In this document: positions 1 to 64,000 of the stretch, one piece after another
Numbering within the stretch: position 1 is the stretch's first letter
Layout: the number at the start of each line of letters is the position of its first letter
From: Bythopirellula sp.
Lineage (GTDB): Bacteria > Planctomycetota > Planctomycetia > Pirellulales > Lacipirellulaceae
Length of the DNA: 64,000 nt
Assembly: GCA_965216565.1 (NCBI GenBank)
Contig: OZ244170.1
Coordinates: forward strand, 32,001 to 96,000
Direction: 5' to 3'
Notes under the pieces: generated by a model
The model's input: the letters and a program-made list of their open reading frames with translations, nothing else
What the model was told of the DNA's origin: nothing
Databases searched by the model: none
Program-made: the position numbers and the translations under genes

Positions 1-108
1 GAGCCGCAGACGTATAGCTCGTTCTACCGCGGCGATGTCGACACCGGCATCTCCGTCGGCAACACCGGCTGCAAAGCCTGCCAGCAACGAGCGATGCAGC
101 AATACTAG
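1..108 (+). CDS. 3' end of a hypothetical protein truncated by the window edge (...GNTGCKACQQRAMQQY*)
   Basis: Frame 1 is open from base 1 to TAG at 106-108 and is followed by a terminator-like hairpin. Confidence 0.55.
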   Translation, partial: EPQTYSSFYRGDVDTGISVGNTGCKACQQRAMQQY

Positions 109-137
109 GCTGCACTACCTAGCTAGAATCTGAGACA

Positions 138-169
138 AGCCTCGGGGCCCTTCGCTCCGGGGCTTTTTT
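138..169 (+). terminator. Intrinsic terminator
   Basis: Stem AAGCCTCGGGGC / GCTCCGGGGCTT with G-U pairs, running into a T tract. Confidence 0.75.
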
Positions 170-356
170 CGTCGACACTTATTCGAACTGCTTGGCGTTG
201 CGTGGCAACGCGGCTAGCTCCGAACCTTTCTCTGTCTAGCGCTTCCTAAGAAAACTAAACAGCCGCGATGCGATGCATCGCCGGGGACCCATCACCAGCC
301 CCGAAAAGAACCGCCAAAACAGCATTAATCCCGCCCCCAGCACCCCCCGACCCCAA

Positions 357-385
357 TTGCCACCCCCCGGGCACTTTGCTACGAT
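357..385 (+). promoter_or_regulatory. Putative sigma70 promoter of rpsA
   Basis: TTGCCA-17 nt-TACGAT with an extended -10 TG, ~135 nt upstream of the rpsA ATG. Confidence 0.55.
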
Positions 386-520
386 GAGGGGCTTTCCTTG
401 AGGGCTGCGCAAAGAGCTATCGGCGTCGATGGCCGTGCCCCCAGGTTCACAACTTTTTTTAGGTGGTCTCCCCCTGCGGCGAGCCGTTTCGCCAGCCACC
501 AGATTTGGTTCTTTCATCCT

Positions 521-2446
521 ATGGTTAACCGTAACTTAATCCGCGAATTTGACGTCTCTGAAGAAGATTGGGAAGCAGCAGTTGGCTCGCTCACCGAAGA
601 AGATACCAGTTGGCTAGATAGCCAATACGTAGATGTCAACGAAATAGTCGAAGGCAAAATCATTCGCGTCGACGACGAAATGGTCTTGGTCGACGTTGGT
701 TATAAAAGTGAAGGCACGATTCCCCTCAACGAGTGGGACGAAGACGAAGAGCAGCCCGAGGTGGGCCAAACGATTCGCGTGCTGATCGAAGATGTCGAAG
801 ACACTCAAGGCCGACTCGATGATCGCGGAATGATCGTTCTTAGCAAACGCAAGGCTGAGAAGATCGAAAAGTGGATGAAGGTCATGGAGACCGTTCACGA
901 GGGCGACGTCGTTTCCGGCGAAGTCACTCGCAAGATCAAGGGTGGATTGCTGGTCGACATTGGCGTCAACGTCTTCCTGCCAGCCAGCCAGGTCGATATC
1001 CGTCGGCCGCACGACATTGGCGAATACATCGGCAAAACCATCGAGTGCATGGTGCTGAAAATCGACGACGCCCGCCGCAACATTGTGGTCAGCCGTCGCA
1101 GCATGATCGAAGCCCAACGAGCTGAGCGCAAGAGCGAATTGCTCAAGGATCTGGAAGTGGGCCAACTTCGCAAGGGTGTCGTCAAGAATATCGCCGACTT
1201 CGGCGCGTTCGTCGACCTTGGCGGAATCGACGGCTTGCTGCATATCACCGATATGAGTTGGGGCCGTATCAACCATCCTTCGGAGATGGTGAAGATCGAT
1301 GACGAGCTGGAAGTGCAGATCCTGCACATCGACTACGAGAAAGAAAAGATTGCTCTGGGACTGAAGCAAAAGTCGAAGAGCCCATGGGAAAACGTGGCCG
1401 AGAAGTACCCGGTCAATTCCACTGTGAAGGGTACGGTTGTCAACGTGATGAGCTACGGTGCCTTTGTCAAACTGGAGGACGGCATCGAGGGTCTGGTCCA
1501 CATCAGCGAGATGTCTTGGACCAAGCGTATCAGCCATCCCAGCGAGCTTGTATCGATCGACGACGAGATCGACGTTGTCGTTCTGCGGATCGACGAGCAG
1601 AAGCAGGAAGTCTCGCTCGGCATGAAGCAAGCCCAAGACAATCCTTGGGAAAAAGTTGCCGATCGCTATCCGCTTGAGAGCCTGGTCAAAGGTAAGGTTC
1701 GCAACCTTACCAATTACGGGGCGTTTATCGAGATCGAAGAAGGAATTGATGGCCTGCTCCATGTGAGCGACATGTCGTGGACTCGCAAAATCAGCCACCC
1801 CAGCGAAGTGGTCGAGAAGAGCCAGGAGATCGAGTGCAAGGTGCTCTCGGTCGATCAGGAACGTCGCCGCATCGCCTTGGGTCTCAAGCAGATGGACGAA
1901 GATCCCTGGGCCACAGACATCCCCAATCGCTACCAACAGGGTCAGCTTGTCGCAGGCAAAGTCACCAAGATCACCAACTTTGGCGTGTTCGTGGGACTAG
2001 AAGACGGATTGGAAGGCCTCCTGCATATTTCAGAGTTGGCCGACCACAAGGTCGAGAATCCACAGGACGTTGTCAACGTAGGCGACGACATCGAAGTGAA
2101 GATCCTTCGCGTCGATTCCGAGGAACGCAAAATTGGTCTCTCGCGTAAGCGAGTCGAATGGGCCGAGGAAGACGAAGCGGCTGCTGCCGAAGCGGAAGCA
2201 GCCGAGTCGGCGTCCCGCACCGATTCTGGCGACCTGAAGGGTGGTATTGGCTCGGACAGCGGTCCGTTGTTCAAGAGTGCAGCCACCGAAGCACCCACCG
2301 AGGAAGCAACCGAGAAAGCAACTGAGGCCCCTGCCGAAGAAGCCAACTCGGAAGCGGAGCCAGAACAGGCCGAACAATCCGAAGACTCGGCAGAGGCCGC
2401 ACCTGAGGAATCAGCTGAGGCCGAAACGGAAGAGAAAGACGCCTAG
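521..2446 (+). CDS. rpsA: 30S ribosomal protein S1 with a long acidic C-terminal tail
   Basis: Six tandem S1 domains (e.g. FGAFVDLGGIDGLLHITDMSW); ATG 521 (MVNRNLIREF) preferred over the track start at 398. Confidence 0.97.
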   Translation: MVNRNLIREFDVSEEDWEAAVGSLTEEDTSWLDSQYVDVNEIVEGKIIRVDDEMVLVDVGYKSEGTIPLNEWDEDEEQPEVGQTIRVLIEDVEDTQGRLDDRGMIVLSKRKAEKIEKWMKVMETVHEGDVVSGEVTRKIKGGLLVDIGVNVFLPASQVDIRRPHDIGEYIGKTIECMVLKIDDARRNIVVSRRSMIEAQRAERKSELLKDLEVGQLRKGVVKNIADFGAFVDLGGIDGLLHITDMSWGRINHPSEMVKIDDELEVQILHIDYEKEKIALGLKQKSKSPWENVAEKYPVNSTVKGTVVNVMSYGAFVKLEDGIEGLVHISEMSWTKRISHPSELVSIDDEIDVVVLRIDEQKQEVSLGMKQAQDNPWEKVADRYPLESLVKGKVRNLTNYGAFIEIEEGIDGLLHVSDMSWTRKISHPSEVVEKSQEIECKVLSVDQERRRIALGLKQMDEDPWATDIPNRYQQGQLVAGKVTKITNFGVFVGLEDGLEGLLHISELADHKVENPQDVVNVGDDIEVKILRVDSEERKIGLSRKRVEWAEEDEAAAAEAEAAESASRTDSGDLKGGIGSDSGPLFKSAATEAPTEEATEKATEAPAEEANSEAEPEQAEQSEDSAEAAPEESAEAETEEKDA

Positions 2447-2476
2447 GCTTCACATCAAGAGAATGAAACACTCCTA

Positions 2477-2509
2477 AGGGGTGGGTGCCCAGCGCCCACC
2501 TCTTTTTTT
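2477..2509 (+). terminator. Intrinsic terminator after rpsA
   Basis: GGGGTGGGTGC / CGCCCACCTC hairpin followed by T7. Confidence 0.75.
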
Positions 2510-2521
2510 ATTGCAATTTTC

Positions 2522-2610
2522 CGTAGGGTGGCGCCGCTAGGCCCACCGACAGTGAAGGTGCTGAATCGACCCTTTCGGTGTGCCGTCGCGTTGCTTTGGC
2601 ACACCCTACG
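2522..2610. repeat. REPIN-like element (GTAG-family REP doublet), family B copy 1
   Basis: Inverted ends CGTAGGGTG...CACCCTACG with internal hairpins; a reverse-complement homolog lies at 13123-13211. Confidence 0.8.
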
Positions 2611-2902
2611 CCCCATTTGCCAGGCGAATCTCGCGATCGTTTGAACGATTGCCCCTTCGATCGCTACTTCCCGCGCTTCGCGCACATTCGTCTCACGGCG
2701 TTACATTTTGCCTGCCCTGCAGGGTTTGCTAGCGGGCCGTCGATAGTCTTTTTAACGGGACATGCGAGTGCTAAGGGTCTAGCCGAGCATTTCTTCAGAA
2801 ACGAAAAACAACCCGAAGTCAGGCATGGATTGCCGGTCGTCGGCGCTCACCAGCGCAATAGCACGACACTTCCGCCCAGCAATACGATCGGCAAGAACAA
2901 CC

Positions 2903-3760
2903 ATGGCTACGACAACCAAGAAGCGGAAATCCGGTTCCGCGGTACAAACACCGCTTGAGACCTACCTCCGTGAGATCAACGAAACCGCACTCTTAAACGC
3001 GGACGAAGAGCGTGAACTAGCGGTTCGAATTGGAAATGGCGACTTAGCCGCTCGCGATCGGATGGTCCGCGCCAATCTGCGCTTGGTGGTAAACATTGCC
3101 CGCGGCTATTCCGGCAAAGGTTTGAGCCTGCAGGACCTGATTGAAGAGGGAAATCTAGGTCTTTTGCGTGCCGTCGAAGGCTTCGATCCCGGCGTGGGCA
3201 CCCGGTTCAGTACCTATGCGAGTTACTGGATCAAACAATCGATCAAGCGGGCACTCATCAACACCGGCAAAACAATCCGCATCCCCGCCTACATGGTCGA
3301 GTTGCTTTCCAAGTGGCGTCGTGCCACCTCGCGATTAACCGAAGAGCTGGATCGCACCCCGACGCCCGAAGAGATCGCCCGCGTACTGGGTCTGCCCAAG
3401 AAGAAGCTACCGATCATCAAAAAGGCGATCAAAATCTACAACGCCACGCCGCAGACTGACCAAACCGAAGCCGGTTGGACGCTGGGCGACATGGTGATGG
3501 ACGAACGTCAGCAAAGCCCCGACGACGCCCTGGTCGAGAGCGACAGCCTCAAGCATGTCATGAACATGCTCCACACGATGGACGAGCGCGAAGCGACTGT
3601 GCTGAAAATGCGGTTTGGACTGGATAATCAACAACCGCGGACCCTCAAAGAAATCGGCGAAACTTTGGGCCTCACCCGCGAGCGCGTCCGCCAAATCGAG
3701 ACCGAAGCGCTCAATAAAATGGCCGAAAGCATGGAAGATCCCCGCGATCGGCTCATGTAA
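2903..3760 (+). CDS. RNA polymerase sigma70 factor, RpoD/SigA-like family lacking region 1.1
   Basis: Regions 1.2 (LETYLREI), 2 (ANLRLVV, DLIEEGNLGL, RFSTYASYWIKQ) and 4 (TLKEIG..LTRERVRQIE). Confidence 0.93.
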   Translation: MATTTKKRKSGSAVQTPLETYLREINETALLNADEERELAVRIGNGDLAARDRMVRANLRLVVNIARGYSGKGLSLQDLIEEGNLGLLRAVEGFDPGVGTRFSTYASYWIKQSIKRALINTGKTIRIPAYMVELLSKWRRATSRLTEELDRTPTPEEIARVLGLPKKKLPIIKKAIKIYNATPQTDQTEAGWTLGDMVMDERQQSPDDALVESDSLKHVMNMLHTMDEREATVLKMRFGLDNQQPRTLKEIGETLGLTRERVRQIETEALNKMAESMEDPRDRLM

Positions 3761-4016
3761 TGTTTGAAGTGAGAATTCTGATGTTTGAAGTTTGAAGTAT
3801 CTACTTCAATACTCAAACTCTTACGTAGCTGGATTCGCAAGAATTCAGAGTCTCTCACTTGCGCAGCGAGCCGTGGCGTCCCCGCTCACGGCAATTCCAA
3901 ACCCTTTTCTAGTGGATTCTCCGCACTCTATCTGCCTAGGATAGAAGTAGGAACTCTCAAGTGTGGAGTGTGAATGATCGACTTCAACACTCAAACTTCC
4001 TACTTCAAAATTCTGA
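3761..4016. repeat. Degenerate heptamer tandem and inverted repeats (TTTGAAG / ACTTCAA type)
   Basis: TTTGAAG x3 at 3763-3797; ACTTCAA-(T/C)ACTCAA-ACT repeated at 3803 and 3981; the units can form hairpins. Confidence 0.55.
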
Positions 4017-4022
4017 GCAGCT

Positions 4023-4352
4023 ATGCGACATCTTTTAATAACAATTTGCTTAGTGCTTTGCCTATCCGGTAATTTGGCACTAGCGGGCGAAGGCGGCCCC
4101 ACCTACCAGCGCAACCGATCTCACGGAAATCGCGGCTTTCATGGCGGCGGATTCTATGGCCAACCCAACTTTGGTTACGGGGGCTACGGCGGATTCTTTG
4201 CACCGCCGATCGTAGTCGGCAGCTATTACCAACGACCCTATCCCTCGCACTTCGACTACTTCCGCCTCAGGCAGCGCAACTTCGACGCCGCACCGCACGC
4301 TGGCTGTCCGACTTGCGGAGCGGCGGAAGTTCCCGTCGAGGTGAATCCGTAG
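4023..4352 (+). CDS. Small secreted Gly/Tyr-rich hypothetical protein with a C-terminal CPTCG motif
   Basis: Hydrophobic signal peptide ending ALA; GFHGGGFYG low-complexity tract. Confidence 0.7.
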   Translation: MRHLLITICLVLCLSGNLALAGEGGPTYQRNRSHGNRGFHGGGFYGQPNFGYGGYGGFFAPPIVVGSYYQRPYPSHFDYFRLRQRNFDAAPHAGCPTCGAAEVPVEVNP

Positions 4353-4510
4353 TAAAGAAACTTCTTGGATTCGTGCAAGAACGCACTCTGGGGAGATTCG
4401 GCTTAAAGAAGTAAGTTTCCACCTCGAAGAGTCTTACCGAGTGTGGAAACCGTCTGCACCGCAGGCTCAGGAATGAATCGAAATTGCCTTAGCGTTTCAC
4501 GGCGGTGAAT

Positions 4511-4707
4511 TCCCCAACGGGGATAGAGACCGTAGCCCAGGGTTGCGGCGCAGCCGCTACCCTGGGTTGAAGAAGCATCATTCCTACCCTGAAAGGGTTG
4601 TACACAGAGTGCAACCCTTACAGGGTAAGTGTTTTTGCACACCAACACCCAGGGTAGATCGTTTCACGATCAACCCTGGGCTAATGAGTACAACGCCTTC
4701 GGCGTAA
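4511..4707. repeat. REP/BIME-like palindromic composite repeat, family A copy 1
   Basis: Modules CCCCAACGGGG, GTAGCCCAGGGTTG...CTACCCTGGG and TACCCTGAAAGGGTTG followed by their inverted counterparts; second copy at 12958-13122. Confidence 0.8.
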
Positions 4708-4842
4708 CATGGGGTTGAACAATTCAAAAGCAGCCTCAACTTCATCGGCTTGGGCAGGCTAGAGACGGGCTTAAGATCAACCAGAAGTTTACATCGATTC
4801 GGCTGATTCTCGTTCTGAGATTCCAGCGGAGAGGTGAACCAC

Positions 4843-6345
4843 CTACGCCGTTTTTGTCCTCGTCATCCAAGTCGCGACCACCCCCGCCAGCAAACTCGCC
4901 GCGAACGAGGGCGCCAATTCCTCCAGTTTGGCAAACTCCACACCAAACTCTCCCAGTTGCGGCACGACGAATTTGAAGAACGGCACGCCCAGCATGCCCA
5001 CCACCAGCGACGCCATCGCACCGGCCACGTTGTAGCGAGGCCATAGCAGACAGAGGATCATCATCGGGCAGAACGTGGCGGTGATGCCCGACCAGCCGAA
5101 AATCACGTACCAAAACACCGTGCGATCGGGCGAAGCAACCGCCACCGTCAGGGCAATCACCAGAGCCACGCCGGCCAGGGCGACGGTCACCCAGCGGGAC
5201 AATCGTGTCAGCCGCTCCTCACTCAGCGTGGGACGATAGGTCTGCTGATACAAATCACGGGTGAGCGAACTGGCCGCCACAATCAACAGCGAATCGATCG
5301 TCGACATAATTGCCGCCAACACCGCAGCGATGTAGATGCCGACGATAAACGCAGGAAACACCTCCGCCACCAATTGTGGCAACACGTCTTCGCCCCCGGG
5401 GCCCAGCACCTTGGCCAGCGGAGTTTCTCTTGGCACCAATAGGCTACGTCCCACCATTCCCGCTGCCACAGCCGATACGTCGGTCAGCAAAGTGAACAAG
5501 ATCGCAACCCACCGACCCGCGGCAATCTCGTTTTCGTCTCGCAATGAAATGAAACGCACAAAGATCTGTGGCGAACCCAAAAAGCCCAAGCCGATGGCCA
5601 CATAGCTGACGATCACCAACACGTTGGAAAGCGACCATCCCCCCGCGCCCGCCCAACTGAGCAGGGCCGCATCTTGCAAGCGCAACGCCTCGGCCAGGGA
5701 CGTATCCCCCGGCAAAGCCATCCACCCGGCAATCGGCAACGCCACCAAACCCAACAACATCAGCGAGCCCTGGAACACATCCGACCAGGCTACCGCCGTG
5801 AACCCTCCCGTCGTTGTGTAGGCCACGACGATGGCAAAGCCGACGAGCGCTCCCACGAAGTAGTTCCAATCGAGAAAGGTGGCGAACGCCTTGCCGGTGG
5901 CGTCGATTTGAGCGCTGACGTAGATCGTCACAAACAGACTCAAGGCAATCGCGGCCGTGATTCTCAATCGCACCACCGCTGCCCGGGCACCCTCGCTTCC
6001 GGAGAATCGGCTGCCCAGGTAATCGATCACCGTAATCGATTCGTAGCGATCGGTCGCCGCCTTGAACGGTCGGGCCAGCACGAACCAGGCGAGGCCCACA
6101 CCCAGCAACTCACCCACCACCACCCACATGGCCCGCAACCCCACCGCGGCACCCAACCCGGTGAGCCCCAATAGCAGCCACGCCGATTCCCCCGTCGCCC
6201 GCGAAGAGAACGCCACAACCCAATAGTTGAGCCGCTTACCGCTGACGAAATAATCGCTAATGCTGTGAACACGTCGGGCAGCCACGATCCCGATGACGAC
6301 CAGTATTCCGAAATAGACCAGGATCGTCGCGTAGCGGATAAGCAT
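4843..6345 (-). CDS. putP: Sodium/proline (sodium:solute) symporter
   Basis: About 13 TM segments with SSS motifs (DYFVSGKRL, ESAWLLLGLTG, GGFTAVAWSDVFQG, LGFLGSPQIFVRF, AAIMSTIDSLL); substrate is inferred. Confidence 0.85.
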   Translation of the reverse strand: MLIRYATILVYFGILVVIGIVAARRVHSISDYFVSGKRLNYWVVAFSSRATGESAWLLLGLTGLGAAVGLRAMWVVVGELLGVGLAWFVLARPFKAATDRYESITVIDYLGSRFSGSEGARAAVVRLRITAAIALSLFVTIYVSAQIDATGKAFATFLDWNYFVGALVGFAIVVAYTTTGGFTAVAWSDVFQGSLMLLGLVALPIAGWMALPGDTSLAEALRLQDAALLSWAGAGGWSLSNVLVIVSYVAIGLGFLGSPQIFVRFISLRDENEIAAGRWVAILFTLLTDVSAVAAGMVGRSLLVPRETPLAKVLGPGGEDVLPQLVAEVFPAFIVGIYIAAVLAAIMSTIDSLLIVAASSLTRDLYQQTYRPTLSEERLTRLSRWVTVALAGVALVIALTVAVASPDRTVFWYVIFGWSGITATFCPMMILCLLWPRYNVAGAMASLVVGMLGVPFFKFVVPQLGEFGVEFAKLEELAPSFAASLLAGVVATWMTRTKTA

Positions 6346-6424
6346 AGAGGCTCGTTGGGTGTTCGACCGCAGGAAGCTCCCGACCATCTTAGGCAGAAGG
6401 TAACCCAGCGCCTACGCGAATCGA

Positions 6425-9220
6425 TTACCTGCGTCGCCACCTACCCGCATAACTAGATACAGCAATGAATAGCAACATCGAACTCGGCTCGGGAACTGCA
6501 GCCGCCGTGGCGGTCCCTGCCATCGTGCCGTAGTTGTTCTCCCAGTCGCTAAGCAGACCAACAGTTGGATCTTGTTGCCAGAGCAAGAAATCGAGACCAT
6601 CAACATCGCCATCTACGTCAAAATCGCCGGCTAGCGCGACCAGCAGCGAAACACCGTCTGATTGGTAGTCTAACACCCACTGCAATCCTCCCGTTAGTGA
6701 TGGCAACTGCAGATCGTCAAATTTGCCTTGGAGATCATTGGCGGCGAGAATGTCGAACTGGTCACCCACCTCGGGCATGTATCCATTAATCAAATTTACA
6801 TCGAGCGTTCCGCCTAGCGACAGGACGTCCGCGACGGCCAATTGATCATGTTCGCTACCGGGCAATAGCCCGCCGATCTCAACTTCCAGGCTAGCCCCTG
6901 ATCCGAAAAACAGGTCTCCCGCAAAGGGGACAGCGGCCGGACTCGAGCCAGGAAAATATCCGCCCTCCATCTGAACCAGACCGGTGCCGGTGAAGGGGCC
7001 GGGGCCAATGACATCGCCAAAGAAAACCGTGGTGCTGTTGCCGCTAGTGCGAATTTCATCGCCATCGTGAGCCACATCGTCGTAGAAAGTCGCAGTGCCG
7101 GCTCCGCTGACGAGAATCTCGCCGACCCCGCCAGACATGGTGACCACGCCAAACACGTCTGTTAATCCAGCTGAAAACAATACTTGTCCGGCATTCGTCA
7201 AACCACCAGTATACAATGCCCCGCGACCAACAATCTCGCCACTTGGTCCATTGCTGAGAGTCGAATTCACTTCCAGCGTTCCTCCTTGCAGCACTATTCG
7301 CCCCTCATTGGCGGCTGAGACGCTTGCAAGTGTCAGTGTATGACCAGCAGTGGCGCGCAGTTCGCCTGCCAGATCCTTAACATCTCCTTCAAGGCGTCCA
7401 TCTCCACGCACAATTCCACCTGCAGGGACTGAAATGCCATTGAGTGCCGAGATAACCGCGCCCCCGGTGAGGCTTAATGTACTAGTCCCCGCGCCACCGC
7501 CGATGGAGAGTTCATTGACGTTACGAACCGATGCCGCACCGGTGGCAGTAACTGTTGCCGATGTTTCGAGGTACACCTGCATCACCTGATCGGGCAGGAC
7601 GCCTTGGTTCCAGGTGCTGGCGGAATCCCAGTCGCCGCCGCCCGTCTGAGCATGTTCGCGAATAATTCGGACATAGATTTCGTTCACACCATCCGTATCT
7701 TGATCGGCATAGTAAAGAACTTTCCGGCCATCGGGGCTGATCTCAAAATCGGAAACACTCCCCCCGGCAACTAGCGAACCGTTGATTTTCACCGGCGTTC
7801 CCCCTTCGCTGGGCACAATATAGAGTTCGTTCGCCCCATCCGTTTCTTGGTCGGCATAGTAAACCACGCGGCTGGAATCGGGATTGTGTTCAAAGAAGGT
7901 AACGTTCCCGCCTGCGGTCAGAGAGGCGTTCAGTTTGGTGGGCACACCGCCCGCCGTGGGAACGCTATAGAGTTCAAACGTCCCGTCCGTTTCCTGGTCG
8001 GCTCGGTAAGTAACTCGACTGGAATCGGGAGAAAATTGTATTGACGATACGTTGCCACCGGAAACGAGTGGGCCATTGAGCTTAACCTGCGTCCCTCCCG
8101 CGATCGGCACACTATAGAGCTCCAAGTTGTTTAGAGTTCCATCATCGATGTAATACACCACCCGACTACTATCGGGAGAAATCTGAGGATTATAGACATC
8201 GCCACCACCTAGTGAACCGTTAAGTTTGAGAGGCGTCCCTCCAGCAAGTGGAACGCTGTAGAGTTCGGAGACATCGTTTGTATCTTGATCCCCGTAATAA
8301 ACAACGCGACTGGAATCGGCACTTATCAGAAAGGAAGAAATATCACCGCCGATGGCAGGCGTCGTGTTGAGCTTGACCGGAACACCCCCAGTCACAGGAA
8401 CGCTGTAGATTTCGGTGACGTTGTCCGAATCCTGATCGGCCCTGTAAACCACGCGGCTAGAGTCTGAACTTAACAGGCTGAAGTTGACATCGCCTCCCGG
8501 CGTAATTGCTCCATTGAGCTTGACGGGCGTTCCGCCAGTGAGAGGAACGCTATAGATTTCGTCCTGGTCGTTTACATCTTGGTCGGCATGGTAAATGACA
8601 TAGCTAGAATCGGGTGTTATTAGTAGCCGATCTTCATCGACCGCGCCGCCGGCGACAAGCGTGTCGTTGAGCTTGATAGGCGTACCGCCGCTAGCGGGAA
8701 CGCTGTAGAGATTGTAGACAAACGATGCATTGGGATCGCCAAGATAGATAACCTGACTCGAGTCAGGGCTAAAATGTATCCCATCCGTGAGTACCCCTGC
8801 AAACATCCCTGATACATTGCTGAGATTGACCGGAGTCCCTCCCGTGGTTGGTACCGTGAAGAGGTCGAATTCAAACTGTTCGTTCTGACTGGCTACATAA
8901 GAAACTCGTGAGGAATCGGGACTATACACATAAGTACGTTCAGCGACGCTACTGTTCGCTACCAGGGGCCCGTTGAGTTTAGTGGGCGTTCCTCCACCGG
9001 AGGGCACGCTATACAGTTCATATACAGAGGGCGTATCTTGATCGACCCGATAGATTACGTTTGCCGAGTCGGGGCTGAACCAGTTGGGGACCGTAACGTC
9101 AAAGAATGAACCAGGGGCGAGCGGGCCATTGAGCTTAATCGGGTCGGCCCCTTGCGATTGCTTCGCGACCAAGACCGATAAACAAAGCAGGACAACAAGT
9201 CTCAATCCGCAGCGAAGCAT
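6425..9220 (-). CDS. Secreted beta-propeller repeat protein with a dockerin-like motif and PEP-CTERM sorting signal
   Basis: Signal peptide; ten ~50-aa repeats PxKLNxxL...SPDSSRVVYxADQ...ELYSVP; GDFDVDGDVDGLDFLLWQ; C-terminal VPEPSS...RWRRR. Confidence 0.9.
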   Translation of the reverse strand: MLRCGLRLVVLLCLSVLVAKQSQGADPIKLNGPLAPGSFFDVTVPNWFSPDSANVIYRVDQDTPSVYELYSVPSGGGTPTKLNGPLVANSSVAERTYVYSPDSSRVSYVASQNEQFEFDLFTVPTTGGTPVNLSNVSGMFAGVLTDGIHFSPDSSQVIYLGDPNASFVYNLYSVPASGGTPIKLNDTLVAGGAVDEDRLLITPDSSYVIYHADQDVNDQDEIYSVPLTGGTPVKLNGAITPGGDVNFSLLSSDSSRVVYRADQDSDNVTEIYSVPVTGGVPVKLNTTPAIGGDISSFLISADSSRVVYYGDQDTNDVSELYSVPLAGGTPLKLNGSLGGGDVYNPQISPDSSRVVYYIDDGTLNNLELYSVPIAGGTQVKLNGPLVSGGNVSSIQFSPDSSRVTYRADQETDGTFELYSVPTAGGVPTKLNASLTAGGNVTFFEHNPDSSRVVYYADQETDGANELYIVPSEGGTPVKINGSLVAGGSVSDFEISPDGRKVLYYADQDTDGVNEIYVRIIREHAQTGGGDWDSASTWNQGVLPDQVMQVYLETSATVTATGAASVRNVNELSIGGGAGTSTLSLTGGAVISALNGISVPAGGIVRGDGRLEGDVKDLAGELRATAGHTLTLASVSAANEGRIVLQGGTLEVNSTLSNGPSGEIVGRGALYTGGLTNAGQVLFSAGLTDVFGVVTMSGGVGEILVSGAGTATFYDDVAHDGDEIRTSGNSTTVFFGDVIGPGPFTGTGLVQMEGGYFPGSSPAAVPFAGDLFFGSGASLEVEIGGLLPGSEHDQLAVADVLSLGGTLDVNLINGYMPEVGDQFDILAANDLQGKFDDLQLPSLTGGLQWVLDYQSDGVSLLVALAGDFDVDGDVDGLDFLLWQQDPTVGLLSDWENNYGTMAGTATAAAVPEPSSMLLFIAVSSYAGRWRRR

Positions 9221-9643
9221 CGCACACCTTCCCTTTCCGCATATTTGGGTTGGTCGTTTGGCAGAAGATGCTGCTGATTATAACAATCTCCAGTACCGTG
9301 AAGGACAATGTTTTTTCTCGGGACTCCCCTGATTCGTACCCTTCCCAATAGAAGCGGGGATGTTCTAATTTTCCCGCCGAAGCTGTCTCCGATAGTTCTG
9401 CTCGCCTTGGCAAGATTTCACTAGGCAGAACATCTCCAGTTCCTCACAGAAAACCTAGAGCCATCCCTTCGTTTCGGTCAGCCCGTCGAGGAGAATCAAA
9501 GGGCGAGAACAAAGCGATCAATCACATTCCCACCCAGTTGTCCCGCACCAACGCTTGCGGTTTCGCGCCCGCCACCGAAACCTGAGCAACACGCAGCGCG
9601 TCCTCAGACTTCAGAAAAAAACGCTTTCGGGGTTTCGATAATT

Positions 9644-9659
9644 ACACAAGATGTTGTGT
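9644..9659. promoter_or_regulatory. NrdR-box-like palindrome
   Basis: ACACAAGATGTTGTGT matches the NrdR consensus acaCwAtATaTwGtgt with two mismatches. Confidence 0.4.
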
Positions 9660-9706
9660 GACAGATTTCGGGCGACACAACCGGTTCCAAGCCCCTCTAC
9701 AGAGGC

Positions 9707-12700
9707 CTAGCGATTGAAGCCCATGCTGAAGCTGAAGACCTGGCGATCATCGAAGTCGGCGTGATTCACCGCCCAGGCAAAGTCGAGTGCAATCGGAGCA
9801 GGTCCCATCGCCGGCACGGTAATCCGCAGACCCACACCCGGGGCGACGCGGAAGTCGTTGATCTCCACATCTTGTTCCACCGTACCAAAGTCGCAGAACA
9901 CCACGCCATGCAGCATGTCATCGGCAGTAATGGGGAACAGATACTGCGCCGAATTCAGCCATTGGAAATGACCACCCACCTCCGCACCCATATCAACGGG
10001 CGAAGCACCTCGGAAGTCGAATCCACGCAGGGTTGAAAATCCACCCGCGAAAAAGTGCTCGTAAACAGGTGTTTGCGTACCCGAATAGCCAATATTGGTA
10101 GCCAAGCTAAGTACGTGTCGACCCGAGTGATCGGGACGTTCGCGAATCAGATAGTAAGTCCGGCCATCGATCATAACGCGTGGGTAATCAAAGGTTCCAA
10201 TCACCTGCTCGCCGGAAACCTCTAAATAGTGCCCCTGCGTGGGCAGGAATGTGCTGTCCCGCGTATCATTGATCACAGCCAGTTTGAACCCGTGCAGCGA
10301 GTTATCCCCTAGTGCTTCCGCCAAATCTGCAACTTGAACAGCTCCACCACCATCAAAAGCCAATGGAGCATCGCTAATGTTGACGTTCTCTCCGCGATAG
10401 GTGAACACGGTCGAAACGTCGCGTTCTACCCACTTGTAGCCAAGGGCTGCTCGTCCGCCGAGTCGTTGTTCGTCCCAATCCCGGAAGCGACGGTCGAAAT
10501 ACGAACCACCCAGGCTCAAACTGACCGGACTATCAAATAGATAGGGTTCCGTAAAGCTGACGAGATATCGATTCACCTGGCTACCGGGCGACGCATCGAC
10601 TCGGAAACGTTGGCCCGCACCACGCCAGGCAGTACCATTACGAAAATCTTCGAAGCTCTGTGGCGGACGTCGCCAGTCGAAGTTGCGTTCGTCCAAAACA
10701 ATATTACCAACAACGCCGGCATCGGAGTTCACACCGACTCCCAGCATCAATCGCCCTGTTTGCGTCTCTTGGCCATCAAAGAAAATGTCGACCGTTTGTT
10801 CAGGGTAAGGCTGACCGGGCAGGCCAAAGTGACCGTTGGGGAAGTACTGATACCCGGGTACCGTGTTGGCTGGATAACCCAAGACCGGTCCATACCCGCC
10901 CGCTGGTGGCGGAATACTCTCTGAATACTGCGCCTGCTGAACACCGGGTTGCGGTGCATAGGTAGGACCTGATCCAGCGGTCGGTTGGACAGCAACGGGT
11001 CGCGTAGTGGGCCCTGTCGCTCCAACTAAAGTCCCCCCATAGGCAGGATTAGTCGTGCCTGTCGTTAGGCCAGAATAGGCATTATTCACTTGCCCAGGAG
11101 CAGGGCTCTGGCCACGGATAACCACTTCATCTGAAGCCGTTGCCGGAGTCTCCGATTGTTTTATCTCCTCAGCCTCTAGCCAACGCTCGTAATGCTCGAC
11201 GTTATCGCATTGGATGTGCACTTCCATCCCGTCATTGGACATCGTCTCGTAGGCAGATCGCGGTTTGCCCATACTGGGCGGAGCCAGTACGGGTGGTCCT
11301 AGATCGTCAGGGCTCTGCCCCTGGATTTTCCGTTCTCGGCTAGCCGTCCGACGACCCGGTGGCGAGGCAATTCCGAAATCTGAATCGTCCGGAATCCGAT
11401 AGGAGATCTTCGGTTTCACTCCCGTAGCGGGATCGCTATGGAACAGACTGCTGGCCATTAAACGTCGTTCACTGGCCTTAAGCTCGCGAATATCCATGAT
11501 GTCGCCAGGGCGCAGTGTCATGCGATTGAGCGCGGTCTGGATACGCGTGTGCGGATTATCGCCACCAATGTGAACAAAAATCCTTCCCACTCGAAATTGC
11601 TCACCCTCATCAATGTGGTACAGCAGATCGAGCTCGCCAGGCTCCTCTAGAAACACCGGTTCCGGGCGGACATCGGCAAATACATAGCCGTGGCTGCCGT
11701 AGAGTTCTTGCACCCAAAGGCGATCGCGTTGGACTTTGCTTTGCTCGAAGGGTTGCCCGGCGTTTAGCTTAGCGGCTTCGGCCATGGCCTCGGGCTCAAA
11801 CTTCGTGTTTCCCAGGAAACGCACACTGCGAACCTTGTAGCGGGGACCCTCATCAATGACAAACGTAAGATTAACCCAGTTGCCTTTCTCGTTGAAATCA
11901 ATTTTCCGGCTGACTTTAGCTTGAAAAAAGCCGAAGGCTCGGTAGTAGGCCGTAAGTTGCTCGACGTCAGTTTTCAGTTGATTTCGATCCAAATAACCCT
12001 TGATCAACTTAACAATTGGGGGCTTTGACTTGATGACAGTTTTTAAGCGACCATCGCTAACGAAATTGTTACCGACGAAATCTACATCCCATACTTTCTG
12101 AGAAACGCCTTCGTTAATTAGATAGACGATCCCCTGGTCGGTAGGCTTTGAGCCTTCCAAGATAGTTACTTGGGCCTTGTTGTAGCCACGGGAGACGTAG
12201 TACTCCTTGATCTTGCGTCTACCCTCTTCCACCGCGTAGGGATCCACAGCTCCACCATCTTTCAGGCCGGTTTCCTTTTTGAGGGTCTTGTCTTTGACTT
12301 TCTCGTTGCCCAAGTAGTTGATGTAGCGAATGGTTGGTCGCTCAACGACTTGGAAAATAACGATCCGACCTTGTGCGGTAGCCTCGTACAAGGGCTTCAC
12401 GTCGACAAACCAGCCCAAGTTCGCTAGGCGACGAACGTCGCTTTCCACGAGATGTTTGTCAAACGGGCGACCCACTCGCGTGTTTAGCTGGTCGGCCACT
12501 TGGGATGCAGAAATTGTGTCGTTACCGAGAATGCGAATCTCAGAAACCAATTGCTCAGGGGGTACCTGCTGCTCGGGCGCAGGCAATGGTTCCGCAGCAA
12601 CTACGCACGTCGATGTTCCGCGGAATAGCCCGAAAGCTAATAGCAGACCGACCAGGCACAGCCCGCGCCATCGTTGCGTTAGAGTCTCTGAAAAATACAT
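9707..12700 (-). CDS. bamA: Outer membrane protein assembly factor, BamA/Omp85 family
   Basis: POTRA repeats, FFAGGFSTLRGF barrel motif, C-terminal FSFSMGFNR; start placed at MYFSETL. Confidence 0.9.
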   Translation of the reverse strand: MYFSETLTQRWRGLCLVGLLLAFGLFRGTSTCVVAAEPLPAPEQQVPPEQLVSEIRILGNDTISASQVADQLNTRVGRPFDKHLVESDVRRLANLGWFVDVKPLYEATAQGRIVIFQVVERPTIRYINYLGNEKVKDKTLKKETGLKDGGAVDPYAVEEGRRKIKEYYVSRGYNKAQVTILEGSKPTDQGIVYLINEGVSQKVWDVDFVGNNFVSDGRLKTVIKSKPPIVKLIKGYLDRNQLKTDVEQLTAYYRAFGFFQAKVSRKIDFNEKGNWVNLTFVIDEGPRYKVRSVRFLGNTKFEPEAMAEAAKLNAGQPFEQSKVQRDRLWVQELYGSHGYVFADVRPEPVFLEEPGELDLLYHIDEGEQFRVGRIFVHIGGDNPHTRIQTALNRMTLRPGDIMDIRELKASERRLMASSLFHSDPATGVKPKISYRIPDDSDFGIASPPGRRTASRERKIQGQSPDDLGPPVLAPPSMGKPRSAYETMSNDGMEVHIQCDNVEHYERWLEAEEIKQSETPATASDEVVIRGQSPAPGQVNNAYSGLTTGTTNPAYGGTLVGATGPTTRPVAVQPTAGSGPTYAPQPGVQQAQYSESIPPPAGGYGPVLGYPANTVPGYQYFPNGHFGLPGQPYPEQTVDIFFDGQETQTGRLMLGVGVNSDAGVVGNIVLDERNFDWRRPPQSFEDFRNGTAWRGAGQRFRVDASPGSQVNRYLVSFTEPYLFDSPVSLSLGGSYFDRRFRDWDEQRLGGRAALGYKWVERDVSTVFTYRGENVNISDAPLAFDGGGAVQVADLAEALGDNSLHGFKLAVINDTRDSTFLPTQGHYLEVSGEQVIGTFDYPRVMIDGRTYYLIRERPDHSGRHVLSLATNIGYSGTQTPVYEHFFAGGFSTLRGFDFRGASPVDMGAEVGGHFQWLNSAQYLFPITADDMLHGVVFCDFGTVEQDVEINDFRVAPGVGLRITVPAMGPAPIALDFAWAVNHADFDDRQVFSFSMGFNR

Positions 12701-12957
12701 AGGTGCCGGTAGTATCGTGAGTTGAGAAGAGAGTATCGGGACCAATCGGTGGACTTCTTCCACAGATCTGCCACTGTTTGGCCGCGAAGAAATAGCCGAT
12801 TGGCGAAGCCTCGGCAAGGCGAGTTCCCATTCGGCGTGTGGCTCGCCTTACAGAACTAGGGAATTCGACACGCCAGTGCTGCTAGCAGTTCTTGCGGATG
12901 AGGAACTAGAGGCTGGATAGATTGATTGGATGTTGACTCAGCGTTTTAGCCTACGCA

Positions 12958-13122
12958 TTCCCCGAAGGGGATAAATACCGTAGCCCAGGGTTGATCGCGA
13001 AGCGATCTACCCTGGGTGCAAACCGACATCATCTCTACCCTGAAAGGGTTGTACATTTTGTTAAACCCTTTCAGGGTAAATTTCTTAACCTTCATCTACC
13101 CAGGGTAGCGGCTGCGCAGCAA
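12958..13122. repeat. REP/BIME-like repeat, family A copy 2, 3'-truncated
   Basis: Same modules as 4511-4707; the last module stops at CCCAGGGTAGCGGCTGCGCAGCAA. Confidence 0.8.
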
Positions 13123-13211
13123 GTAGGGTGTGCCATAGCAAGGCGGCGGCACACCGAAGGGGTCAATGTCATATATCTCACTCTCGGTGGGCCTGACGGC
13201 ACCACCCTACG
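13123..13211. repeat. REPIN-like element, family B copy 2
   Basis: GTAGGGTGTGCC...GGCACCACCCTACG; reverse-complement homolog of 2522-2610. Confidence 0.8.
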
Positions 13212-13256
13212 ACAGCTAACTTGCCTTTGCCTCGGCTTCATTGGCCAATCACGAGT

Positions 13257-14693
13257 CTAGAAGTCCGGCGTACCGTAGGTCTCGAATTCCGCATATGGTT
13301 TCTGGGCGAAGTTGCGGAAGCGGGTGAAATCGTGCAGCCAAGTGAGTTTGACGTCGCCCGTGGGGCCGTTGCGTTGTTTGCGGACGAGCAAATCGGCCTC
13401 GCCGCGGACGCGTTCGCGATCTTCGTCGTTTGATTGGTAGTATTCTTCGCGATGGACGAACATCACGACGTCGGCGTCCTGCTCGATTGCCCCCGACTCA
13501 CGCAGGTGACTGAGTTGTGGCTTGTTGTCTCGCGTGGCCTCTACCTGTCGGTTCAATTGAGCCAGGCAAAGAACGGGGACTTCCAACTCGCGTGCAAGGC
13601 CCTTTAGCCGCCGAGCAATCTTGGCAACTTGTTCCTGGCGGGGGTCACGGGCATTATCGGGTTCGATCAGCTGCAAGTAATCGATTACTATCAGGCCGAG
13701 GTTTTCTCGCCTCTTGAGTCGTCGAGCATTCGCACTGATTTCGGTCATTGTGCGGCTAGGAGAATCGTCGATATAGAGTGGCGATTTGCTCAGTTCCACG
13801 GAGGCTTGGACTAGCTTTTGCCTTTCCTCGGACGTTATCGTACCGTTGCGGAGCCGATGGCCGTTCACTTCGGCCACACTGCAGAGCAGGCGATCGACTA
13901 GTTCCAGCGAGGACATTTCGAGGCTGACAAACAGCACCGGCACTTGCAATTGCATGATAATGTGTTCGGCAATGTTCATTGCCAACGCGGTTTTGCCCAT
14001 ACTCGGCCGCGCGGCCAAAATCGTGAGTTCCGAGTTTTGCAATCCACCAGTGAGTTGGTCGTAGTCCTCAAACCCAGTTTCCAGGCCAGCAAAAGCATGG
14101 TGCTGCTCCATCCTGGCATCGATTCGATCCATGGCGTCTTGGAGGACATCGCTGACGGCATTGACTTCACCACCGCCACGCGATTCTAAGATGCCAAAGA
14201 TCTTTTCCTCGGCACGACTCAGCATCTGGCGGGCATCGCTGCCTGATTCGTATGCATCGTGCAGAATGTCTGTACCGGCCAGAATAAGTGACCGGAGCGT
14301 AGCTTTTTCTGCCACCAGACGAGCGTAGTGTTCGGCGTGGGCCGCGGTAGATACTTGTTGCCCAACTTCGGCAATATAGGCGGACCCACCAATGGCTTCG
14401 AACTTATCCGCTTTGCGAAGTCTATCAATGAGCAGCATGACGTCGATTTGTTGCCCATCGTCGTGCATGCCCAGCAGGTGTTCGAAAAGAGTTCGATTTG
14501 CCTGATTGTAGAAATCGTGGGGTCGCAGAATGAGGGCTACTTCGTCGAATACTTCCGGCAAGAGCAGGATGCTTCCCAATACAGACTTTTCGGCGTCTGC
14601 GTGCTGAGGGAGTTGCCTGTCGCTCGGACGGTTCGATTTGCCGCGAGAAGAAGAATCAGAAGCTTCGGACGGAAAGTTGTCGATCGTCGACAT
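13257..14693 (-). CDS. dnaB: Replicative DNA helicase
   Basis: LAARPSMGKT, IVIDYLQLI, LAQLNR, LRESGAIEQDAD and KQRNGPTG motifs. Confidence 0.98.
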   Translation of the reverse strand: MSTIDNFPSEASDSSSRGKSNRPSDRQLPQHADAEKSVLGSILLLPEVFDEVALILRPHDFYNQANRTLFEHLLGMHDDGQQIDVMLLIDRLRKADKFEAIGGSAYIAEVGQQVSTAAHAEHYARLVAEKATLRSLILAGTDILHDAYESGSDARQMLSRAEEKIFGILESRGGGEVNAVSDVLQDAMDRIDARMEQHHAFAGLETGFEDYDQLTGGLQNSELTILAARPSMGKTALAMNIAEHIIMQLQVPVLFVSLEMSSLELVDRLLCSVAEVNGHRLRNGTITSEERQKLVQASVELSKSPLYIDDSPSRTMTEISANARRLKRRENLGLIVIDYLQLIEPDNARDPRQEQVAKIARRLKGLARELEVPVLCLAQLNRQVEATRDNKPQLSHLRESGAIEQDADVVMFVHREEYYQSNDEDRERVRGEADLLVRKQRNGPTGDVKLTWLHDFTRFRNFAQKPYAEFETYGTPDF

Positions 14694-14825
14694 CGGCTGG
14701 TCGCTCCATCTAACTAAGAATAGCGTCTCACCGCGGCGAGACTCCTGGCAGTAGATAAACCACTCGAATCAGTTTGCCGCCCTACGTCATGCGACAATTG
14801 CCCGTCGATAACAAGTTCGCGACAA

Positions 14826-15362
14826 TTACTCTTCGTCGCCACCGGTAGTTGGCACAACCCAAACCTTCAATTCGCCGTCGACTTCACTCGATAGACGGAA
14901 TTTGACAGTATAGAGTCCAAGTTCCTTGAGCACGCCTTCCAGGCGAATCTGATCGGCTGCCAAAGAGATGTCGCTTTTCTTCAAAGCGGCCACAATCTCT
15001 GGAGCACCAACGCTGCCGTAGAGATGGCCATCCTCGGTTGCGTTGGCCTCGATAGTGATGCTTTGCTTGGCGATTTCAGCAGCAAATTTGCGGAGATCTG
15101 CTTGGGCGGCTTTCTCCAATTCTTGGAGCTTCACACGATGCTTTTCGACCATACGTTTATGGTGGTCGGTAGCAAAGGTGGCCATTCCCTGTGGCAGGAG
15201 ATAGTTGTAAGCATAGCCTGGCTTAACTTCGACAACATCGCCTTGCTTGCCTAGATCTTCGACACTGTGGATCAACAGCAATTCAATCCCACCTTGAGGA
15301 CCGCGAGGCAGTCGCTTGAACTTGTGGGCACGGCGTTTGAGCTTCTTTTGTTTCGTTGTCAT
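14826..15362 (-). CDS. rplI: 50S ribosomal protein L9 with a basic N-terminal extension
   Basis: LGKQGDVVEVKPGYAYNYLLPQG, GHLYGSV, KELGLYTV. Confidence 0.96.
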   Translation of the reverse strand: MTTKQKKLKRRAHKFKRLPRGPQGGIELLLIHSVEDLGKQGDVVEVKPGYAYNYLLPQGMATFATDHHKRMVEKHRVKLQELEKAAQADLRKFAAEIAKQSITIEANATEDGHLYGSVGAPEIVAALKKSDISLAADQIRLEGVLKELGLYTVKFRLSSEVDGELKVWVVPTTGGDEE

Positions 15363-15438
15363 GGCAAACTATCGGACGTTTGAAGTAATGATTAAATGAA
15401 ATGTGCTTAGATGGCTCACTATTTGGCTAGCCACTCTA

Positions 15439-15888
15439 TTAAAACGGAATTTCGTCGTTGGGTGGCATAGACGCAGGTGCATTCGACTGGGCACCACTGT
15501 AGTGTGGGGCTTGGCCTTGGGAATCGCCACCGCGATTTCCGCCTCCTCCTCCGCCCCCGCCACCACGAGCACCTACCATCTGCATGCGTTCTCCTACCAC
15601 CTTAAGTTTAGAGAACTTCTGGCCCTCTTTTTCCCAGGTGTCGAGCTTCAAGCGACCTTCGATGAGCACAGGCGAGCCCTTGCTGAGGTACTCGTTTGCA
15701 ATCTCTGCAGTTCGGCCCCAAAGAGTGACGTCGACAAACGTCGCCTCGTCGACCCATTGGTCGCCACGCTTAACGCGATCGTTCACAGCCAAGCCGATAT
15801 CGGAAACTGCCGTGCCGCTAGGAATGTAGCGTAGCTCTGGGTCTCTGGTGAGATTCCCCATCAGTACAACGCGGTTGAAGCTGGCCAT
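15439..15888 (-). CDS. ssb: Single-stranded DNA-binding protein
   Basis: [17 protein letters not shown], Gly-rich linker, C-terminal DEIPF; AAGGAG RBS before ATG 15888. Confidence 0.97.
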
Positions 15889-16069
15889 GCTACGACTCCT
15901 TTGCTTGCGATATTTATCAAATCTTCTCGGGATACAGTTGAGGCTCACACCCGGGCTTGCCTACTGAACGCTTGTACCGTAGATTAACAAACCTGGATAG
16001 AACTGGCAATCATCGGGTCGAGAAGATTGACGAACTCCTAGAAACCAACGAAATACTGGATGCTGAAAC

Positions 16070-16504
16070 TTAGGTGGCCGAAGCCTCGACGGCCTCAGTG
16101 ACAGTCTCCGCCGAGGCGGACTCTTTCGGGCTTCCATTTGTTTCTTCGGGAGCAGGCGCCTCGACCGAGTTTCCTTTGGCGTGTTCCAGAATTGGCTCGA
16201 CCAGGCTATCGGGCAAGCGAATGAATAGGTGGCGCATCACGCCATCTTTCAATTCAAACTGGCGGTTGAGCTCACCGATGCTGGAAGTTGGGCCTCGGAA
16301 GTACATAATCCAATAAGAGCCTTTTCGTTGGCCATTAATTGGATATGCCAGTCGTCGTTCTTCCCACAAGCGGCTCACCTCGACCTGACCGCCAGCGCCT
16401 TCGATGATGGAAGACAAATCGCTGGGCAAACCATCACGGTCGCGTGCCAGACGATTTGAGTCCAAAATGAACATACCTTCGTAAACTGCCAAGTTACCTG
16501 CCAA
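16070..16504 (-). CDS. rpsF: 30S ribosomal protein S6
   Basis: YEGMFILD, WEERRLAYPI; lies upstream of ssb. Confidence 0.93.
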   Translation of the reverse strand: MAGNLAVYEGMFILDSNRLARDRDGLPSDLSSIIEGAGGQVEVSRLWEERRLAYPINGQRKGSYWIMYFRGPTSSIGELNRQFELKDGVMRHLFIRLPDSLVEPILEHAKGNSVEAPAPEETNGSPKESASAETVTEAVEASAT

Positions 16505-16621
16505 AACAAAGCTCCAATAATTAGGTGAAAGCCAACTACATGTGTGTATCCGAGGTACCCGAAGGAACCCGGTTGCTAATTACAATTTCTCTGCACTAAC
16601 AGCGAGATCTACCAGCGAGAT

Positions 16622-17218
16622 CTATTTGCCGGCAGACCCCTCGTCCGCTAAACCGCTCCTACCATTGTACTTATTCATGGCATCTTGGATACCAGCGGTA
16701 ATCCAGGCCTCAATCGCGTCGCAACTAAGCTTGCGACAGCGTTCCGCAGTCTCTTTCTCACTGGCGGCAAACTTCCCCAACACGAAATCAGGGGCGTGCC
16801 AACGCTCCGGCACAGGGCCAATCCCGAATCTCAGTCGAGGGAACTCGTTGGTACCAATCTGCCGAATGGTATCCGCAAGTCCCTTTTGTCCGCCGTCTGA
16901 ACCACCAGCACGGAGCCGAATGGTACCAAGATCTAAATTAAAATCGTCGCAAACTAAGAGCAGATCCGAGGCCTCTACTTTGTAGAAATCTCGAGCCAAC
17001 TGGACGCTGCGACCGCTGAGGTTCATGAATGTTTGTGGCTTGATCAGCAAAGTGCGCTCGGAGCCAATCACACATTCCTGAACTAACGCTTCAAACTTCG
17101 ACCTGGCTGTCGGCAAGGCATGCCGATTGGCCAAGGCGTCAATTACCTCAAAACCTATGTTATGTCGTGTCTGTTCGTATTTCTTGCCGGGATTACCAAG
17201 GCCGACGATTAGTTTCAT
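16622..17218 (-). CDS. pth: Peptidyl-tRNA hydrolase
   Basis: LIVGLGNPGKKYEQTRHNIGF, KPQTFMNLSG, RLRFGIG. Confidence 0.97.
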   Translation of the reverse strand: MKLIVGLGNPGKKYEQTRHNIGFEVIDALANRHALPTARSKFEALVQECVIGSERTLLIKPQTFMNLSGRSVQLARDFYKVEASDLLLVCDDFNLDLGTIRLRAGGSDGGQKGLADTIRQIGTNEFPRLRFGIGPVPERWHAPDFVLGKFAASEKETAERCRKLSCDAIEAWITAGIQDAMNKYNGRSGLADEGSAGK

Positions 17219-17271
17219 GGAAGTTCAGACTCTGGAGGCGTTAAACTTGCAGTCGGGCTGACTCCAAATGC

Positions 17272-17919
17272 TCAATCGCCACTCTTCTCCTCATCTTCAC
17301 CGCCACTCTCCTCGCCGTCTTTGCCGATGACTTCAGGCTCGATGCCACCTTCTGCTACCTCGTCTTCCTCGGGCTCAACGGTCTTCTCAACGCATTGTAC
17401 TACTGTTGTATCCGATTCGAGCAATACCTTGGCGCTGGAAGGCAATCCCTCAATGTCTGAAACCTTAAGGGCATCCCCAAGATGTAGCTCGTTGATGTTT
17501 ACTTCTAAGTGTTCTGGAATCTGAGAGGGTGATGTTTCGATTTCGATTTCGTGAAACAAGGTTTCGACGACTCCGCCTTCAGATTCTCCAGGTGCGATTC
17601 CATGGAGATTCAAAGGAATTTCGACGGTCACACGGTCGGAAGCATCAACCCGTAAAAGATCAACGTGGAGAATGTGCTGTTGGAACGTATCCCATTGGAT
17701 ATCTTGCAACAGAGCCTGCCCCTTTGCGTCGCCTTTGAGGTCGACAACTTGAGCACCATGTCGCAAGCTGGATTCCAGCTGTTCGGCAGAAATGGAGAGG
17801 CTCAGGGTCTCTTCACCGTGCCCATAAAGGACTGCGGGAAGCTTACCTGCTAGCCGCATGCGACGATTGCGCAGTTTGCCGCTTTCCTTCCGTACCGCAA
17901 CTTCTAACTGATCCGACAT
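17272..17919 (-). CDS. rplY: 50S ribosomal protein L25/Ctc
   Basis: GKLPAVLYGHG, ILHVDL, Ctc-type C-terminal domain; upstream of pth. Confidence 0.95.
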   Translation of the reverse strand: MSDQLEVAVRKESGKLRNRRMRLAGKLPAVLYGHGEETLSLSISAEQLESSLRHGAQVVDLKGDAKGQALLQDIQWDTFQQHILHVDLLRVDASDRVTVEIPLNLHGIAPGESEGGVVETLFHEIEIETSPSQIPEHLEVNINELHLGDALKVSDIEGLPSSAKVLLESDTTVVQCVEKTVEPEEDEVAEGGIEPEVIGKDGEESGGEDEEKSGD

Positions 17920-18163
17920 TCTTGACCTCGAAAAAAGAACTCTTCGCCCAGCGAAGGTGACCGATGGGACGGTTCCCTCCGTGGTGTGGATTGCAATTTT
18001 GAAACCTTCAATTCTCCCCGATTCAACTGGGATTTCAAGCCCTGAATGCCCGAGCTGGACTTATTTCCTTGGGCCGAGAATCTTGCCTATTCGGTGAGAC
18101 CGTTAGGCGGCGTGTCCACAGAGCCCGGTGGATTAGGCGGGCATGGTAAACAGAGTATGGCGG

Positions 18164-18847
18164 CTAGCGGGGGATCGTCGCCAAGCCGAGCCAGTCCCAG
18201 GGCGTTTTGCGGGCTTCCATCTGGAGGCCGTCTTCCGCCCAGGGATAATGGATCCGCTCAATAGAATTCACCGTCGCCCCTACTTTTTGTAGGATCTTGC
18301 GGAGTTCCGGGTGTCGGTAGTGTTTTTGCAAAGTATCGGTGCGCCGGATAAGGTCTTCATCGCCGAGGTCGTCTGAGTTGGAGATCTCTGCGACGTAGTG
18401 GGCCGATTCCGTGGAGGGGACCACCACCAAAATGGTCCCCCCAGTCCGGGCGAGACCCGCCAGACTCTTCCACTGCCTGTCACGCAAATCAGCGTCTGGA
18501 GACGTGATAACATTCAAGCAGACTACCAGATGTCCGATTGGACCAATCGCATCGGCAGCATCCTCGAGCGCCAAAGTCTGCCACGTTGCATGGCTCAACT
18601 TCCGGCATCGGCTGCGAGCTCGACGAACCATATCGGCGGCGAAGTCGAATCCCACGACGCGGCCAAACTGCTCGCCAAACATTCGCGTAAAGGTGCCGAT
18701 TCCGCAGCCGGCGTCAACGAGTGTCTGCTTTCGGGTGGGGGCAAGCTGCTGGATGATCTTCGCAACCTGATCGGGACTGGTCGATGTAATATCGCAGACC
18801 GCGTCTTCAAAGTCAGAAGCCAATTCGTTCCATGCGCCCTTGCTCAT
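18164..18847 (-). CDS. Class I SAM-dependent methyltransferase
   Basis: LVDAGCGIG motif I; VVGFDFAADM. Confidence 0.85.
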   Translation of the reverse strand: MSKGAWNELASDFEDAVCDITSTSPDQVAKIIQQLAPTRKQTLVDAGCGIGTFTRMFGEQFGRVVGFDFAADMVRRARSRCRKLSHATWQTLALEDAADAIGPIGHLVVCLNVITSPDADLRDRQWKSLAGLARTGGTILVVVPSTESAHYVAEISNSDDLGDEDLIRRTDTLQKHYRHPELRKILQKVGATVNSIERIHYPWAEDGLQMEARKTPWDWLGLATIPR

Positions 18848-18954
18848 GGCGAATCCTCAGGGTGGAGAATATTGCCAGCGTAATTCCGCAGGCCAATATA
18901 TCACCCCAGCCTCGGCCAAGAGAACCCTGGCCGAGAATACAGGAGAGAGTCTTA

Positions 18955-20490
18955 TTACGAAACGCTTCGAGCCGGCTCTTGTCGGGCTTCAAGCGAACTG
19001 AAGAGTTGCCGAAAATTGGTGCCTTCGACTAACTCGGCGCGAGAAGGACGTTCGTCTTCTACGATAAGCAGATCTCCAGGCGTCGTCGGCAAGACTGCCT
19101 GGTCCACTTGTTCCTGCAGGTCTTCCTCTGGGTCGAGTTCTGTATCGAACTCGTCAAATTGGATTGAATCTGAGTGGATTGATTCTGAGGAGAATGTCGT
19201 TTCAACACGTGACTGCCCAGTCTCTGCCTCTGCCAAATAGGAGCTGGCAATATCTTTGAGCTCACCAGCAAATGCGGTATCGAGCCGATTGATGACTTGA
19301 GGTGCAGAGGCAAGCAAAGCACTTTCAAATTCCACATAGCGGTCGGCTACGACTTCTTCCTGGCCAAATTGCTCGGCAAATGGGTCATGAGCCACTTCTG
19401 TGGGACGCCCTTTGGTGTTAAAAGGTTCCTCAGTTTCTGCCGAACTGACGGTAAGCTCCACGGCATTCACTCCGCTTTCGTAGATCCCTTCGACGACTTC
19501 ATACCCTTCGGCAAAATCGAATTCAGCGACAGCATCGCGGTTCATCGGGATTGAGGCTGGAACCTCGTCGGCTTCCGGCTTGGTCTCATCCTCGTGCGAG
19601 GAGGGGCTATCGAGTTCGCCGAATTCAACGGCTCCCTCAAAGCAGTGCGACTCGGCCTTCGGTTCGTGCCAAGGCGCGGGTAACTGCTGCAGGTCGGACC
19701 AACCCTGCTGAACCTTCTCGCGACAAATGGGCATGTCGTCATTTGATTGAGCAGTCCACACAATCTGGTCGCCAAGCTGGTTGATCAGTCGGGGTAGTCC
19801 ATCGGTGGCAGCGAAGATGGCTTCCAATCCGTCTTTGGTGAAGAGCGTCTCCGGCTGCAATCCGACCGCGGCAGATTGAGCACGGACATACTGGAACGTT
19901 TCTTCGCGACCCATTGCGGACAGGTAGCAACGCGAAGAAAGCCGTTGGCTAAAGCCAGCGAGACTTGGTTCGGCGAAAGTTTCTTCCAGGCCCGATCCGC
20001 CGGCCATGACCAAACTGATGAGCAACTCTCCCTGGTGCGAGGTGTTGGTGAGCATCCTGAGTTCGGATAACAATCGTGACGGTAGTGCGTCGGACTCGTC
20101 GACCAAGAGCAGCAATTTGCGAACCTTGCCCTCGGAGGGCTGCAAATAGCTCAGCAGTGTGAGCCGCATTTCTCCCTCATCGAGACCTTCATAAGGAATC
20201 TCCAACTCGAAGAGAATGGATTGCAGCAATGCGCGACGCGTGCATATTTGCCCACCCAGCAGTGGAATGATCTTCATCTGCTCGGCAAATTGCTTGGCTA
20301 GCACATCCAGCAGCAGTGTCTTACCCGTTCCAGCAGAACCTATTAATAGGGCCGGTCCCTCACCCCGGACAATCGAGCGGCTCAAACGTTGGCGGGCCTC
20401 TTCGGCGACTGCTGAAGGAAAATATCGATTTGCGTCAGGGGCGGCAACAAAGGGACGAGGTATGGAATCTGGCACGTTGATATCCGACAT
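18955..20490 (-). CDS. ExeA/GspA-family AAA ATPase with an acidic C-terminal extension
   Basis: Walker A GSAGTGKT, Walker B LLLLVDESD, DGLPRLINQL. Confidence 0.85.
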   Translation of the reverse strand: MSDINVPDSIPRPFVAAPDANRYFPSAVAEEARQRLSRSIVRGEGPALLIGSAGTGKTLLLDVLAKQFAEQMKIIPLLGGQICTRRALLQSILFELEIPYEGLDEGEMRLTLLSYLQPSEGKVRKLLLLVDESDALPSRLLSELRMLTNTSHQGELLISLVMAGGSGLEETFAEPSLAGFSQRLSSRCYLSAMGREETFQYVRAQSAAVGLQPETLFTKDGLEAIFAATDGLPRLINQLGDQIVWTAQSNDDMPICREKVQQGWSDLQQLPAPWHEPKAESHCFEGAVEFGELDSPSSHEDETKPEADEVPASIPMNRDAVAEFDFAEGYEVVEGIYESGVNAVELTVSSAETEEPFNTKGRPTEVAHDPFAEQFGQEEVVADRYVEFESALLASAPQVINRLDTAFAGELKDIASSYLAEAETGQSRVETTFSSESIHSDSIQFDEFDTELDPEEDLQEQVDQAVLPTTPGDLLIVEDERPSRAELVEGTNFRQLFSSLEARQEPARSVS

Positions 20491-20741
20491 TGGAGAAAAC
20501 TCCTAAAAATCGCCAGGTTGGCACGAAGGCCGATCACTCTGTAGTTTCCAGCGCGGACGTTCATCCACACCGAAGGCGATCGGCAGCTATCGCATCTCAT
20601 CGGCAAGGTTCACTAAATCGCTCCAGGTCGGTCGCCAAATTCTGCGCCGTTTGACACACACCGGAACTCAGAAACAATACATACATCCCAGTCCGGAAAC
20701 TTTCGCAAATTTTCTGTGCGAGAAAGGTTCAAGTTCACTAC

Positions 20742-21407
20742 GTGTTTCAAGTCAAACTCTGTGGAATCACTCGAACGGAAGATGCCTGCGCCGCGGTAGA
20801 CGCCGGTGCCGATGCAATCGGGTTGAATTTCTATGCCAAGAGTTCACGGTACATCGACCCCCAGCATGCGGCGGACATGGTAGATGAGCTAAATACTCGG
20901 CCCGACTTGGTCGGAGTATTCGTCAATTCGCCAATTGATAAAATCTTGCAGATTGCCAACCAAGCCAAACTCACTACTATCCAATTGCATGGCGATGAGT
21001 CTCCGGATCTGTTAGCTAAGGTTCCAAATTCATATAAGGTAGTTTGTGCAAGACGCATGGATGACCGTGGATTGGCTCCGATTGCTGAGTACATCCAGAA
21101 CAGCGATGCGGCAGGACGGATGCCCGACGCGGTGCTTGTAGATGCCTATTCACCTGGGCAATATGGCGGCACAGGCGAAACGGTCTCCTGGACGGGATTG
21201 GCGGACTATCGCAAGTGGTTGGGCGATGTGCCGTTGATTCTTGCTGGAGGACTGACTCCTGAGAACGTTTCGGAAGCCATCCGCACCGTTCGTCCCTATG
21301 GAGTGGATGTCGCTAGCGGAGTAGAAATTTCGCCCGGTGTGAAATGTCCCCAGAAGATGCGGTTATTCGTAGACAACGCGAAATCAGCCTTTGAATCCAT
21401 CACCTAG
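20742..21407 (+). CDS. trpF: Phosphoribosylanthranilate isomerase
   Basis: VKLCGIT, IQLHGDE, GGTGET, LAGGLTPENV, GVDVASGVE. Confidence 0.96.
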   Translation: MFQVKLCGITRTEDACAAVDAGADAIGLNFYAKSSRYIDPQHAADMVDELNTRPDLVGVFVNSPIDKILQIANQAKLTTIQLHGDESPDLLAKVPNSYKVVCARRMDDRGLAPIAEYIQNSDAAGRMPDAVLVDAYSPGQYGGTGETVSWTGLADYRKWLGDVPLILAGGLTPENVSEAIRTVRPYGVDVASGVEISPGVKCPQKMRLFVDNAKSAFESIT

Positions 21408-21605
21408 CCGGAGGCAAACCTGCCTCCGGAGCACGACAGACCGCGTGGCGGTCCGGCTATAAGTATATGCCCCTCAAAATGCCCTAGGCTTGGCGTGAAC
21501 CACCCCGCCAGCTACACTCGTTATAGATGTTAAAACCCTCAAAATCGGCCTCCGTGGCAGTCGCCAGCCGGTGTTCATGATTTTTTCTTAGAAGGAGTTT
21601 CCCTC

Positions 21606-22958
21606 GTGGCCCAAGTAACGACACAGCTTCCCTACAAAGTTCTCGACTGCGGAGAACAAGAATTCGAACGATTGGCCGAGTGGGGCCGGAAGGAAATCGA
21701 CCTGGCCGAGAATGAAATGCCCGGTCTGATGGCACTGCGGGAAAAATACGGCGATAGCAAACCGCTAGCAGGAGCACGAATCGCCGGTTGTTTACACATG
21801 ACTATCCAAACCGCGGTGCTCATTGAGACACTGGTCGATCTTGGAGCGGAAGTGACCTGGAGTAGCTGCAACATTTTCAGCACCCAGGACCACGCAGCCT
21901 GTGCCATCGCCAAGGCTGGAATTCCCGTTTACGCCTGGAAGGGCATGAGCGAAGAGGAATTCGATTGGTGCATCGAGCAAACGCTCAGTTTCCCCTCTGG
22001 CGAACCGCTAAACTTGATTCTCGACGACGGCGGGGACCTCACCGCGATGGTCCACGACAAATTCCCTGAGATGCTCGAGCACATCAAAGGTCTTTCCGAA
22101 GAGACCACCACAGGTGTTCATCGCTTATACCAAATGCACGAAAATGGTGAGCTCAAGGTGCCTGCCATCAACGTGAATGACTCGGTGACCAAGAGCAAGT
22201 TTGACAATCTCTATGGTTGCCGCGAGTCCTTGGCCGATGGCATCAAGCGGGCTACCGACGTGATGGTCGCAGGCAAGGTCGTCGTCATCGCCGGTTACGG
22301 AGACGTTGGCAAGGGCTGTGCCCAGTCGATGCGTGGCTTGGGTGCTCGGGTAATTCTCACCGAGATCGACCCTATCCTCGCTCTCCAAGCTGCGATGGAA
22401 GGCTTTGAGATCACTACGATGGAAGACGCCGTGGCCGAGGGAGATATCTTCGTCACGACTACAGGCAACCGCGACATCATCACCGGCGAACATATGTCGA
22501 AGATGAAGAACGATGCCATCGTCTGCAACATCGGTCACTTCGATTTAGAGATCGACATGGCCTGGCTCAATGGCGAGGTGGAAGCCGGCCGCGTCAAAGC
22601 GGACCGCGTGAAGCCTGCCGAAGTTGGTGCAATGGACAAGTACACCTTTGCCGATGGCCATTCGATCCTGATCTTGGCAGAGGGGCGTCTGGTAAATCTT
22701 GGGTGTGCCACGGGTCATCCTTCGTTCGTAATGAGTACTTCGTTCACCAACCAGGTACTGGCCCAGTTGGCCTTGTGGAACGAGACCGATAACTTCCCAC
22801 TCGGCGTGCACGTATTGCCCAAGGAGTTGGATGAGGAAGTCGCGAGGCTGCATCTTGAGAAGTTGGGCGTGAAGCTCACGAAGATGTCGAAGGCCCAAAG
22901 CGATTACGTGGGTATCCCCATCGAAGGGCCCTATAAGCCTGAGTACTATCGATACTAG
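21606..22958 (+). CDS. ahcY: Adenosylhomocysteinase
   Basis: [57 protein letters not shown]. Confidence 0.98.
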
Positions 22959-22993
22959 GCGGAGCGGGAAATTCTAGAAGACTGAGTTCAGAG

Positions 22994-23024
22994 AAACCGC
23001 CGTCAGCAGACGGCGGTTTTTTTA
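22994..23024 (+). terminator. Intrinsic terminator after ahcY
   Basis: AAACCGCCGTC-AGCA-GACGGCGGTTT followed by a T tract. Confidence 0.85.
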
Positions 23025-23092
23025 TGCGCCGACTTCGCCTAAACTGTCGGCATCTAGTCCATGAACCCCGCCCCCAGACCCCCGATCTCTCT

Positions 23093-24454
23093 ATGCCCAC
23101 CATCAGTGCTTTCCGCGGAATCCGTTACGACTTGGGCCATGTTGGCTCGCTCTCGAATGTTATTGCCCCTCCATACGATGTGATTGATGCCGAGTTGCTA
23201 GACGAACTCTATGCCAAGCACGAGAATAATTGCACGCGGTTGATACTTGGTAAGGACGAATCTGGCGACGACGATTCAAACAATCGCTATACCCGCGCGG
23301 CCAAGCACCTCCGCGGTTGGCTCCGTGAAGGAATCCTTTTCTCTGAAAGCGATCCAGCGGTTTACGTCTACCACCAGGAATTCACTGACGCCGGCCAGAC
23401 CTATACGCGACGTGGATTTATGAGCCGGGTGCGGTTAGAGCCATTCGGCGAGGGCGACATCCATCCCCATGAAGAGACCCACTCCGGTGCGAAGGCCGAC
23501 CGGCTTAAGCTGTGGCAAAACTGCAAAGCGAACATGAGCCAGATCTTCGGCTTGTACCCCGACGCTGAGAATGTGGCTCAACAATTACTCGATCAGGCGA
23601 TCGTCGGCCAGACTCCTATCGAGGCCACCGACCACCTCGGAATCCTGCACCGTATTTGGCCGGTGACGGATATTGATGTCATTCAACAGGTCACGGCGGC
23701 CATGGGTGGCAAGCCCGTTTACATTGCCGACGGGCACCATCGCTACGAGACCGCCTGCAACTACCGCGACGAGCTGGCCGCCAAGATGAAAGCCGAAGGC
23801 CAGGAACTGGACGAACAACATCCGGCCAACTTCGTACTAATGATGTGCGTGTCGATGAGCGATCCGGGCATGATCGTCCTTCCCACTCACCGGCTCTTCC
23901 GGGGCTTGCCGGCGATGACCTCGGAAGAACTCTGCGGAAAACTTGGAGACCACTTCGAGACCAAGCCCGCAGGAGAGGGCCCCGACCTGGCTCCTAGTCT
24001 CTGGGAAGAGATTGAGACCGAGGACGACCAAGGCACTCTGGCACTGTATACGGCGGAAGACGGCCAATGGACGATGGCCCGCCTCACCGATGCCGGTCGA
24101 GAGAAAATGGCTCAGGTGGCAGACGATCATTGCGAGGCCTGGCAGGGCTTAGGAGTGAGTTTGCTTCATCGTTTGATTGGCGACACTCTACTCGACGCCG
24201 CCAATCTGCCCGCTCCCAAATACGTCAGGTCCATCGAAGAAGTCGTCGAAGGTCTCAAATCTGGCGACTCGGTTGGGCGCGATCACACGGGCCAAATGGC
24301 GAGTGGCGGCCGATTCGAGTTGGCTGCCTTGGTCATGCCGGCGACGCTAGAACACATCCGCCAAATCTCCAACGCCGCCGAGCGGATGCCCGCCAAAAGC
24401 ACCTACTTCTATCCCAAGCTCCTCAGCGGCCTGGTCTTTAACCCCCTTGAATAG
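23093..24454 (+). CDS. DUF1015 family protein
   Basis: IAPPYDVI, IHPHEET, YIADGHHRYETA, MPAKSTYFYPKL. Confidence 0.9.
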   Translation: MPTISAFRGIRYDLGHVGSLSNVIAPPYDVIDAELLDELYAKHENNCTRLILGKDESGDDDSNNRYTRAAKHLRGWLREGILFSESDPAVYVYHQEFTDAGQTYTRRGFMSRVRLEPFGEGDIHPHEETHSGAKADRLKLWQNCKANMSQIFGLYPDAENVAQQLLDQAIVGQTPIEATDHLGILHRIWPVTDIDVIQQVTAAMGGKPVYIADGHHRYETACNYRDELAAKMKAEGQELDEQHPANFVLMMCVSMSDPGMIVLPTHRLFRGLPAMTSEELCGKLGDHFETKPAGEGPDLAPSLWEEIETEDDQGTLALYTAEDGQWTMARLTDAGREKMAQVADDHCEAWQGLGVSLLHRLIGDTLLDAANLPAPKYVRSIEEVVEGLKSGDSVGRDHTGQMASGGRFELAALVMPATLEHIRQISNAAERMPAKSTYFYPKLLSGLVFNPLE

Positions 24455-24541
24455 CACGGGCCGCAAACGCTTCAGCGTTCCGGAAATTCGATTCGACGTG
24501 GGGTGCACTCGGCGACTGAAGTCACCCTCGCCGACCGATAC

Positions 24542-24557
24542 CGTTTCACGTGAAACT
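24542..24557. promoter_or_regulatory. parS site 1
   Basis: CGTTTCACGTGAAACT versus consensus TGTTTCACGTGAAACA. Confidence 0.9.
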
Positions 24558-24591
24558 CAATGGGTAAACTGCGCCGTCCTGGTGATGTGCA

Positions 24592-24607
24592 TGTTTCACG
24601 TGAAACG
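24592..24607. promoter_or_regulatory. parS site 2
   Basis: TGTTTCACGTGAAACG. Confidence 0.92.
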
Positions 24608-24623
24608 GGGTGAGTCTAACGAT

Positions 24624-24639
24624 CGTTTCACGTGGAACG
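24624..24639. promoter_or_regulatory. parS site 3
   Basis: CGTTTCACGTGGAACG. Confidence 0.85.
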
Positions 24640-24717
24640 GGGTGTTGTTTGGGTGCTGGCCGATAACATTCTCGGAGCCATTCCCCTGTCCGCAAGTCGC
24701 ATTCTGAAATTCTCTTT

Positions 24718-25464
24718 ATGGGCCGAGTCATCTGCGTAGCCAATCAGAAGGGGGGCGTCGGCAAGACGACCACGGCGCTCAACCTTGCCGCGCTCTTGGC
24801 AATGGCGGGACGACGCACGTTGCTGGTAGATCTCGATCCCCAGTGTAACGCCACCTCGGGATTGGGCCACTCGCCTTCCGACCGACACGCCCTGATCGAC
24901 AACCGCCCGCTGCGGGAATCGTTCGTCGAAACGGCCCAAGCGAATCTGTCGCTGCTCCCCGGCTCGCGTAGTTTTCAGGATGTCGACACGTTGGCCAACT
25001 CTAGCGATTCGCAAGCCGTGATGCTAGCAACCCATCTCTCCGGAAGTTTGGGTTCGTTCGATACGGTGCTGATCGATTGCCCACCTTCCCTAGGTCAGCT
25101 CACTCGCACAGCACTCGCTAGTGCTAGCGAAGTGCTGATGCCAATTCAATGCGAGTATTTCGCTATGGAAGGGCTCACTCAAATGATCGAGGTAATCCGG
25201 CAGGTGATCGACCAGCCGAATAGCCGATTAAAATTTGGTGGCATCCTGCTCACGATGTACGACGCCACGTTGGAACTCACTGCCGAGGTGGATCGGGAAG
25301 TTCGCGATTTCTTCGGAGAGATTGTTTTCGAAAATGTCATCCCACGCGACGTAGCTGTGTCGGAAGCACCGAGTCATGGAAGCTCGGTGGTCGACTACGC
25401 CCCGCGATCCCGCGGAGCCCGCGCGTACGTGGAACTTTGCCAGGAGGTGCTAGAGCGTGTCTAG
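24718..25464 (+). CDS. parA: Chromosome partitioning ATPase ParA/Soj
   Basis: ANQKGGVGKTTT, VDLDPQCNAT, IDCPPSLG, PIQCEYFAMEG. Confidence 0.96.
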   Translation: MGRVICVANQKGGVGKTTTALNLAALLAMAGRRTLLVDLDPQCNATSGLGHSPSDRHALIDNRPLRESFVETAQANLSLLPGSRSFQDVDTLANSSDSQAVMLATHLSGSLGSFDTVLIDCPPSLGQLTRTALASASEVLMPIQCEYFAMEGLTQMIEVIRQVIDQPNSRLKFGGILLTMYDATLELTAEVDREVRDFFGEIVFENVIPRDVAVSEAPSHGSSVVDYAPRSRGARAYVELCQEVLERV

Positions 25465-26479
25465 GGGCAACAATAGTAAAGAGCGACGTTTGGGCCGAGG
25501 TTTAGAAGCATTACTTGGACGATCAAATGACGAGCCTGTCGAGCAGGAAGCCGTCATTGAGATCGAAGAGTCGGAAGCGGAAACGCCTCAGACTTTGTCA
25601 ATTTACGAAGAGGATGCTTCAGCAGTCTCTCGAAGCGATGACGGCCAGCAATGGATCGAGTTGGGCTCGATTGACCGCAATCCCCATCAGCCTCGCAAGC
25701 ACTTCGACGAGTCGGAGATTGCCGACTTATGCGATAGCATTCGCAACCACGGCATACTGCAGCCGATCGTGGTGCGGCCCGCAGGCGATCGGTTTCAGAT
25801 CATTGCCGGTGAACGCCGATTTCGTGCCGCTCAGATGGCGAGCTGGGAAAGCGTGCCGGTGCAGCTCCGCGAGGTAACGGACCGACAGATGGCTGAACTG
25901 GCCATCGTGGAAAATGTCCAACGTAAGGATCTCAATCCTTTGGAAAAGGGGGCATCGTTCCAACGCTATTTGCAAGAGTATGGCTGTACCCAAGAAGAGC
26001 TCGCCACTCGAGTGAATATCGATCGATCAACCGTCGCCAATCTCATCCGATTGTTGGAGCTTCCCGAGGCTGTGAAGCAAATGATTTCCGATGGCAAGAT
26101 TGCTCAAGGGCATGCCCGGGCACTATTGCCACTGGGTGATGAAAAAGAACAATGCGAATTTGCCAAACGAGTCAGTGGCGAGTCTCTCTCCGTCCGGGCA
26201 ACCGAGCAAATGGTCCAGGGCCACATCCATCGAGCAGATGGCGAGCCTTTTTCTGTGATTGATAGCGAGGGCAATTCGCGGCCTGCGAAGACCCGTCCGA
26301 GCGAGCATCTGGCTCAAATGGAGGAGCAGCTTCGCCTCGCTTTGGGGACCAAGGTCGATCTCAAACAGACGGCCAAGGGCAAGGGCCGGATCACGATTCA
26401 CTTCAAGAATCACGCCGAATTCGACCGCTTACGCGCGATCCTCACTGGCGAGGAAGAGTCCTTGAAAGAAGCGACGTAG
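25457..26479 (+). CDS. parB: Chromosome partitioning protein ParB/Spo0J
   Basis: LGRGLEALL, NPHQPRKHF, IIAGERRFRAA, ENVQRKDLNPLE, HTH RSTVANLIRLL; overlaps the parA stop. Confidence 0.96.
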   Translation: MSRGNNSKERRLGRGLEALLGRSNDEPVEQEAVIEIEESEAETPQTLSIYEEDASAVSRSDDGQQWIELGSIDRNPHQPRKHFDESEIADLCDSIRNHGILQPIVVRPAGDRFQIIAGERRFRAAQMASWESVPVQLREVTDRQMAELAIVENVQRKDLNPLEKGASFQRYLQEYGCTQEELATRVNIDRSTVANLIRLLELPEAVKQMISDGKIAQGHARALLPLGDEKEQCEFAKRVSGESLSVRATEQMVQGHIHRADGEPFSVIDSEGNSRPAKTRPSEHLAQMEEQLRLALGTKVDLKQTAKGKGRITIHFKNHAEFDRLRAILTGEEESLKEAT

Positions 26480-26598
26480 TAGTGAGGGGCTAGAGGCTGG
26501 GGGCTAGGGACTAGTAAGAATACTATACATAAGTATAGTAACTGACCTTGGCTCCAGCGGTTACCATCTATCGAAAGCTATTAGTTAATAGCATCAAG

Positions 26599-26660
26599 CG
26601 GGGCGTGGCGCAGCCTAGTAGCGCGGTCGCCGCGGCGACAGGTCGCACGTCCGAATCATG
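26599..26660 (+). pseudogene. tRNA-Pro-derived copy lacking the 3' acceptor strand, anticodon arm replaced by GTCGCCGCGGCGAC
   Basis: CGGGGCGTGGCGCAGCCTAGTAGCGCG-[palindrome]-AGGTCGCACGTCCGAATC aligns to the tRNA at 26695. Confidence 0.85.
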
Positions 26661-26694
26661 ACATTACTGAATAACTAAATAATCCAAAAAATCT

Positions 26695-26768
26695 CGGGGC
26701 GTGGCGCAGCCTGGTAGCGCGACTGGTTTGGGACCAGTAGGTCGCACGTTCGAATCGTGTCGCCCCGA
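26695..26768 (+). tRNA. tRNA-Pro (anticodon TGG), CCA not encoded
   Basis: Cloverleaf: acceptor CGGGGCG/CGCCCCG, D stem GCGC, anticodon stem ACTGG/CCAGT with loop TTTGGGA, T loop TTCGAAT. Confidence 0.95.
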
Positions 26769-26772
26769 CTTC

Positions 26773-27021
26773 ATGTTCTACGTCTACGTGCTTCGAAGCG
26801 AGAAGACGGGTCGATTCTACACGGGATCATGTGGCGATCTGGATGATCGATTGCACCGCCACAACTGTGGCTACTCGAAAGCCACCAAACACGGGATTCC
26901 TTAGCAGCTCCTCTACTCTGAGGAATTTCAAACTCGTTCTGAGGCCGTTCAGCGTGAAATGTATTTCAAGAGCGGGACTGGTAGAGAAAAGCTGAAGTCT
27001 CTCATCGAGAATCTATCCTAG
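26773..27021 (+). pseudogene. Small GIY-YIG nuclease gene (YhbQ/YazA-like) with an in-frame TAG at 26902-26904
   Basis: MFYVYVLRSEKTGRFYTGSCGDLDDRLHRHN...HGIP*QLLYSEEFQTRSEAVQREMYFKSGTGRE; family-like sequence continues in frame past the stop (likely TGG>TAG). Confidence 0.85.
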
Positions 27022-27060
27022 TAGCCTCTTACATGGATGACACACGGGTAGAACAGTGTT

Positions 27061-27113
27061 GTAGCGCGGTCGCCGCGGCGACAGGTCGCACGGCGCGAAT
27101 CGTGTCGCCCCGA
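27061..27113 (+). pseudogene. tRNA-Pro-derived copy lacking the 5' end, same palindrome replacing the anticodon arm
   Basis: GTAGCGCG-[GTCGCCGCGGCGAC]-AGGTCGCACG-GCGCGAAT-CGTGTCGCCCCGA. Confidence 0.85.
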
Positions 27114-27131
27114 CCTTTTGTAGAGCCGGAA

Positions 27132-29045
27132 TCAAACTGGCTCGGCTGGCCGTGTTTGTAGGTCGACCATCTCTCGGTAGTCTCCCCCGGTTTGCATGAG
27201 AGCGTCGTGTGTGCCGACTTCGACGATTTTTCCGTCTCGTAAGACTACAATCCGATCGGCATGGGCGATGGTGCTAAGTCGATGGGCAATGATAAAGCAG
27301 GTTCGGCCGTTGACGAGCATCTGTAAACTGGCCTGGATCATTCGTTCGCTCTCGGTATCGAGATTACTGGTGGCTTCGTCCATAATCAGAATTTGCGGAT
27401 CGGCCAAGACCGCGCGGGCAATTGCCAGGCGCTGCCGTTGTCCGCCGCTCAGTCTTACGCCTCGTTCGCCAATTACCGTTTCGAAACCGTTCGGCAACGT
27501 CTCGATAAACTCCGTGGCATTGGCCACATCAGCCGCGGTTCGAATGTCGTCGAGGGTGGCACTGCGATCTGCATAACCAATGTTGGCTGCGACGGTGCCG
27601 TCAAAGAGAAAAACATCTTGTTCCACAATTCCGATCAAACGGCGATAACTCTCCAAATCGTACACCCGTAGTTCATTGCCATCGAGTGATATCCGGCCTT
27701 CGATTGGATCGTAGAAGCGGGCGATCAGGTTGCAGAGAGTCGTCTTGCCTGCGCCACTGGGACCCACCAATGCGATTGTTTCCCCGGGTGCGACCGTCAG
27801 CGAAAAATCCTGCAATGCCGGCCGATCCGCATTGGGATAGGAAAAGGTGACATCCTCGAATTCAAACTTGCCTACGAACCGTTCTTTGCTGGCCTTGATA
27901 GTTGGAGTGTCGGTGTCCAATTCTCTTGGTTCTTGAAGCAAATCGAGAACCCGATCGAATCCGGATAAGCTATTTTGAAACGCAGCAGCGCTCTGAGCCA
28001 GAACGGCAAGGGGGGCGAGCAGCATCAGCAAATACACGAGAAACATCATCAGTTCGCCGAGCGTTAGGTTCCCTTCCAAAACTCGCCAACCGCCGTAGAG
28101 CAATAGAGCCGCGGAGGCCAGGGGAACGAGGGTTTCCCAGACGATTTCTACGATTCGCATCCACCACCAGGCATACAACTCTTGTCGGCCCATAAGATGG
28201 TTGCCACGCATAATGCGGTTCGACTCGGCCTGTTGCCGACTGAACGCCCGAACGACTCGCGAACCCCCGAATGCTTCGGTCGCTAAGGCATCGACTTCTT
28301 CACGTTGTGCGCGGACTCTGCGGAATTGTGGTCGGATTCGGCCAATCCAAGTGCGGTGGGAGATATACACGAGCGGCACAAGGACGAGTGCCCCCAACAG
28401 CAACCGCCAATCGACCCAAGCCAAAACCACCATGCTGCCCAGGAGCTGGATCACCGCTCTCCAAGGATTGTAGAGCAAGCCGAAAACCAGATCCCCGACG
28501 CTACCTGCGTCTTGGCGCAAGATGCTCGCGGCTCCCCCCGACTTGAGTTCTTGCATCCGATGCAATGGCAATCGCAGTGCCTGGTTGATGACCCTCCGGC
28601 GAACAGACATCTGCAGGAGCTTGGTCACTCGCGTCGCGTGCCATCGGCCCCAAACACGCAGGGTGATTTGAATGACCGAAACCGTCAGCACGCCTCCGCA
28701 AATCCAAAGCAACAGGGGCCAGGGATCGCTTGGTACCCAGTCAGGCACGTATTCGGGCAGCGGTTCAGTTCCTAAGACGTTGTCGACAACAAACTTGGTT
28801 GCTGCCGGTGGCAAGAGCGATAAGACAGTCGCCACAGTCAGCGTTCCAAGCGAGAATGCGAGGCTTGCCCAATGCCCCCGCGAGAGCTGGAAGAAGCTGC
28901 GGATCAATTCGATTGCAGAACGTTCGCGCCCTCTCCGCTTTTCTGTCGTGCCATGCGGATGTGCAGGGCCATCGCTGCCTGTCCGAAATTCTTCCTTATA
29001 GTTTTCAAACCGTCTGCGAGATGGTTCGTTGATTCTGCTCGCCAA
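27132..29045 (-). CDS. ABC exporter with fused permease and ATP-binding domains (MsbA/MdlB-like)
   Basis: TM domain plus GPSGAGKT, LSGGQRQR, ILIMDEATSNLD, IAHRLSTI. Confidence 0.93.
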   Translation of the reverse strand: MASRINEPSRRRFENYKEEFRTGSDGPAHPHGTTEKRRGRERSAIELIRSFFQLSRGHWASLAFSLGTLTVATVLSLLPPAATKFVVDNVLGTEPLPEYVPDWVPSDPWPLLLWICGGVLTVSVIQITLRVWGRWHATRVTKLLQMSVRRRVINQALRLPLHRMQELKSGGAASILRQDAGSVGDLVFGLLYNPWRAVIQLLGSMVVLAWVDWRLLLGALVLVPLVYISHRTWIGRIRPQFRRVRAQREEVDALATEAFGGSRVVRAFSRQQAESNRIMRGNHLMGRQELYAWWWMRIVEIVWETLVPLASAALLLYGGWRVLEGNLTLGELMMFLVYLLMLLAPLAVLAQSAAAFQNSLSGFDRVLDLLQEPRELDTDTPTIKASKERFVGKFEFEDVTFSYPNADRPALQDFSLTVAPGETIALVGPSGAGKTTLCNLIARFYDPIEGRISLDGNELRVYDLESYRRLIGIVEQDVFLFDGTVAANIGYADRSATLDDIRTAADVANATEFIETLPNGFETVIGERGVRLSGGQRQRLAIARAVLADPQILIMDEATSNLDTESERMIQASLQMLVNGRTCFIIAHRLSTIAHADRIVVLRDGKIVEVGTHDALMQTGGDYREMVDLQTRPAEPV

Positions 29046-29334
29046 AGTGCCTCTCCCATGTTCTGTGCTGCTCGTAGCTGAATAGTCATTCTAGGCATCT
29101 CGATTTGGAAAGGCATTCCCGGAAACTTCTGACGTTCCATACTCCCAGTCCTGGAACTTCCGATATTCCGATGCAATTTCACCCAGATTCCGCACCGGTA
29201 CCGCCTTCGTGGAAGCGAATCCGGCCTGACGTCTTTCATAAGTTCTAGATCCCATTTGTCCTTGTTTTACAGATAATTGAGAGCAAGCAAACGTTTCGGA
29301 TTAGGGTGACAATCAGATTTTCTTGTAGAATTAT

Positions 29335-29362
29335 TTGACATAAACAGACAGGTCTGTATATT
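29335..29362 (+). promoter_or_regulatory. Sigma70 promoter with embedded TetR operator 1
   Basis: TTGACA-16 nt-TATATT; palindrome ACAGAC-AG-GTCTGT (29344-29357) in the spacer; ATG starts 7 nt after the -10. Confidence 0.75.
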
Positions 29363-29368
29363 TCGGGT

Positions 29369-29944
29369 ATGAGCAAGTCAAAATTGAAAACCTCTGCCGC
29401 TAGAGACCGAATCATCGAAACTGCCGAGCGCCTGTTCTACGACGAGGGCATTCGGGCGGTTGGCATTGATCGCATCGTTGACGAGGCCAATGTCGCAAAA
29501 ATGACTCTCTACAATCACTTCAAATCTAAGGATGATTTAGTACTGGCTGTTCTTGAGTACCGAGAGGAACAAGTTACTGAGATGTTTGAGAAACGTCTGG
29601 GCAAAAAGATTGGTAAGGGATGCGATCCGCTAGAGGCGTTTTTCGAGGTACTCAAGGAGTGGTTCGAGAATCCCGGCTTTCGCGGCTGCTCTTTCATCAA
29701 TGCATCGGTGGAGTTGGCCGACCCGACTCACCAGGCTTCACAATTTGCAGCAGCTCATAAGCAACGGTTTCAAAAGATGATTGCTCAGGTACTTAAACAG
29801 GGTGGCTATGCCAAGGCCACGAGTCTCGCTCCGGTGATCAGCATGCTTGTTGAGGGAGCGATCGTAACGGCAGTGATGCAGCAGTCATCCAAGTCAGCGA
29901 GCGTTGCGCGTAGAGCAGCTTTGTCCCTTGCCAACCAAACCTAA
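29369..29944 (+). CDS. TetR/AcrR family transcriptional regulator
   Basis: RIIETAERLF...GIDRIVDEANVAKMTLYNHFKSKDDL; RGCSFINA. Confidence 0.95.
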   Translation: MSKSKLKTSAARDRIIETAERLFYDEGIRAVGIDRIVDEANVAKMTLYNHFKSKDDLVLAVLEYREEQVTEMFEKRLGKKIGKGCDPLEAFFEVLKEWFENPGFRGCSFINASVELADPTHQASQFAAAHKQRFQKMIAQVLKQGGYAKATSLAPVISMLVEGAIVTAVMQQSSKSASVARRAALSLANQT

Positions 29945-29982
29945 TGGAGGGCCTCAGCGATAAGTTTTTTTTGCGAGTAGAG

Positions 29983-30004
29983 ATAGACAGACCAGTCTGT
30001 TTAT
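29983..30004. promoter_or_regulatory. TetR operator 2
   Basis: ATAGACAGAC-CA-GTCTGTTTAT, same core as operator 1, upstream of the hydrolase gene. Confidence 0.75.
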
Positions 30005-30067
30005 GAAGCGCCCGCGCATGGGGCTACTAAAAGACACGACAAACACAATCACAATTGGAGTACTAAA

Positions 30068-31033
30068 ATGAACGCACTTGCAATCGGTATCAAAACAACG
30101 GTCCTCGTATTTCTTTTGAACTTAATGACGGCAAATTCCGTGGGTTTGGCAGACGAGCATCAGCATATCGCCTATAAGTCGGTCACGGTTGAAGATATCG
30201 AGTTGTTTTATCGCGAGGCTGGTCCTCGAGATGCTCCGACGGTGTTATTGTTGCACGGATTTCCAACCTCATCGCACATGTTCCGCGACCTCATTCCGAT
30301 ACTCGCCCGTAAGTATCATGTTGTCGCGCCAGATTATCCAGGTTTCGGGTACAGCTCAGCTCCCAGCGTCGAAGAATTTGACTACACCTTCGACCATCTC
30401 GGGAGCATCATCGAGAGTTTTACTGAGAAAATTGGTTTGAAAAAGTATTCACTTTATCTCATGGATTATGGGGCACCGATCGGTTTTCGACTGGCTGCCA
30501 AGCATCCAGATCGTGTGGAAACGCTAATTATTCAGAACGGCAATGCCTATGACGAAGGCATAGATAACGACTTCTGGAAACCCATCAAAGAGTATTGGAA
30601 AAATCGGTCTGAAGAAAATGGTAACCAGCTAAGAAACCTGTTGACGGTTGACGCAACGAAATGGCAATACACCCATGGTGTGCGCGACGTAGGTGTGATT
30701 AGTCCCGACACTTGGAATCACGTTCAACCCCTACTTGACCGCGGCGGCAACCAGGAGATCCAGTTGGCACTTTTTTATAGTTACGGCAGCAATCCACCGC
30801 TCTATCCTGAATGGCAAGAGTACTTTCGTCGCTTCCAGCCGCCAACGCTTATCGTGTGGGGCAAGAACGACGCCATCTTTCCGGTCGCGGGAGCTCATCC
30901 CTATAGGCGAGATCTGACTGATGTAGAATTGCATCTCTTCGATACAGGACACTTTGCACTAGAAGAGGATGGAGCGGAAATCGCCGCTCGAATGACAGAC
31001 TTCCTCGATAGAAAAACTGCGATCGCCGACTAG
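30068..31033 (+). CDS. Alpha/beta fold hydrolase (epoxide hydrolase/haloalkane dehalogenase-like), possible signal peptide
   Basis: [19 protein letters not shown], nucleophile MDYGAP, TGHFALE. Confidence 0.92.
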
Positions 31034-31042
31034 TGCCTTCCT

Positions 31043-31078
31043 AGCAGCGTACCCTGTAGGCTAGGGTACGCTGCTTTT
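31043..31078 (+). terminator. Hairpin or terminator after the hydrolase gene
   Basis: 13-bp stem AGCAGCGTACCCT / AGGGTACGCTGCT followed by TTT. Confidence 0.6.
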
Positions 31079-31127
31079 AGTCCGCTGAACCAGGACTTTT
31101 CTTCTTGAACTTTGAAGGGATAAAACA

Positions 31128-31598
31128 ATGCCCAGCCCTAGAGATCTCAAACCTCCATTCACGCTCGAAACCGCCACCGCTAAAGTACGGGCAGCAGAAG
31201 ATGCGTGGAATTCGCGCGATCCACTGCTGGTTGCGCGTGCTTACTCCGAGACGTCTGAATGGCGTAACCGAAGTCAGTTTCTCAAAGGACGCGAACAGAT
31301 TCGCGAATTCTTGAAAGATAAGTGGTCCAAGGAACTCGACTATCGGCTTACCAAATCTCTGTGGACCTTTTCCGAGAACCGGATCGCAGTGCGATTTCAG
31401 TATGAATATCATGATGAAGGTGGCAATTGGTTTAGAGCCTACGGGAATGAATTATGGCAATTCGATGACCAAGGTCTGATGGAGCGACGCGAAGCGAGTA
31501 TCAACGATGTCCCGATTAACGAGAAGGAGCGGAAATTCAAATGGCCGGCTCCTGGTCCGCGACCATCGGAGGATCAGGGCATACCATCGCTTCAGTAG
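31128..31598 (+). CDS. DUF1348 / NTF2-like family protein
   Basis: [48 protein letters not shown]. Confidence 0.9.
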
Positions 31599-31632
31599 AT
31601 TCAGGTCCGTGGCGCCTAATAGGAATTGATAA

Positions 31633-32238
31633 ATGACTACCCACTCCAGTGACATTGCATTTACTGACTCGGTCAAGAAGATCCAGACCGCGAAGGGCTC
31701 ACGCGAAAGTTACGCCAAGGTGGAAGAGGGCAGGGGGTGGGCAACGGAAGTCACCTCTGAACTTGCCGCCTTCCTCGCTGAATTGGACATGTTTTATCTC
31801 GGGACGGCCAATGCAGCAGGTCAGCCCTATATCCAATATCGTGGCGGTGCTCCCGGTTTTCTGAGAATTATCGACAAGCAGACATTGGGGTTTGCAGATT
31901 TCGGAGGCAACCGTCAGTACATTACGCTCGGCAACCTGGCTGAGAATTCGAAGGCGTTCATCTTCTTGATGGACTATGCGAATCAACGGCGCATCAAGCT
32001 TTGGGGGCAGGCACGGGTGGTAGAAGACGATCCAGAATTGATCGAGACCCTGCGAGATTCTAACTATCCTCAACTTCCGGAACGAGCAATTTTATTCGAC
32101 CTGGAAGCTTGGGACGTCAACTGTTCTCAGCACATTCACAGGCGAGTGCTCCGGAAGGTCGCCCTGGCAAAGTTTCAGGAATTACAGGATCGAATCGAGG
32201 AGTTGGAAGCGGAACTGGCCAAATACTCAAATCAATAG
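31633..32238 (+). CDS. Pyridoxamine 5'-phosphate oxidase-like FMN-binding protein
   Basis: FYLGTANAAGQPYIQYRGG, ADFGGNRQYITLGNL, AWDVNCSQHI. Confidence 0.88.
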   Translation: MTTHSSDIAFTDSVKKIQTAKGSRESYAKVEEGRGWATEVTSELAAFLAELDMFYLGTANAAGQPYIQYRGGAPGFLRIIDKQTLGFADFGGNRQYITLGNLAENSKAFIFLMDYANQRRIKLWGQARVVEDDPELIETLRDSNYPQLPERAILFDLEAWDVNCSQHIHRRVLRKVALAKFQELQDRIEELEAELAKYSNQ

Positions 32239-32295
32239 GTGTCCAGGATCTCGATCGGTTGCTAGAAACTACTGGCAACCCACAATCAGAGACTC

Positions 32296-33591
32296 TTGAA
32301 GGACTCCGCGAGGATGGATCGAAATTCTCTTTATCTGCCAACCTTGTTTCTAACTCTCATCTCAGCACTGGTGCCGGTGGTGCGACTTGCTGCGAGTGAA
32401 GTGGCTGATGAAAGCGAAGTCAACTTAGCCTGGCCGCAATGGCGAGGGCCAAACCGTGATGGTCGTGTTAGCGGTTCTCACTGGCCGAGCAAGCTCAATG
32501 ACTCTTCGCTCAAGAAGAATTGGAGCCTGCCTCTGGGGCCCAGCTACTCAGGCCCAATCGTCAGCAAGAATCTGGTGTTCACTACAGAAACTCGCGATGA
32601 GAAAGAAGAGGTGGTCTACGCCATTAATCGCGAAACCGGTGAGCAACAGTGGAGCCAGACCTGGCAGGGTGCTATGAAAGTTCCTTTTTTTGCAGCGTCA
32701 AACGGGAGCTGGATTCGTTCGACGCCTGCTTACGATGGCGAGCGACTGTACGTGGCTGGAATGCGTGACGTTCTAGTCTGTTTCGACGCCGAAAGTGGTG
32801 AGCAGCTCTGGAAAGTCGATTTCGTCAACGAGTTTGATACCCCGCTACCAAAGTTCGGATTCGTCTGTTCGCCTCTGGTAGATCAAGATGCAGCGTACGT
32901 ACAAGCGGGAGCGAGTGTCGTGAAGCTAAACAAACGCACTGGCAACGTTTTGTGGCGGGCTGCTGAAGATGGGGGTGGCATGTTTGGTTCTGCTTTTTCG
33001 TCCCCAATAATTGCAACTGTGTCGGGCCAAAGGCAGCTTCTCGCGCAAACGAGGCAAAAGTTGACCGGTATTGATCTAAAGAAAGGCGAAGTGCTGTGGT
33101 CCCAGGAGGTCCCTGCTTTCCGTGGTATGAATATTCTCACGCCGTTGCCTTACCGCGACGGAATATTTACCAGCACATACCAGCGTGGTTCCTGGCTTTA
33201 TCAGGTTTCTTTGGCGGATGGCACATTTCAAGTCTCCGAAGCTTGGACGAGCAATGCTCAGGGCTATATGTCGACGCCCGTCATCGTAAACGATCATGTC
33301 TACATGCATTTGCAAAACGGACGCTTCACATGCATCGACTTGGCCACGGGGGAGAGAATGTGGACTTCGAAACCTTATGGCAAGTATGCCAGTCTCGTGA
33401 CTCAAGATGAACGAATTTTGGCACTTCTCTCGGATGGCCGCCTGTTGTTGCTAAGTGCTAATCCCAAGGAATTTGAGCCTCTGGGTAACGTAACTCTCAC
33501 CGACGCCGAAACTTGGGCTCACCTGGCAATTGACGGGAACATGCTTTTCGTCCGTGAACTTAATGCTCTCTCAGCCTACCGTTGGCAATAG
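32296..33591 (+). CDS. PQQ-like beta-propeller protein (planctomycete BamB-like family)
   Basis: Signal peptide, WPQWRGPNRDG, repeated W-x-SP blades; the start may instead be ATG 32314. Confidence 0.88.
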   Translation: MKDSARMDRNSLYLPTLFLTLISALVPVVRLAASEVADESEVNLAWPQWRGPNRDGRVSGSHWPSKLNDSSLKKNWSLPLGPSYSGPIVSKNLVFTTETRDEKEEVVYAINRETGEQQWSQTWQGAMKVPFFAASNGSWIRSTPAYDGERLYVAGMRDVLVCFDAESGEQLWKVDFVNEFDTPLPKFGFVCSPLVDQDAAYVQAGASVVKLNKRTGNVLWRAAEDGGGMFGSAFSSPIIATVSGQRQLLAQTRQKLTGIDLKKGEVLWSQEVPAFRGMNILTPLPYRDGIFTSTYQRGSWLYQVSLADGTFQVSEAWTSNAQGYMSTPVIVNDHVYMHLQNGRFTCIDLATGERMWTSKPYGKYASLVTQDERILALLSDGRLLLLSANPKEFEPLGNVTLTDAETWAHLAIDGNMLFVRELNALSAYRWQ

Positions 33592-33774
33592 TCAGTTCAT
33601 GGTTTTACGCATGAGTGACAAGCGTCAGCTCTCTTCCAAGAGTGTGTCGGAGGATGCGCTGCCGGACTTGGGCTAAGAAAATTCGTTCATTCTTATGAAT
33701 GTTAGGTTTTCAATTACTTGAGCGAAACTAATTAGTATCTGTGTTAACTAATTTCTTTCTAGCGGAGTAGCATC

Positions 33775-34437
33775 ATGAGCTTCAAAAAACCTGTCCTCCA
33801 TCTGCTTCTGGCAACATTCGTCATCTCCATGGTTCCAACAACCTCGGCAGAAGCATTTTTTTTCGATTTTTTCAAAAGAAGAAAGCGAAATCTGCCAACC
33901 ATCGCTGAAGTTGTGATTAATTCGCAGCCGGATGAGTTCTCGACGCTCCTGACGGGCGTGCTCGCTGTGACAGAAGATCCCAACTTGCCTGACTTGGTTG
34001 ATGCCCTTTTCAACGCACCTCTCACGGTGTTTGCTCCTACGGATGCAGCCTTTGCCGAATTGGGACTCGATTCAAGCAACATTGCAACAGCGTTGCCCTT
34101 ACCAGTGCTCTCCGACATCCTGCTCTACCACGTCACACCGGGTAAGAAAGGTGCCATACGACTGTTGATAGAAGGCGAAGCTGAAATGCTCAATGGCGAT
34201 TCGACAGATATCGATCTTTCATTCTGGCCATTCGGAGTTTATGTAAATGATGCCCGCGTAGTCGATGCGAATATTCGTGCCAGAAACGGGTTCGTTCATG
34301 TGATTGATCAAGTGTTGATGCCACCAATGGACGCACCACCTTCGGCAGTTGGAATCTCAAACATTCCTGAGCCCTCCAGCATTGCCCTCAGTCTGAGTTC
34401 ATGCGGATTGCTCCTAGTCCGTCGTCGTCGTCAATAA
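33775..34437 (+). CDS. Fasciclin (FAS1) domain protein with PEP-CTERM
   Basis: TVFAPTDAAF, ILLYHV, NGFVHVIDQVLMP; C-terminal IPEPSS...RRRRQ. Confidence 0.9.
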   Translation: MSFKKPVLHLLLATFVISMVPTTSAEAFFFDFFKRRKRNLPTIAEVVINSQPDEFSTLLTGVLAVTEDPNLPDLVDALFNAPLTVFAPTDAAFAELGLDSSNIATALPLPVLSDILLYHVTPGKKGAIRLLIEGEAEMLNGDSTDIDLSFWPFGVYVNDARVVDANIRARNGFVHVIDQVLMPPMDAPPSAVGISNIPEPSSIALSLSSCGLLLVRRRRQ

Positions 34438-34461
34438 CAGCCGACTTCTTAGACCAAAGAG

Positions 34462-34495
34462 AACCCTGGTCGCCCAACGCGACCAGGGTTTTTTT
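34462..34495. terminator. Intrinsic terminator between convergent genes
   Basis: AACCCTGGTCGC-CCAAC-GCGACCAGGGTT followed by a T tract. Confidence 0.8.
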
Positions 34496-34519
34496 GTATT
34501 TCACGCGGAGCATAGCTGC

Positions 34520-35008
34520 TTAGTAGCGGCTACCGCTTTTGCGAAGGTGGACCATCGGGGCGACGTCGCTGTTGACCTTACCGCGTACGACTCTTGCGAC
34601 GAAGATTCGGTGATCTCCGGAGTCGACATGTCCAGTTGGCTCGCATTCCAGGTGACCACAGCATTCCTCCAGGATGGGAACGCCGCGGGGACAATGGCTA
34701 ATCTTGAGTCCCTCGAAGGCGGGTTCATCGGGCGCGAACCCTTTGCCAAAGTGTTTGAGCATGTTGTTCTGCATCTCGGCCACGACATTCAGAACGAATG
34801 GCTCACCGGCGGTTAACCAATCGCACACGTAGCGATCTAGTTTTACGGCCACGGTAACAGAGGGTGGTTCGAAACCGGCCTGCATCACCCAACTAGCGAG
34901 CATGCCGGTAGATCTCTCGGCTGTGCCTGCTGTGAGGATGAATATTCCGCTGGTGACCCTGCCAAGGGCTCCGTCGAGGTCATTGCTGCTCATTGTGTTT
35001 GCTTTCAT
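34520..35008 (-). CDS. Flavin reductase family protein
   Basis: GMLASWVMQAGFEPP, GDHRIFVARV; alternative start at 34993. Confidence 0.9.
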   Translation of the reverse strand: MKANTMSSNDLDGALGRVTSGIFILTAGTAERSTGMLASWVMQAGFEPPSVTVAVKLDRYVCDWLTAGEPFVLNVVAEMQNNMLKHFGKGFAPDEPAFEGLKISHCPRGVPILEECCGHLECEPTGHVDSGDHRIFVARVVRGKVNSDVAPMVHLRKSGSRY

Positions 35009-35060
35009 TGCATCCCCGGGCAGAGCCCGGGGCTATTAATGTGTTCAGCTAAAATTGTGT

Positions 35061-35369
35061 TCAACGTTTGACTTGTCGTCCGAGTTTCTGCTCGACGCTG
35101 TCGACCTTGGCCGCGAGGCGCCCTTGCTGACCGTGACGATAGTCGAGCTTGGCGGTACATGTGACGCGACCGGAGTGTGTAGCCATTTTTTCGATGCATT
35201 GCTGCATCAGCGTCAAGACTTCAGACAACTCTCCCTCAACGACCGTACCCATGGCGTGGAGGCGATAGTCGAGTCCGCTTTGGTCGACCAAGTCGACGCA
35301 TTCGGTGACGTACTGGCTGACGCTCTCGCCCTTGCCCATTGGTACGATGCTCATCTCTAGCAATACCAT
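35061..35369 (-). CDS. MTH1187/YkoF family thiamine-binding protein
   Basis: SIVPMGKGESVSQYV, YRLHAMGTVVEG, KVDSVEQKLG. Confidence 0.9.
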   Translation of the reverse strand: MVLLEMSIVPMGKGESVSQYVTECVDLVDQSGLDYRLHAMGTVVEGELSEVLTLMQQCIEKMATHSGRVTCTAKLDYRHGQQGRLAAKVDSVEQKLGRQVKR

Positions 35370-35616
35370 GATTTGAGCTTCGCAATGTAAGGTTTAAGTT
35401 GGCAGAACACCGATGTTTTCTCATTCTACAAGGCCTTGAGCCGGTGTCGACCACTATTGCTAGCACATGTACTTTAGTGAGCTAACTCACGAAAAAAACG
35501 CGCATTCGCAAGATGATCGACCTTCATACGAAATCCAGAATCAAATACCCTACGTCGCCCTGCGGAACTGTCTTTCAAAGCTGAAACTCGCGCAATCGTA
35601 ATCGTTGCGACTCACC

Positions 35617-36678
35617 ATGCTACCTGTACGCCTAACCTTTGGATTGCTACTGCTCTGTCACTGGCTGCCCGCGTCTGGGTTGGCTCAGCAGGCTCCTATT
35701 TGGCAACCGTATCGGGCTGAGGAGGTTCAACCGCCGATCGTTGGCCAGATCGCATCCGACTTGCCAGGGCTCCCCATTGATGCTCTTACCGATCCTGAAC
35801 TTGAGGTAATGTGTGGGAGTTGCTCGACGTCGTGTCCGCCACACTATGCGGCGCCTGTGTATGTGAACGCTCCCTATGGCGATCCCGTCCTGGCACCGTT
35901 AGCGGATGCAGAAACATGGCAGTGGCATGTGTTGCCGAGCGACTTGCTTTGGCATTCCTACTTGGCTGGAGCCAAGGAGTCTCGCATTTCAGGGACCTGG
36001 TTTGGAGAAACTAACAGCGACGCCGGATTACTCGATGTCAGCCTGGGCGGTCGGTCCTCGGTCTTGCGCTACGGCACCTATCGTGAAGGCCAATCGGAGG
36101 GATGGGAATTGCAGCTCGAAGGAGCCGCCATTTTGCGATTGAATTTGGACCACAACTGGGACTTTGATCTTTCGGACTTTCGCTTTGGAGTGCCGATCAT
36201 TTACTCACGCGGAAATTCGCAATGGAAGTTTTCCTACTACCACCTCAGTTCGCACTTAGGGGACGAGTTAGCTATCCGAGAAGGCAATCTAGCTAGCCGC
36301 ATCAACTATAGCCGCGACGTCTTGGTGCTGGGCTATTCGTTGTTCCCCGTCGAAGCATTGCGGTTGTATGCCGAGATCGGTTACGCGTTTTATAACGATG
36401 GTGGTTCTGAGCCCTGGGAGTTTCAGTTTGGTTTCGATTACTCTCAGCCTGGGCCAACTGGTGCCATTGGAACGCCGTTTGTTGCCGTCAATGGCCACCT
36501 CCGCGAAGAAGTCGACTTCGGCGGCAACTTCTCGACCCAAGCGGGTTGGCTTTGGCGTGGAAAGAGCGGCAAGGTATTACGCACAGGCCTTCACTATTAC
36601 AACGGCAAGAGCCCCCAGTTTCAAACCTTTGACGAGTTTGAACAGCACATTGGCGTTGGGCTGTGGCACGACTTCTAA
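35617..36678 (+). CDS. DUF1207 family putative outer-membrane beta-barrel protein
   Basis: Signal peptide, SYLAGAKESR, DFRFGVP, YYHLSSHLGDE, C-terminal aromatic residue. Confidence 0.8.
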   Translation: MLPVRLTFGLLLLCHWLPASGLAQQAPIWQPYRAEEVQPPIVGQIASDLPGLPIDALTDPELEVMCGSCSTSCPPHYAAPVYVNAPYGDPVLAPLADAETWQWHVLPSDLLWHSYLAGAKESRISGTWFGETNSDAGLLDVSLGGRSSVLRYGTYREGQSEGWELQLEGAAILRLNLDHNWDFDLSDFRFGVPIIYSRGNSQWKFSYYHLSSHLGDELAIREGNLASRINYSRDVLVLGYSLFPVEALRLYAEIGYAFYNDGGSEPWEFQFGFDYSQPGPTGAIGTPFVAVNGHLREEVDFGGNFSTQAGWLWRGKSGKVLRTGLHYYNGKSPQFQTFDEFEQHIGVGLWHDF

Positions 36679-36757
36679 GCGGGCCCGCTTTTCGTGGAAC
36701 AAACCCCAAGCGTCGCCACGGCTAGGCACACTGGCGGCAACACTTTAGAATGCCTAA

Positions 36758-37444
36758 ATGAGACAAAGTCTAGCTGACTACAAGGTGTTCTGGCGGGAAT
36801 TCCGCGAAACATTTCACACCACTGGCTCGGTCATCCCGAGCGGTCCGTCGCTGGCGCGTGCCTTAGCAAGCGAGGTAAAACCTGGCACCAAGCCGAGCAA
36901 GATTCTCGAGGCTGGCCCAGGGACAGGTGCCGTGACCGCGTGCCTTGTCGAGAAGCTTGGACCAGAGGATCAACTCGACCTGGTTGAGCTTAATGAGCGT
37001 TTTGTCGAGGTACTCCAGCAGCGGTTCGAAACCGATCCGAAGTGGAACCGTGTTGCCAATCAGGTTCGCATCTTAAATATTCCGCTGCAGGAACTTCCCG
37101 GTACGGCAGAGTACGACCGCATTGTTTCTGGCTTGCCTTTGAGCAACTTTTCGTGTGAGCTCGTGGAAGAGTTGTTTCAACATTACCATCGCGTCGCTGC
37201 CCCGCGGGCGATGCTGAGTTTCTTTGAGTACATCGCGGTTCGCAAAGTAAAAGCTCTATGGAGTAGTCGACCTGAACGACTAAGACTTTCGGGCATCGAT
37301 CGTATCTTCCACCGGGAATTTTCTTCCTGGGAAATCTCTAAGCAATGTATTTTGCCAAACGTGTCGCCTGCTTGGGTGCATCATCTGCAGATGCCCGGAG
37401 GAGTTTCTCAACCTGAACCTGAGCTTTTGGTTGCGGCGACATGA
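36758..37444 (+). CDS. Phospholipid/ornithine-lipid N-methyltransferase family (PmtA/OlsG-like)
   Basis: TGSVIPSGPSLARAL, ILEAGPGTGAVT, VELNERF, IVSGLPLSNF. Confidence 0.8.
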   Translation: MRQSLADYKVFWREFRETFHTTGSVIPSGPSLARALASEVKPGTKPSKILEAGPGTGAVTACLVEKLGPEDQLDLVELNERFVEVLQQRFETDPKWNRVANQVRILNIPLQELPGTAEYDRIVSGLPLSNFSCELVEELFQHYHRVAAPRAMLSFFEYIAVRKVKALWSSRPERLRLSGIDRIFHREFSSWEISKQCILPNVSPAWVHHLQMPGGVSQPEPELLVAAT

Positions 37445-38466
37445 CACGGATTTTGACTATTGAAACCACCTGCGATGAGACGGCCGCAGCGGTAGTGACC
37501 GATGAGCTGAAGGTGCTGGGTGCTGTGGTTGCGTCGCAGCATGATCTGCATCAACGGTTCGGGGGCGTTGTGCCCGAAATTGCCAGTCGGGCCCATGTTG
37601 AACGCATGTTGCCGGTACTGGAAGAAACGCTCCGCGAAGCAGGTGTGGAACTGCGAGAACTAGACGCAATTGCCGTTGCCAATCGACCGGGGTTGGCAGG
37701 ATCTTTGTTGATCGGGTTGATGGCAGCCAAGGCGCTTTGCCTCGTGCATGACTTACCGCTGATCGCCGTCGATCACTTGCAGGCCCATATCTATGCCTGC
37801 AAAATTGCGAGCGGCAAAGAAGTGTTTCCCTGCATCGGTTTGATCGTAAGTGGGGGGCATTCGAATCTGTACCGCTGCAAGTCTCCATTAGATTTTACGC
37901 CGCTCGGAGGGACGATCGACGATGCTGCCGGTGAAGCGTTTGACAAGGTAGCCAGTATGTTGGGTCTGCCTTATCCTGGTGGACCATCCATTCAAGAGGC
38001 ATCTGAATCGGGCGATCCCCGGCGATTCCAATTGCCCAGACCATTGCTGGACGACAATTCGCGATTGGCGTTTAGCTTCAGTGGTCTGAAGACAGCCGTC
38101 CGATATCAACTCTTCGGCACGGGTCGACCTCAGATGGGTGCCGCCGCGAATCTCGATTCACAGCTCGTTGCTGATATGGCGGCAAGCTTCCAAGCTGCGG
38201 TGATAGATTGTCTTGTGGGAAAGGCGATGCTCGCGCTAGATCAAACGGGCTTCACGCGATTGTGCGTCGGCGGGGGCGTAGCAGCTAACCAACCGTTTCG
38301 CCAAGCATTGGAACAAAAAGCTGCGGAACATGAAATCGAATTGTATATTCCGCCTCTGTCTCTTTGCACAGATAATGCCGTGATGGGGGCGATTGCCTTT
38401 GAACGCTATAAGGCAGGCCTATTTGAATCGCTCGACCTGGATATATCTGCCGGACTGGTTCGCTAG
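37441..38466 (+). CDS. tsaD: tRNA N6-adenosine threonylcarbamoyltransferase TsaD
   Basis: IETTCDETAAA, GGVVPEIASRAH, HLQAH, VSGGHS, DDAAGEAFDK, CTDNAVM. Confidence 0.97.
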   Translation: MTRILTIETTCDETAAAVVTDELKVLGAVVASQHDLHQRFGGVVPEIASRAHVERMLPVLEETLREAGVELRELDAIAVANRPGLAGSLLIGLMAAKALCLVHDLPLIAVDHLQAHIYACKIASGKEVFPCIGLIVSGGHSNLYRCKSPLDFTPLGGTIDDAAGEAFDKVASMLGLPYPGGPSIQEASESGDPRRFQLPRPLLDDNSRLAFSFSGLKTAVRYQLFGTGRPQMGAAANLDSQLVADMAASFQAAVIDCLVGKAMLALDQTGFTRLCVGGGVAANQPFRQALEQKAAEHEIELYIPPLSLCTDNAVMGAIAFERYKAGLFESLDLDISAGLVR

Positions 38467-38493
38467 GAGAGCGGACTTGCGATAGATCATCAC

Positions 38494-39150
38494 TCAAGAA
38501 CGTAGCGCGCGAGCTTCCGCCAGGCAATCATTCAGTATCTCGGTAACCCTCGGCTCAAACTCTTTCGCGTCCCACGCTCCGTACTCCTCGTGAGAAATAG
38601 GCTCGCCGAATGCGATAGCGAGCCGTCCGGGACGTGGCAGAAGACGGCTTTTCGGCCAGGCTTGGTAGGAACCTTCAATTGCCATTGGCAGTATCGTTGG
38701 GTTCTTTTTCCGCGTGAGCATTTGAAAACCCGATTGTAGTTCAGCAATTTCTCCGTCGTCGGTACGAGTGCCTTCTGGGAAAATAAGCATGGCCGTGCCA
38801 TTGTCTAAATGCTTGAAGGTGGCTTTCAACGATGCCCTCGTCGAGCCAGCGCTGCCAACGGGGATAGCCCCCAGCGAGCGGATCATCCAACTCAACGGCC
38901 AAAAGAATAGCGACTCGCGGGCGAGTGCTCGGAGCCGTCGGGGCGATGCGGCGGCAATTGCCAGCGGATCGAGATGGCTTTGATGATTGGAGAGGACAAG
39001 CAATGGTCCCGCGGGCGGAATGTTCTCTTTACCTGAAACTTTTAAGGCAAAAATGGTTGAGAAGACCACCCGGCAGATGGTACGCACGAAGTGGTACCAC
39101 AAGTTCATTTGCTCAGTCGGTGGAGATGGTTCGGGATTGCTGTTTTGCAT
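38494..39150 (-). CDS. plsC: 1-acyl-sn-glycerol-3-phosphate acyltransferase
   Basis: NHQSHLD and IFPEGTRT motifs; follows cmk. Confidence 0.9.
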   Translation of the reverse strand: MQNSNPEPSPPTEQMNLWYHFVRTICRVVFSTIFALKVSGKENIPPAGPLLVLSNHQSHLDPLAIAAASPRRLRALARESLFFWPLSWMIRSLGAIPVGSAGSTRASLKATFKHLDNGTAMLIFPEGTRTDDGEIAELQSGFQMLTRKKNPTILPMAIEGSYQAWPKSRLLPRPGRLAIAFGEPISHEEYGAWDAKEFEPRVTEILNDCLAEARALRS

Positions 39151-39155
39151 CGCTA

Positions 39156-39812
39156 CTAGTTCGCCGACATCTTCGCATGGACAATCTGTTCCAAACAATC
39201 AACTACTTCATCTGGCGACATCCCATCGGTGGTAACGACGATTGAATCCTCGGCTTGCTTCAGTCCGCCTTGTTTCCGTTCCAAGTCGCCCAGGTCGCGT
39301 TGTTGCTGCTTGGCAAGAACCTCACCTAGTGTGATCTGCTCACCACGGGCGAGAAGGTCCTGATGACGACGCTCGGCTCGCACTTCCTCGCTAGCCGTCA
39401 GATAAATCTTGCAATCGGCGTCGGGAAAGACAACAGTTGCCTGGTCGCGGCCCTCGGTTACCACGTCGTTGCCGGCGGCGAATTCGCGCTGCAGGTCGCA
39501 GAGCAGCTCTCGTACCAGGAGGTTATCGGCGGCGTGGCGTGTCAGTGTGGTGATCTCGAAAGTCCGAATGGCGTCGGTGACATCTTGGTCGTCTAGATAG
39601 ACGCGATCGTCGGTGAGCCGAATTTCGATCTTCGCAGCCAACAGAGCCAGGGCAGCCTCGTCTTCGAATTGGATTCCTTCGCGCAACGCAGCCAGCGTCA
39701 CTGTTCGGTACATGGCTCCGGTATCGAGAAAACGAAAGTTCAGTCGCTTGGCAAGTGTCCGCGCTGCACTGCTTTTTCCAGATCCGGCAGGTCCATCGAT
39801 GGTGACGATCAT
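39156..39812 (-). CDS. cmk: Cytidylate kinase
   Basis: TIDGPAGSGKS, LDTGAMYR, VTEGRD, KIYLTAS. Confidence 0.96.
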   Translation of the reverse strand: MIVTIDGPAGSGKSSAARTLAKRLNFRFLDTGAMYRTVTLAALREGIQFEDEAALALLAAKIEIRLTDDRVYLDDQDVTDAIRTFEITTLTRHAADNLLVRELLCDLQREFAAGNDVVTEGRDQATVVFPDADCKIYLTASEEVRAERRHQDLLARGEQITLGEVLAKQQQRDLGDLERKQGGLKQAEDSIVVTTDGMSPDEVVDCLEQIVHAKMSAN

Positions 39813-39965
39813 ATGTGAAGTTGTGGATGGGGAGATGGAATGGGCAAGCTGCTGCAGACAGTCCTCGGCTGATGGGTGCTTTAATATCGATGGTCAGCGG
39901 CTCCAACGCAACCGATCCCAGCTATAATGAGAAGCTTCTGATAGACGAAATCTGCACCGGCGATC

Positions 39966-41357
39966 ATGAGCACACAAGACACGCAGACGGTTAGGCAAGT
40001 AAACACAAGCTGGGGATTGCGCCTCATTCTGCTGGTTGTGGTTGGGATCTCGGGGGCTTTGATTAGTCACAATTGGGAATCAAGCACTGTTTTCAACGAG
40101 AATCTTGACTTGCTGGCCCACGAGCGCGAAAACGTCTTCATCGACCAGCAAGCAAACACTAGTATCCGTTCGGCGGCTGGTTATCTTTTGCTCGGCTTCA
40201 CCGGAATCTATTGTTTGGTTGGTTCCAGATGGAACAGCCTTCGATGGCTCCACCCTTTGAGCTTTCTTTTTCTGGCATTCGTAGCCTGGGCCGCGCTCAG
40301 TTTACTGTGGTCCGATACGCCTGAATTATCTTTTCGCAAGATGAGTATCTTGGCACTCGTTTCGCTGGCTGCCTATGGAATCGCTTCGCGTATTTCACTT
40401 TTGGAGATCATGTGGCTCACGGCGGCCTACTTTGGAATTGCATTGCTACTAGGGATTGTATCCGAGGTTACCCAAGGAGTTTTTCGGCCCTGGTTGACCG
40501 GCTACCGACTTGTAGGTACGCAGCACCCAAACACAATTGGCATGAATGCGAGTATCCTCTGCCTAGCTGCGGGATTATTGGCTTGGCAGGCTCGGTACTC
40601 GCGCTGGCTGCTTGCATTGGTATTTGTTTTTGGATTTTTCGTGCTATTACTTTCCAAGTCGCGAACTTCCTTGGCGGCGTTTCTTGCCTCGGCACTAGTC
40701 GTAGTGCTACTAAAAACTCCGGCACAGTTCCGCTTAATGATTGGCTCACTGGCTGTGGGATTCGTGTGCATCGCTGGCATCGCTTCAAATTTTGCCAATA
40801 CGCAAGACATTGGCGAAGTAACTGCCGCAGCTTCTCTCGGAAGAAGTGATAATATCGGATCACTTACGGGGCGTTTGCCTTTGTGGAACGAAATGCTGAA
40901 GTTTGCCGATGACCATCCATTGCTTGGTTTCGGATATGGAAGTTTCTGGAGTGCTAAGCGTATTGATGATTTTTCGGAGAAGTTGCTCTGGGAGATTCCG
41001 AATGGGCACAATGCCTATCTCGACTTGCTCTTGAATCTTGGCATTGTCGGACTGAGTTTGTATGCCGCTTGGCTACTTGTTATGGCTATTACCGGAACGC
41101 AGCGATTCCTTCGCGATGGCGGGAACGGTGAATTGTTCGCTGTCGGTTTGGCGGTGTTCCTGATGATTCATGCTTTGGCCGAATCGTTGATCCTCGCTCA
41201 GGGGATCCCTTCGCTCTTGTTGCTTACGTGTTCAGCCCGGCTGGCCCTGTATCCCTCGGAACAAAGAGCGTTGGTAGGCCCAGATTTAATCCGACCCAAC
41301 AGTAAGTCGAGCGAAGCGGCTTCCCCGAGTGCGGCTGTTGACAATCTTGTTACATAA
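39966..41357 (+). CDS. O-antigen ligase / Wzy-like polymerase family membrane protein
   Basis: Multiple TM segments; HPNTIG, LSKSRTS, LTGRLPLW, PLLGFGYGSFW, GHNAYLDLLL. Confidence 0.85.
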   Translation: MSTQDTQTVRQVNTSWGLRLILLVVVGISGALISHNWESSTVFNENLDLLAHERENVFIDQQANTSIRSAAGYLLLGFTGIYCLVGSRWNSLRWLHPLSFLFLAFVAWAALSLLWSDTPELSFRKMSILALVSLAAYGIASRISLLEIMWLTAAYFGIALLLGIVSEVTQGVFRPWLTGYRLVGTQHPNTIGMNASILCLAAGLLAWQARYSRWLLALVFVFGFFVLLLSKSRTSLAAFLASALVVVLLKTPAQFRLMIGSLAVGFVCIAGIASNFANTQDIGEVTAAASLGRSDNIGSLTGRLPLWNEMLKFADDHPLLGFGYGSFWSAKRIDDFSEKLLWEIPNGHNAYLDLLLNLGIVGLSLYAAWLLVMAITGTQRFLRDGGNGELFAVGLAVFLMIHALAESLILAQGIPSLLLLTCSARLALYPSEQRALVGPDLIRPNSKSSEAASPSAAVDNLVT

Positions 41358-41753
41358 CCTCTGCACCAACGCTTTTTAGCGGGATTTGAGGCTTTTCTGC
41401 CCGGGCTTTGTCTTACGGAACGTCAGCTAAAGTTCTGGTCAGCCTGAAATTCTCGATTAGAATAGTTCATGTGGGGGGCTCCTCGGGTCTTAGGTTGGGT
41501 TGGCTTATGCTACTCCAGCTCCAACAGTCTTGGGGCAGCTTCTTGACGCTGTGGAAAGATTGCCTTCAGTGCGGTTTCCCGATAAATTTATGTAGAGGCA
41601 AAAGGCTTATCGTCTGTGTTGTGTGCCATAGTCTATTGAGGTTGGAACACCCTCTTGTGACTCACCCTTCACTAGTCGGAAGTTTATTGAATTTGGAACA
41701 TCACCTTCGCCCTTGGGTTTCGATGGGCATTAGGTGGAACAGAGGACTCTTCG

Positions 41754-43922
41754 ATGGCAAAAAGTGACGCCGTGTGGGGAATTGACATTGGTCAATGCGC
41801 TCTAAAAGCATTGAAGTGTCGGGCACACGAGAAAGACGATGACCTCATCGTTATCGAAGCGTTCGACTACATCGAGTATCCCAAGATTCTCTCTCAGCCC
41901 GAGGCTGAACCAGAAGAACTCGTCAAGGAAGCACTCGAGCAGTTCTTGTCTCGCAATGAAATTGCCGGAGACAGCGTGGCGCTCGCAGTCGCTGGCCAAA
42001 GTGGTCTGGCACGATTCATCAAACTTCCACCGGTTGAGTCAAAGAAGATCCCGGACATCGTCAAGTACGAAGCCCGTCAGCAAATACCGTTTTCTCTGGA
42101 CGACGTCGTTTGGGACTATCAGCAGCTAACTGGTGGTAGTGAAGAAGATGGATTTGCGCTCGAACCGGAGGTGGGGCTGTTCGCAATGAAGCGCGATCAG
42201 GTCGCTCGTAGCCTGGTCCCACTGGAAGAGGCGGGCATCGAGATCGAATACATCCAGCTCGCACCACTGGCAGTTTACAACTACGTATGTTTCGATCGAC
42301 TGGGCGAACTCAGCAGCGAGCCTTACGACCCCGCCAACCCGCCCGACTCGACAGTCGTCATATCACTGGGCACCGATACGACCGATTTGGTGGTGACCAA
42401 TGGCTACCGTGTGTGGCAACGCAATATACCGATTGGCGGAAATCACTTTACTCGCGCTCTCAGCAAAGAGCTGAAATTAACGTTCGTCAAAGCCGAGCAT
42501 CTTAAACGAAACGCGATGCAGGCCGACGATCCCAAGGCAGTGTTCCAGGCGATGCGGCCCGTGTTTAGCGACTTGCTGGCCGAAATTCAGCGATCCCTGG
42601 GCTATTTTACTAGTATCGATAAGTCGGCAAAAATCGGTGACGTCATCGCACTGGGAAATGCAATGAAGCTGCCGGGGCTGCAAAAATATCTCTCGCAGAA
42701 CCTAGAGCAAGACGTCAAGCCAATCGAAGAGTTTGCGAATTTGTCCGCCGGAAGTGTTAGCGGGCAATCGCAGTTTAAGGAAAACGTGCTTAGCTTCGCG
42801 GTATCTTACGGGCTCTGTGTCCAGGCATTGGGGAAGAGTGAGCTAAAGACGAATCTGTTGCCTGAAGAAATCGTCCGATCTAGATTGATCCGCGCCAAAA
42901 AGCCATGGGCTGTGGCGGGTGCCGCGGCTGTGCTGCTGGGTCTAACGTTCAATTACTTCTCGCATGTGTCTGCCTGGAGCGCTACCCAGGCTGCCGACAT
43001 GTTGTCGGCCGAGTCTCGAGCCAAAAGCGTCAGTAGCACTTCCTCGAATTTCAAAAGCCAAAGCAGCGAAATCCGAGACTTCTTTACCAAGGTGAAACAG
43101 ACGGGTCAGAACTTAGTCAGCAATGTGGACGGCCGCTTGGAGTGGTTGGAACTTATCAAAGCGGTAAACGCTGCCTTGCCTAAAGATGACCGACCGAGTG
43201 ACGAGCGACAAGAAACCACCGAAGACATTCAAAGTCGCAAAGAGTTGCATATCGAATCATTGGACGGTAAGCACTTTGCTAATCTACAGGACGAGTGGTT
43301 TACTCAGGTTCAGGCCGCTTATGCGAAGGCTCAAGGATTGCAGTCCGATCCGAATGCCGGTGGAACCGGTGATCCGAACGCTGGTGGAGGTGGCGAGAGT
43401 TCCGTAGATATTGCCAAGCCTGGTTGGGTAATCCAACTGACTGGATATCATTACCACAATCACGACACGACCAACGATATGGCGAGATTCGTGAAGAATA
43501 CTCTGATCAAATCTTTAGAAGAAGGAACGGTTGAGCTTCCTGATGGACCTAACGGAGAGATGATAGAGGTCAAGCTCTCAGATATCGGCATCAGTCACCC
43601 CTGGATCGTCCAAGATAGCCAGTTGAGTGAAGTAGAAATCCATCCTGAAGAAGGGGTTCTGGGCGAAGGCTCCCAACGGAGCGGTGCTCGGTTTGGCGGT
43701 TTTGGAGAAGAGGGCGGCGGCCGATTCGGTGCGGATCCTGACGAAGAAACAGAACCTATCGAGCTCATCAAACTCAAGCGTTACGACTTTGTGGTTCAGT
43801 TCTGCTGGATTCCAACCACAAGAGCCGAGCGAGAGGAAATTCTTGCTCAGCGCGCTCAAGCAGAAGCAGAACGAGCAGAGCAAGCGGCTGCAGAAGATCA
43901 ACTAGCCAACGACAACGAATAA
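41754..43922 (+). CDS. pilM: Type IV pilus assembly protein PilM fused to a PilN-like membrane/periplasmic region
   Basis: WGIDIGQCALK, EARQQIPFSL, IPIGGNHFT, AEIQRSLGYF, then an NLLP motif and a TM helix. Confidence 0.85.
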   Translation: MAKSDAVWGIDIGQCALKALKCRAHEKDDDLIVIEAFDYIEYPKILSQPEAEPEELVKEALEQFLSRNEIAGDSVALAVAGQSGLARFIKLPPVESKKIPDIVKYEARQQIPFSLDDVVWDYQQLTGGSEEDGFALEPEVGLFAMKRDQVARSLVPLEEAGIEIEYIQLAPLAVYNYVCFDRLGELSSEPYDPANPPDSTVVISLGTDTTDLVVTNGYRVWQRNIPIGGNHFTRALSKELKLTFVKAEHLKRNAMQADDPKAVFQAMRPVFSDLLAEIQRSLGYFTSIDKSAKIGDVIALGNAMKLPGLQKYLSQNLEQDVKPIEEFANLSAGSVSGQSQFKENVLSFAVSYGLCVQALGKSELKTNLLPEEIVRSRLIRAKKPWAVAGAAAVLLGLTFNYFSHVSAWSATQAADMLSAESRAKSVSSTSSNFKSQSSEIRDFFTKVKQTGQNLVSNVDGRLEWLELIKAVNAALPKDDRPSDERQETTEDIQSRKELHIESLDGKHFANLQDEWFTQVQAAYAKAQGLQSDPNAGGTGDPNAGGGGESSVDIAKPGWVIQLTGYHYHNHDTTNDMARFVKNTLIKSLEEGTVELPDGPNGEMIEVKLSDIGISHPWIVQDSQLSEVEIHPEEGVLGEGSQRSGARFGGFGEEGGGRFGADPDEETEPIELIKLKRYDFVVQFCWIPTTRAEREEILAQRAQAEAERAEQAAAEDQLANDNE

Positions 43923-43932
43923 TAGAATTCTC

Positions 43933-45342
43933 ATGGATAAAGTTAGACTCATCGTAGCAGTCATCTGGCGAGAGCGGTTCTGGGTACTCACTGTGCTAGG
44001 TGTGATTGTTGCTGTTACCTGTTGGCATTTGTCTTCGGGTGAACTCGATAAAGAATTCACCTCAAGAAAATCAGCAATTTCCAGCACGATTACATCGATG
44101 CGAACTTTGAGTCAAGAGACGGATCATCCTAATGATAAGGTGATTGAAGGCGACAAAGAACAAGCGAGAGTTCAGCGCAACAATACTCTCAAACAATGGG
44201 AAACTCTCTACGCTACCCAAAAAGAAGAAGTTCTTAAATGGCCAGCTGATAACCTAAAGCCGGAATTTATCGAGGCAATCGAGGAGCTGAAGTTCCAAGA
44301 TCCGTTCCCGGCAAACCTTCGTGAGAACATGCGGTCCCATTACTGGAATTACATTGGTAAGCGGTTTGACGGCATGCTGGAAATCGTCAAGGCCCTGAAG
44401 ATGGAAGGGTCGAGTGGTCGATCGGGAGGAGCTAGCCGATTTGGAGGCGAGGAGTTTGGCGGCGCCCCAATGATGCGTGGCGGAACGGATGGTGAAGAGA
44501 TCGAGGAAGACTATCTCGTTCAGTGGCTCGATCAAGGTAGTTTGCGAGAAAAGCTTGATTTCGATAGCAAGCCTACCACGCTCCAAATCTGGGTCACCCA
44601 GGAAGACTTGTGGGTGTACGAAACTCTGCTGAACGTCATTGCTAACACGAACGAAAAGGGCGGTGCGACGCGTCCCGACAATGCGGTGGTCCGCACCATT
44701 CTAACGCTGGAGGTGGGCAAAGAAGCAGCCCTGGCGAGTCGGCAGCCGTCCCAAATTCTGATGCCCGGCGGAGAATCTGAGGGAGGAGGCCGGGGCGAAT
44801 TCATGCGGGGCGAGGGTCCCAGCAGCGAATTCATGGGTGGAGGTCGAGAAGAGTTCATGGGAGGGGGGCGAGGATACCCTGGTGGAGAAACCGAGGTGAC
44901 CGACGAAATGGTTCTAGCAGGGCGTTACCTGAATGCCGAAGGCGAACCGTACCCAGGCCAACCGGAAGATCCCGAATTCCGTCGTCTGCCCGTCATCATG
45001 AAACTGGAAATGGACCAGCGTCACCTACCCGATCTGCTTGTTGAATGTGCGAATGCCACGTTGCCGATTGAGGTCGAGTCGGTAAAGATCAACCCCGAAA
45101 AATCGGGAGGCAATTTTTCTTCTGGTTCAAGTAGTTTTGGAGGCAGGCGAGGCAGCGAATTTTCTCGTATGTCTGGCGGCACGGAGGAGACGGTACCCAA
45201 TCCGAATATGGCTACAGTCGAAATTCAGGGTGTTGTTTATATCTACAACGAACCAGACAAGAGTGTCTTATCACTTCCTGGCCTTGAAGAGGAAGAAGAG
45301 CTCGACAACCAGCAGGCAGCAAACCCCACAAACTTGCGATAG
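43933..45342 (+). CDS. Hypothetical bitopic membrane protein at the PilO-like position
   Basis: N-terminal TM, coiled coil, GGEFMGG low-complexity tracts; operonic with pilM. Confidence 0.7.
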   Translation: MDKVRLIVAVIWRERFWVLTVLGVIVAVTCWHLSSGELDKEFTSRKSAISSTITSMRTLSQETDHPNDKVIEGDKEQARVQRNNTLKQWETLYATQKEEVLKWPADNLKPEFIEAIEELKFQDPFPANLRENMRSHYWNYIGKRFDGMLEIVKALKMEGSSGRSGGASRFGGEEFGGAPMMRGGTDGEEIEEDYLVQWLDQGSLREKLDFDSKPTTLQIWVTQEDLWVYETLLNVIANTNEKGGATRPDNAVVRTILTLEVGKEAALASRQPSQILMPGGESEGGGRGEFMRGEGPSSEFMGGGREEFMGGGRGYPGGETEVTDEMVLAGRYLNAEGEPYPGQPEDPEFRRLPVIMKLEMDQRHLPDLLVECANATLPIEVESVKINPEKSGGNFSSGSSSFGGRRGSEFSRMSGGTEETVPNPNMATVEIQGVVYIYNEPDKSVLSLPGLEEEEELDNQQAANPTNLR

Positions 45343-45382
45343 ACTTGTTCACAGTAAACGGTAGCAAGAAGGAGCACTCCCC

Positions 45383-47470
45383 ATGGCTAAATTGAAAAGC
45401 GGAAACGCAATTGTACGTTTATTGCTGTCTCATGGGGAAAAGCTGGGCATGCTTGCCATATTGGTTTGCGCTGGAATGCTCTTCTGGTCTGCACTTGGAG
45501 TTGAGAAGCTTGGCGACGATCAAGAACCCCAAGATCTGGTTGGCCTTACCACTCGAGCCAATGAGCAGATCACTAAATCGACGTGGGACACGGTCGACCC
45601 GAATAACAAGGTAGTCGCGGCCCCAGTCAGTATTGGTGCTATGGCCGACATCCCTGCTGATCACTTTCCAACGCTCGATTATCCTCTCAGCCGCCCAGTT
45701 CTTGATCCCATCAGTCTGAGAAAAGATCCTGCCATTCTTAGCGTCGAGGATTTAGAGGTTTACGGAGATTCAGGGCTATGGGCCAGCGCGGAAGAGTCAG
45801 TAATTCGTAGCAACCAACTTCGGGCGATGAAGGAAGCTCAAGAAAAAGCCAAAAAGGCCGAGGCAGCCTTAGAGCGAGAAACTCGGGGTAGGGGCCCAGA
45901 AGGCGGCGAAGGAAGAGGTTCCTCTCTGTTTGGTGGTTCCCCACGAGGCGGTGTGGAAGGCGGAGGAAGATTTGATCGTGAAACCTCACGCTCCCGCAAT
46001 GATGGACCTGTAATCGTCACACCTAATTCTCGGACTTCCCTCCAGGGCTTTGAGGAAATCAACGAAGAGTCCTGGGTCACCATTGTGGGTAGAATCCCAA
46101 TCGAAAAACAAACCAAAGTGTATGAGTCCGCCCTGGAAGATGCCTCAGGATACGATCCTGGCACCGATGTCCCCGTTTACAAGGGCTATGAAGTCGAGCG
46201 AGCAGAAATTACCCATACGGGGCTAGGTGAATGGAAAACCATTGCCCGCGTAAATTCCCGAGTGCTAGAGAAAGAGATCTCGACTTATCCATTCGATGCT
46301 CCGGATTTGATCTCCCAACGATATACGCATCCACTGCTCACGCATCCTTTGCCACCGTTAGTGTTGCGAGATTGGGACCGTCGCGTTACGCATTCAGAGA
46401 TTCCGCTCATCGAGGAGGAAGAACCTGAAGGGTTTGAAGACTTCGAAGAAGGCACCATGGAGGAAGAATCAGATGAAACTGATATGTTTGCACGACGCAG
46501 CAACAATTTCGACGAGGGAGGATTCGGAGAACGCTCAGGTAGAATGACAGGCCGAACGGGACGACGCAGCACACGCGGTGGACGCGGCGGCGCTCGCGGA
46601 ATGCCACGGGGCATGCCGATGAGAGGTATGAGCGAAATGATGGGCGGCGAATTCATGGGCGGAGGCATGGAGCGTGGCGGCAGAGGAGGAATGTCTAGGG
46701 GCCGAGGCTCGGTGGCGGATTTTGTATGGGACGGCCAGACATCGCACGTGTTATTCCGCTATTTCGATAACTCCGTCAAGCCAGGCAGTCGCTATCGCTA
46801 TCGCGTGCGTTTGGCTGTGGCAGACGTCAACGATGAAGTTGACGAGCGGTACCTGGACCAGACGGTTTTAGAGCGTCGCAAACAAATCAAGGTAGCCAGC
46901 CGTAAGGCCTATCAGTTTACCGAATGGAGTGAGCCAAGCCCGATTGCTAGCGTACCCCTGCCAGCACGTGTCCACGTGGCTGGAGCAGAACCCATCAAGC
47001 AGAGCAGTATCGACGACGAACCAGAAGCCGTCATGCTTGTGAAAGCTTTTGACAGCGGTTTGCCGGCGGAATTTGCCAAAAAGGAGAGTTTCCTCCGAGG
47101 TAGCGTGCTCAACCCCCTCGATGAAGCGGACGTCATCTGGACGCAAGTCAGCAGCACCGACGGTTCGGAGCAACCAGAGGAGCTCAAAGAAAAGTTCCAA
47201 TTCCGCACTGGTGTAACCGTGGTAGACATCCGCGGCGGGGAAAAATTGAGTACCAAGAATCGAGATCTTCTTCATCCAGCGAGTGTTCTGTTAATGGACC
47301 CAGCGGGCCGTCTATTCGTTCGAGTCGAGTCAGAGGACGCAGAACCGGTGCAAGAATTTGAAGATGCTAAAGAAGGCCTTACCGCCGACGGAGGCCGCGG
47401 CGGCGGTTTCCAAGGAGGATTTGGTGGTCGAGGTGGACCTGGTGGAGAGTTCTTCGGCGGCGAAGAGTAA
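45383..47470 (+). CDS. Hypothetical membrane-anchored protein of the pilM-secretin cluster
   Basis: AAGGAG RBS, N-terminal TM, RGG/MGG low-complexity tracts, FN3-like PGSRYRYRVRL. Confidence 0.7.
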   Translation: MAKLKSGNAIVRLLLSHGEKLGMLAILVCAGMLFWSALGVEKLGDDQEPQDLVGLTTRANEQITKSTWDTVDPNNKVVAAPVSIGAMADIPADHFPTLDYPLSRPVLDPISLRKDPAILSVEDLEVYGDSGLWASAEESVIRSNQLRAMKEAQEKAKKAEAALERETRGRGPEGGEGRGSSLFGGSPRGGVEGGGRFDRETSRSRNDGPVIVTPNSRTSLQGFEEINEESWVTIVGRIPIEKQTKVYESALEDASGYDPGTDVPVYKGYEVERAEITHTGLGEWKTIARVNSRVLEKEISTYPFDAPDLISQRYTHPLLTHPLPPLVLRDWDRRVTHSEIPLIEEEEPEGFEDFEEGTMEEESDETDMFARRSNNFDEGGFGERSGRMTGRTGRRSTRGGRGGARGMPRGMPMRGMSEMMGGEFMGGGMERGGRGGMSRGRGSVADFVWDGQTSHVLFRYFDNSVKPGSRYRYRVRLAVADVNDEVDERYLDQTVLERRKQIKVASRKAYQFTEWSEPSPIASVPLPARVHVAGAEPIKQSSIDDEPEAVMLVKAFDSGLPAEFAKKESFLRGSVLNPLDEADVIWTQVSSTDGSEQPEELKEKFQFRTGVTVVDIRGGEKLSTKNRDLLHPASVLLMDPAGRLFVRVESEDAEPVQEFEDAKEGLTADGGRGGGFQGGFGGRGGPGGEFFGGEE

Positions 47471-47855
47471 ATTCCAACCTGGATCACGCGCTGAATTGAT
47501 TTGCTCACACTTCGGTTGATGCGATTCAATCCAGCTAGCGCTCAATTGTCTTGGTACTATCCGCGCGATGCCATTGCTAGCGTTCTAGAGATCTTCGTGC
47601 CCTCTCAGTAATTTTTTCTAGTCGTTTCTTACGACTGCACTTGACGCGAGTCTCTCTCAACTAGTATTTAACGCCCCGCTCAGCGGCAGTTCTGTCGATG
47701 AGCTTGGAAGCTATTCGTAATTAGGGGCGTCTACCATGGGACTGTCTGGGACGATCGCGCCTCGTCAAATTCATAAGTCAGCAATGATTCCTGCGACCAA
47801 AATGTGTCGCGAGACATATTGCCATGTGTGCAAATGTCTCGAAAGGAGAGTAACC

Positions 47856-50800
47856 TTGAATCGGTTAAGCATGAGCGTTAGTCATCTTTCAGCACTAACC
47901 TTCTTTTCAGTGGCAATCGGATTAATCTCGCCTGCGAGCGTAACGTATGGCGCAGAAGAAAAGGCATCGCAATCCGAAGATGCCTCTCGCAGTGTGGACA
48001 ACCTCTTGGTGCAGGTGCGTCAAGCAATGGCGTCCGGTAATCTCCAGCAGGCAGACACACTGTTAAAGCGCGCGGAATCCGCGAAAGTTAGCTACCCTGT
48101 GCTGCACTTTGGTGATACTCCTGCTCGCGTAAGACGCGACTTGGAGAAGCTGCTCGCCAAGGGTTCCCAGGGCAAGGCTAGTGCTCCGACCGAGAGCAAG
48201 AATGCCCAGACAATTATTAACAAATTTGCAACTGGGAGTGACAGTTTCAAAGATCCCTTCCTAGGTAACCGCTACAAATCCGCGGCCAATTCCGCTGGTA
48301 ACGTGACAAATGTGAACGTGCCAGGCGTAGAAGGCACCAACAATCGTAATAAGCAAGCAACGGCCCATTTACTATCGGCTCGACGAGCCCTCGTGGTTGG
48401 AGATGCCGAACAAGCAGAACACTTTCTTGGCCAAGCCAAGCAGACGGGTGCTGTACTCGATACCTCGTCTGATTCACCTGAACGTGTTGCCCAATCGATT
48501 CGCGACTTCAAGGTCTTGAAGTCAACGCGGGACGAGTCAGCAAGTTGGCGTCACGCTTACGCGAAATTCCTGGTCGCACAGGCTGGCGTGTTGATTGAGC
48601 ATGGCGATCTCGATCGGGCCGAGCAGGTTTCGCACGAGGCGGTTGGTCTCGGTGCGTCATTCGAAATTTCTGAAACAACTCCTCAGGACGTGCTGCAGCG
48701 GGTTAGCAAAGTTCGCAGTGGCAGCAGGCTCTCTCAGGTCGAGCTCCCTCAGAAGCAGGCATTTGCCAAATCCAAAATGCAGACCTTGGTATTGCTGGAA
48801 GCAGCACGCTCGGCTTTGTTGTCGGGTGACTTGACCAAGGCGGAAACGCTCGCTGGCGAGGCAAGTCGTCTCCAAGTCCCTGAGTCGCACTTTGCACCGC
48901 AGGAAGACAGTCCAGCCCGATTTGCTGCTGACCTTGAACGGGCACGTGCCGAGTCGACTTCGATTGAATTGGCTGCCTCAAATTCAGGTTCCGACCTGCG
49001 CCTTCCTGGCTTGCCGAGTCCCTCGGAACAGATACCGCATATTGCATCAGCCTTGGAGGATGTACCTACACCATTGCCGGCCGTCGGATTAGAAGAATCC
49101 TTAGTAACTAAAGATCCCTACGCAATTTTCTCCGAGGCCGAACAGGCCCTCCGTCTTGGCAATCGTGAGCAAGCCCTCCAACTGTTTGAAGAGGCCCTTG
49201 AGTACGGCGACCAATTCGACCCACTCACCAAGAAGCGTCTCTACGATCATCTACAAATGCTTTCGAGCGATCGGGGTAGTGCTCAGGCTAGCGATGGTAG
49301 ATCGAGCTCGTTGCTTAATTCTGCCAACTCAAATGTAAAGGTGCTGGCACGCCAGTTGTCTGCAGATGTGGGCCGTCAGCAATCCGAAGCAGCAAAAATC
49401 CGCAGCACAGATCCTGACGGGGCTTTGAAGTTGCTAGACGACATCAGCAAGGAAGTGGCCGATTCGGAACTCGATGAAGGAATGAAACGGCAATTGCAAC
49501 GCCGGATCAGCATGACAGTTGCCGAAACCGAACGATTTATCAAAGACAACAAAGCGGAGCTCGATCTTGATGCCGCCAATCGAGAGGTATTGGATGAGAT
49601 TGAACGTGCTAGGGAGGTAAAGCTCCAGGTACAGCAGCGTCTGGCGGAACTCAACGATCAATACAATCAACTACGTGACGAGCACCGTTACGCCGAGATG
49701 GAAGTTGTCGCCAAGCGGGCGTACGAAATGGCTCCTGAGAATCCAGTTGCTCAGTTGATGTGGACCAATGCCAAGTTCATTCGCCGCGAAATGCTCAATC
49801 AGGAAATTAACCAAAAATCTGAAGAAGGTTTCGCAGGGTTCATGCTGGGTAACAGAGAAACGGCAGCCGAAGCCTCACTTCAGGGCGACAAGCCAATTAC
49901 CTACGATGCAAACACATGGGCAAAGTTGAAAGACCGCAAAGGCTCTACCGATAGGTCTTCTCGACGCACCGCCCGTGAACTGGAGATTCAGGAGAAGCTG
50001 AAAACACCCGTGTTGCCTCGCTACGATGGCACACCACTGGCAGAGGTTGTCGAACAGCTTTCTCAACTAACAGAAGTAAATATTCACCTCGACGAACTTG
50101 GGCTAGGCCAAGAAGGGGTCCGGAGCGACGAGCCAGTGTCACTGAACCTCAAGCGGGAAGTTTCACTTGAGAGTGCTTTGAATTTGATTCTCGAGCCCTT
50201 ACACCTAACCTACATGATCAAAGACGAAGTCCTTAAGATCACCAGCGAAGAATTGCGAGACGGAGATCTCAAGACGAGAACCTACAATGTTGCCGACTTG
50301 GTCATTCCAATTCCCAACTTTGTTCCTAGTTCCGATACAGGTTTGCAAGGTCTCATCAACGATGCTTATGCCGCGTTGCCCCAAAATGTGCGAAACTATG
50401 GGGCTCCCATGGCCATGGTACCTTCGGCCACAGGTGGACCCGCAGGTGGGGACGGTATGATGCCCGGTGGTGTCTTGCCGCAGCAGTTTGCAGCTCCCGG
50501 TGGCGGCACCTCCGTTGATTACGGGCCTGGTGGTCCGGGCAGCCTGGGCGGTGCAGCCAATGCCGACTTCGATTCTTTGATTGATCTGATTGTTTCGACC
50601 GTCGAACACGACAGTTGGATGGAAAATGGTACCGGCGACGGAGAGATTCAGCCGTTTCCTACGAATCTTAGCCTGGTCGTTAGCCAAACCCAGCGGGTCC
50701 ACGAGCAAATCGCCGATCTGCTGGAACAGCTACGTCGACTGCAAGATCTGCAGGTGACAATTGAAGTGCGATTCATCCAGCTCAACGACGATTTCTTTGA

Positions 50801-51740
50801 ACGCATCGGCATCGACTTCGATTTCAATATTGAAGATGAAACGGGAATCGGGCTGGGCTCGATCGGAATTAACGGATCTCCTACCGAGCCTTCCGAGCCA
50901 AGTTCTGTAGTAGGCATCACCGGCAATCCTGACGTCGGAGAGGCGATTGGAGATTTCACGCTCGACCTTGACATTCCGTTCCGAAATAGCTCATTCAATC
51001 TAAGTGCTCCCACCTTGGGGACACCTGCCGACGTGGGTAGTTTTGGTTTCGCAATCCTCAGTGACATCGAAGCGTATTTCTTGATCAATGCTTCGCAAGG
51101 AGATCGTCGATCGAACGTGCTGAGTGCACCTAAGGTCACGCTCTTCAATGGCCAGCAAGCCGTAGTCTTGGACACTGCCTTTATGCCATTTGTGATTAGC
51201 GTGATCCCTGTCGTCGGTGAATTTGCTGCAGCCCAGCAACCGGTAATCGTGGTGCTCTCAGAGGGTACTATGTTGACCGTCCAGGCTGTCGTATCCGACG
51301 ATCGTAGGTACGTGCGTTTGACATTAGTGCCGTTCTTCAGCGAAATCGGTGACGTCGACACCTTCACTTTTGAAGGCTCAGAGACGACAACCACCTCCAG
51401 TGCCAGTTCCGATGAAGACGACGATGGGAACGACGAAACGAACGACGACTCTACAAACGTGGTCCGCAGTGGTACGACGGTTCAGTTGCCGACATTCCAG
51501 GTCATCTCTGTCAGTACGACGGTGAGTGTCCCCGACGGAGGTACAGTACTGCTCGGTGGTATCAAACGCTTAAGCGAGCAACGCAACGAGTTTGGCGTTC
51601 CGCTGCTTAGCAAGGTGCCATACGTCGATCGTCTGTTCCGTAACGTCGGCATTGGTCGTACGACGGAGAGCCTGATGATGATGGTGACTCCTCACATTAT
51701 TATCCAGGAAGAGGAAGAAGAGCGACTGGGCATTGAGTAG
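47856..51740 (+). CDS. Large secretin (GspD/PilQ family) with helical N-terminal repeats
   Basis: QVTIEVRF, APKVTLFNGQ, TTVSVPDGGTVLLGG, GVPLLSKVPYVDRLF; TTG start at 47856 after AAGGAG. Confidence 0.88.
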   Translation: MNRLSMSVSHLSALTFFSVAIGLISPASVTYGAEEKASQSEDASRSVDNLLVQVRQAMASGNLQQADTLLKRAESAKVSYPVLHFGDTPARVRRDLEKLLAKGSQGKASAPTESKNAQTIINKFATGSDSFKDPFLGNRYKSAANSAGNVTNVNVPGVEGTNNRNKQATAHLLSARRALVVGDAEQAEHFLGQAKQTGAVLDTSSDSPERVAQSIRDFKVLKSTRDESASWRHAYAKFLVAQAGVLIEHGDLDRAEQVSHEAVGLGASFEISETTPQDVLQRVSKVRSGSRLSQVELPQKQAFAKSKMQTLVLLEAARSALLSGDLTKAETLAGEASRLQVPESHFAPQEDSPARFAADLERARAESTSIELAASNSGSDLRLPGLPSPSEQIPHIASALEDVPTPLPAVGLEESLVTKDPYAIFSEAEQALRLGNREQALQLFEEALEYGDQFDPLTKKRLYDHLQMLSSDRGSAQASDGRSSSLLNSANSNVKVLARQLSADVGRQQSEAAKIRSTDPDGALKLLDDISKEVADSELDEGMKRQLQRRISMTVAETERFIKDNKAELDLDAANREVLDEIERAREVKLQVQQRLAELNDQYNQLRDEHRYAEMEVVAKRAYEMAPENPVAQLMWTNAKFIRREMLNQEINQKSEEGFAGFMLGNRETAAEASLQGDKPITYDANTWAKLKDRKGSTDRSSRRTARELEIQEKLKTPVLPRYDGTPLAEVVEQLSQLTEVNIHLDELGLGQEGVRSDEPVSLNLKREVSLESALNLILEPLHLTYMIKDEVLKITSEELRDGDLKTRTYNVADLVIPIPNFVPSSDTGLQGLINDAYAALPQNVRNYGAPMAMVPSATGGPAGGDGMMPGGVLPQQFAAPGGGTSVDYGPGGPGSLGGAANADFDSLIDLIVSTVEHDSWMENGTGDGEIQPFPTNLSLVVSQTQRVHEQIADLLEQLRRLQDLQVTIEVRFIQLNDDFFERIGIDFDFNIEDETGIGLGSIGINGSPTEPSEPSSVVGITGNPDVGEAIGDFTLDLDIPFRNSSFNLSAPTLGTPADVGSFGFAILSDIEAYFLINASQGDRRSNVLSAPKVTLFNGQQAVVLDTAFMPFVISVIPVVGEFAAAQQPVIVVLSEGTMLTVQAVVSDDRRYVRLTLVPFFSEIGDVDTFTFEGSETTTTSSASSDEDDDGNDETNDDSTNVVRSGTTVQLPTFQVISVSTTVSVPDGGTVLLGGIKRLSEQRNEFGVPLLSKVPYVDRLFRNVGIGRTTESLMMMVTPHIIIQEEEEERLGIE

Positions 51741-51761
51741 TCGTCGCGGTACGATTGGGGG

Positions 51762-52181
51762 ATGAATGCTCCCAGTCGTACGATACTCCCACTCGGTGCT
51801 TTGTCGGCAGCCATGGCTGTCGGCCTCGGGGCCTACGCGGCCCATGGCTTGGACGATTCTCTCGTTGCCAGCGGCTACGAAGAGGATTTGAGCCAGCGGC
51901 TTGCGTGGTTCGAAACGGGCGTCCGTTATCAAATGTACCACTCGCTGGGACTTCTCCTCGTGGGTCTGATAGGAACTCGTTCGATGCCAATATGGGGCAC
52001 CGCTGCTTGTTTTCTACTCGGAATCTTGCTCTTCAGCGGTTCGCTCTACGGCTTGGCGATCTTCTCGTCCGACCACCGTTGGCTGGGAGCGGTAGTGCCG
52101 CTGGGTGGGCTTTCGTTTATCGTCGGTTGGGTGATGCTTGCCTGGCGTTGCTGGCGAGATTCAATACCGTCAGAAGTCTAG
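51762..52181 (+). CDS. DUF423 family membrane protein (YgdD-like)
   Basis: GAYAAHGL, FETGVRYQMYH, GILLFSGSLY, PLGGLSFIVGW. Confidence 0.9.
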   Translation: MNAPSRTILPLGALSAAMAVGLGAYAAHGLDDSLVASGYEEDLSQRLAWFETGVRYQMYHSLGLLLVGLIGTRSMPIWGTAACFLLGILLFSGSLYGLAIFSSDHRWLGAVVPLGGLSFIVGWVMLAWRCWRDSIPSEV

Positions 52182-52191
52182 TTCCGGCAAT

Positions 52192-52230
52192 AAAAAAGCC
52201 GAGGCCCCATGATTCCCATGGGACCTCGGT
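52192..52230 (-). terminator. Intrinsic terminator of the ECF sigma gene
   Basis: Minus-strand stem CCGAGGTCCCATG / CATGGGGCCTCGG followed by CTTTTTT. Confidence 0.75.
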
Positions 52231-52254
52231 CGTCGAGTAAGTGCCGTCCAATCC

Positions 52255-52833
52255 TCAGACGGCCTGCAAAAATTCGAGCTCCTTGGCAAGACGCTTTCGC
52301 GCCACGTGCAGGCGTCGCTTGATGGTACCGACCGGAGCGGCGAATTCTCCGCTCATCTCCAGAATCGATTGTCCCTTCAAGTAAAACGCTTCCAAGGTGT
52401 TTCGATCGGTGCTAGCCAATCGACGCAAGCCCTGGTGCAACTGCAAAGAACGCTCGTCACTCATCAAGTTGTCCAAAGGAGCAGCGTGCCGCACGTCAGC
52501 TCGATCGATCGTGTGGGGTTCCACAGCGATCGAAGGCGGGCGTCGGGTGCTGTGGTTGATCGACTGTCGAACAGCGATCGACCGCAACCAACCAGCGAAG
52601 GCAGCCGGTTCCTTCAACTGCTCCAGTTTCTGGAATGCCTTGATGAATACCTCCTGCGAGACCTCTTGCGCCTCGGAGTGGTCGCGCAGTCGCTGGCTGC
52701 ACACGGCGTACACCATGCGCTCGAATCGCTGGACCAACTCGCCGAAGGCCTCGGTGTTGCCTTCCTGAGCCAAGTTGACCAAATCTGCAGTTGTGGTTTC
52801 CAATTCGTCGGTGAAAGTAAGTGTAGCGCTCAT
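52255..52833 (-). CDS. ECF-type RNA polymerase sigma70 factor
   Basis: AFGELVQRF, EAQEVSQEVFIKAF, FAGWLRSIA, PVGTIKRRLHVARKRL. Confidence 0.9.
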   Translation of the reverse strand: MSATLTFTDELETTTADLVNLAQEGNTEAFGELVQRFERMVYAVCSQRLRDHSEAQEVSQEVFIKAFQKLEQLKEPAAFAGWLRSIAVRQSINHSTRRPPSIAVEPHTIDRADVRHAAPLDNLMSDERSLQLHQGLRRLASTDRNTLEAFYLKGQSILEMSGEFAAPVGTIKRRLHVARKRLAKELEFLQAV

Positions 52834-53010
52834 GGTTCTCTCGGAGGTTTTCCGATAGGCAATTCGCTGCATGGCTAGCAGACAAAAGTGCCAAGTCGGC
52901 AAATATATAGGGTGGCAAGAACATCGCAAGCAAATGGACCGCTAGCGGCCGCGTGGCTTGCTGCTCGCGCTGAAAAAGGGAGGTGTTGCTAAGACCTAAT
53001 TCACCCAGAT

Positions 53011-53301
53011 TCAGGCAAGGGTGCGACAGCGTGTGTTTAGCACTAGCTGACGCTGACGCCGTTTCGCGACGACGAAACAGCCGACCATCGCTGACGTGCG
53101 ACCGGTCGTGGTCCATGTCGTAAACGGTCGATGCCACATGGAGTGGCGCATCTCATTGATGAGATGGCTCACGCCATAGATCAGCGCGTGTACTGAAGAG
53201 GCAACGCGAGACCCTACGGCTTCGACACGGACGACCAGCTGAATGCCTTGGTTAGCAATGCAGTTGCTAATGGCGCTGATGTTCGATTGTTGAAAACGCA
53301 T
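53011..53301 (-). CDS. Hypothetical small protein upstream of the ECF sigma gene
   Basis: 96-aa ORF with a GAGG RBS-like sequence; no recognisable domain. Confidence 0.35.
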   Translation of the reverse strand: MRFQQSNISAISNCIANQGIQLVVRVEAVGSRVASSVHALIYGVSHLINEMRHSMWHRPFTTWTTTGRTSAMVGCFVVAKRRQRQLVLNTRCRTLA

Positions 53302-53705
53302 GATGGCCCTCGTTGCGCGTTTGCGCTGAAAGAGAGAACGTACTAATGCAGGCTCGACGCGAGCCCACTCCTATTTGAAGTCTGGCAACCTATGAACCGT
53401 CGGTCAAGCGAATAATCAACAGCTAGACCGGGATTCTCCTGCCCGACGCCCCTATGACAGTGATTTCGGCAGCTGGGTTCGCTGCTGACCGAGAAAAAAG
53501 TCGATTTTCCGAGTGGATGATTGGGCTATTTCACTAAGTCTATTGGTGGCATGAGCTTAGAGCTTCCTGCGGTTTCTATTGTGAACAGAAGAAACCGGAG
53601 GAAATTGATGATGTTGGCGGTGCCGAACAAGAAGATTCACCGCACCCACGACGAGTAACGCTTGCGGTTAAGCCGCTATCGAAGTCCACCCATGTCGGTA
53701 AGAAA

Positions 53706-54626
53706 TTACCCCCGATACCCTTCATGGCAAGCACTACACGACTGCGTTGCCCGCCCCGTTGCACCGCGGGTGGCTTCGTAATCTTCCTGGCGAACCGCCT
53801 TTGTGATTGCCTGCGATGCCTTGCGTAAGTCTTCAGCCATGCTGAGAAACTCTTCGTCTTCGCCGAAGTCGTAGTCCGGATGCTGAATCACTCGAGCCAG
53901 CATGGCTAGCAATTGTGCTTCATGGCTGATGGTATCGGCATTACGCCGGAAGGTGCGTTTGTCGGCAAGGGCCGGCGAGATGTTCGTTTCGACGGCGGTC
54001 TCCATCCGCTGCATGAGTGAGGTTTGCTCAACGAGTTGAGGAGGCGTCGCTGCTACTTCCGGTGGCGTGGTGCCACGGAGTAGATCAGCGAGCACCTGAT
54101 GTGCTTCGCCTGCCGACTTGAAACTCTCGGTAGTGGGTTCGCGGCACGCCTGGGCGGCTTCATAGCAAAGCTGGTGCATCGCGGCGGCACTCGATTGCCA
54201 GCGCGGTTCGCGCTCGTGCTCGGCAATCACCCGAAACAAGGTAGCCAACATGGAGAAATCCTGACGGCATTCGACGTTGCCACCACTCTTGAATGGCCCA
54301 GCCCGACGCAGGGCAATATTCAGGCGATTGGCGATCTTCTTCACCTCAGATGTGAGTGTGTCGGCTTCGACCAGATCGGCCCAGCGCTCGTCGCCTTGAT
54401 TCTTTGCGTCCGTTTGATCCTTCGCTTGTTCGCGTTCGGCCTTCTCAGTGGGCCGTTCTCCCACCAGGTGCTGTCGAGCATCTTCGAAGAAGACGGACGT
54501 CTGCTCCTCGCCAAATTCCGGTGGCTTCGCACGTTTCGATTCTACGCCTTCGGCCTGAGGATTGACGACCGAGATTAGGCTCAAAACTAGACAGAAGGAT
54601 CGCAAGAAGATTCGCATAGCTGCCAT
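53706..54626 (-). CDS. Secreted helical protein with a C-terminal CxxCH heme motif (cytochrome c'-like)
   Basis: Signal peptide; ends QSCSACHEGYRG. Confidence 0.75.
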   Translation of the reverse strand: MAAMRIFLRSFCLVLSLISVVNPQAEGVESKRAKPPEFGEEQTSVFFEDARQHLVGERPTEKAEREQAKDQTDAKNQGDERWADLVEADTLTSEVKKIANRLNIALRRAGPFKSGGNVECRQDFSMLATLFRVIAEHEREPRWQSSAAAMHQLCYEAAQACREPTTESFKSAGEAHQVLADLLRGTTPPEVAATPPQLVEQTSLMQRMETAVETNISPALADKRTFRRNADTISHEAQLLAMLARVIQHPDYDFGEDEEFLSMAEDLRKASQAITKAVRQEDYEATRGATGRATQSCSACHEGYRG

Positions 54627-54747
54627 TATCTATCCCTGGTATTACGAAGACAACAGCCAAACATGATACCCTAGAATACCGCTCCAGCTTCGTGTAGGTT
54701 GGCATGTATAGAAGGGTAAATCTCACGAAAAGTCATGCGAGTTGAGA

Positions 54748-56550
54748 ATGTCTAACGAGAATGTAATCGCTCAGGTCGAACAAGCTGCCGCAAACGGGAA
54801 AATTTCTGAGTCGGCTGTTGAAAACATCAAGAATTGGCTCAATGAACCTCGGTACGCCGACTATGCCGACCAGGTGGCCGAGCATGTTGCGGAGGAAAAG
54901 TGGCAAGCACTGGACGACGCTTTTTGGACGATCATTCCGTTCGGGACGGGCGGACGCCGTGGGCGGATGTACCCGATTGGTTCCAATGCAATCAACGACC
55001 GGACGATTGGCGAGAGCGCCCAGGGGATGGCCGACTATGTGAAGGCCAATAACGAGGGTGGCACATTGGCTTGTGCAATCGCTTACGATACTCGTCATCG
55101 TAGCGAACATTTTGCCAAGCTATGCTCCGAAGTAATGGTTGCCGCGGGGTTCAAAGTCTATTATCTGCAGGGACATCGCAGTACACCTGAGTTGTCTTAT
55201 GCGGTGCGATTCAAGAATTGTTCCTGTGGAATCATGGTGACGGCCAGTCATAATCCTCCCAGCGATAATGCGGTAAAAGCTTATTGGTCGACCGGCGGAC
55301 AACTTTTGCCTCCCCACGACAAGGGTGTGATCGATCGCGTCATGTCGGTGGAGAATATCGAACGCGTGCCCTTCGACGAAGCGCTGGCCGATGGCCGCAT
55401 TGAGATTTGCCAAGAGGAAGTCGACCCCGCCTTTATCGAGGCCGTGTTGGAGCAATCGTCGCCGGGCCCTCGCGAGTTGAAGGTCATCTATTCACCTCTG
55501 CACGGCGTGGGAGCCACTGCGGTCGTCCCAGTGTTGGATAAGGCGGGCTTTGAAGACGTAGAAGTTTTTGGACCGCACGAGAAGCCCGATGGCGACTTTC
55601 CGAACGTACCGGGAAACGTTTCGAACCCAGAGAACCCCGAAGTATTCGAGTCAATCGTTGCCCACGCCAGTATGGTCGGTGCGGATCTGGCTGTGGCGAG
55701 TGATCCCGATTGCGATCGCATCGGCTGCTCGGCTCCGCTGACCCAAGCGGACGATGCTCCCTGGGAGATCCTTACCGGCAATCAAATCGGAGCGCTGTTG
55801 GCTGACTATGTGTGTGAAACACGTCAGAAACAGGGAAGTCTTTCCCCCGAAAACTTTATCGTTTCCACACTCGTCACCACGGCACTTACCTCCCGAATTT
55901 GCGAGAGTTATGGCATCCGCTACTTTGGCGATAATCTGGTGGGGTTCAAATGGATTGCAGGAGTAATTGACGACCAAGGTGCCGACCAGTTTCTGTACGG
56001 CACCGAAGAATCGTACGGTTACATGGCCGGCCAGCATGTTCGCGATAAAGACGGCGCGGTAGCTGCCCTATTACTTTGCGAACTTGCCGCCAAACTGAAA
56101 GCCGACGGACAAACGCTCCACGAAAAACTGGAAGCTCTCTTCTGGCAACATGGTGTACATCAGGAACGGACAGTCTCTGTGCAAATGCCCGGTAGCGAAG
56201 GCATGCAGCGGATGAAAGAGGTGATGGCCCAGTTCCGCAGCGACCCTCCCAAAGAAGTCGCCGGAGCAGGCATCAAGCAAATACGCGATTACAAGCAAAA
56301 CTTGACCCTGTACCCAGACGGATCGACAAAGCCCCTGGAACGTCCGCATGGCGACCTAGTGATTATCGATTTGGAAGAGGATGGCAACTATGTTGCCGTA
56401 AGACCCAGCGGCACCGAACCCAAGATCAAGCTGTACATGTTCACCTACGAACCGCCGGAGCAGCTCTCAAGTATTGCCCTGGCGAAAGACAAACTTTCTG
56501 AACGATTAGACAAGATGGAAGCCGACTTGCGAGCATTCGCCGGTGTGTAA
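54748..56550 (+). CDS. Phospho-sugar mutase (phosphoglucomutase/phosphomannomutase)
   Basis: FGTGGRRG, TASHNP, DPDCDR, GTEESYG, RPSGTEPKIK. Confidence 0.93.
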   Translation: MSNENVIAQVEQAAANGKISESAVENIKNWLNEPRYADYADQVAEHVAEEKWQALDDAFWTIIPFGTGGRRGRMYPIGSNAINDRTIGESAQGMADYVKANNEGGTLACAIAYDTRHRSEHFAKLCSEVMVAAGFKVYYLQGHRSTPELSYAVRFKNCSCGIMVTASHNPPSDNAVKAYWSTGGQLLPPHDKGVIDRVMSVENIERVPFDEALADGRIEICQEEVDPAFIEAVLEQSSPGPRELKVIYSPLHGVGATAVVPVLDKAGFEDVEVFGPHEKPDGDFPNVPGNVSNPENPEVFESIVAHASMVGADLAVASDPDCDRIGCSAPLTQADDAPWEILTGNQIGALLADYVCETRQKQGSLSPENFIVSTLVTTALTSRICESYGIRYFGDNLVGFKWIAGVIDDQGADQFLYGTEESYGYMAGQHVRDKDGAVAALLLCELAAKLKADGQTLHEKLEALFWQHGVHQERTVSVQMPGSEGMQRMKEVMAQFRSDPPKEVAGAGIKQIRDYKQNLTLYPDGSTKPLERPHGDLVIIDLEEDGNYVAVRPSGTEPKIKLYMFTYEPPEQLSSIALAKDKLSERLDKMEADLRAFAGV

Positions 56551-56553
56551 CTT

Positions 56554-56800
56554 ACCACGGAGCCACGGAGGGCACGGAGAGCGGTACAGGATTTCGAAAT
56601 GATAGAATGAAAATGTTAGTGGGTGGCCAGGTTTAGAGCACTTCTAACATCTACGTCCCGCCACTTGGTTGGCGGTGTCTGCCAAGACACTGCGAAATAT
56701 ACACGGGGCAGCAGAACGCCAACACTGAAATCCTCCTAGCAAGATCTTGTCCCACCTTTTTGCTTCGTGTGTGCATCGTGTTCTTCGTGTCTTCGTAGTT
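56554..56800. repeat. Inverted clusters of short CACGGAG / CACGAAG tandem repeats
   Basis: CACGGAG x3 at 56556-56579; CTTCGTG-like x4 at 56763-56797. Confidence 0.55.
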
Positions 56801-56844
56801 TGTCCCTTTCCAGAGTCGGTGAGGCGGCCTACGATTACCTCGTC

Positions 56845-58218
56845 ATGGCAGAAACTCCCGCACAATCAGACAGCCCCCAGCCAGAGCCTCCCAAAACGCA
56901 GGCCGACTTTTTCCTGCGTGCTAGCGACAAGGTCAAAGCTAAGTTCCCGAATACTCCGGGGGTGTATCTGTTCCAAGATCAGTCTGGACGGGTGCTATAT
57001 GTGGGGAAGGCTAAGAATCTAAGAGCACGCGTAGGCAGTTACTTCCTGCAGGCGGCCTTCGAGGATCAGCGAACCGCGCGACTTGTACGAGAAGCCTACG
57101 ACGTCGATTTTTTGGAAGCGGAGAGCGAAGTCGATGCCTTGCTGATGGAAGCGAGGCTTGTCAAAGATATTCAGCCTAAGTTCAATCGCGAGCTGCGTGA
57201 TGACAAAACGTTTCCCTACTTGCAGATCACAACGCACGAAGAATTCCCCAGAGTCGAAATCACCCGCGAGCCTCGAACGAGCGGCGTGAAGCTCTATGGT
57301 CCTTTCAGCAACGTCGGCAGCTTGCGGGGGGCTCTCCAGGTGCTGCAGCGAGTTTTTCAGTTTCGCACTTGCTCGCTTGATATTGCTGAAGACGACGAGC
57401 GCTGGCGATGGTTTCGCCCGTGCCTGTTAGCATCGATTCGGCAGTGTACGGCGCCGTGCAACTTACGCATCTCCAAGGAAGAGTACCGAAAAGATATTGC
57501 CCGACTCAAGAAGTTCTTAGAGGGCAACCGGAAATCGCTGCTCAAAGAAATGCGGTCCGAAATGCAGGAGGCCGCTGAGGCCAGGCGTTACGAGCAGGCG
57601 GCACGATTGCGCGATGAAATAGCAATGCTCGAGTCCCTCGACGACCGGGGCGACTTGGAAAAACACGATCAGCCAGAAGTGTTTTATATGGATCCCAAGA
57701 AGGGCTTGGCTGGACTTCGAAAAGTATTACAGCTTGAGACTCAGCCCCGGACCATCGAAGGCATGGATATCGCCCATCTGGCGGGAGAAGAGACAGTGGC
57801 AAGCCTGGTGCAATTCATCGATGGTATGCCCTTCAAGCCCGGCTACCGTCGCTATCGTATCCGCGAGGTGGAAGGAATCGACGATTATGCCAGCATGCAG
57901 GAAGTCGTCTCGCGGCGATTTGCCAGACTTCAGGAGGAGTCGGAAGTCTTTCCCGATATCTTGCTCATCGACGGTGGTAAAGGGCAGTTGGGAAGAGCAG
58001 TGCGTGCGTTCGAAGCGCTCGACATCGAACCGCCGTTGGTTCTCTCGCTAGCGAAGAAGGAAGAGCTCATTTACGTGAACGGACGCAAAGAACCATTGCG
58101 GCTAACACGGCAATCTTTTGCTCTTCGGCTATTACAATACGTGCGAGACGAATCGCATCGATTCGCGCAACACTATCATCATCTCTTGCGTCGCAAGAAG
58201 ACTCTCGGCGGCGAATAG
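56845..58218 (+). CDS. uvrC: Excinuclease ABC subunit C, lacking the C-terminal HhH domain
   Basis: PGVYLF..LYVGKAKNLR GIY-YIG, Cys cluster, UVR EQAARLRD, IEGMDIAH, LIDGGKGQL, RDESHRFA. Confidence 0.9.
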   Translation: MAETPAQSDSPQPEPPKTQADFFLRASDKVKAKFPNTPGVYLFQDQSGRVLYVGKAKNLRARVGSYFLQAAFEDQRTARLVREAYDVDFLEAESEVDALLMEARLVKDIQPKFNRELRDDKTFPYLQITTHEEFPRVEITREPRTSGVKLYGPFSNVGSLRGALQVLQRVFQFRTCSLDIAEDDERWRWFRPCLLASIRQCTAPCNLRISKEEYRKDIARLKKFLEGNRKSLLKEMRSEMQEAAEARRYEQAARLRDEIAMLESLDDRGDLEKHDQPEVFYMDPKKGLAGLRKVLQLETQPRTIEGMDIAHLAGEETVASLVQFIDGMPFKPGYRRYRIREVEGIDDYASMQEVVSRRFARLQEESEVFPDILLIDGGKGQLGRAVRAFEALDIEPPLVLSLAKKEELIYVNGRKEPLRLTRQSFALRLLQYVRDESHRFAQHYHHLLRRKKTLGGE

Positions 58219-58233
58219 ACGGTTGACTTGGGA

Positions 58234-58386
58234 TTACGTGAAGTAAACGGCATAGATGTCCGCCACGGCTGGGGCCATCGATAGGCCGAGAATAATGCTA
58301 ACGGCCCAAAGCACGTCTCGTTTCTGTAGTGGTCGGAGGTCTTCATTCAGTTCAGCAAGAAGTTCCGGGCTGATTGTGTCAGTCAT
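58234..58386 (-). CDS. 50-aa putative small membrane protein not in the ORF track
   Basis: MTDTISPELLAELNEDLRPLQKRDVLWAVSIILGLSMAPAVADIYAVYFT*; GGAG RBS ~9 nt upstream. Confidence 0.5.
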   Translation of the reverse strand: MTDTISPELLAELNEDLRPLQKRDVLWAVSIILGLSMAPAVADIYAVYFT

Positions 58387-58531
58387 CTTGATGGCTCCGA
58401 AGGGCTGAAAAGCGGAGATGAGTCGAGGGTGTCTAGGAACACGCCTATCTAAAATCTAGCTCACGAATTTGAGTTGTGCTGGAAGCGATCTGAATCTTCG
58501 GATTTTTCTATCGCCAGCGAATTTGAGGCTG

Positions 58532-58659
58532 TGGGAATCTGGCCCATTTTTCTGTTCGGGCTACTTGCAGAAGCGGGCTGATTCGTTAGAATGCTTACAC
58601 ACATGGGAAATAGGCCCATTTAGATAGAAAAATAGATAAATTAGTGGGTTAATAACCCA
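58532..58659. promoter_or_regulatory. mraZ promoter region with three TGGG-N7-CCCA inverted motifs
   Basis: Motifs at 58532-58546, 58604-58618 and 58645-58659 flank TTGCAG-16-TAGAAT (58565-58592). Confidence 0.6.
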
Positions 58660-58713
58660 ATAGTGCCACGGAGGGGTTGTTGCACAGTTCGGCCTACAGG
58701 CCCAAAGAAATAC

Positions 58714-59214
58714 ATGACCAATGATGCCACGCTAGTGGGCGAAGGGCTGTTCCTGGGGGAATGGGCTCGTTCGCTCGATGATCGGTTTCGCCTATCTCTT
58801 CCGCCCGAGTGGTCGGAAGGCTTGGCAGGTGAATCGGCAACTTGCGTTTTGGCGAAGGAGCGTCCCGGTTGCGTCAGCGTCTGGAACGCTCAGAGTTGGG
58901 ACGAATCCATGGCCGACGGAGTGTCGTTAGTAGCTGGCAAGATTCGCAGCGGTCGACTCACCAATCGGATCGATCAAGTTCAGAAGTTGGGTCGCTTATT
59001 GTCAACTCGACATCGCACCGTGCCGATTGCTGGACGAGGCCGCTTGGTTGTACCAGACAGTTTTCGCGACTTCTTAGAGGTCGAAGCAGGAGGGGAATTG
59101 TTGGTTGTAGGAGCTGCGATTTGTGTCGAGCTTTGGCATCCACGCCGCTGGAGCGAGCATATTGGTGATCAGATGCCCCAATTCAGAGAGTTATTCGATC
59201 AGTTAGCCGATTGA
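58714..59214 (+). CDS. mraZ: MraZ-family transcriptional regulator
   Basis: FLGEWARSLDDRFRLSLP and GRGRLVVPDSFR..VVGAAICVELW, i.e. two SpoVT/AbrB-like repeats. Confidence 0.82.
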   Translation: MTNDATLVGEGLFLGEWARSLDDRFRLSLPPEWSEGLAGESATCVLAKERPGCVSVWNAQSWDESMADGVSLVAGKIRSGRLTNRIDQVQKLGRLLSTRHRTVPIAGRGRLVVPDSFRDFLEVEAGGELLVVGAAICVELWHPRRWSEHIGDQMPQFRELFDQLAD

Positions 59215-59277
59215 TAAGTCCCCACCTACCAATAGGTCACCCTACGCAGGAAGCACAGATTAGTACGGAAACAAGAC

Positions 59278-59414
59278 ACGTCATGCCCGGTTGGCATTAA
59301 TAGTCCACTACCCCGTCCGTTTGTCACCCGGTGCGGGATGCAAGTCATATTTTGGATGGACTGTTGATCCATGCAGGCCAAGTCAGGACCTGCCGGGCAT
59401 GGCGTTGTTTTTTT
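59278..59414 (+). ncRNA. Candidate structured RNA or 3' element downstream of mraZ
   Basis: 14-bp outer stem 59278-59291/59392-59405 and 12-bp inner stem 59296-59307/59357-59368, with G-U pairs on the + strand, then a T tract. Confidence 0.4.
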
Positions 59415-59464
59415 ATAGGTTAAGATTTGAGGGAGCAGGGTGAGTAAAGATTGAAAGCCGTAAG

Positions 59465-59860
59465 TCAGCTCTGCGGTGGGGCGGCAGCCTGGGCTTGGAC
59501 AAATGCCATGCGAAGCTGGTGAAGCAAGTTGGTGAGGCCAGTATCTTCGTCAGACGAGAGATTGCCCTTAGTCTTTTCCTGTAGAACTTCAATCATATCG
59601 ATCGCATAGCGGGCCTGTGCGATATTGATTTCTAGTTTCTCGGTGCCGTATTGGGGTATTTGTCCCATCGACATCATTGCTTCGGTGGCCAGTGACGTGA
59701 GCAGCATCTCCAGAGACGCTGGGGGCATTTGGGGCTGAGCTCCGCCCGCTGCCGACTCTTCGACAGGCTCCGACTTGCCTTCTTCTGCTAGAGCCTCTTT
59801 TTCTGCCTGAACACTGGTCTTCCAGTCTTCGTCGATGATGATCTTCTTCTCTTCGCTCAT
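59465..59860 (-). CDS. DUF1844 family protein
   Basis: IIIDEDWK, ARYAIDMIEVLQEKTKGNLS, LHQLRMAFV. Confidence 0.85.
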   Translation of the reverse strand: MSEEKKIIIDEDWKTSVQAEKEALAEEGKSEPVEESAAGGAQPQMPPASLEMLLTSLATEAMMSMGQIPQYGTEKLEINIAQARYAIDMIEVLQEKTKGNLSSDEDTGLTNLLHQLRMAFVQAQAAAPPQS

Positions 59861-59893
59861 GGTTTTACCCTATCAATGTCAATTGTTATTAAC

Positions 59894-61576
59894 TTAGGCC
59901 GATTCTTCGGCCGCCTGTTGCGAAGTCTGTTCCAGAGAGGCATCTGCCGACTTCCCGGAGGTACGCTCATTGCGCTCCGCTCGGTGTTTGACAGTGGCCT
60001 CGACAAAACCTGTGAATAATGGATGCGAAGCAGTTGGCTTCGACTTAAATTCTGGGTGATACTGCACAGCAACAAACCAAGGTTGCTCTGGGATTTCGAC
60101 GATTTCCACCAAGGCATCGTCAGGGCTGGTGCCAGCAATTAATAGGCCATTAGCTTCGAACTGTTGCCGATAGCGATTGTTGAATTCGTAGCGATGACGA
60201 TGGCGTTCTTCGATTTCCTCCGTGCCATAGCACTCTGCTGAGTGGCTCCCCGGAGTCAACTTGGCAGGCTGCGCACCCAATCGCATAGTGCCGCCTTTGT
60301 CTGTAATCGCTCGCTGATCATCCAGCAGACAAATCACCGGGTGTTGCGAGTCCTTGTCAAATTCGGTTGAATGAGCATCTTCGAGACCACAGACATTGCG
60401 TGCAAATTCTACTACTGCGCACTGCAATCCTAGGCAAATGCCAAAGAATGGAATCTTCTTTTCGCGGGCGTAGCGGATCGCGGCTACCTTGCCTTCGATA
60501 CCCCGTTCACCAAACCCACCTGGCACAAGAATGCCGTCGTAGCCGGATAGTAAACGCTCGGGACCCTCGGCCTCGACGTCTTCACTGCGAATCCGGCCGA
60601 TGCGAATCTGAGCAGCGTTTGCCATACCTGCATGGTCGAGTGACTCGTAGATTGATTTGTAGGCATCTCTGTGGTCGGCATACTTTCCCACGACTGCTAT
60701 GCTCACTTCGTGTTCGGGATTGCGGAGCCGCTGCAGTAGATCACGCCAATCGTTGATGTCTGGCTCGGGCGTAGATACCCCAAGTTTGCGACAAATGAGA
60801 GAGTCCAGTTTATTATCAACCAGACTCAATGGTACCTCGTAAATCGAAAAGTCCTTGTCACGTTCTTCTATGACGGCCTCTTCAGAGATGTTGCAGAACA
60901 AGGCAATCTTCTCGCACTCTTCCCGGCTAATCGGTTGTTCAGTTCGACAAATCAAGATGTCGGGTTGGATACCGATCTCGCGGAGCTGACCCACGGAGTG
61001 TTGGGTTGGTTTGGTCTTCAGCTCGCGTGCCGCCTTCAAGTAGGGCACCAGTGTGAGATGAATATACAGGCAGTTTTCTTTGCCTACGTCGAGAGCGAAC
61101 TGCCGAATGGCTTCTAGGTAGGGCAAGCTCTCGATGTCACCGACCGTACCCCCTATTTCGGTGATAACGACATCAACGTCGTTTTCGCCAACTTTCTTGA
61201 TTACTGATTTGATTTCATTAGTGACATGAGGAATGACCTGCACGGTCTTGCCCAGAAATTCGCCTCGGCGTTCTTTGTTGATCACCGACTGATAGATTTG
61301 GCCAGTTGTGTAGTTTGAATCGCGTGTCAGTTCGGAATTGGTAAAGCGTTCGTAATGGCCCAGATCGAGATCGGTCTCGCTGCCGTCGTCCAGCACGTAA
61401 ACTTCGCCGTGCTGATAAGGACTCATTGTGCCGGGATCGACATTGATATAAGGATCAAGTTTTTGCATCCGCACGGTTAGACCGCGTCGCTCGAGCAGCA
61501 TGCCAATCGAGGCACTGGTGAGACCCTTGCCGAGAGAGCTGACAACGCCACCGGTAACGAATATATGCTTGGCCAT
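59894..61576 (-). CDS. pyrG: CTP synthase
   Basis: [49 protein letters not shown]. Confidence 0.98.
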
Positions 61577-61741
61577 AATGCAAAATACCTTCCTGGCTGC
61601 TCCGCGACCGAACTTGCCGCGGTCCGCTTACGGTGAAGCGAGTAAATCCCTGATGCCTGTCACCTACGAGTAGCAACCGCTTGCTACCCAACCCATCCAT
61701 TCTACCGCAGTTTGACGACTGCGCGGAGGGCCGGCATTTGG

Positions 61742-62158
61742 TTAGTTGTACATCTGGCCGCGGCCAGCGGCGGGGAAGGCGTTTTGGAGGTGCCGCAATT
61801 CTGGGTGCTTGGAATTTGTAGGCCAGAGCACCTCGACAACGTCGAAACGGCTGGAATATTCCAGCAGGCCGTGAGATTTGAGGAATGCCAAAGCCGCACG
61901 CGTCATCCGGTTTTGTCGGGCCGTGTCGACTGCCGCGGCCCCTTCCCCTACCCGTTCCGTACGCCGAGTTTTTACTTCGACGAAGACTACCGTAGTTCCA
62001 TCGATGGCGATGATGTCAATCTCGCCATAGCGCAGGCGATGACGAGTGGTGACGATCTTATATCCTAATCGCCGTAGCATTTTGGCTGCAGCTTGTTCGC
62101 CCTGCTCGCCAAGCGTCGACGGAGAGAATCGCGTTGCGAGCCACGTGCGAATAGACAT
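61742..62158 (-). CDS. yraN: YraN family (UPF0102) nuclease-like protein
   Basis: GEQGEQAA, GEIDIIA, VFVEVKTR, RFDVV. Confidence 0.9.
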   Translation of the reverse strand: MSIRTWLATRFSPSTLGEQGEQAAAKMLRRLGYKIVTTRHRLRYGEIDIIAIDGTTVVFVEVKTRRTERVGEGAAAVDTARQNRMTRAALAFLKSHGLLEYSSRFDVVEVLWPTNSKHPELRHLQNAFPAAGRGQMYN

Positions 62159-62201
62159 TGGATCCCCTGCGTAGAGTGAATCCTTCACTTCGCAATGAGT
62201 C

Positions 62202-62570
62202 TTAGGCGTTGGCTTTGACGTCGCGGCGTCGTTCCTTGAGCCGCACGGCTTTGCCACTACGCTCGCGGAGGTAGTACAGCTTAGCTCGACGCACATCGGC
62301 GCTGCGTTTGACCTCGATCTTGGCGACACGTGGCGAATTGACGGGGAACTTCCGCTCAACACCCTGCCCTGCCACGATGCGACGAACTGTGAACATTTCG
62401 CGAGTGCCTGAGCCATTGCGGGCGATAATTACGCCGGAGAAGACCTGAATTCTCTCTTTGTCGCCTTCCAAGATCTTAGTGTGTACGTCGACTGAGTCAC
62501 CGATATCGAAATCCAACGGCTTTTCTTTCATCGAAGCTTGTTCAACTTTTTTCAGGATCTCTTGGCTCAT
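62202..62570 (-). CDS. rplS: 50S ribosomal protein L19
   Basis: [35 protein letters not shown]. Confidence 0.97.
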
Positions 62571-62607
62571 GGCTATTTCCTTGTTTGCACAATACTCTGC
62601 GTATCGA

Positions 62608-63297
62608 TTATTCCTCGGGCAACAAATCGGCCCGCCGTTGTTTGGTTCGTTCCAGGCTGTTCGTATCCCGCCACTTGGCAACCGCCTGGTGGTCGCCGCT
62701 CATCAATACTTCTGGAACTTCGTGGCCCCGATACTCTCTTGGTCGAGTGTACTGGGCATGCTCCAGCAACCGATTGCCGGTGGAAAACGAATCGAGCCGG
62801 TTGCTCTGCTCGTCTCCCAGCACACCAGGCACTAGCCGAATTACGGCGTCGATCGTGACCATGGCGGCAACTTCGCCTCCGTTGAGCACAAAGTCTCCAA
62901 CGGAGATCTCTTCCGGTTGGAGAATATCGCTCACCCGCTGGTCGAATCCCTCGTAGCGTCCGCAGAGCAAAAGCAGGCGGGAATGCTTGGCGAGTTCTTC
63001 GACTAATGGTTGAGTTAACTTCTTTCCTTGAGGCGACAGCAGGACAACGCGTCCCGGTTTGTCGGCCTGTGGTTGTATGGCTTCAACTGCTTCAACAACC
63101 GGTTCCGGCTTAATGACCATTCCCGGCCCGCCGCCGAAAGGGCGATCGTCGACACATTTGTGTTTGTCGCGACTATAGTCGCGAATATTGTGTAAGTGGA
63201 TGTCTACCAGCGATCGCTCGATGGCAAGATTCAGCAGGCTTTGGGTCATGTACCCAGAGAAGATCTCTGGAAACAGGGTCAGGACGTCGAATCGCAT
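62608..63297 (-). CDS. trmD: tRNA (guanine37-N1)-methyltransferase
   Basis: [42 protein letters not shown]. Confidence 0.97.
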
Positions 63298-63317
63298 GTT
63301 TCTTAGAACAGACCCTC

Positions 63318-63923
63318 CTAGCCGGCGGCATCCTCCTTAGGTGTTTCGTCTCCAGCGGATTCGACTACCTCTGAAACTTCCGTCGTCTCAGATGGGGCAA
63401 CTTCAGTCTTAGCATCGTCAGAGACCGTTTCTTCTTTGTACAAAGTTTCTTCGACGGTTTCCTCAGATTTGGGCTCCTCGGATTTGGGCTCTTCAGTCTT
63501 TGCTCCATCCGCCGGAGCAGATTCAGTTGCCGAAGCATCTGCTTCCGCCGCCTTGGCTTCTTCCGGCTTCGACTCTTCTTCTTTCTTCGGCAGCGAAGCG
63601 GGAGCCCCCGGATCGGGCACGACTCTCGGTTGGGCTAGCTTTTCTAGTGCTGCTTCTTGCTGAGATTTGTGGGTGCCTCCGGTGCCATATTTCTTAATCA
63701 ACACAGCACACTTGTCGCTCGGTTGGGCACCAACGCCTAACCAGTAATCAATGCGATCAGTTTTGAGAACAGCACGAGCGTCGGTGTCGGCAACGCTCGT
63801 GTCATACGTGCCAAGTTCTTCTAGCACACGGCCGTCACGGGGTGCACGCTTGTCGACGGCACAAATGCGGTAATAGGGACGATGGGTTCGGCCCATTCGT
63901 TTCATGCGAATTCTGACTGACAC
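63318..63923 (-). CDS. rpsP: 30S ribosomal protein S16 with a long acidic C-terminal extension
   Basis: VRIRMKRMGRTHRPYYRI, PRDGRVLEELGTY, WLGVGAQPS. Confidence 0.95.
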   Translation of the reverse strand: MSVRIRMKRMGRTHRPYYRICAVDKRAPRDGRVLEELGTYDTSVADTDARAVLKTDRIDYWLGVGAQPSDKCAVLIKKYGTGGTHKSQQEAALEKLAQPRVVPDPGAPASLPKKEEESKPEEAKAAEADASATESAPADGAKTEEPKSEEPKSEETVEETLYKEETVSDDAKTEVAPSETTEVSEVVESAGDETPKEDAAG

Positions 63924-64000
63924 GTATTTGACTCCTAGAACTATCTGGCTTCAAGCTATCTAGCCGTCCGCCTATTGGGCGCACAAGCCTGTAATGCAAA

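Follow-up and report, generated by a model that had tools for sequence, protein, structure and literature searches.

A decaying nuclease-hairpin cassette at the sole tRNA-Pro(UGG) gene of a Bythopirellula genome, a probable case of selfish DNA

The window analysed here is a stretch of 64,000 nucleotides from Bythopirellula sp. Sequence inspection found again, at 26599-27115, the arrangement that a sequence-only reading of this DNA had described: an intact tRNA-Pro gene and a small nuclease gene bracketed by two partial copies of the tRNA, all on the forward strand. The left copy (26599-26663) carries tRNA positions 1-26, that is the 5′ strand of the acceptor stem and the D arm (26599-26625), then the hairpin GTCGCCGCGGCGAC (26626-26639), then, with the variable loop, the letters aggtcgcacg (26640-26649) and a decayed T arm that runs to about 26663; its 3′ acceptor strand is missing. 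An AT-rich spacer (26664-26694), to which the spacers of relatives are alike in size and composition, leads to the intact tRNA-Pro(UGG) gene, recognised by ARAGORN (as TGG) at 26695-26769 and by Rfam at 26695-26768 (63.5 bits, E = 4.7e-13). Next comes an 82-codon gene for a single-domain, Ssn-like GIY-YIG nuclease (26773-27021), a pseudogene with a TAG inside. The sequence-only reading had placed this ORF 4 nt after the tRNA, which is correct for the Rfam end of the tRNA; counted from the ARAGORN end, the distance is 3 nt. Finally, the right copy (27053-27114) begins with weak similarity at about 27053 and comprises the 3′ part of the D arm (gtagcgcg, 27061-27068), the hairpin GTCGCCGCGGCGAC again (27069-27082), and the variable loop, T arm and 3′ acceptor strand, which end at 27114. 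The T-arm hairpin reads CCGCCGCGGCGG, and TT is changed to GCG in the T loop of the right copy.

In both partial copies, GTCGCCGCGGCGAC, a 14-mer with a 6-bp stem, takes the place of the anticodon arm, and the alignment of the three tRNA copies shows that the swap coincides exactly with the boundaries of this arm. The two copies share a perfect direct repeat of 32 bp (26618-26649 = 27061-27092; BLAST, 100% over 32), and the insert measures only 443 bp from repeat to repeat. A genome-wide count of the palindrome, suggested from the first inspection, gives two sites in the 5,211,746 bp, both in the cassette; as a control, the reversed 14-mer occurs once per strand. A chance origin of the swap can be ruled out, since the 14-mer is restricted to the two swap sites in 5.2 Mb and the swap recurs elsewhere (see below). 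The centre of the hairpin, CCGCGG, is presumably the site cut by some GIY-YIG restriction enzymes; it is present 1,966 times in the genome, and CGCCGCGGCG 21 times. The search for a second Pro(TGG) gene shows that the one in the cassette is single among the 48 tRNA genes (plus a tmRNA) of the genome. As had been anticipated, recombination between the repeats would therefore delete an essential tRNA.

The nuclease ORF of the window matches the profile of its homologues with E = 2.0e-35, one TAG inside, and the GIY-YIG motifs VYVL, RFYTG, R..HN and E are present. Four intact homologues match the Pfam GIY-YIG family (PF01541) with E values of 7e-13 to 4e-16 and 49-60 bits, for a cut-off of 22.6. 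The intact homologues are 82-89 aa long with PF01541 as the sole domain found, and the closest solved chains are stand-alone UPF0213 proteins of 96-107 aa. The TAG, at 26902-26904, is codon 44, a Trp that is invariant in the four intact homologues. Because the stop replaces this invariant residue, the ORF is, judging from its sequence, a pseudogene and the cassette a fossil around a presumably working tRNA.

The family Lacipirellulaceae was surveyed for similar arrangements. A nuclease homologue is found in 25 of 120 family genomes and, within the genus, in 3 of the 27 genomes searched, the window's own counted; 12 of the 29 family nuclease genes lie 3-54 nt downstream of a same-strand tRNA. 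At 17 of 18 loci examined, the hairpin is located in tRNA-like flanks, and the intact tRNA of those loci, where present, is tRNA-Pro(TGG), Pro(CGG) or Val(GAC). The exact 17-mer GTCGCCGCGGCGACAGG occurs at 15 of the 18 loci and a one-letter variant at three; one of the exact-match loci (L026) stands in unrelated sequence. Six of the 17 loci in tRNA context have a nuclease homologue placed straight behind the tRNA, and a seventh has a partial homologue at a contig end. The pattern is matched with at most one mismatch in 82 of the 120 family genomes, a count that is unusable as a prevalence because many of the matches belong to another context (GTCGCCGCGGCGACCGG) or to coding sequence, as at L026.

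The first reading had supposed that the unit is small, apparently selfish and centred on a nuclease linked to tRNA genes, and had proposed to look elsewhere for palindrome-swapped tRNA fragments beside GIY-YIG ORFs of about 80 aa. The association holds, and the cassette does recur in other genomes. In 40 of 68 related nuclease loci, a tRNA gene on the same strand lies no more than 120 nt upstream of the nuclease gene; it is tRNA-Pro in 34 of the 40 (TGG 20, CGG 12, GGG 2), in Planctomycetota and Verrucomicrobiota. The other 28 loci lack a tRNA in those 120 nt; a tRNA stands just downstream in some, a contig end truncates others, and in still others the locus contains none at all. The hairpin core is found just past the nuclease gene in 28 of the 34 tRNA-Pro loci, upstream of the tRNA in 13 and on both sides in 12, against a background of 6 matches over 81,713 nt from these loci. 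In 4 of the 28 right ends (L086, L094, L111, L112), the hairpin stands in an inverted 5′-half context, and these inverted ends are not explained by simple insertion via homologous recombination.

The hairpin itself is strongly conserved. Forty-two of 52 distinct hairpins in tRNA context are letter-identical to GTCGCCGCGGCGAC, two independent variants are compensatory (GCCGCC..GGCGGC), and the stem is constant around a variable loop (GC, TC, TG, AT; TGA and TGT in 15-nt forms). Planctomycete nucleases next to tRNA-Asn (G132, G135) fall outside the Pro-associated clade and have GTCCGCCGCRGGCGGAT as their hairpin, and copies of tRNA-Ala, Ser, Leu and Val accompany further nuclease clades with further hairpins. 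Thus, nuclease clade, tRNA type and hairpin sequence co-vary. The idea that repair installs the palindrome is not supported: the hairpin is fixed and clade-specific, and it moves with the nuclease gene over two phyla. The Ssn nucleases, discussed below, suggest by analogy that the nuclease recognises this hairpin as its own site; this is likelier than a scar left by the cutting of tRNA-gene hairpins. On the whole, we regard the locus as probably a decaying copy of a recurrent cassette, composed of a GIY-YIG nuclease gene and a fixed hairpin and lodged at tRNA-Pro, which is likely to be selfish DNA spreading without an integrase.

Within the genus, at the locus formed by parB and tRNA-Pro, nuclease gene and hairpins are present in two genomes (G000, G059), hairpin remnants only are seen in three (G020, G022, G023), and the locus is empty in eight syntenic relatives. 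Left copies homologous to that of the window occur at this locus in G020, G022, G023 and G059. An integrase-like ORF was observed right after tRNA-Pro(UGG) in G020 and G013, and in G020 a 45-nt repeat of the tRNA 3′ end lies 16 kb away. In the window, neither integrase nor transposase was found among the 26 ORFs of at least 150 aa in 13257-41357, about 13 kb either way, in line with the earlier remark that no integrase lies nearby. These data bear on the possibility that an island with an integrase once sat at tRNA-Pro and, now deleted, left the partial copies behind as attL/attR-like scars. Such islands occupy the same kind of site as the cassette and are likewise bracketed by direct repeats of a section of the tRNA gene; the 32-bp repeat looks like att cores and, in relatives (G020, G013), tRNA-Pro(UGG) serves as an integration site. 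However, the native sequence of the tRNA is preserved in att scars, while the repeats of the cassette hold a hairpin foreign to the tRNA where the anticodon arm should be. No integrase lies within about 13 kb, and the partner of the hairpin in 28 of the 34 tRNA-Pro loci is the nuclease gene rather than an integrase; an origin of this kind is barely credible.

Another explanation would give the two pieces a function at the RNA level, as leader and trailer of the tRNA-Pro transcript involved in processing, in termination or as decoys, the nuclease gene being a passenger. The sequence-only reading had considered anticodon-less tRNA mimics. The left copy separates the tRNA from the likely promoter region, the acceptor strand of the right copy precedes a T-rich run, and the compensatory changes in the conserved stem are what an RNA hairpin would show too. 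Nevertheless, one acceptor strand is missing from each copy, the T arms decay differently from species to species and neither copy has an Rfam tRNA match, even at E up to 10. Moreover, the eight syntenic relatives have the same tRNA without such pieces, and the pieces co-occur with the nuclease gene, the hairpin tracking the nuclease clade and not the needs of the tRNA. TRNA mimics are therefore unlikely, the more so as the nuclease is dead here, and the leader/trailer explanation as a whole seems to us quite improbable.

A mobile cassette has also to be weighed against purely local events, in which a resident nuclease-hairpin pair would break DNA, repair would duplicate the tRNA in tandem and gene conversion would spread the hairpin, with no movement of the unit. 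In each phylum, the inner tRNA is host-like, and so are the arms of the two partial copies, whose variants of D arm and T arm follow those of the host tRNA; this fits a local duplication of the host tRNA at least as well as an import of the tRNA with the cassette. Tandem arrays point the same way: three left copies are aligned in G085 and two in G086 and in G132, while G135 has two nuclease-plus-right-copy units in tandem. One locus (G087) speaks for the mobile cassette: the acceptor stem of its outermost remnants is unlike that of the inner tRNA, which would follow from an arrival of this tRNA with the cassette. A precedent for local amplification is offered by SegB, one of the free-standing GIY-YIG homing endonucleases that T-even phages encode within a cluster of tRNA genes, for which the available accounts report a favoured inheritance of the tRNA region and its segmental amplification (PMC2330249, PMC13096335). 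SegB resembles the nuclease of the cassette as a free-standing GIY-YIG nuclease encoded among tRNA genes. However, it is larger and phage-borne, has a DNA-binding part and cuts double-stranded DNA, and in the same accounts no partial tRNA copies plugged by a hairpin are described, whereas the cassette is chromosomal and found in bacteria of several phyla.

Local amplification is less at ease with the distribution of the system. The hairpin and related nucleases are found at the genes of all three tRNA-Pro isoacceptors, in two phyla and patchily (25/120 and 3/27, as above), which would require either transfer or very many losses. The Pro-associated clade comprises 37 rows, with both phyla mixed and a support of 96/78. 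A protein from Verrucomicrobiae is 77% identical to the Pirellulales query (P0001), whereas ParB proteins within the genus are 63-73% identical to that of the window; this comparison is a hint of mobility. Old vertical descent with many losses is still conceivable, because Planctomycetota and Verrucomicrobiota are related and the inner branching of the Pro clade is not settled. Taken alone, local amplification is in our opinion unlikely. The two processes are not mutually exclusive.

Returning to the mobile cassette, the closest known parallel is provided by the Ssn nucleases, which have been shown to bind a hairpin in single-stranded DNA and to cut beside it, and whose repeat-gene-repeat layout is likened to an insertion sequence in the main text of the article (Chenal et al., Nat Commun 2025, PMC11893778). 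According to the same text, Ssn proteins are single-domain GIY-YIG proteins of 80-95 aa without a DNA-binding domain, their genes stand between short GC-rich hairpin repeats with non-palindromic, oriented flanks, and hairpin and nuclease co-vary between clades, three traits in which they are like the cassette (PMC11893778). The differences concern the tRNA: in the cassette, the hairpin lies inside partial tRNA copies in place of an arm and the gene abuts an intact tRNA, whereas the word tRNA does not occur in the main text of that article (0 occurrences; PMC11893778). In addition, the hairpin of the cassette has two copies in the genome and is not expanded, unlike the NTS repeats, of which Neisseria has hundreds (PMC11893778). 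In Supplementary Data 4 of the article, some PVC genomes (Chthoniobacter flavus, Bythopirellula polymerisocia) are marked YES for tblastn E<1e-10 and for cd10448 and others NO, the flagged genes being possibly of another type than that of tRNA-Pro (PMC11893778). Cutting in this family is defined as site-specific, next to the hairpin and sparing double-stranded DNA and RNA. The degenerate SRM motif published for Ssn repeats, HGTCWYN(0-2)YYVSBRHN(0-5)WNVSBRGN(0-2)RNCYNB, has no match on either strand in window positions 26401-27300, and 18 in the whole genome. The nuclease of the cassette is thus Ssn-like by its size, its single domain and its hairpin flanks, and cutting of the Ssn type is a prediction from this likeness.

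In the IS200/IS605 and REP/RAYT systems, too, a small enzyme recognises its own subterminal or flanking hairpins in single-stranded DNA. However, their enzymes belong to the HUH/Y1 transposases, which rejoin the DNA that they cut, and the elements have no tRNA-derived arms. We know of no joining activity in a GIY-YIG nuclease. Both systems are named in the Discussion of the Ssn article (PMC11893778).

By extension of these parallels, we infer how the cassette would spread. The nuclease would bind its own hairpin in single-stranded DNA and cut beside it, as do the Ssn nucleases (Chenal et al., 2025), and the resulting nicks or breaks would provoke recombination. Portable homology to any tRNA-Pro gene would be carried in the tRNA-derived arms, the 5′ part on the left and the 3′ part on the right. 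The resident tRNA gene would be split at the arm boundaries, and the intact copy inside the cassette would keep the cell alive. Since this inner copy is the sole tRNA-Pro(UGG), a deletion between the two hairpin repeats should be lethal; the nuclease gene alone could be lost, through recombination between the tRNA and the right copy.

It may be imagined that such cassettes form a widespread, integrase-free class of mobile elements that invade tRNA genes by structure, an arm being swapped base for base for the nuclease's hairpin, the tRNA halves serving as universal homology arms and the sole working tRNA being held inside so that the host cannot delete the element. We put this generalisation forward tentatively, as an idea with somewhat less than even chances. 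A literature search found no description of such a tRNA-hairpin-nuclease cassette. If the idea were true, the recently discovered Ssn-type single-strand nucleases would have a link to tRNA genes across many phyla, and their family would have a natural biological role. DNA would then have a new way of targeting and addicting its host, spreading without integrase or transposase, with the most conserved genes as landing pads and an essential tRNA as hostage. A class of puzzling "pseudo-tRNA" fragments and half-tRNAs in tandem, for which annotation pipelines offer no explanation, would also be accounted for, and the pairs of an 80-aa nuclease and a fixed 14-nt hairpin would be candidates for new specificities of single-strand DNA cutting. 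For the present genome alone, the consequence would be modest, the nuclease being apparently dead and the cassette a fossil around an essential tRNA-Pro.

As to the integrity of the locus, the cassette is also present in contigs of sequencing runs X1 and X3, at about the depth of its flanks; these runs are of the same organism, perhaps of the source sample, hence not independent, and give weak support against an assembly artefact. A contig piece of 471 nt spans 26620-27090 with a depth of 24.8, for 29.8 and 32.5 in the flanks, and the TAG at 26902-26904 is unchanged in the contigs of the runs. In the metagenome run X5, a strain about 98% identical covers 26300-26724 and 27096-27400, with no cover over 26781-27076 and no joint reported across this gap; the strain might have an allele without the nuclease gene, contigs being unable to show absence. 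Run X7 contributed short pieces only.

Concerning transcription signals, a sigma-70 scan of 26400-27250 returned no promoter-like site. The spacer contains TAAATAAT, which could be a -10 element, and a TA-rich motif upstream of the left copy seems, in a weak reading by eye, to be kept in relatives. At the other end, the acceptor strand of the right copy is followed by the T-rich run already mentioned, and two terminator-like sites lie 3′ of the cassette, at 27137-27152.

In the window, alignment of the intact tRNA-Pro(TGG) with two partial copies places the swap points exactly at the arm boundaries. The left partial copy begins at 26599 and keeps the 5′ acceptor strand and the D arm up to 26625. 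At the exact place of the 17-nt anticodon arm, it carries the palindrome GTCGCCGCGGCGAC (26626-26639), then continues with the variable loop (aggtcgcacg) and a decayed T arm (tccgaatcatgaca), and lacks the 3′ acceptor strand. An AT-rich spacer of 31 nt leads to the intact tRNA (26695-26769, ARAGORN; Rfam tRNA 63.5 bits, E 4.7e-13), and the ATG of an 82-codon GIY-YIG frame (26773-27021) follows 3 bases past it. The right partial copy consists of gtagcgcg, the same palindrome GTCGCCGCGGCGAC (27069-27082), the variable loop, the T arm, the loop of which has GCG instead of TT, and the 3′ acceptor strand to 27114. The direct repeat 26618-26649 = 27061-27092 is perfect over 32 bp. Neither partial copy is matched by Rfam, even at E values up to 10. 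The cassette is preceded by parA and parB and followed by an ABC transporter gene on the opposite strand; the 26 ORFs of at least 150 aa located at 13257-41357 include no integrase or transposase. The arrangement, absence of a nearby integrase included, is as the sequence-only reading had described it. It is real and far from chance. The cassette is also present, at a depth close to that of its flanks, in contigs from two runs of the same organism, possibly from the source sample. In the whole genome of 5,211,746 bp, the 14-mer GTCGCCGCGGCGAC is confined to its two cassette positions, and the intact tRNA is the single tRNA-Pro(TGG) gene among 48 tRNA genes.

Intact homologues of the nuclease match the Pfam GIY-YIG family with E values from 7e-13 to 4e-16. 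A Trp codon invariant in four aligned intact proteins is replaced in the window by a TAG (26902-26904), unchanged in the contigs from both runs, and the window copy is therefore a pseudogene. Thus, the cassette of the window is a fossil, with a dead nuclease and with arms that decay around an essential tRNA still in working order. A second, more distant GIY-YIG copy, frameshifted near its start, is found in the same genome 32 nt past tRNA-Asn(GTT) (contig C1:3190847-3191041). No hairpin is left in its surroundings (C1:3190744-3191130), where a degenerate D-arm-like remnant follows the gene.

The parB-tRNA-Pro(TGG) synteny is kept in 11 relatives, to which the genome G059 was added as its flank matches those of G022 and G023. 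The distribution of the cassette at this locus is patchy. The full state, nuclease and hairpin ends, occurs in the window's genome (dead gene) and in G059 (intact gene). Remnants are found in G023, which has both hairpin ends without the gene, and in G022 and G020, which have the left copy alone; in the left copies between parB and tRNA-Pro of the genus relatives G020 and G023, the hairpin is GTCGCCGCGGCGAC and GTCGCCTCGGCGAC, respectively. No trace of the cassette is present at the syntenic locus of eight relatives, including G013, the tRNA of which is letter-identical to that of the window. In the empty loci, the tRNA starts 82-203 nt after parB, with one case at 454 nt. The left copy starts inside this range in the window's genome (119 nt) and in G020 (130 nt), and the actual tRNA begins at 215 and 214 nt, respectively. 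Recombination between the repeated tRNA parts of a full cassette would produce the full, remnant and empty states; repeated gain would produce them as well.

At the family level, a pattern scan of 120 genomes gave 18 loci for examination, of which 15 match the 17-mer GTCGCCGCGGCGACAGG exactly and three differ from it by one letter. TRNA-like flanks (...AGAGCG / hairpin / AGGyC...) surround the hairpin in 17 of them, so that the arrangement extends beyond this assembly. The exception, L026, is an exact match in surroundings unrelated to a tRNA. Where an intact tRNA is present, it is tRNA-Pro(TGG), tRNA-Pro(CGG) or tRNA-Val(GAC), and the partial copies retain the 5′ half upstream and the 3′ half downstream. 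Upstream copies may be in tandem, three in G085 (71-bp period) and two in G086. In 6 of the 17 loci with tRNA context, the tRNA is immediately followed by a homologue of the window ORF; a seventh locus has a partial homologue at a contig end. With a profile built from the four intact proteins, nuclease homologues were detected in 25 of the 120 family genomes; within the genus, they occur in 3 of 27 searched genomes, that of the window counted in. Of the 29 family genes, 12 have their start 3-54 nt past a same-strand tRNA (Pro-TGG, Pro-CGG or Asn-GTT), the frameshifted second copy of the window's genome being one of them; a further gene comes after a partial tRNA copy, and contig ends truncate two. 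Some left copies (L043/L012 in G022, L059 in G086, L062 in G087) have a common extra insert in the D loop (CTCGCCAC(G)GCGAG...GGCGAC). Its carriers are a genus-g1 genome at tRNA-Pro(TGG) and genus-g27 genomes at tRNA-Pro(CGG), a distribution suggestive of common ancestry of these left ends across genera and isoacceptor genes.

A wider survey, using one genome per species across prokaryotes, confirmed 68 loci in Planctomycetota, Verrucomicrobiota, Bacteroidota, Ignavibacteriota, Patescibacteria, Gammaproteobacteria, Acidobacteriota and Spirochaetota. Forty of these loci lie at most 120 nt downstream of a same-strand tRNA, which is tRNA-Pro in 34 cases (TGG 20, CGG 12, GGG 2); several of the remaining 28 have an intact tRNA just downstream or are truncated by contig ends. 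In the 34 tRNA-Pro loci, the hairpin core is found near the nuclease end (-60 to +200 nt of the match end) in 28, within the 260 nt that precede the tRNA in 13, and at both positions in 12, against a background of 6 matches in their remaining 81,713 nt. This cross-genome comparison, which the sequence-only reading had proposed, supports its core idea that a nuclease forms a minimal selfish unit linked to tRNA genes. The right end is very compact: in many verrucomicrobial loci, the D-arm remnant TAGAGCG provides the nuclease ORF with its TAG stop codon, four bases ahead of the hairpin. In four loci of Verrucomicrobiota (L086, L094, L111, L112), the flanks of the hairpin past the nuclease correspond to the tRNA 5′ half in reverse complement. 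Such inverted right ends are beyond what simple homologous insertion explains and suggest events centred on the palindrome itself.

Within the 14-nt class, GTCGCCGCGGCGAC is exact in 42 of 52 distinct tRNA-context hairpins. The compensatory form GCCGCCGCGGCGGC occurs in two independent hairpins, one verrucomicrobial and one planctomycete, and the others deviate by a single position or within the loop. The stem is constant in the loop variants (TG and AT in the 14-nt form, TGA and TGT in the 15-nt form). Outside the tRNA-Pro clade, the nucleases of G132 and G135 belong to intact cassettes and follow tRNA-Asn, and another hairpin, GTCCGCCGCRGGCGGAT, replaces the 5′ part of the anticodon arm in the partial tRNA-Asn copies. 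G132 has two left copies in tandem and G135 a tandem repetition of the unit formed by the nuclease gene and the right copy. Further nuclease clades have other hairpins, within partial tRNA-Ala, Ser, Leu and Val copies. Hairpin identity thus tracks the nuclease, not the tRNA. As for the idea that repair installs the palindrome after nicking of tRNA hairpins, it is unsupported, the hairpin being a conserved partner of the nuclease. The T arm may also be affected: at some tRNA-Pro right ends (L058 in G085, L062 in G087, L065 in G059, L010 in G023, and L115), a second palindrome, CCGCCGCGGCGG or CCCGCCGCGGCGGG, stands in its place and has the core CGCCGCGGCG in common with the anticodon-arm hairpin. 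In G059, this palindrome is the sole hairpin of the right end. An extra related hairpin is found within the D loop of some left copies. More distant GIY-YIG genes lie 100-200 nt past tRNA-Ala genes in L072 (G070) and L076 (G067), where the tRNA 3′ end continues into a long imperfect hairpin (ttcgactcgc...gcgagtcgaa); this arrangement may be another cassette type.

These features recall the Ssn proteins, single-domain GIY-YIG nucleases of about 94 aa which, on single-stranded DNA, bind to a hairpin repeat (NTS/SRM) and cleave immediately upstream (Chenal et al., 2025; PMC11893778). The ssn genes are typically located between such repeats, a layout likened by the authors to insertion sequences, and each homologue prefers its own repeats (PMC11893778). 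The protein type, the oriented flanking hairpins and the hairpin-nuclease co-variation are common to both systems. However, the cassette hairpins occupy the place of tRNA arms within the partial copies, the gene abuts a tRNA, the published SRM motif does not describe the hairpin (0 matches at 26401-27300), and no genome-wide hairpin expansion is seen in the window's genome. The main text of the Ssn paper never mentions tRNA, and in its Supplementary Data 4 an ssnA/cd10448 homologue is scored as present in some PVC genomes, with an SRM enrichment near 1, and as absent from others (PMC11893778). SegB, a free-standing GIY-YIG homing endonuclease of the T4 tRNA cluster, is reported to amplify tRNA segments (PMC2330249, PMC13096335). 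In the full-text literature, a coverage that leaves most subscription journals outside, no description of the tRNA-lodged, arm-swapped form was found. By analogy, the cassettes would be Ssn nuclease-hairpin modules in an unusual lodging place, a membership for which the support is indirect.

The following mechanism is the most likely. The putative nuclease would recognize its hairpin in single-stranded DNA and cut beside it, and the nicks or breaks would promote recombination. Since the tRNA-derived arms would provide homology to any tRNA-Pro gene, the occurrence of the cassette at all three isoacceptor genes, despite their differing anticodon arms, would be accounted for, and the base-precise "swap" would arise because homology simply ends there. 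This would leave the resident tRNA gene divided, with its 5′ half on one side and its 3′ half on the other side of a unit containing an intact tRNA. As the inner tRNA is the sole tRNA-Pro(UGG), an essential gene would be lost by deletion between the 32-bp repeats. Recombination of the tRNA with the right copy would eliminate just the nuclease gene, a harmless loss of which G023 would be an example. In G087, the outermost remnants have a genus-typical acceptor stem and the inner tRNA has another, which hints that the cassette can bring its inner tRNA along. However, two observations speak against this simple mechanism: arms and inner tRNAs look host-like in each phylum, and inverted right ends occur in the four verrucomicrobial loci mentioned above.

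A protein from Verrucomicrobiae is 77% identical to the Pirellulales query protein, to be compared with 63-73% for ParB within the genus, and a clade of 37 rows mixes phyla (support 96/78). Transfer between phyla is suggested by these comparisons. Old descent with many losses may account for the distribution instead, and branching inside the mixed clade is poorly resolved.

The region past parB has other features. An integrase-like ORF (MPRLSNS.PKYR...) is located about 120 nt past tRNA-Pro(TGG) in L004 (G020, 1200-1500) and L006 (G013), and a 45-nt repeat of the tRNA 3′ end lies 16 kb off in G020 (C45:147677-147721), so that an ordinary integrase-borne island uses the same tRNA gene. In the window, a G-rich short repeat, ggggctagaggctgggggctagggactag (26483-26512), is found immediately past the parB stop codon. 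An 8-bp inverted repeat (tactatac-ataa-gtatagta, 26521-26540) lies about 40 nt past the same stop codon. Resembling TA-rich palindromes (e.g. catatgtacacata, atatacatgcgtatac) occupy the same position after parB in several relatives, and this inverted repeat may be a terminator or an operator.
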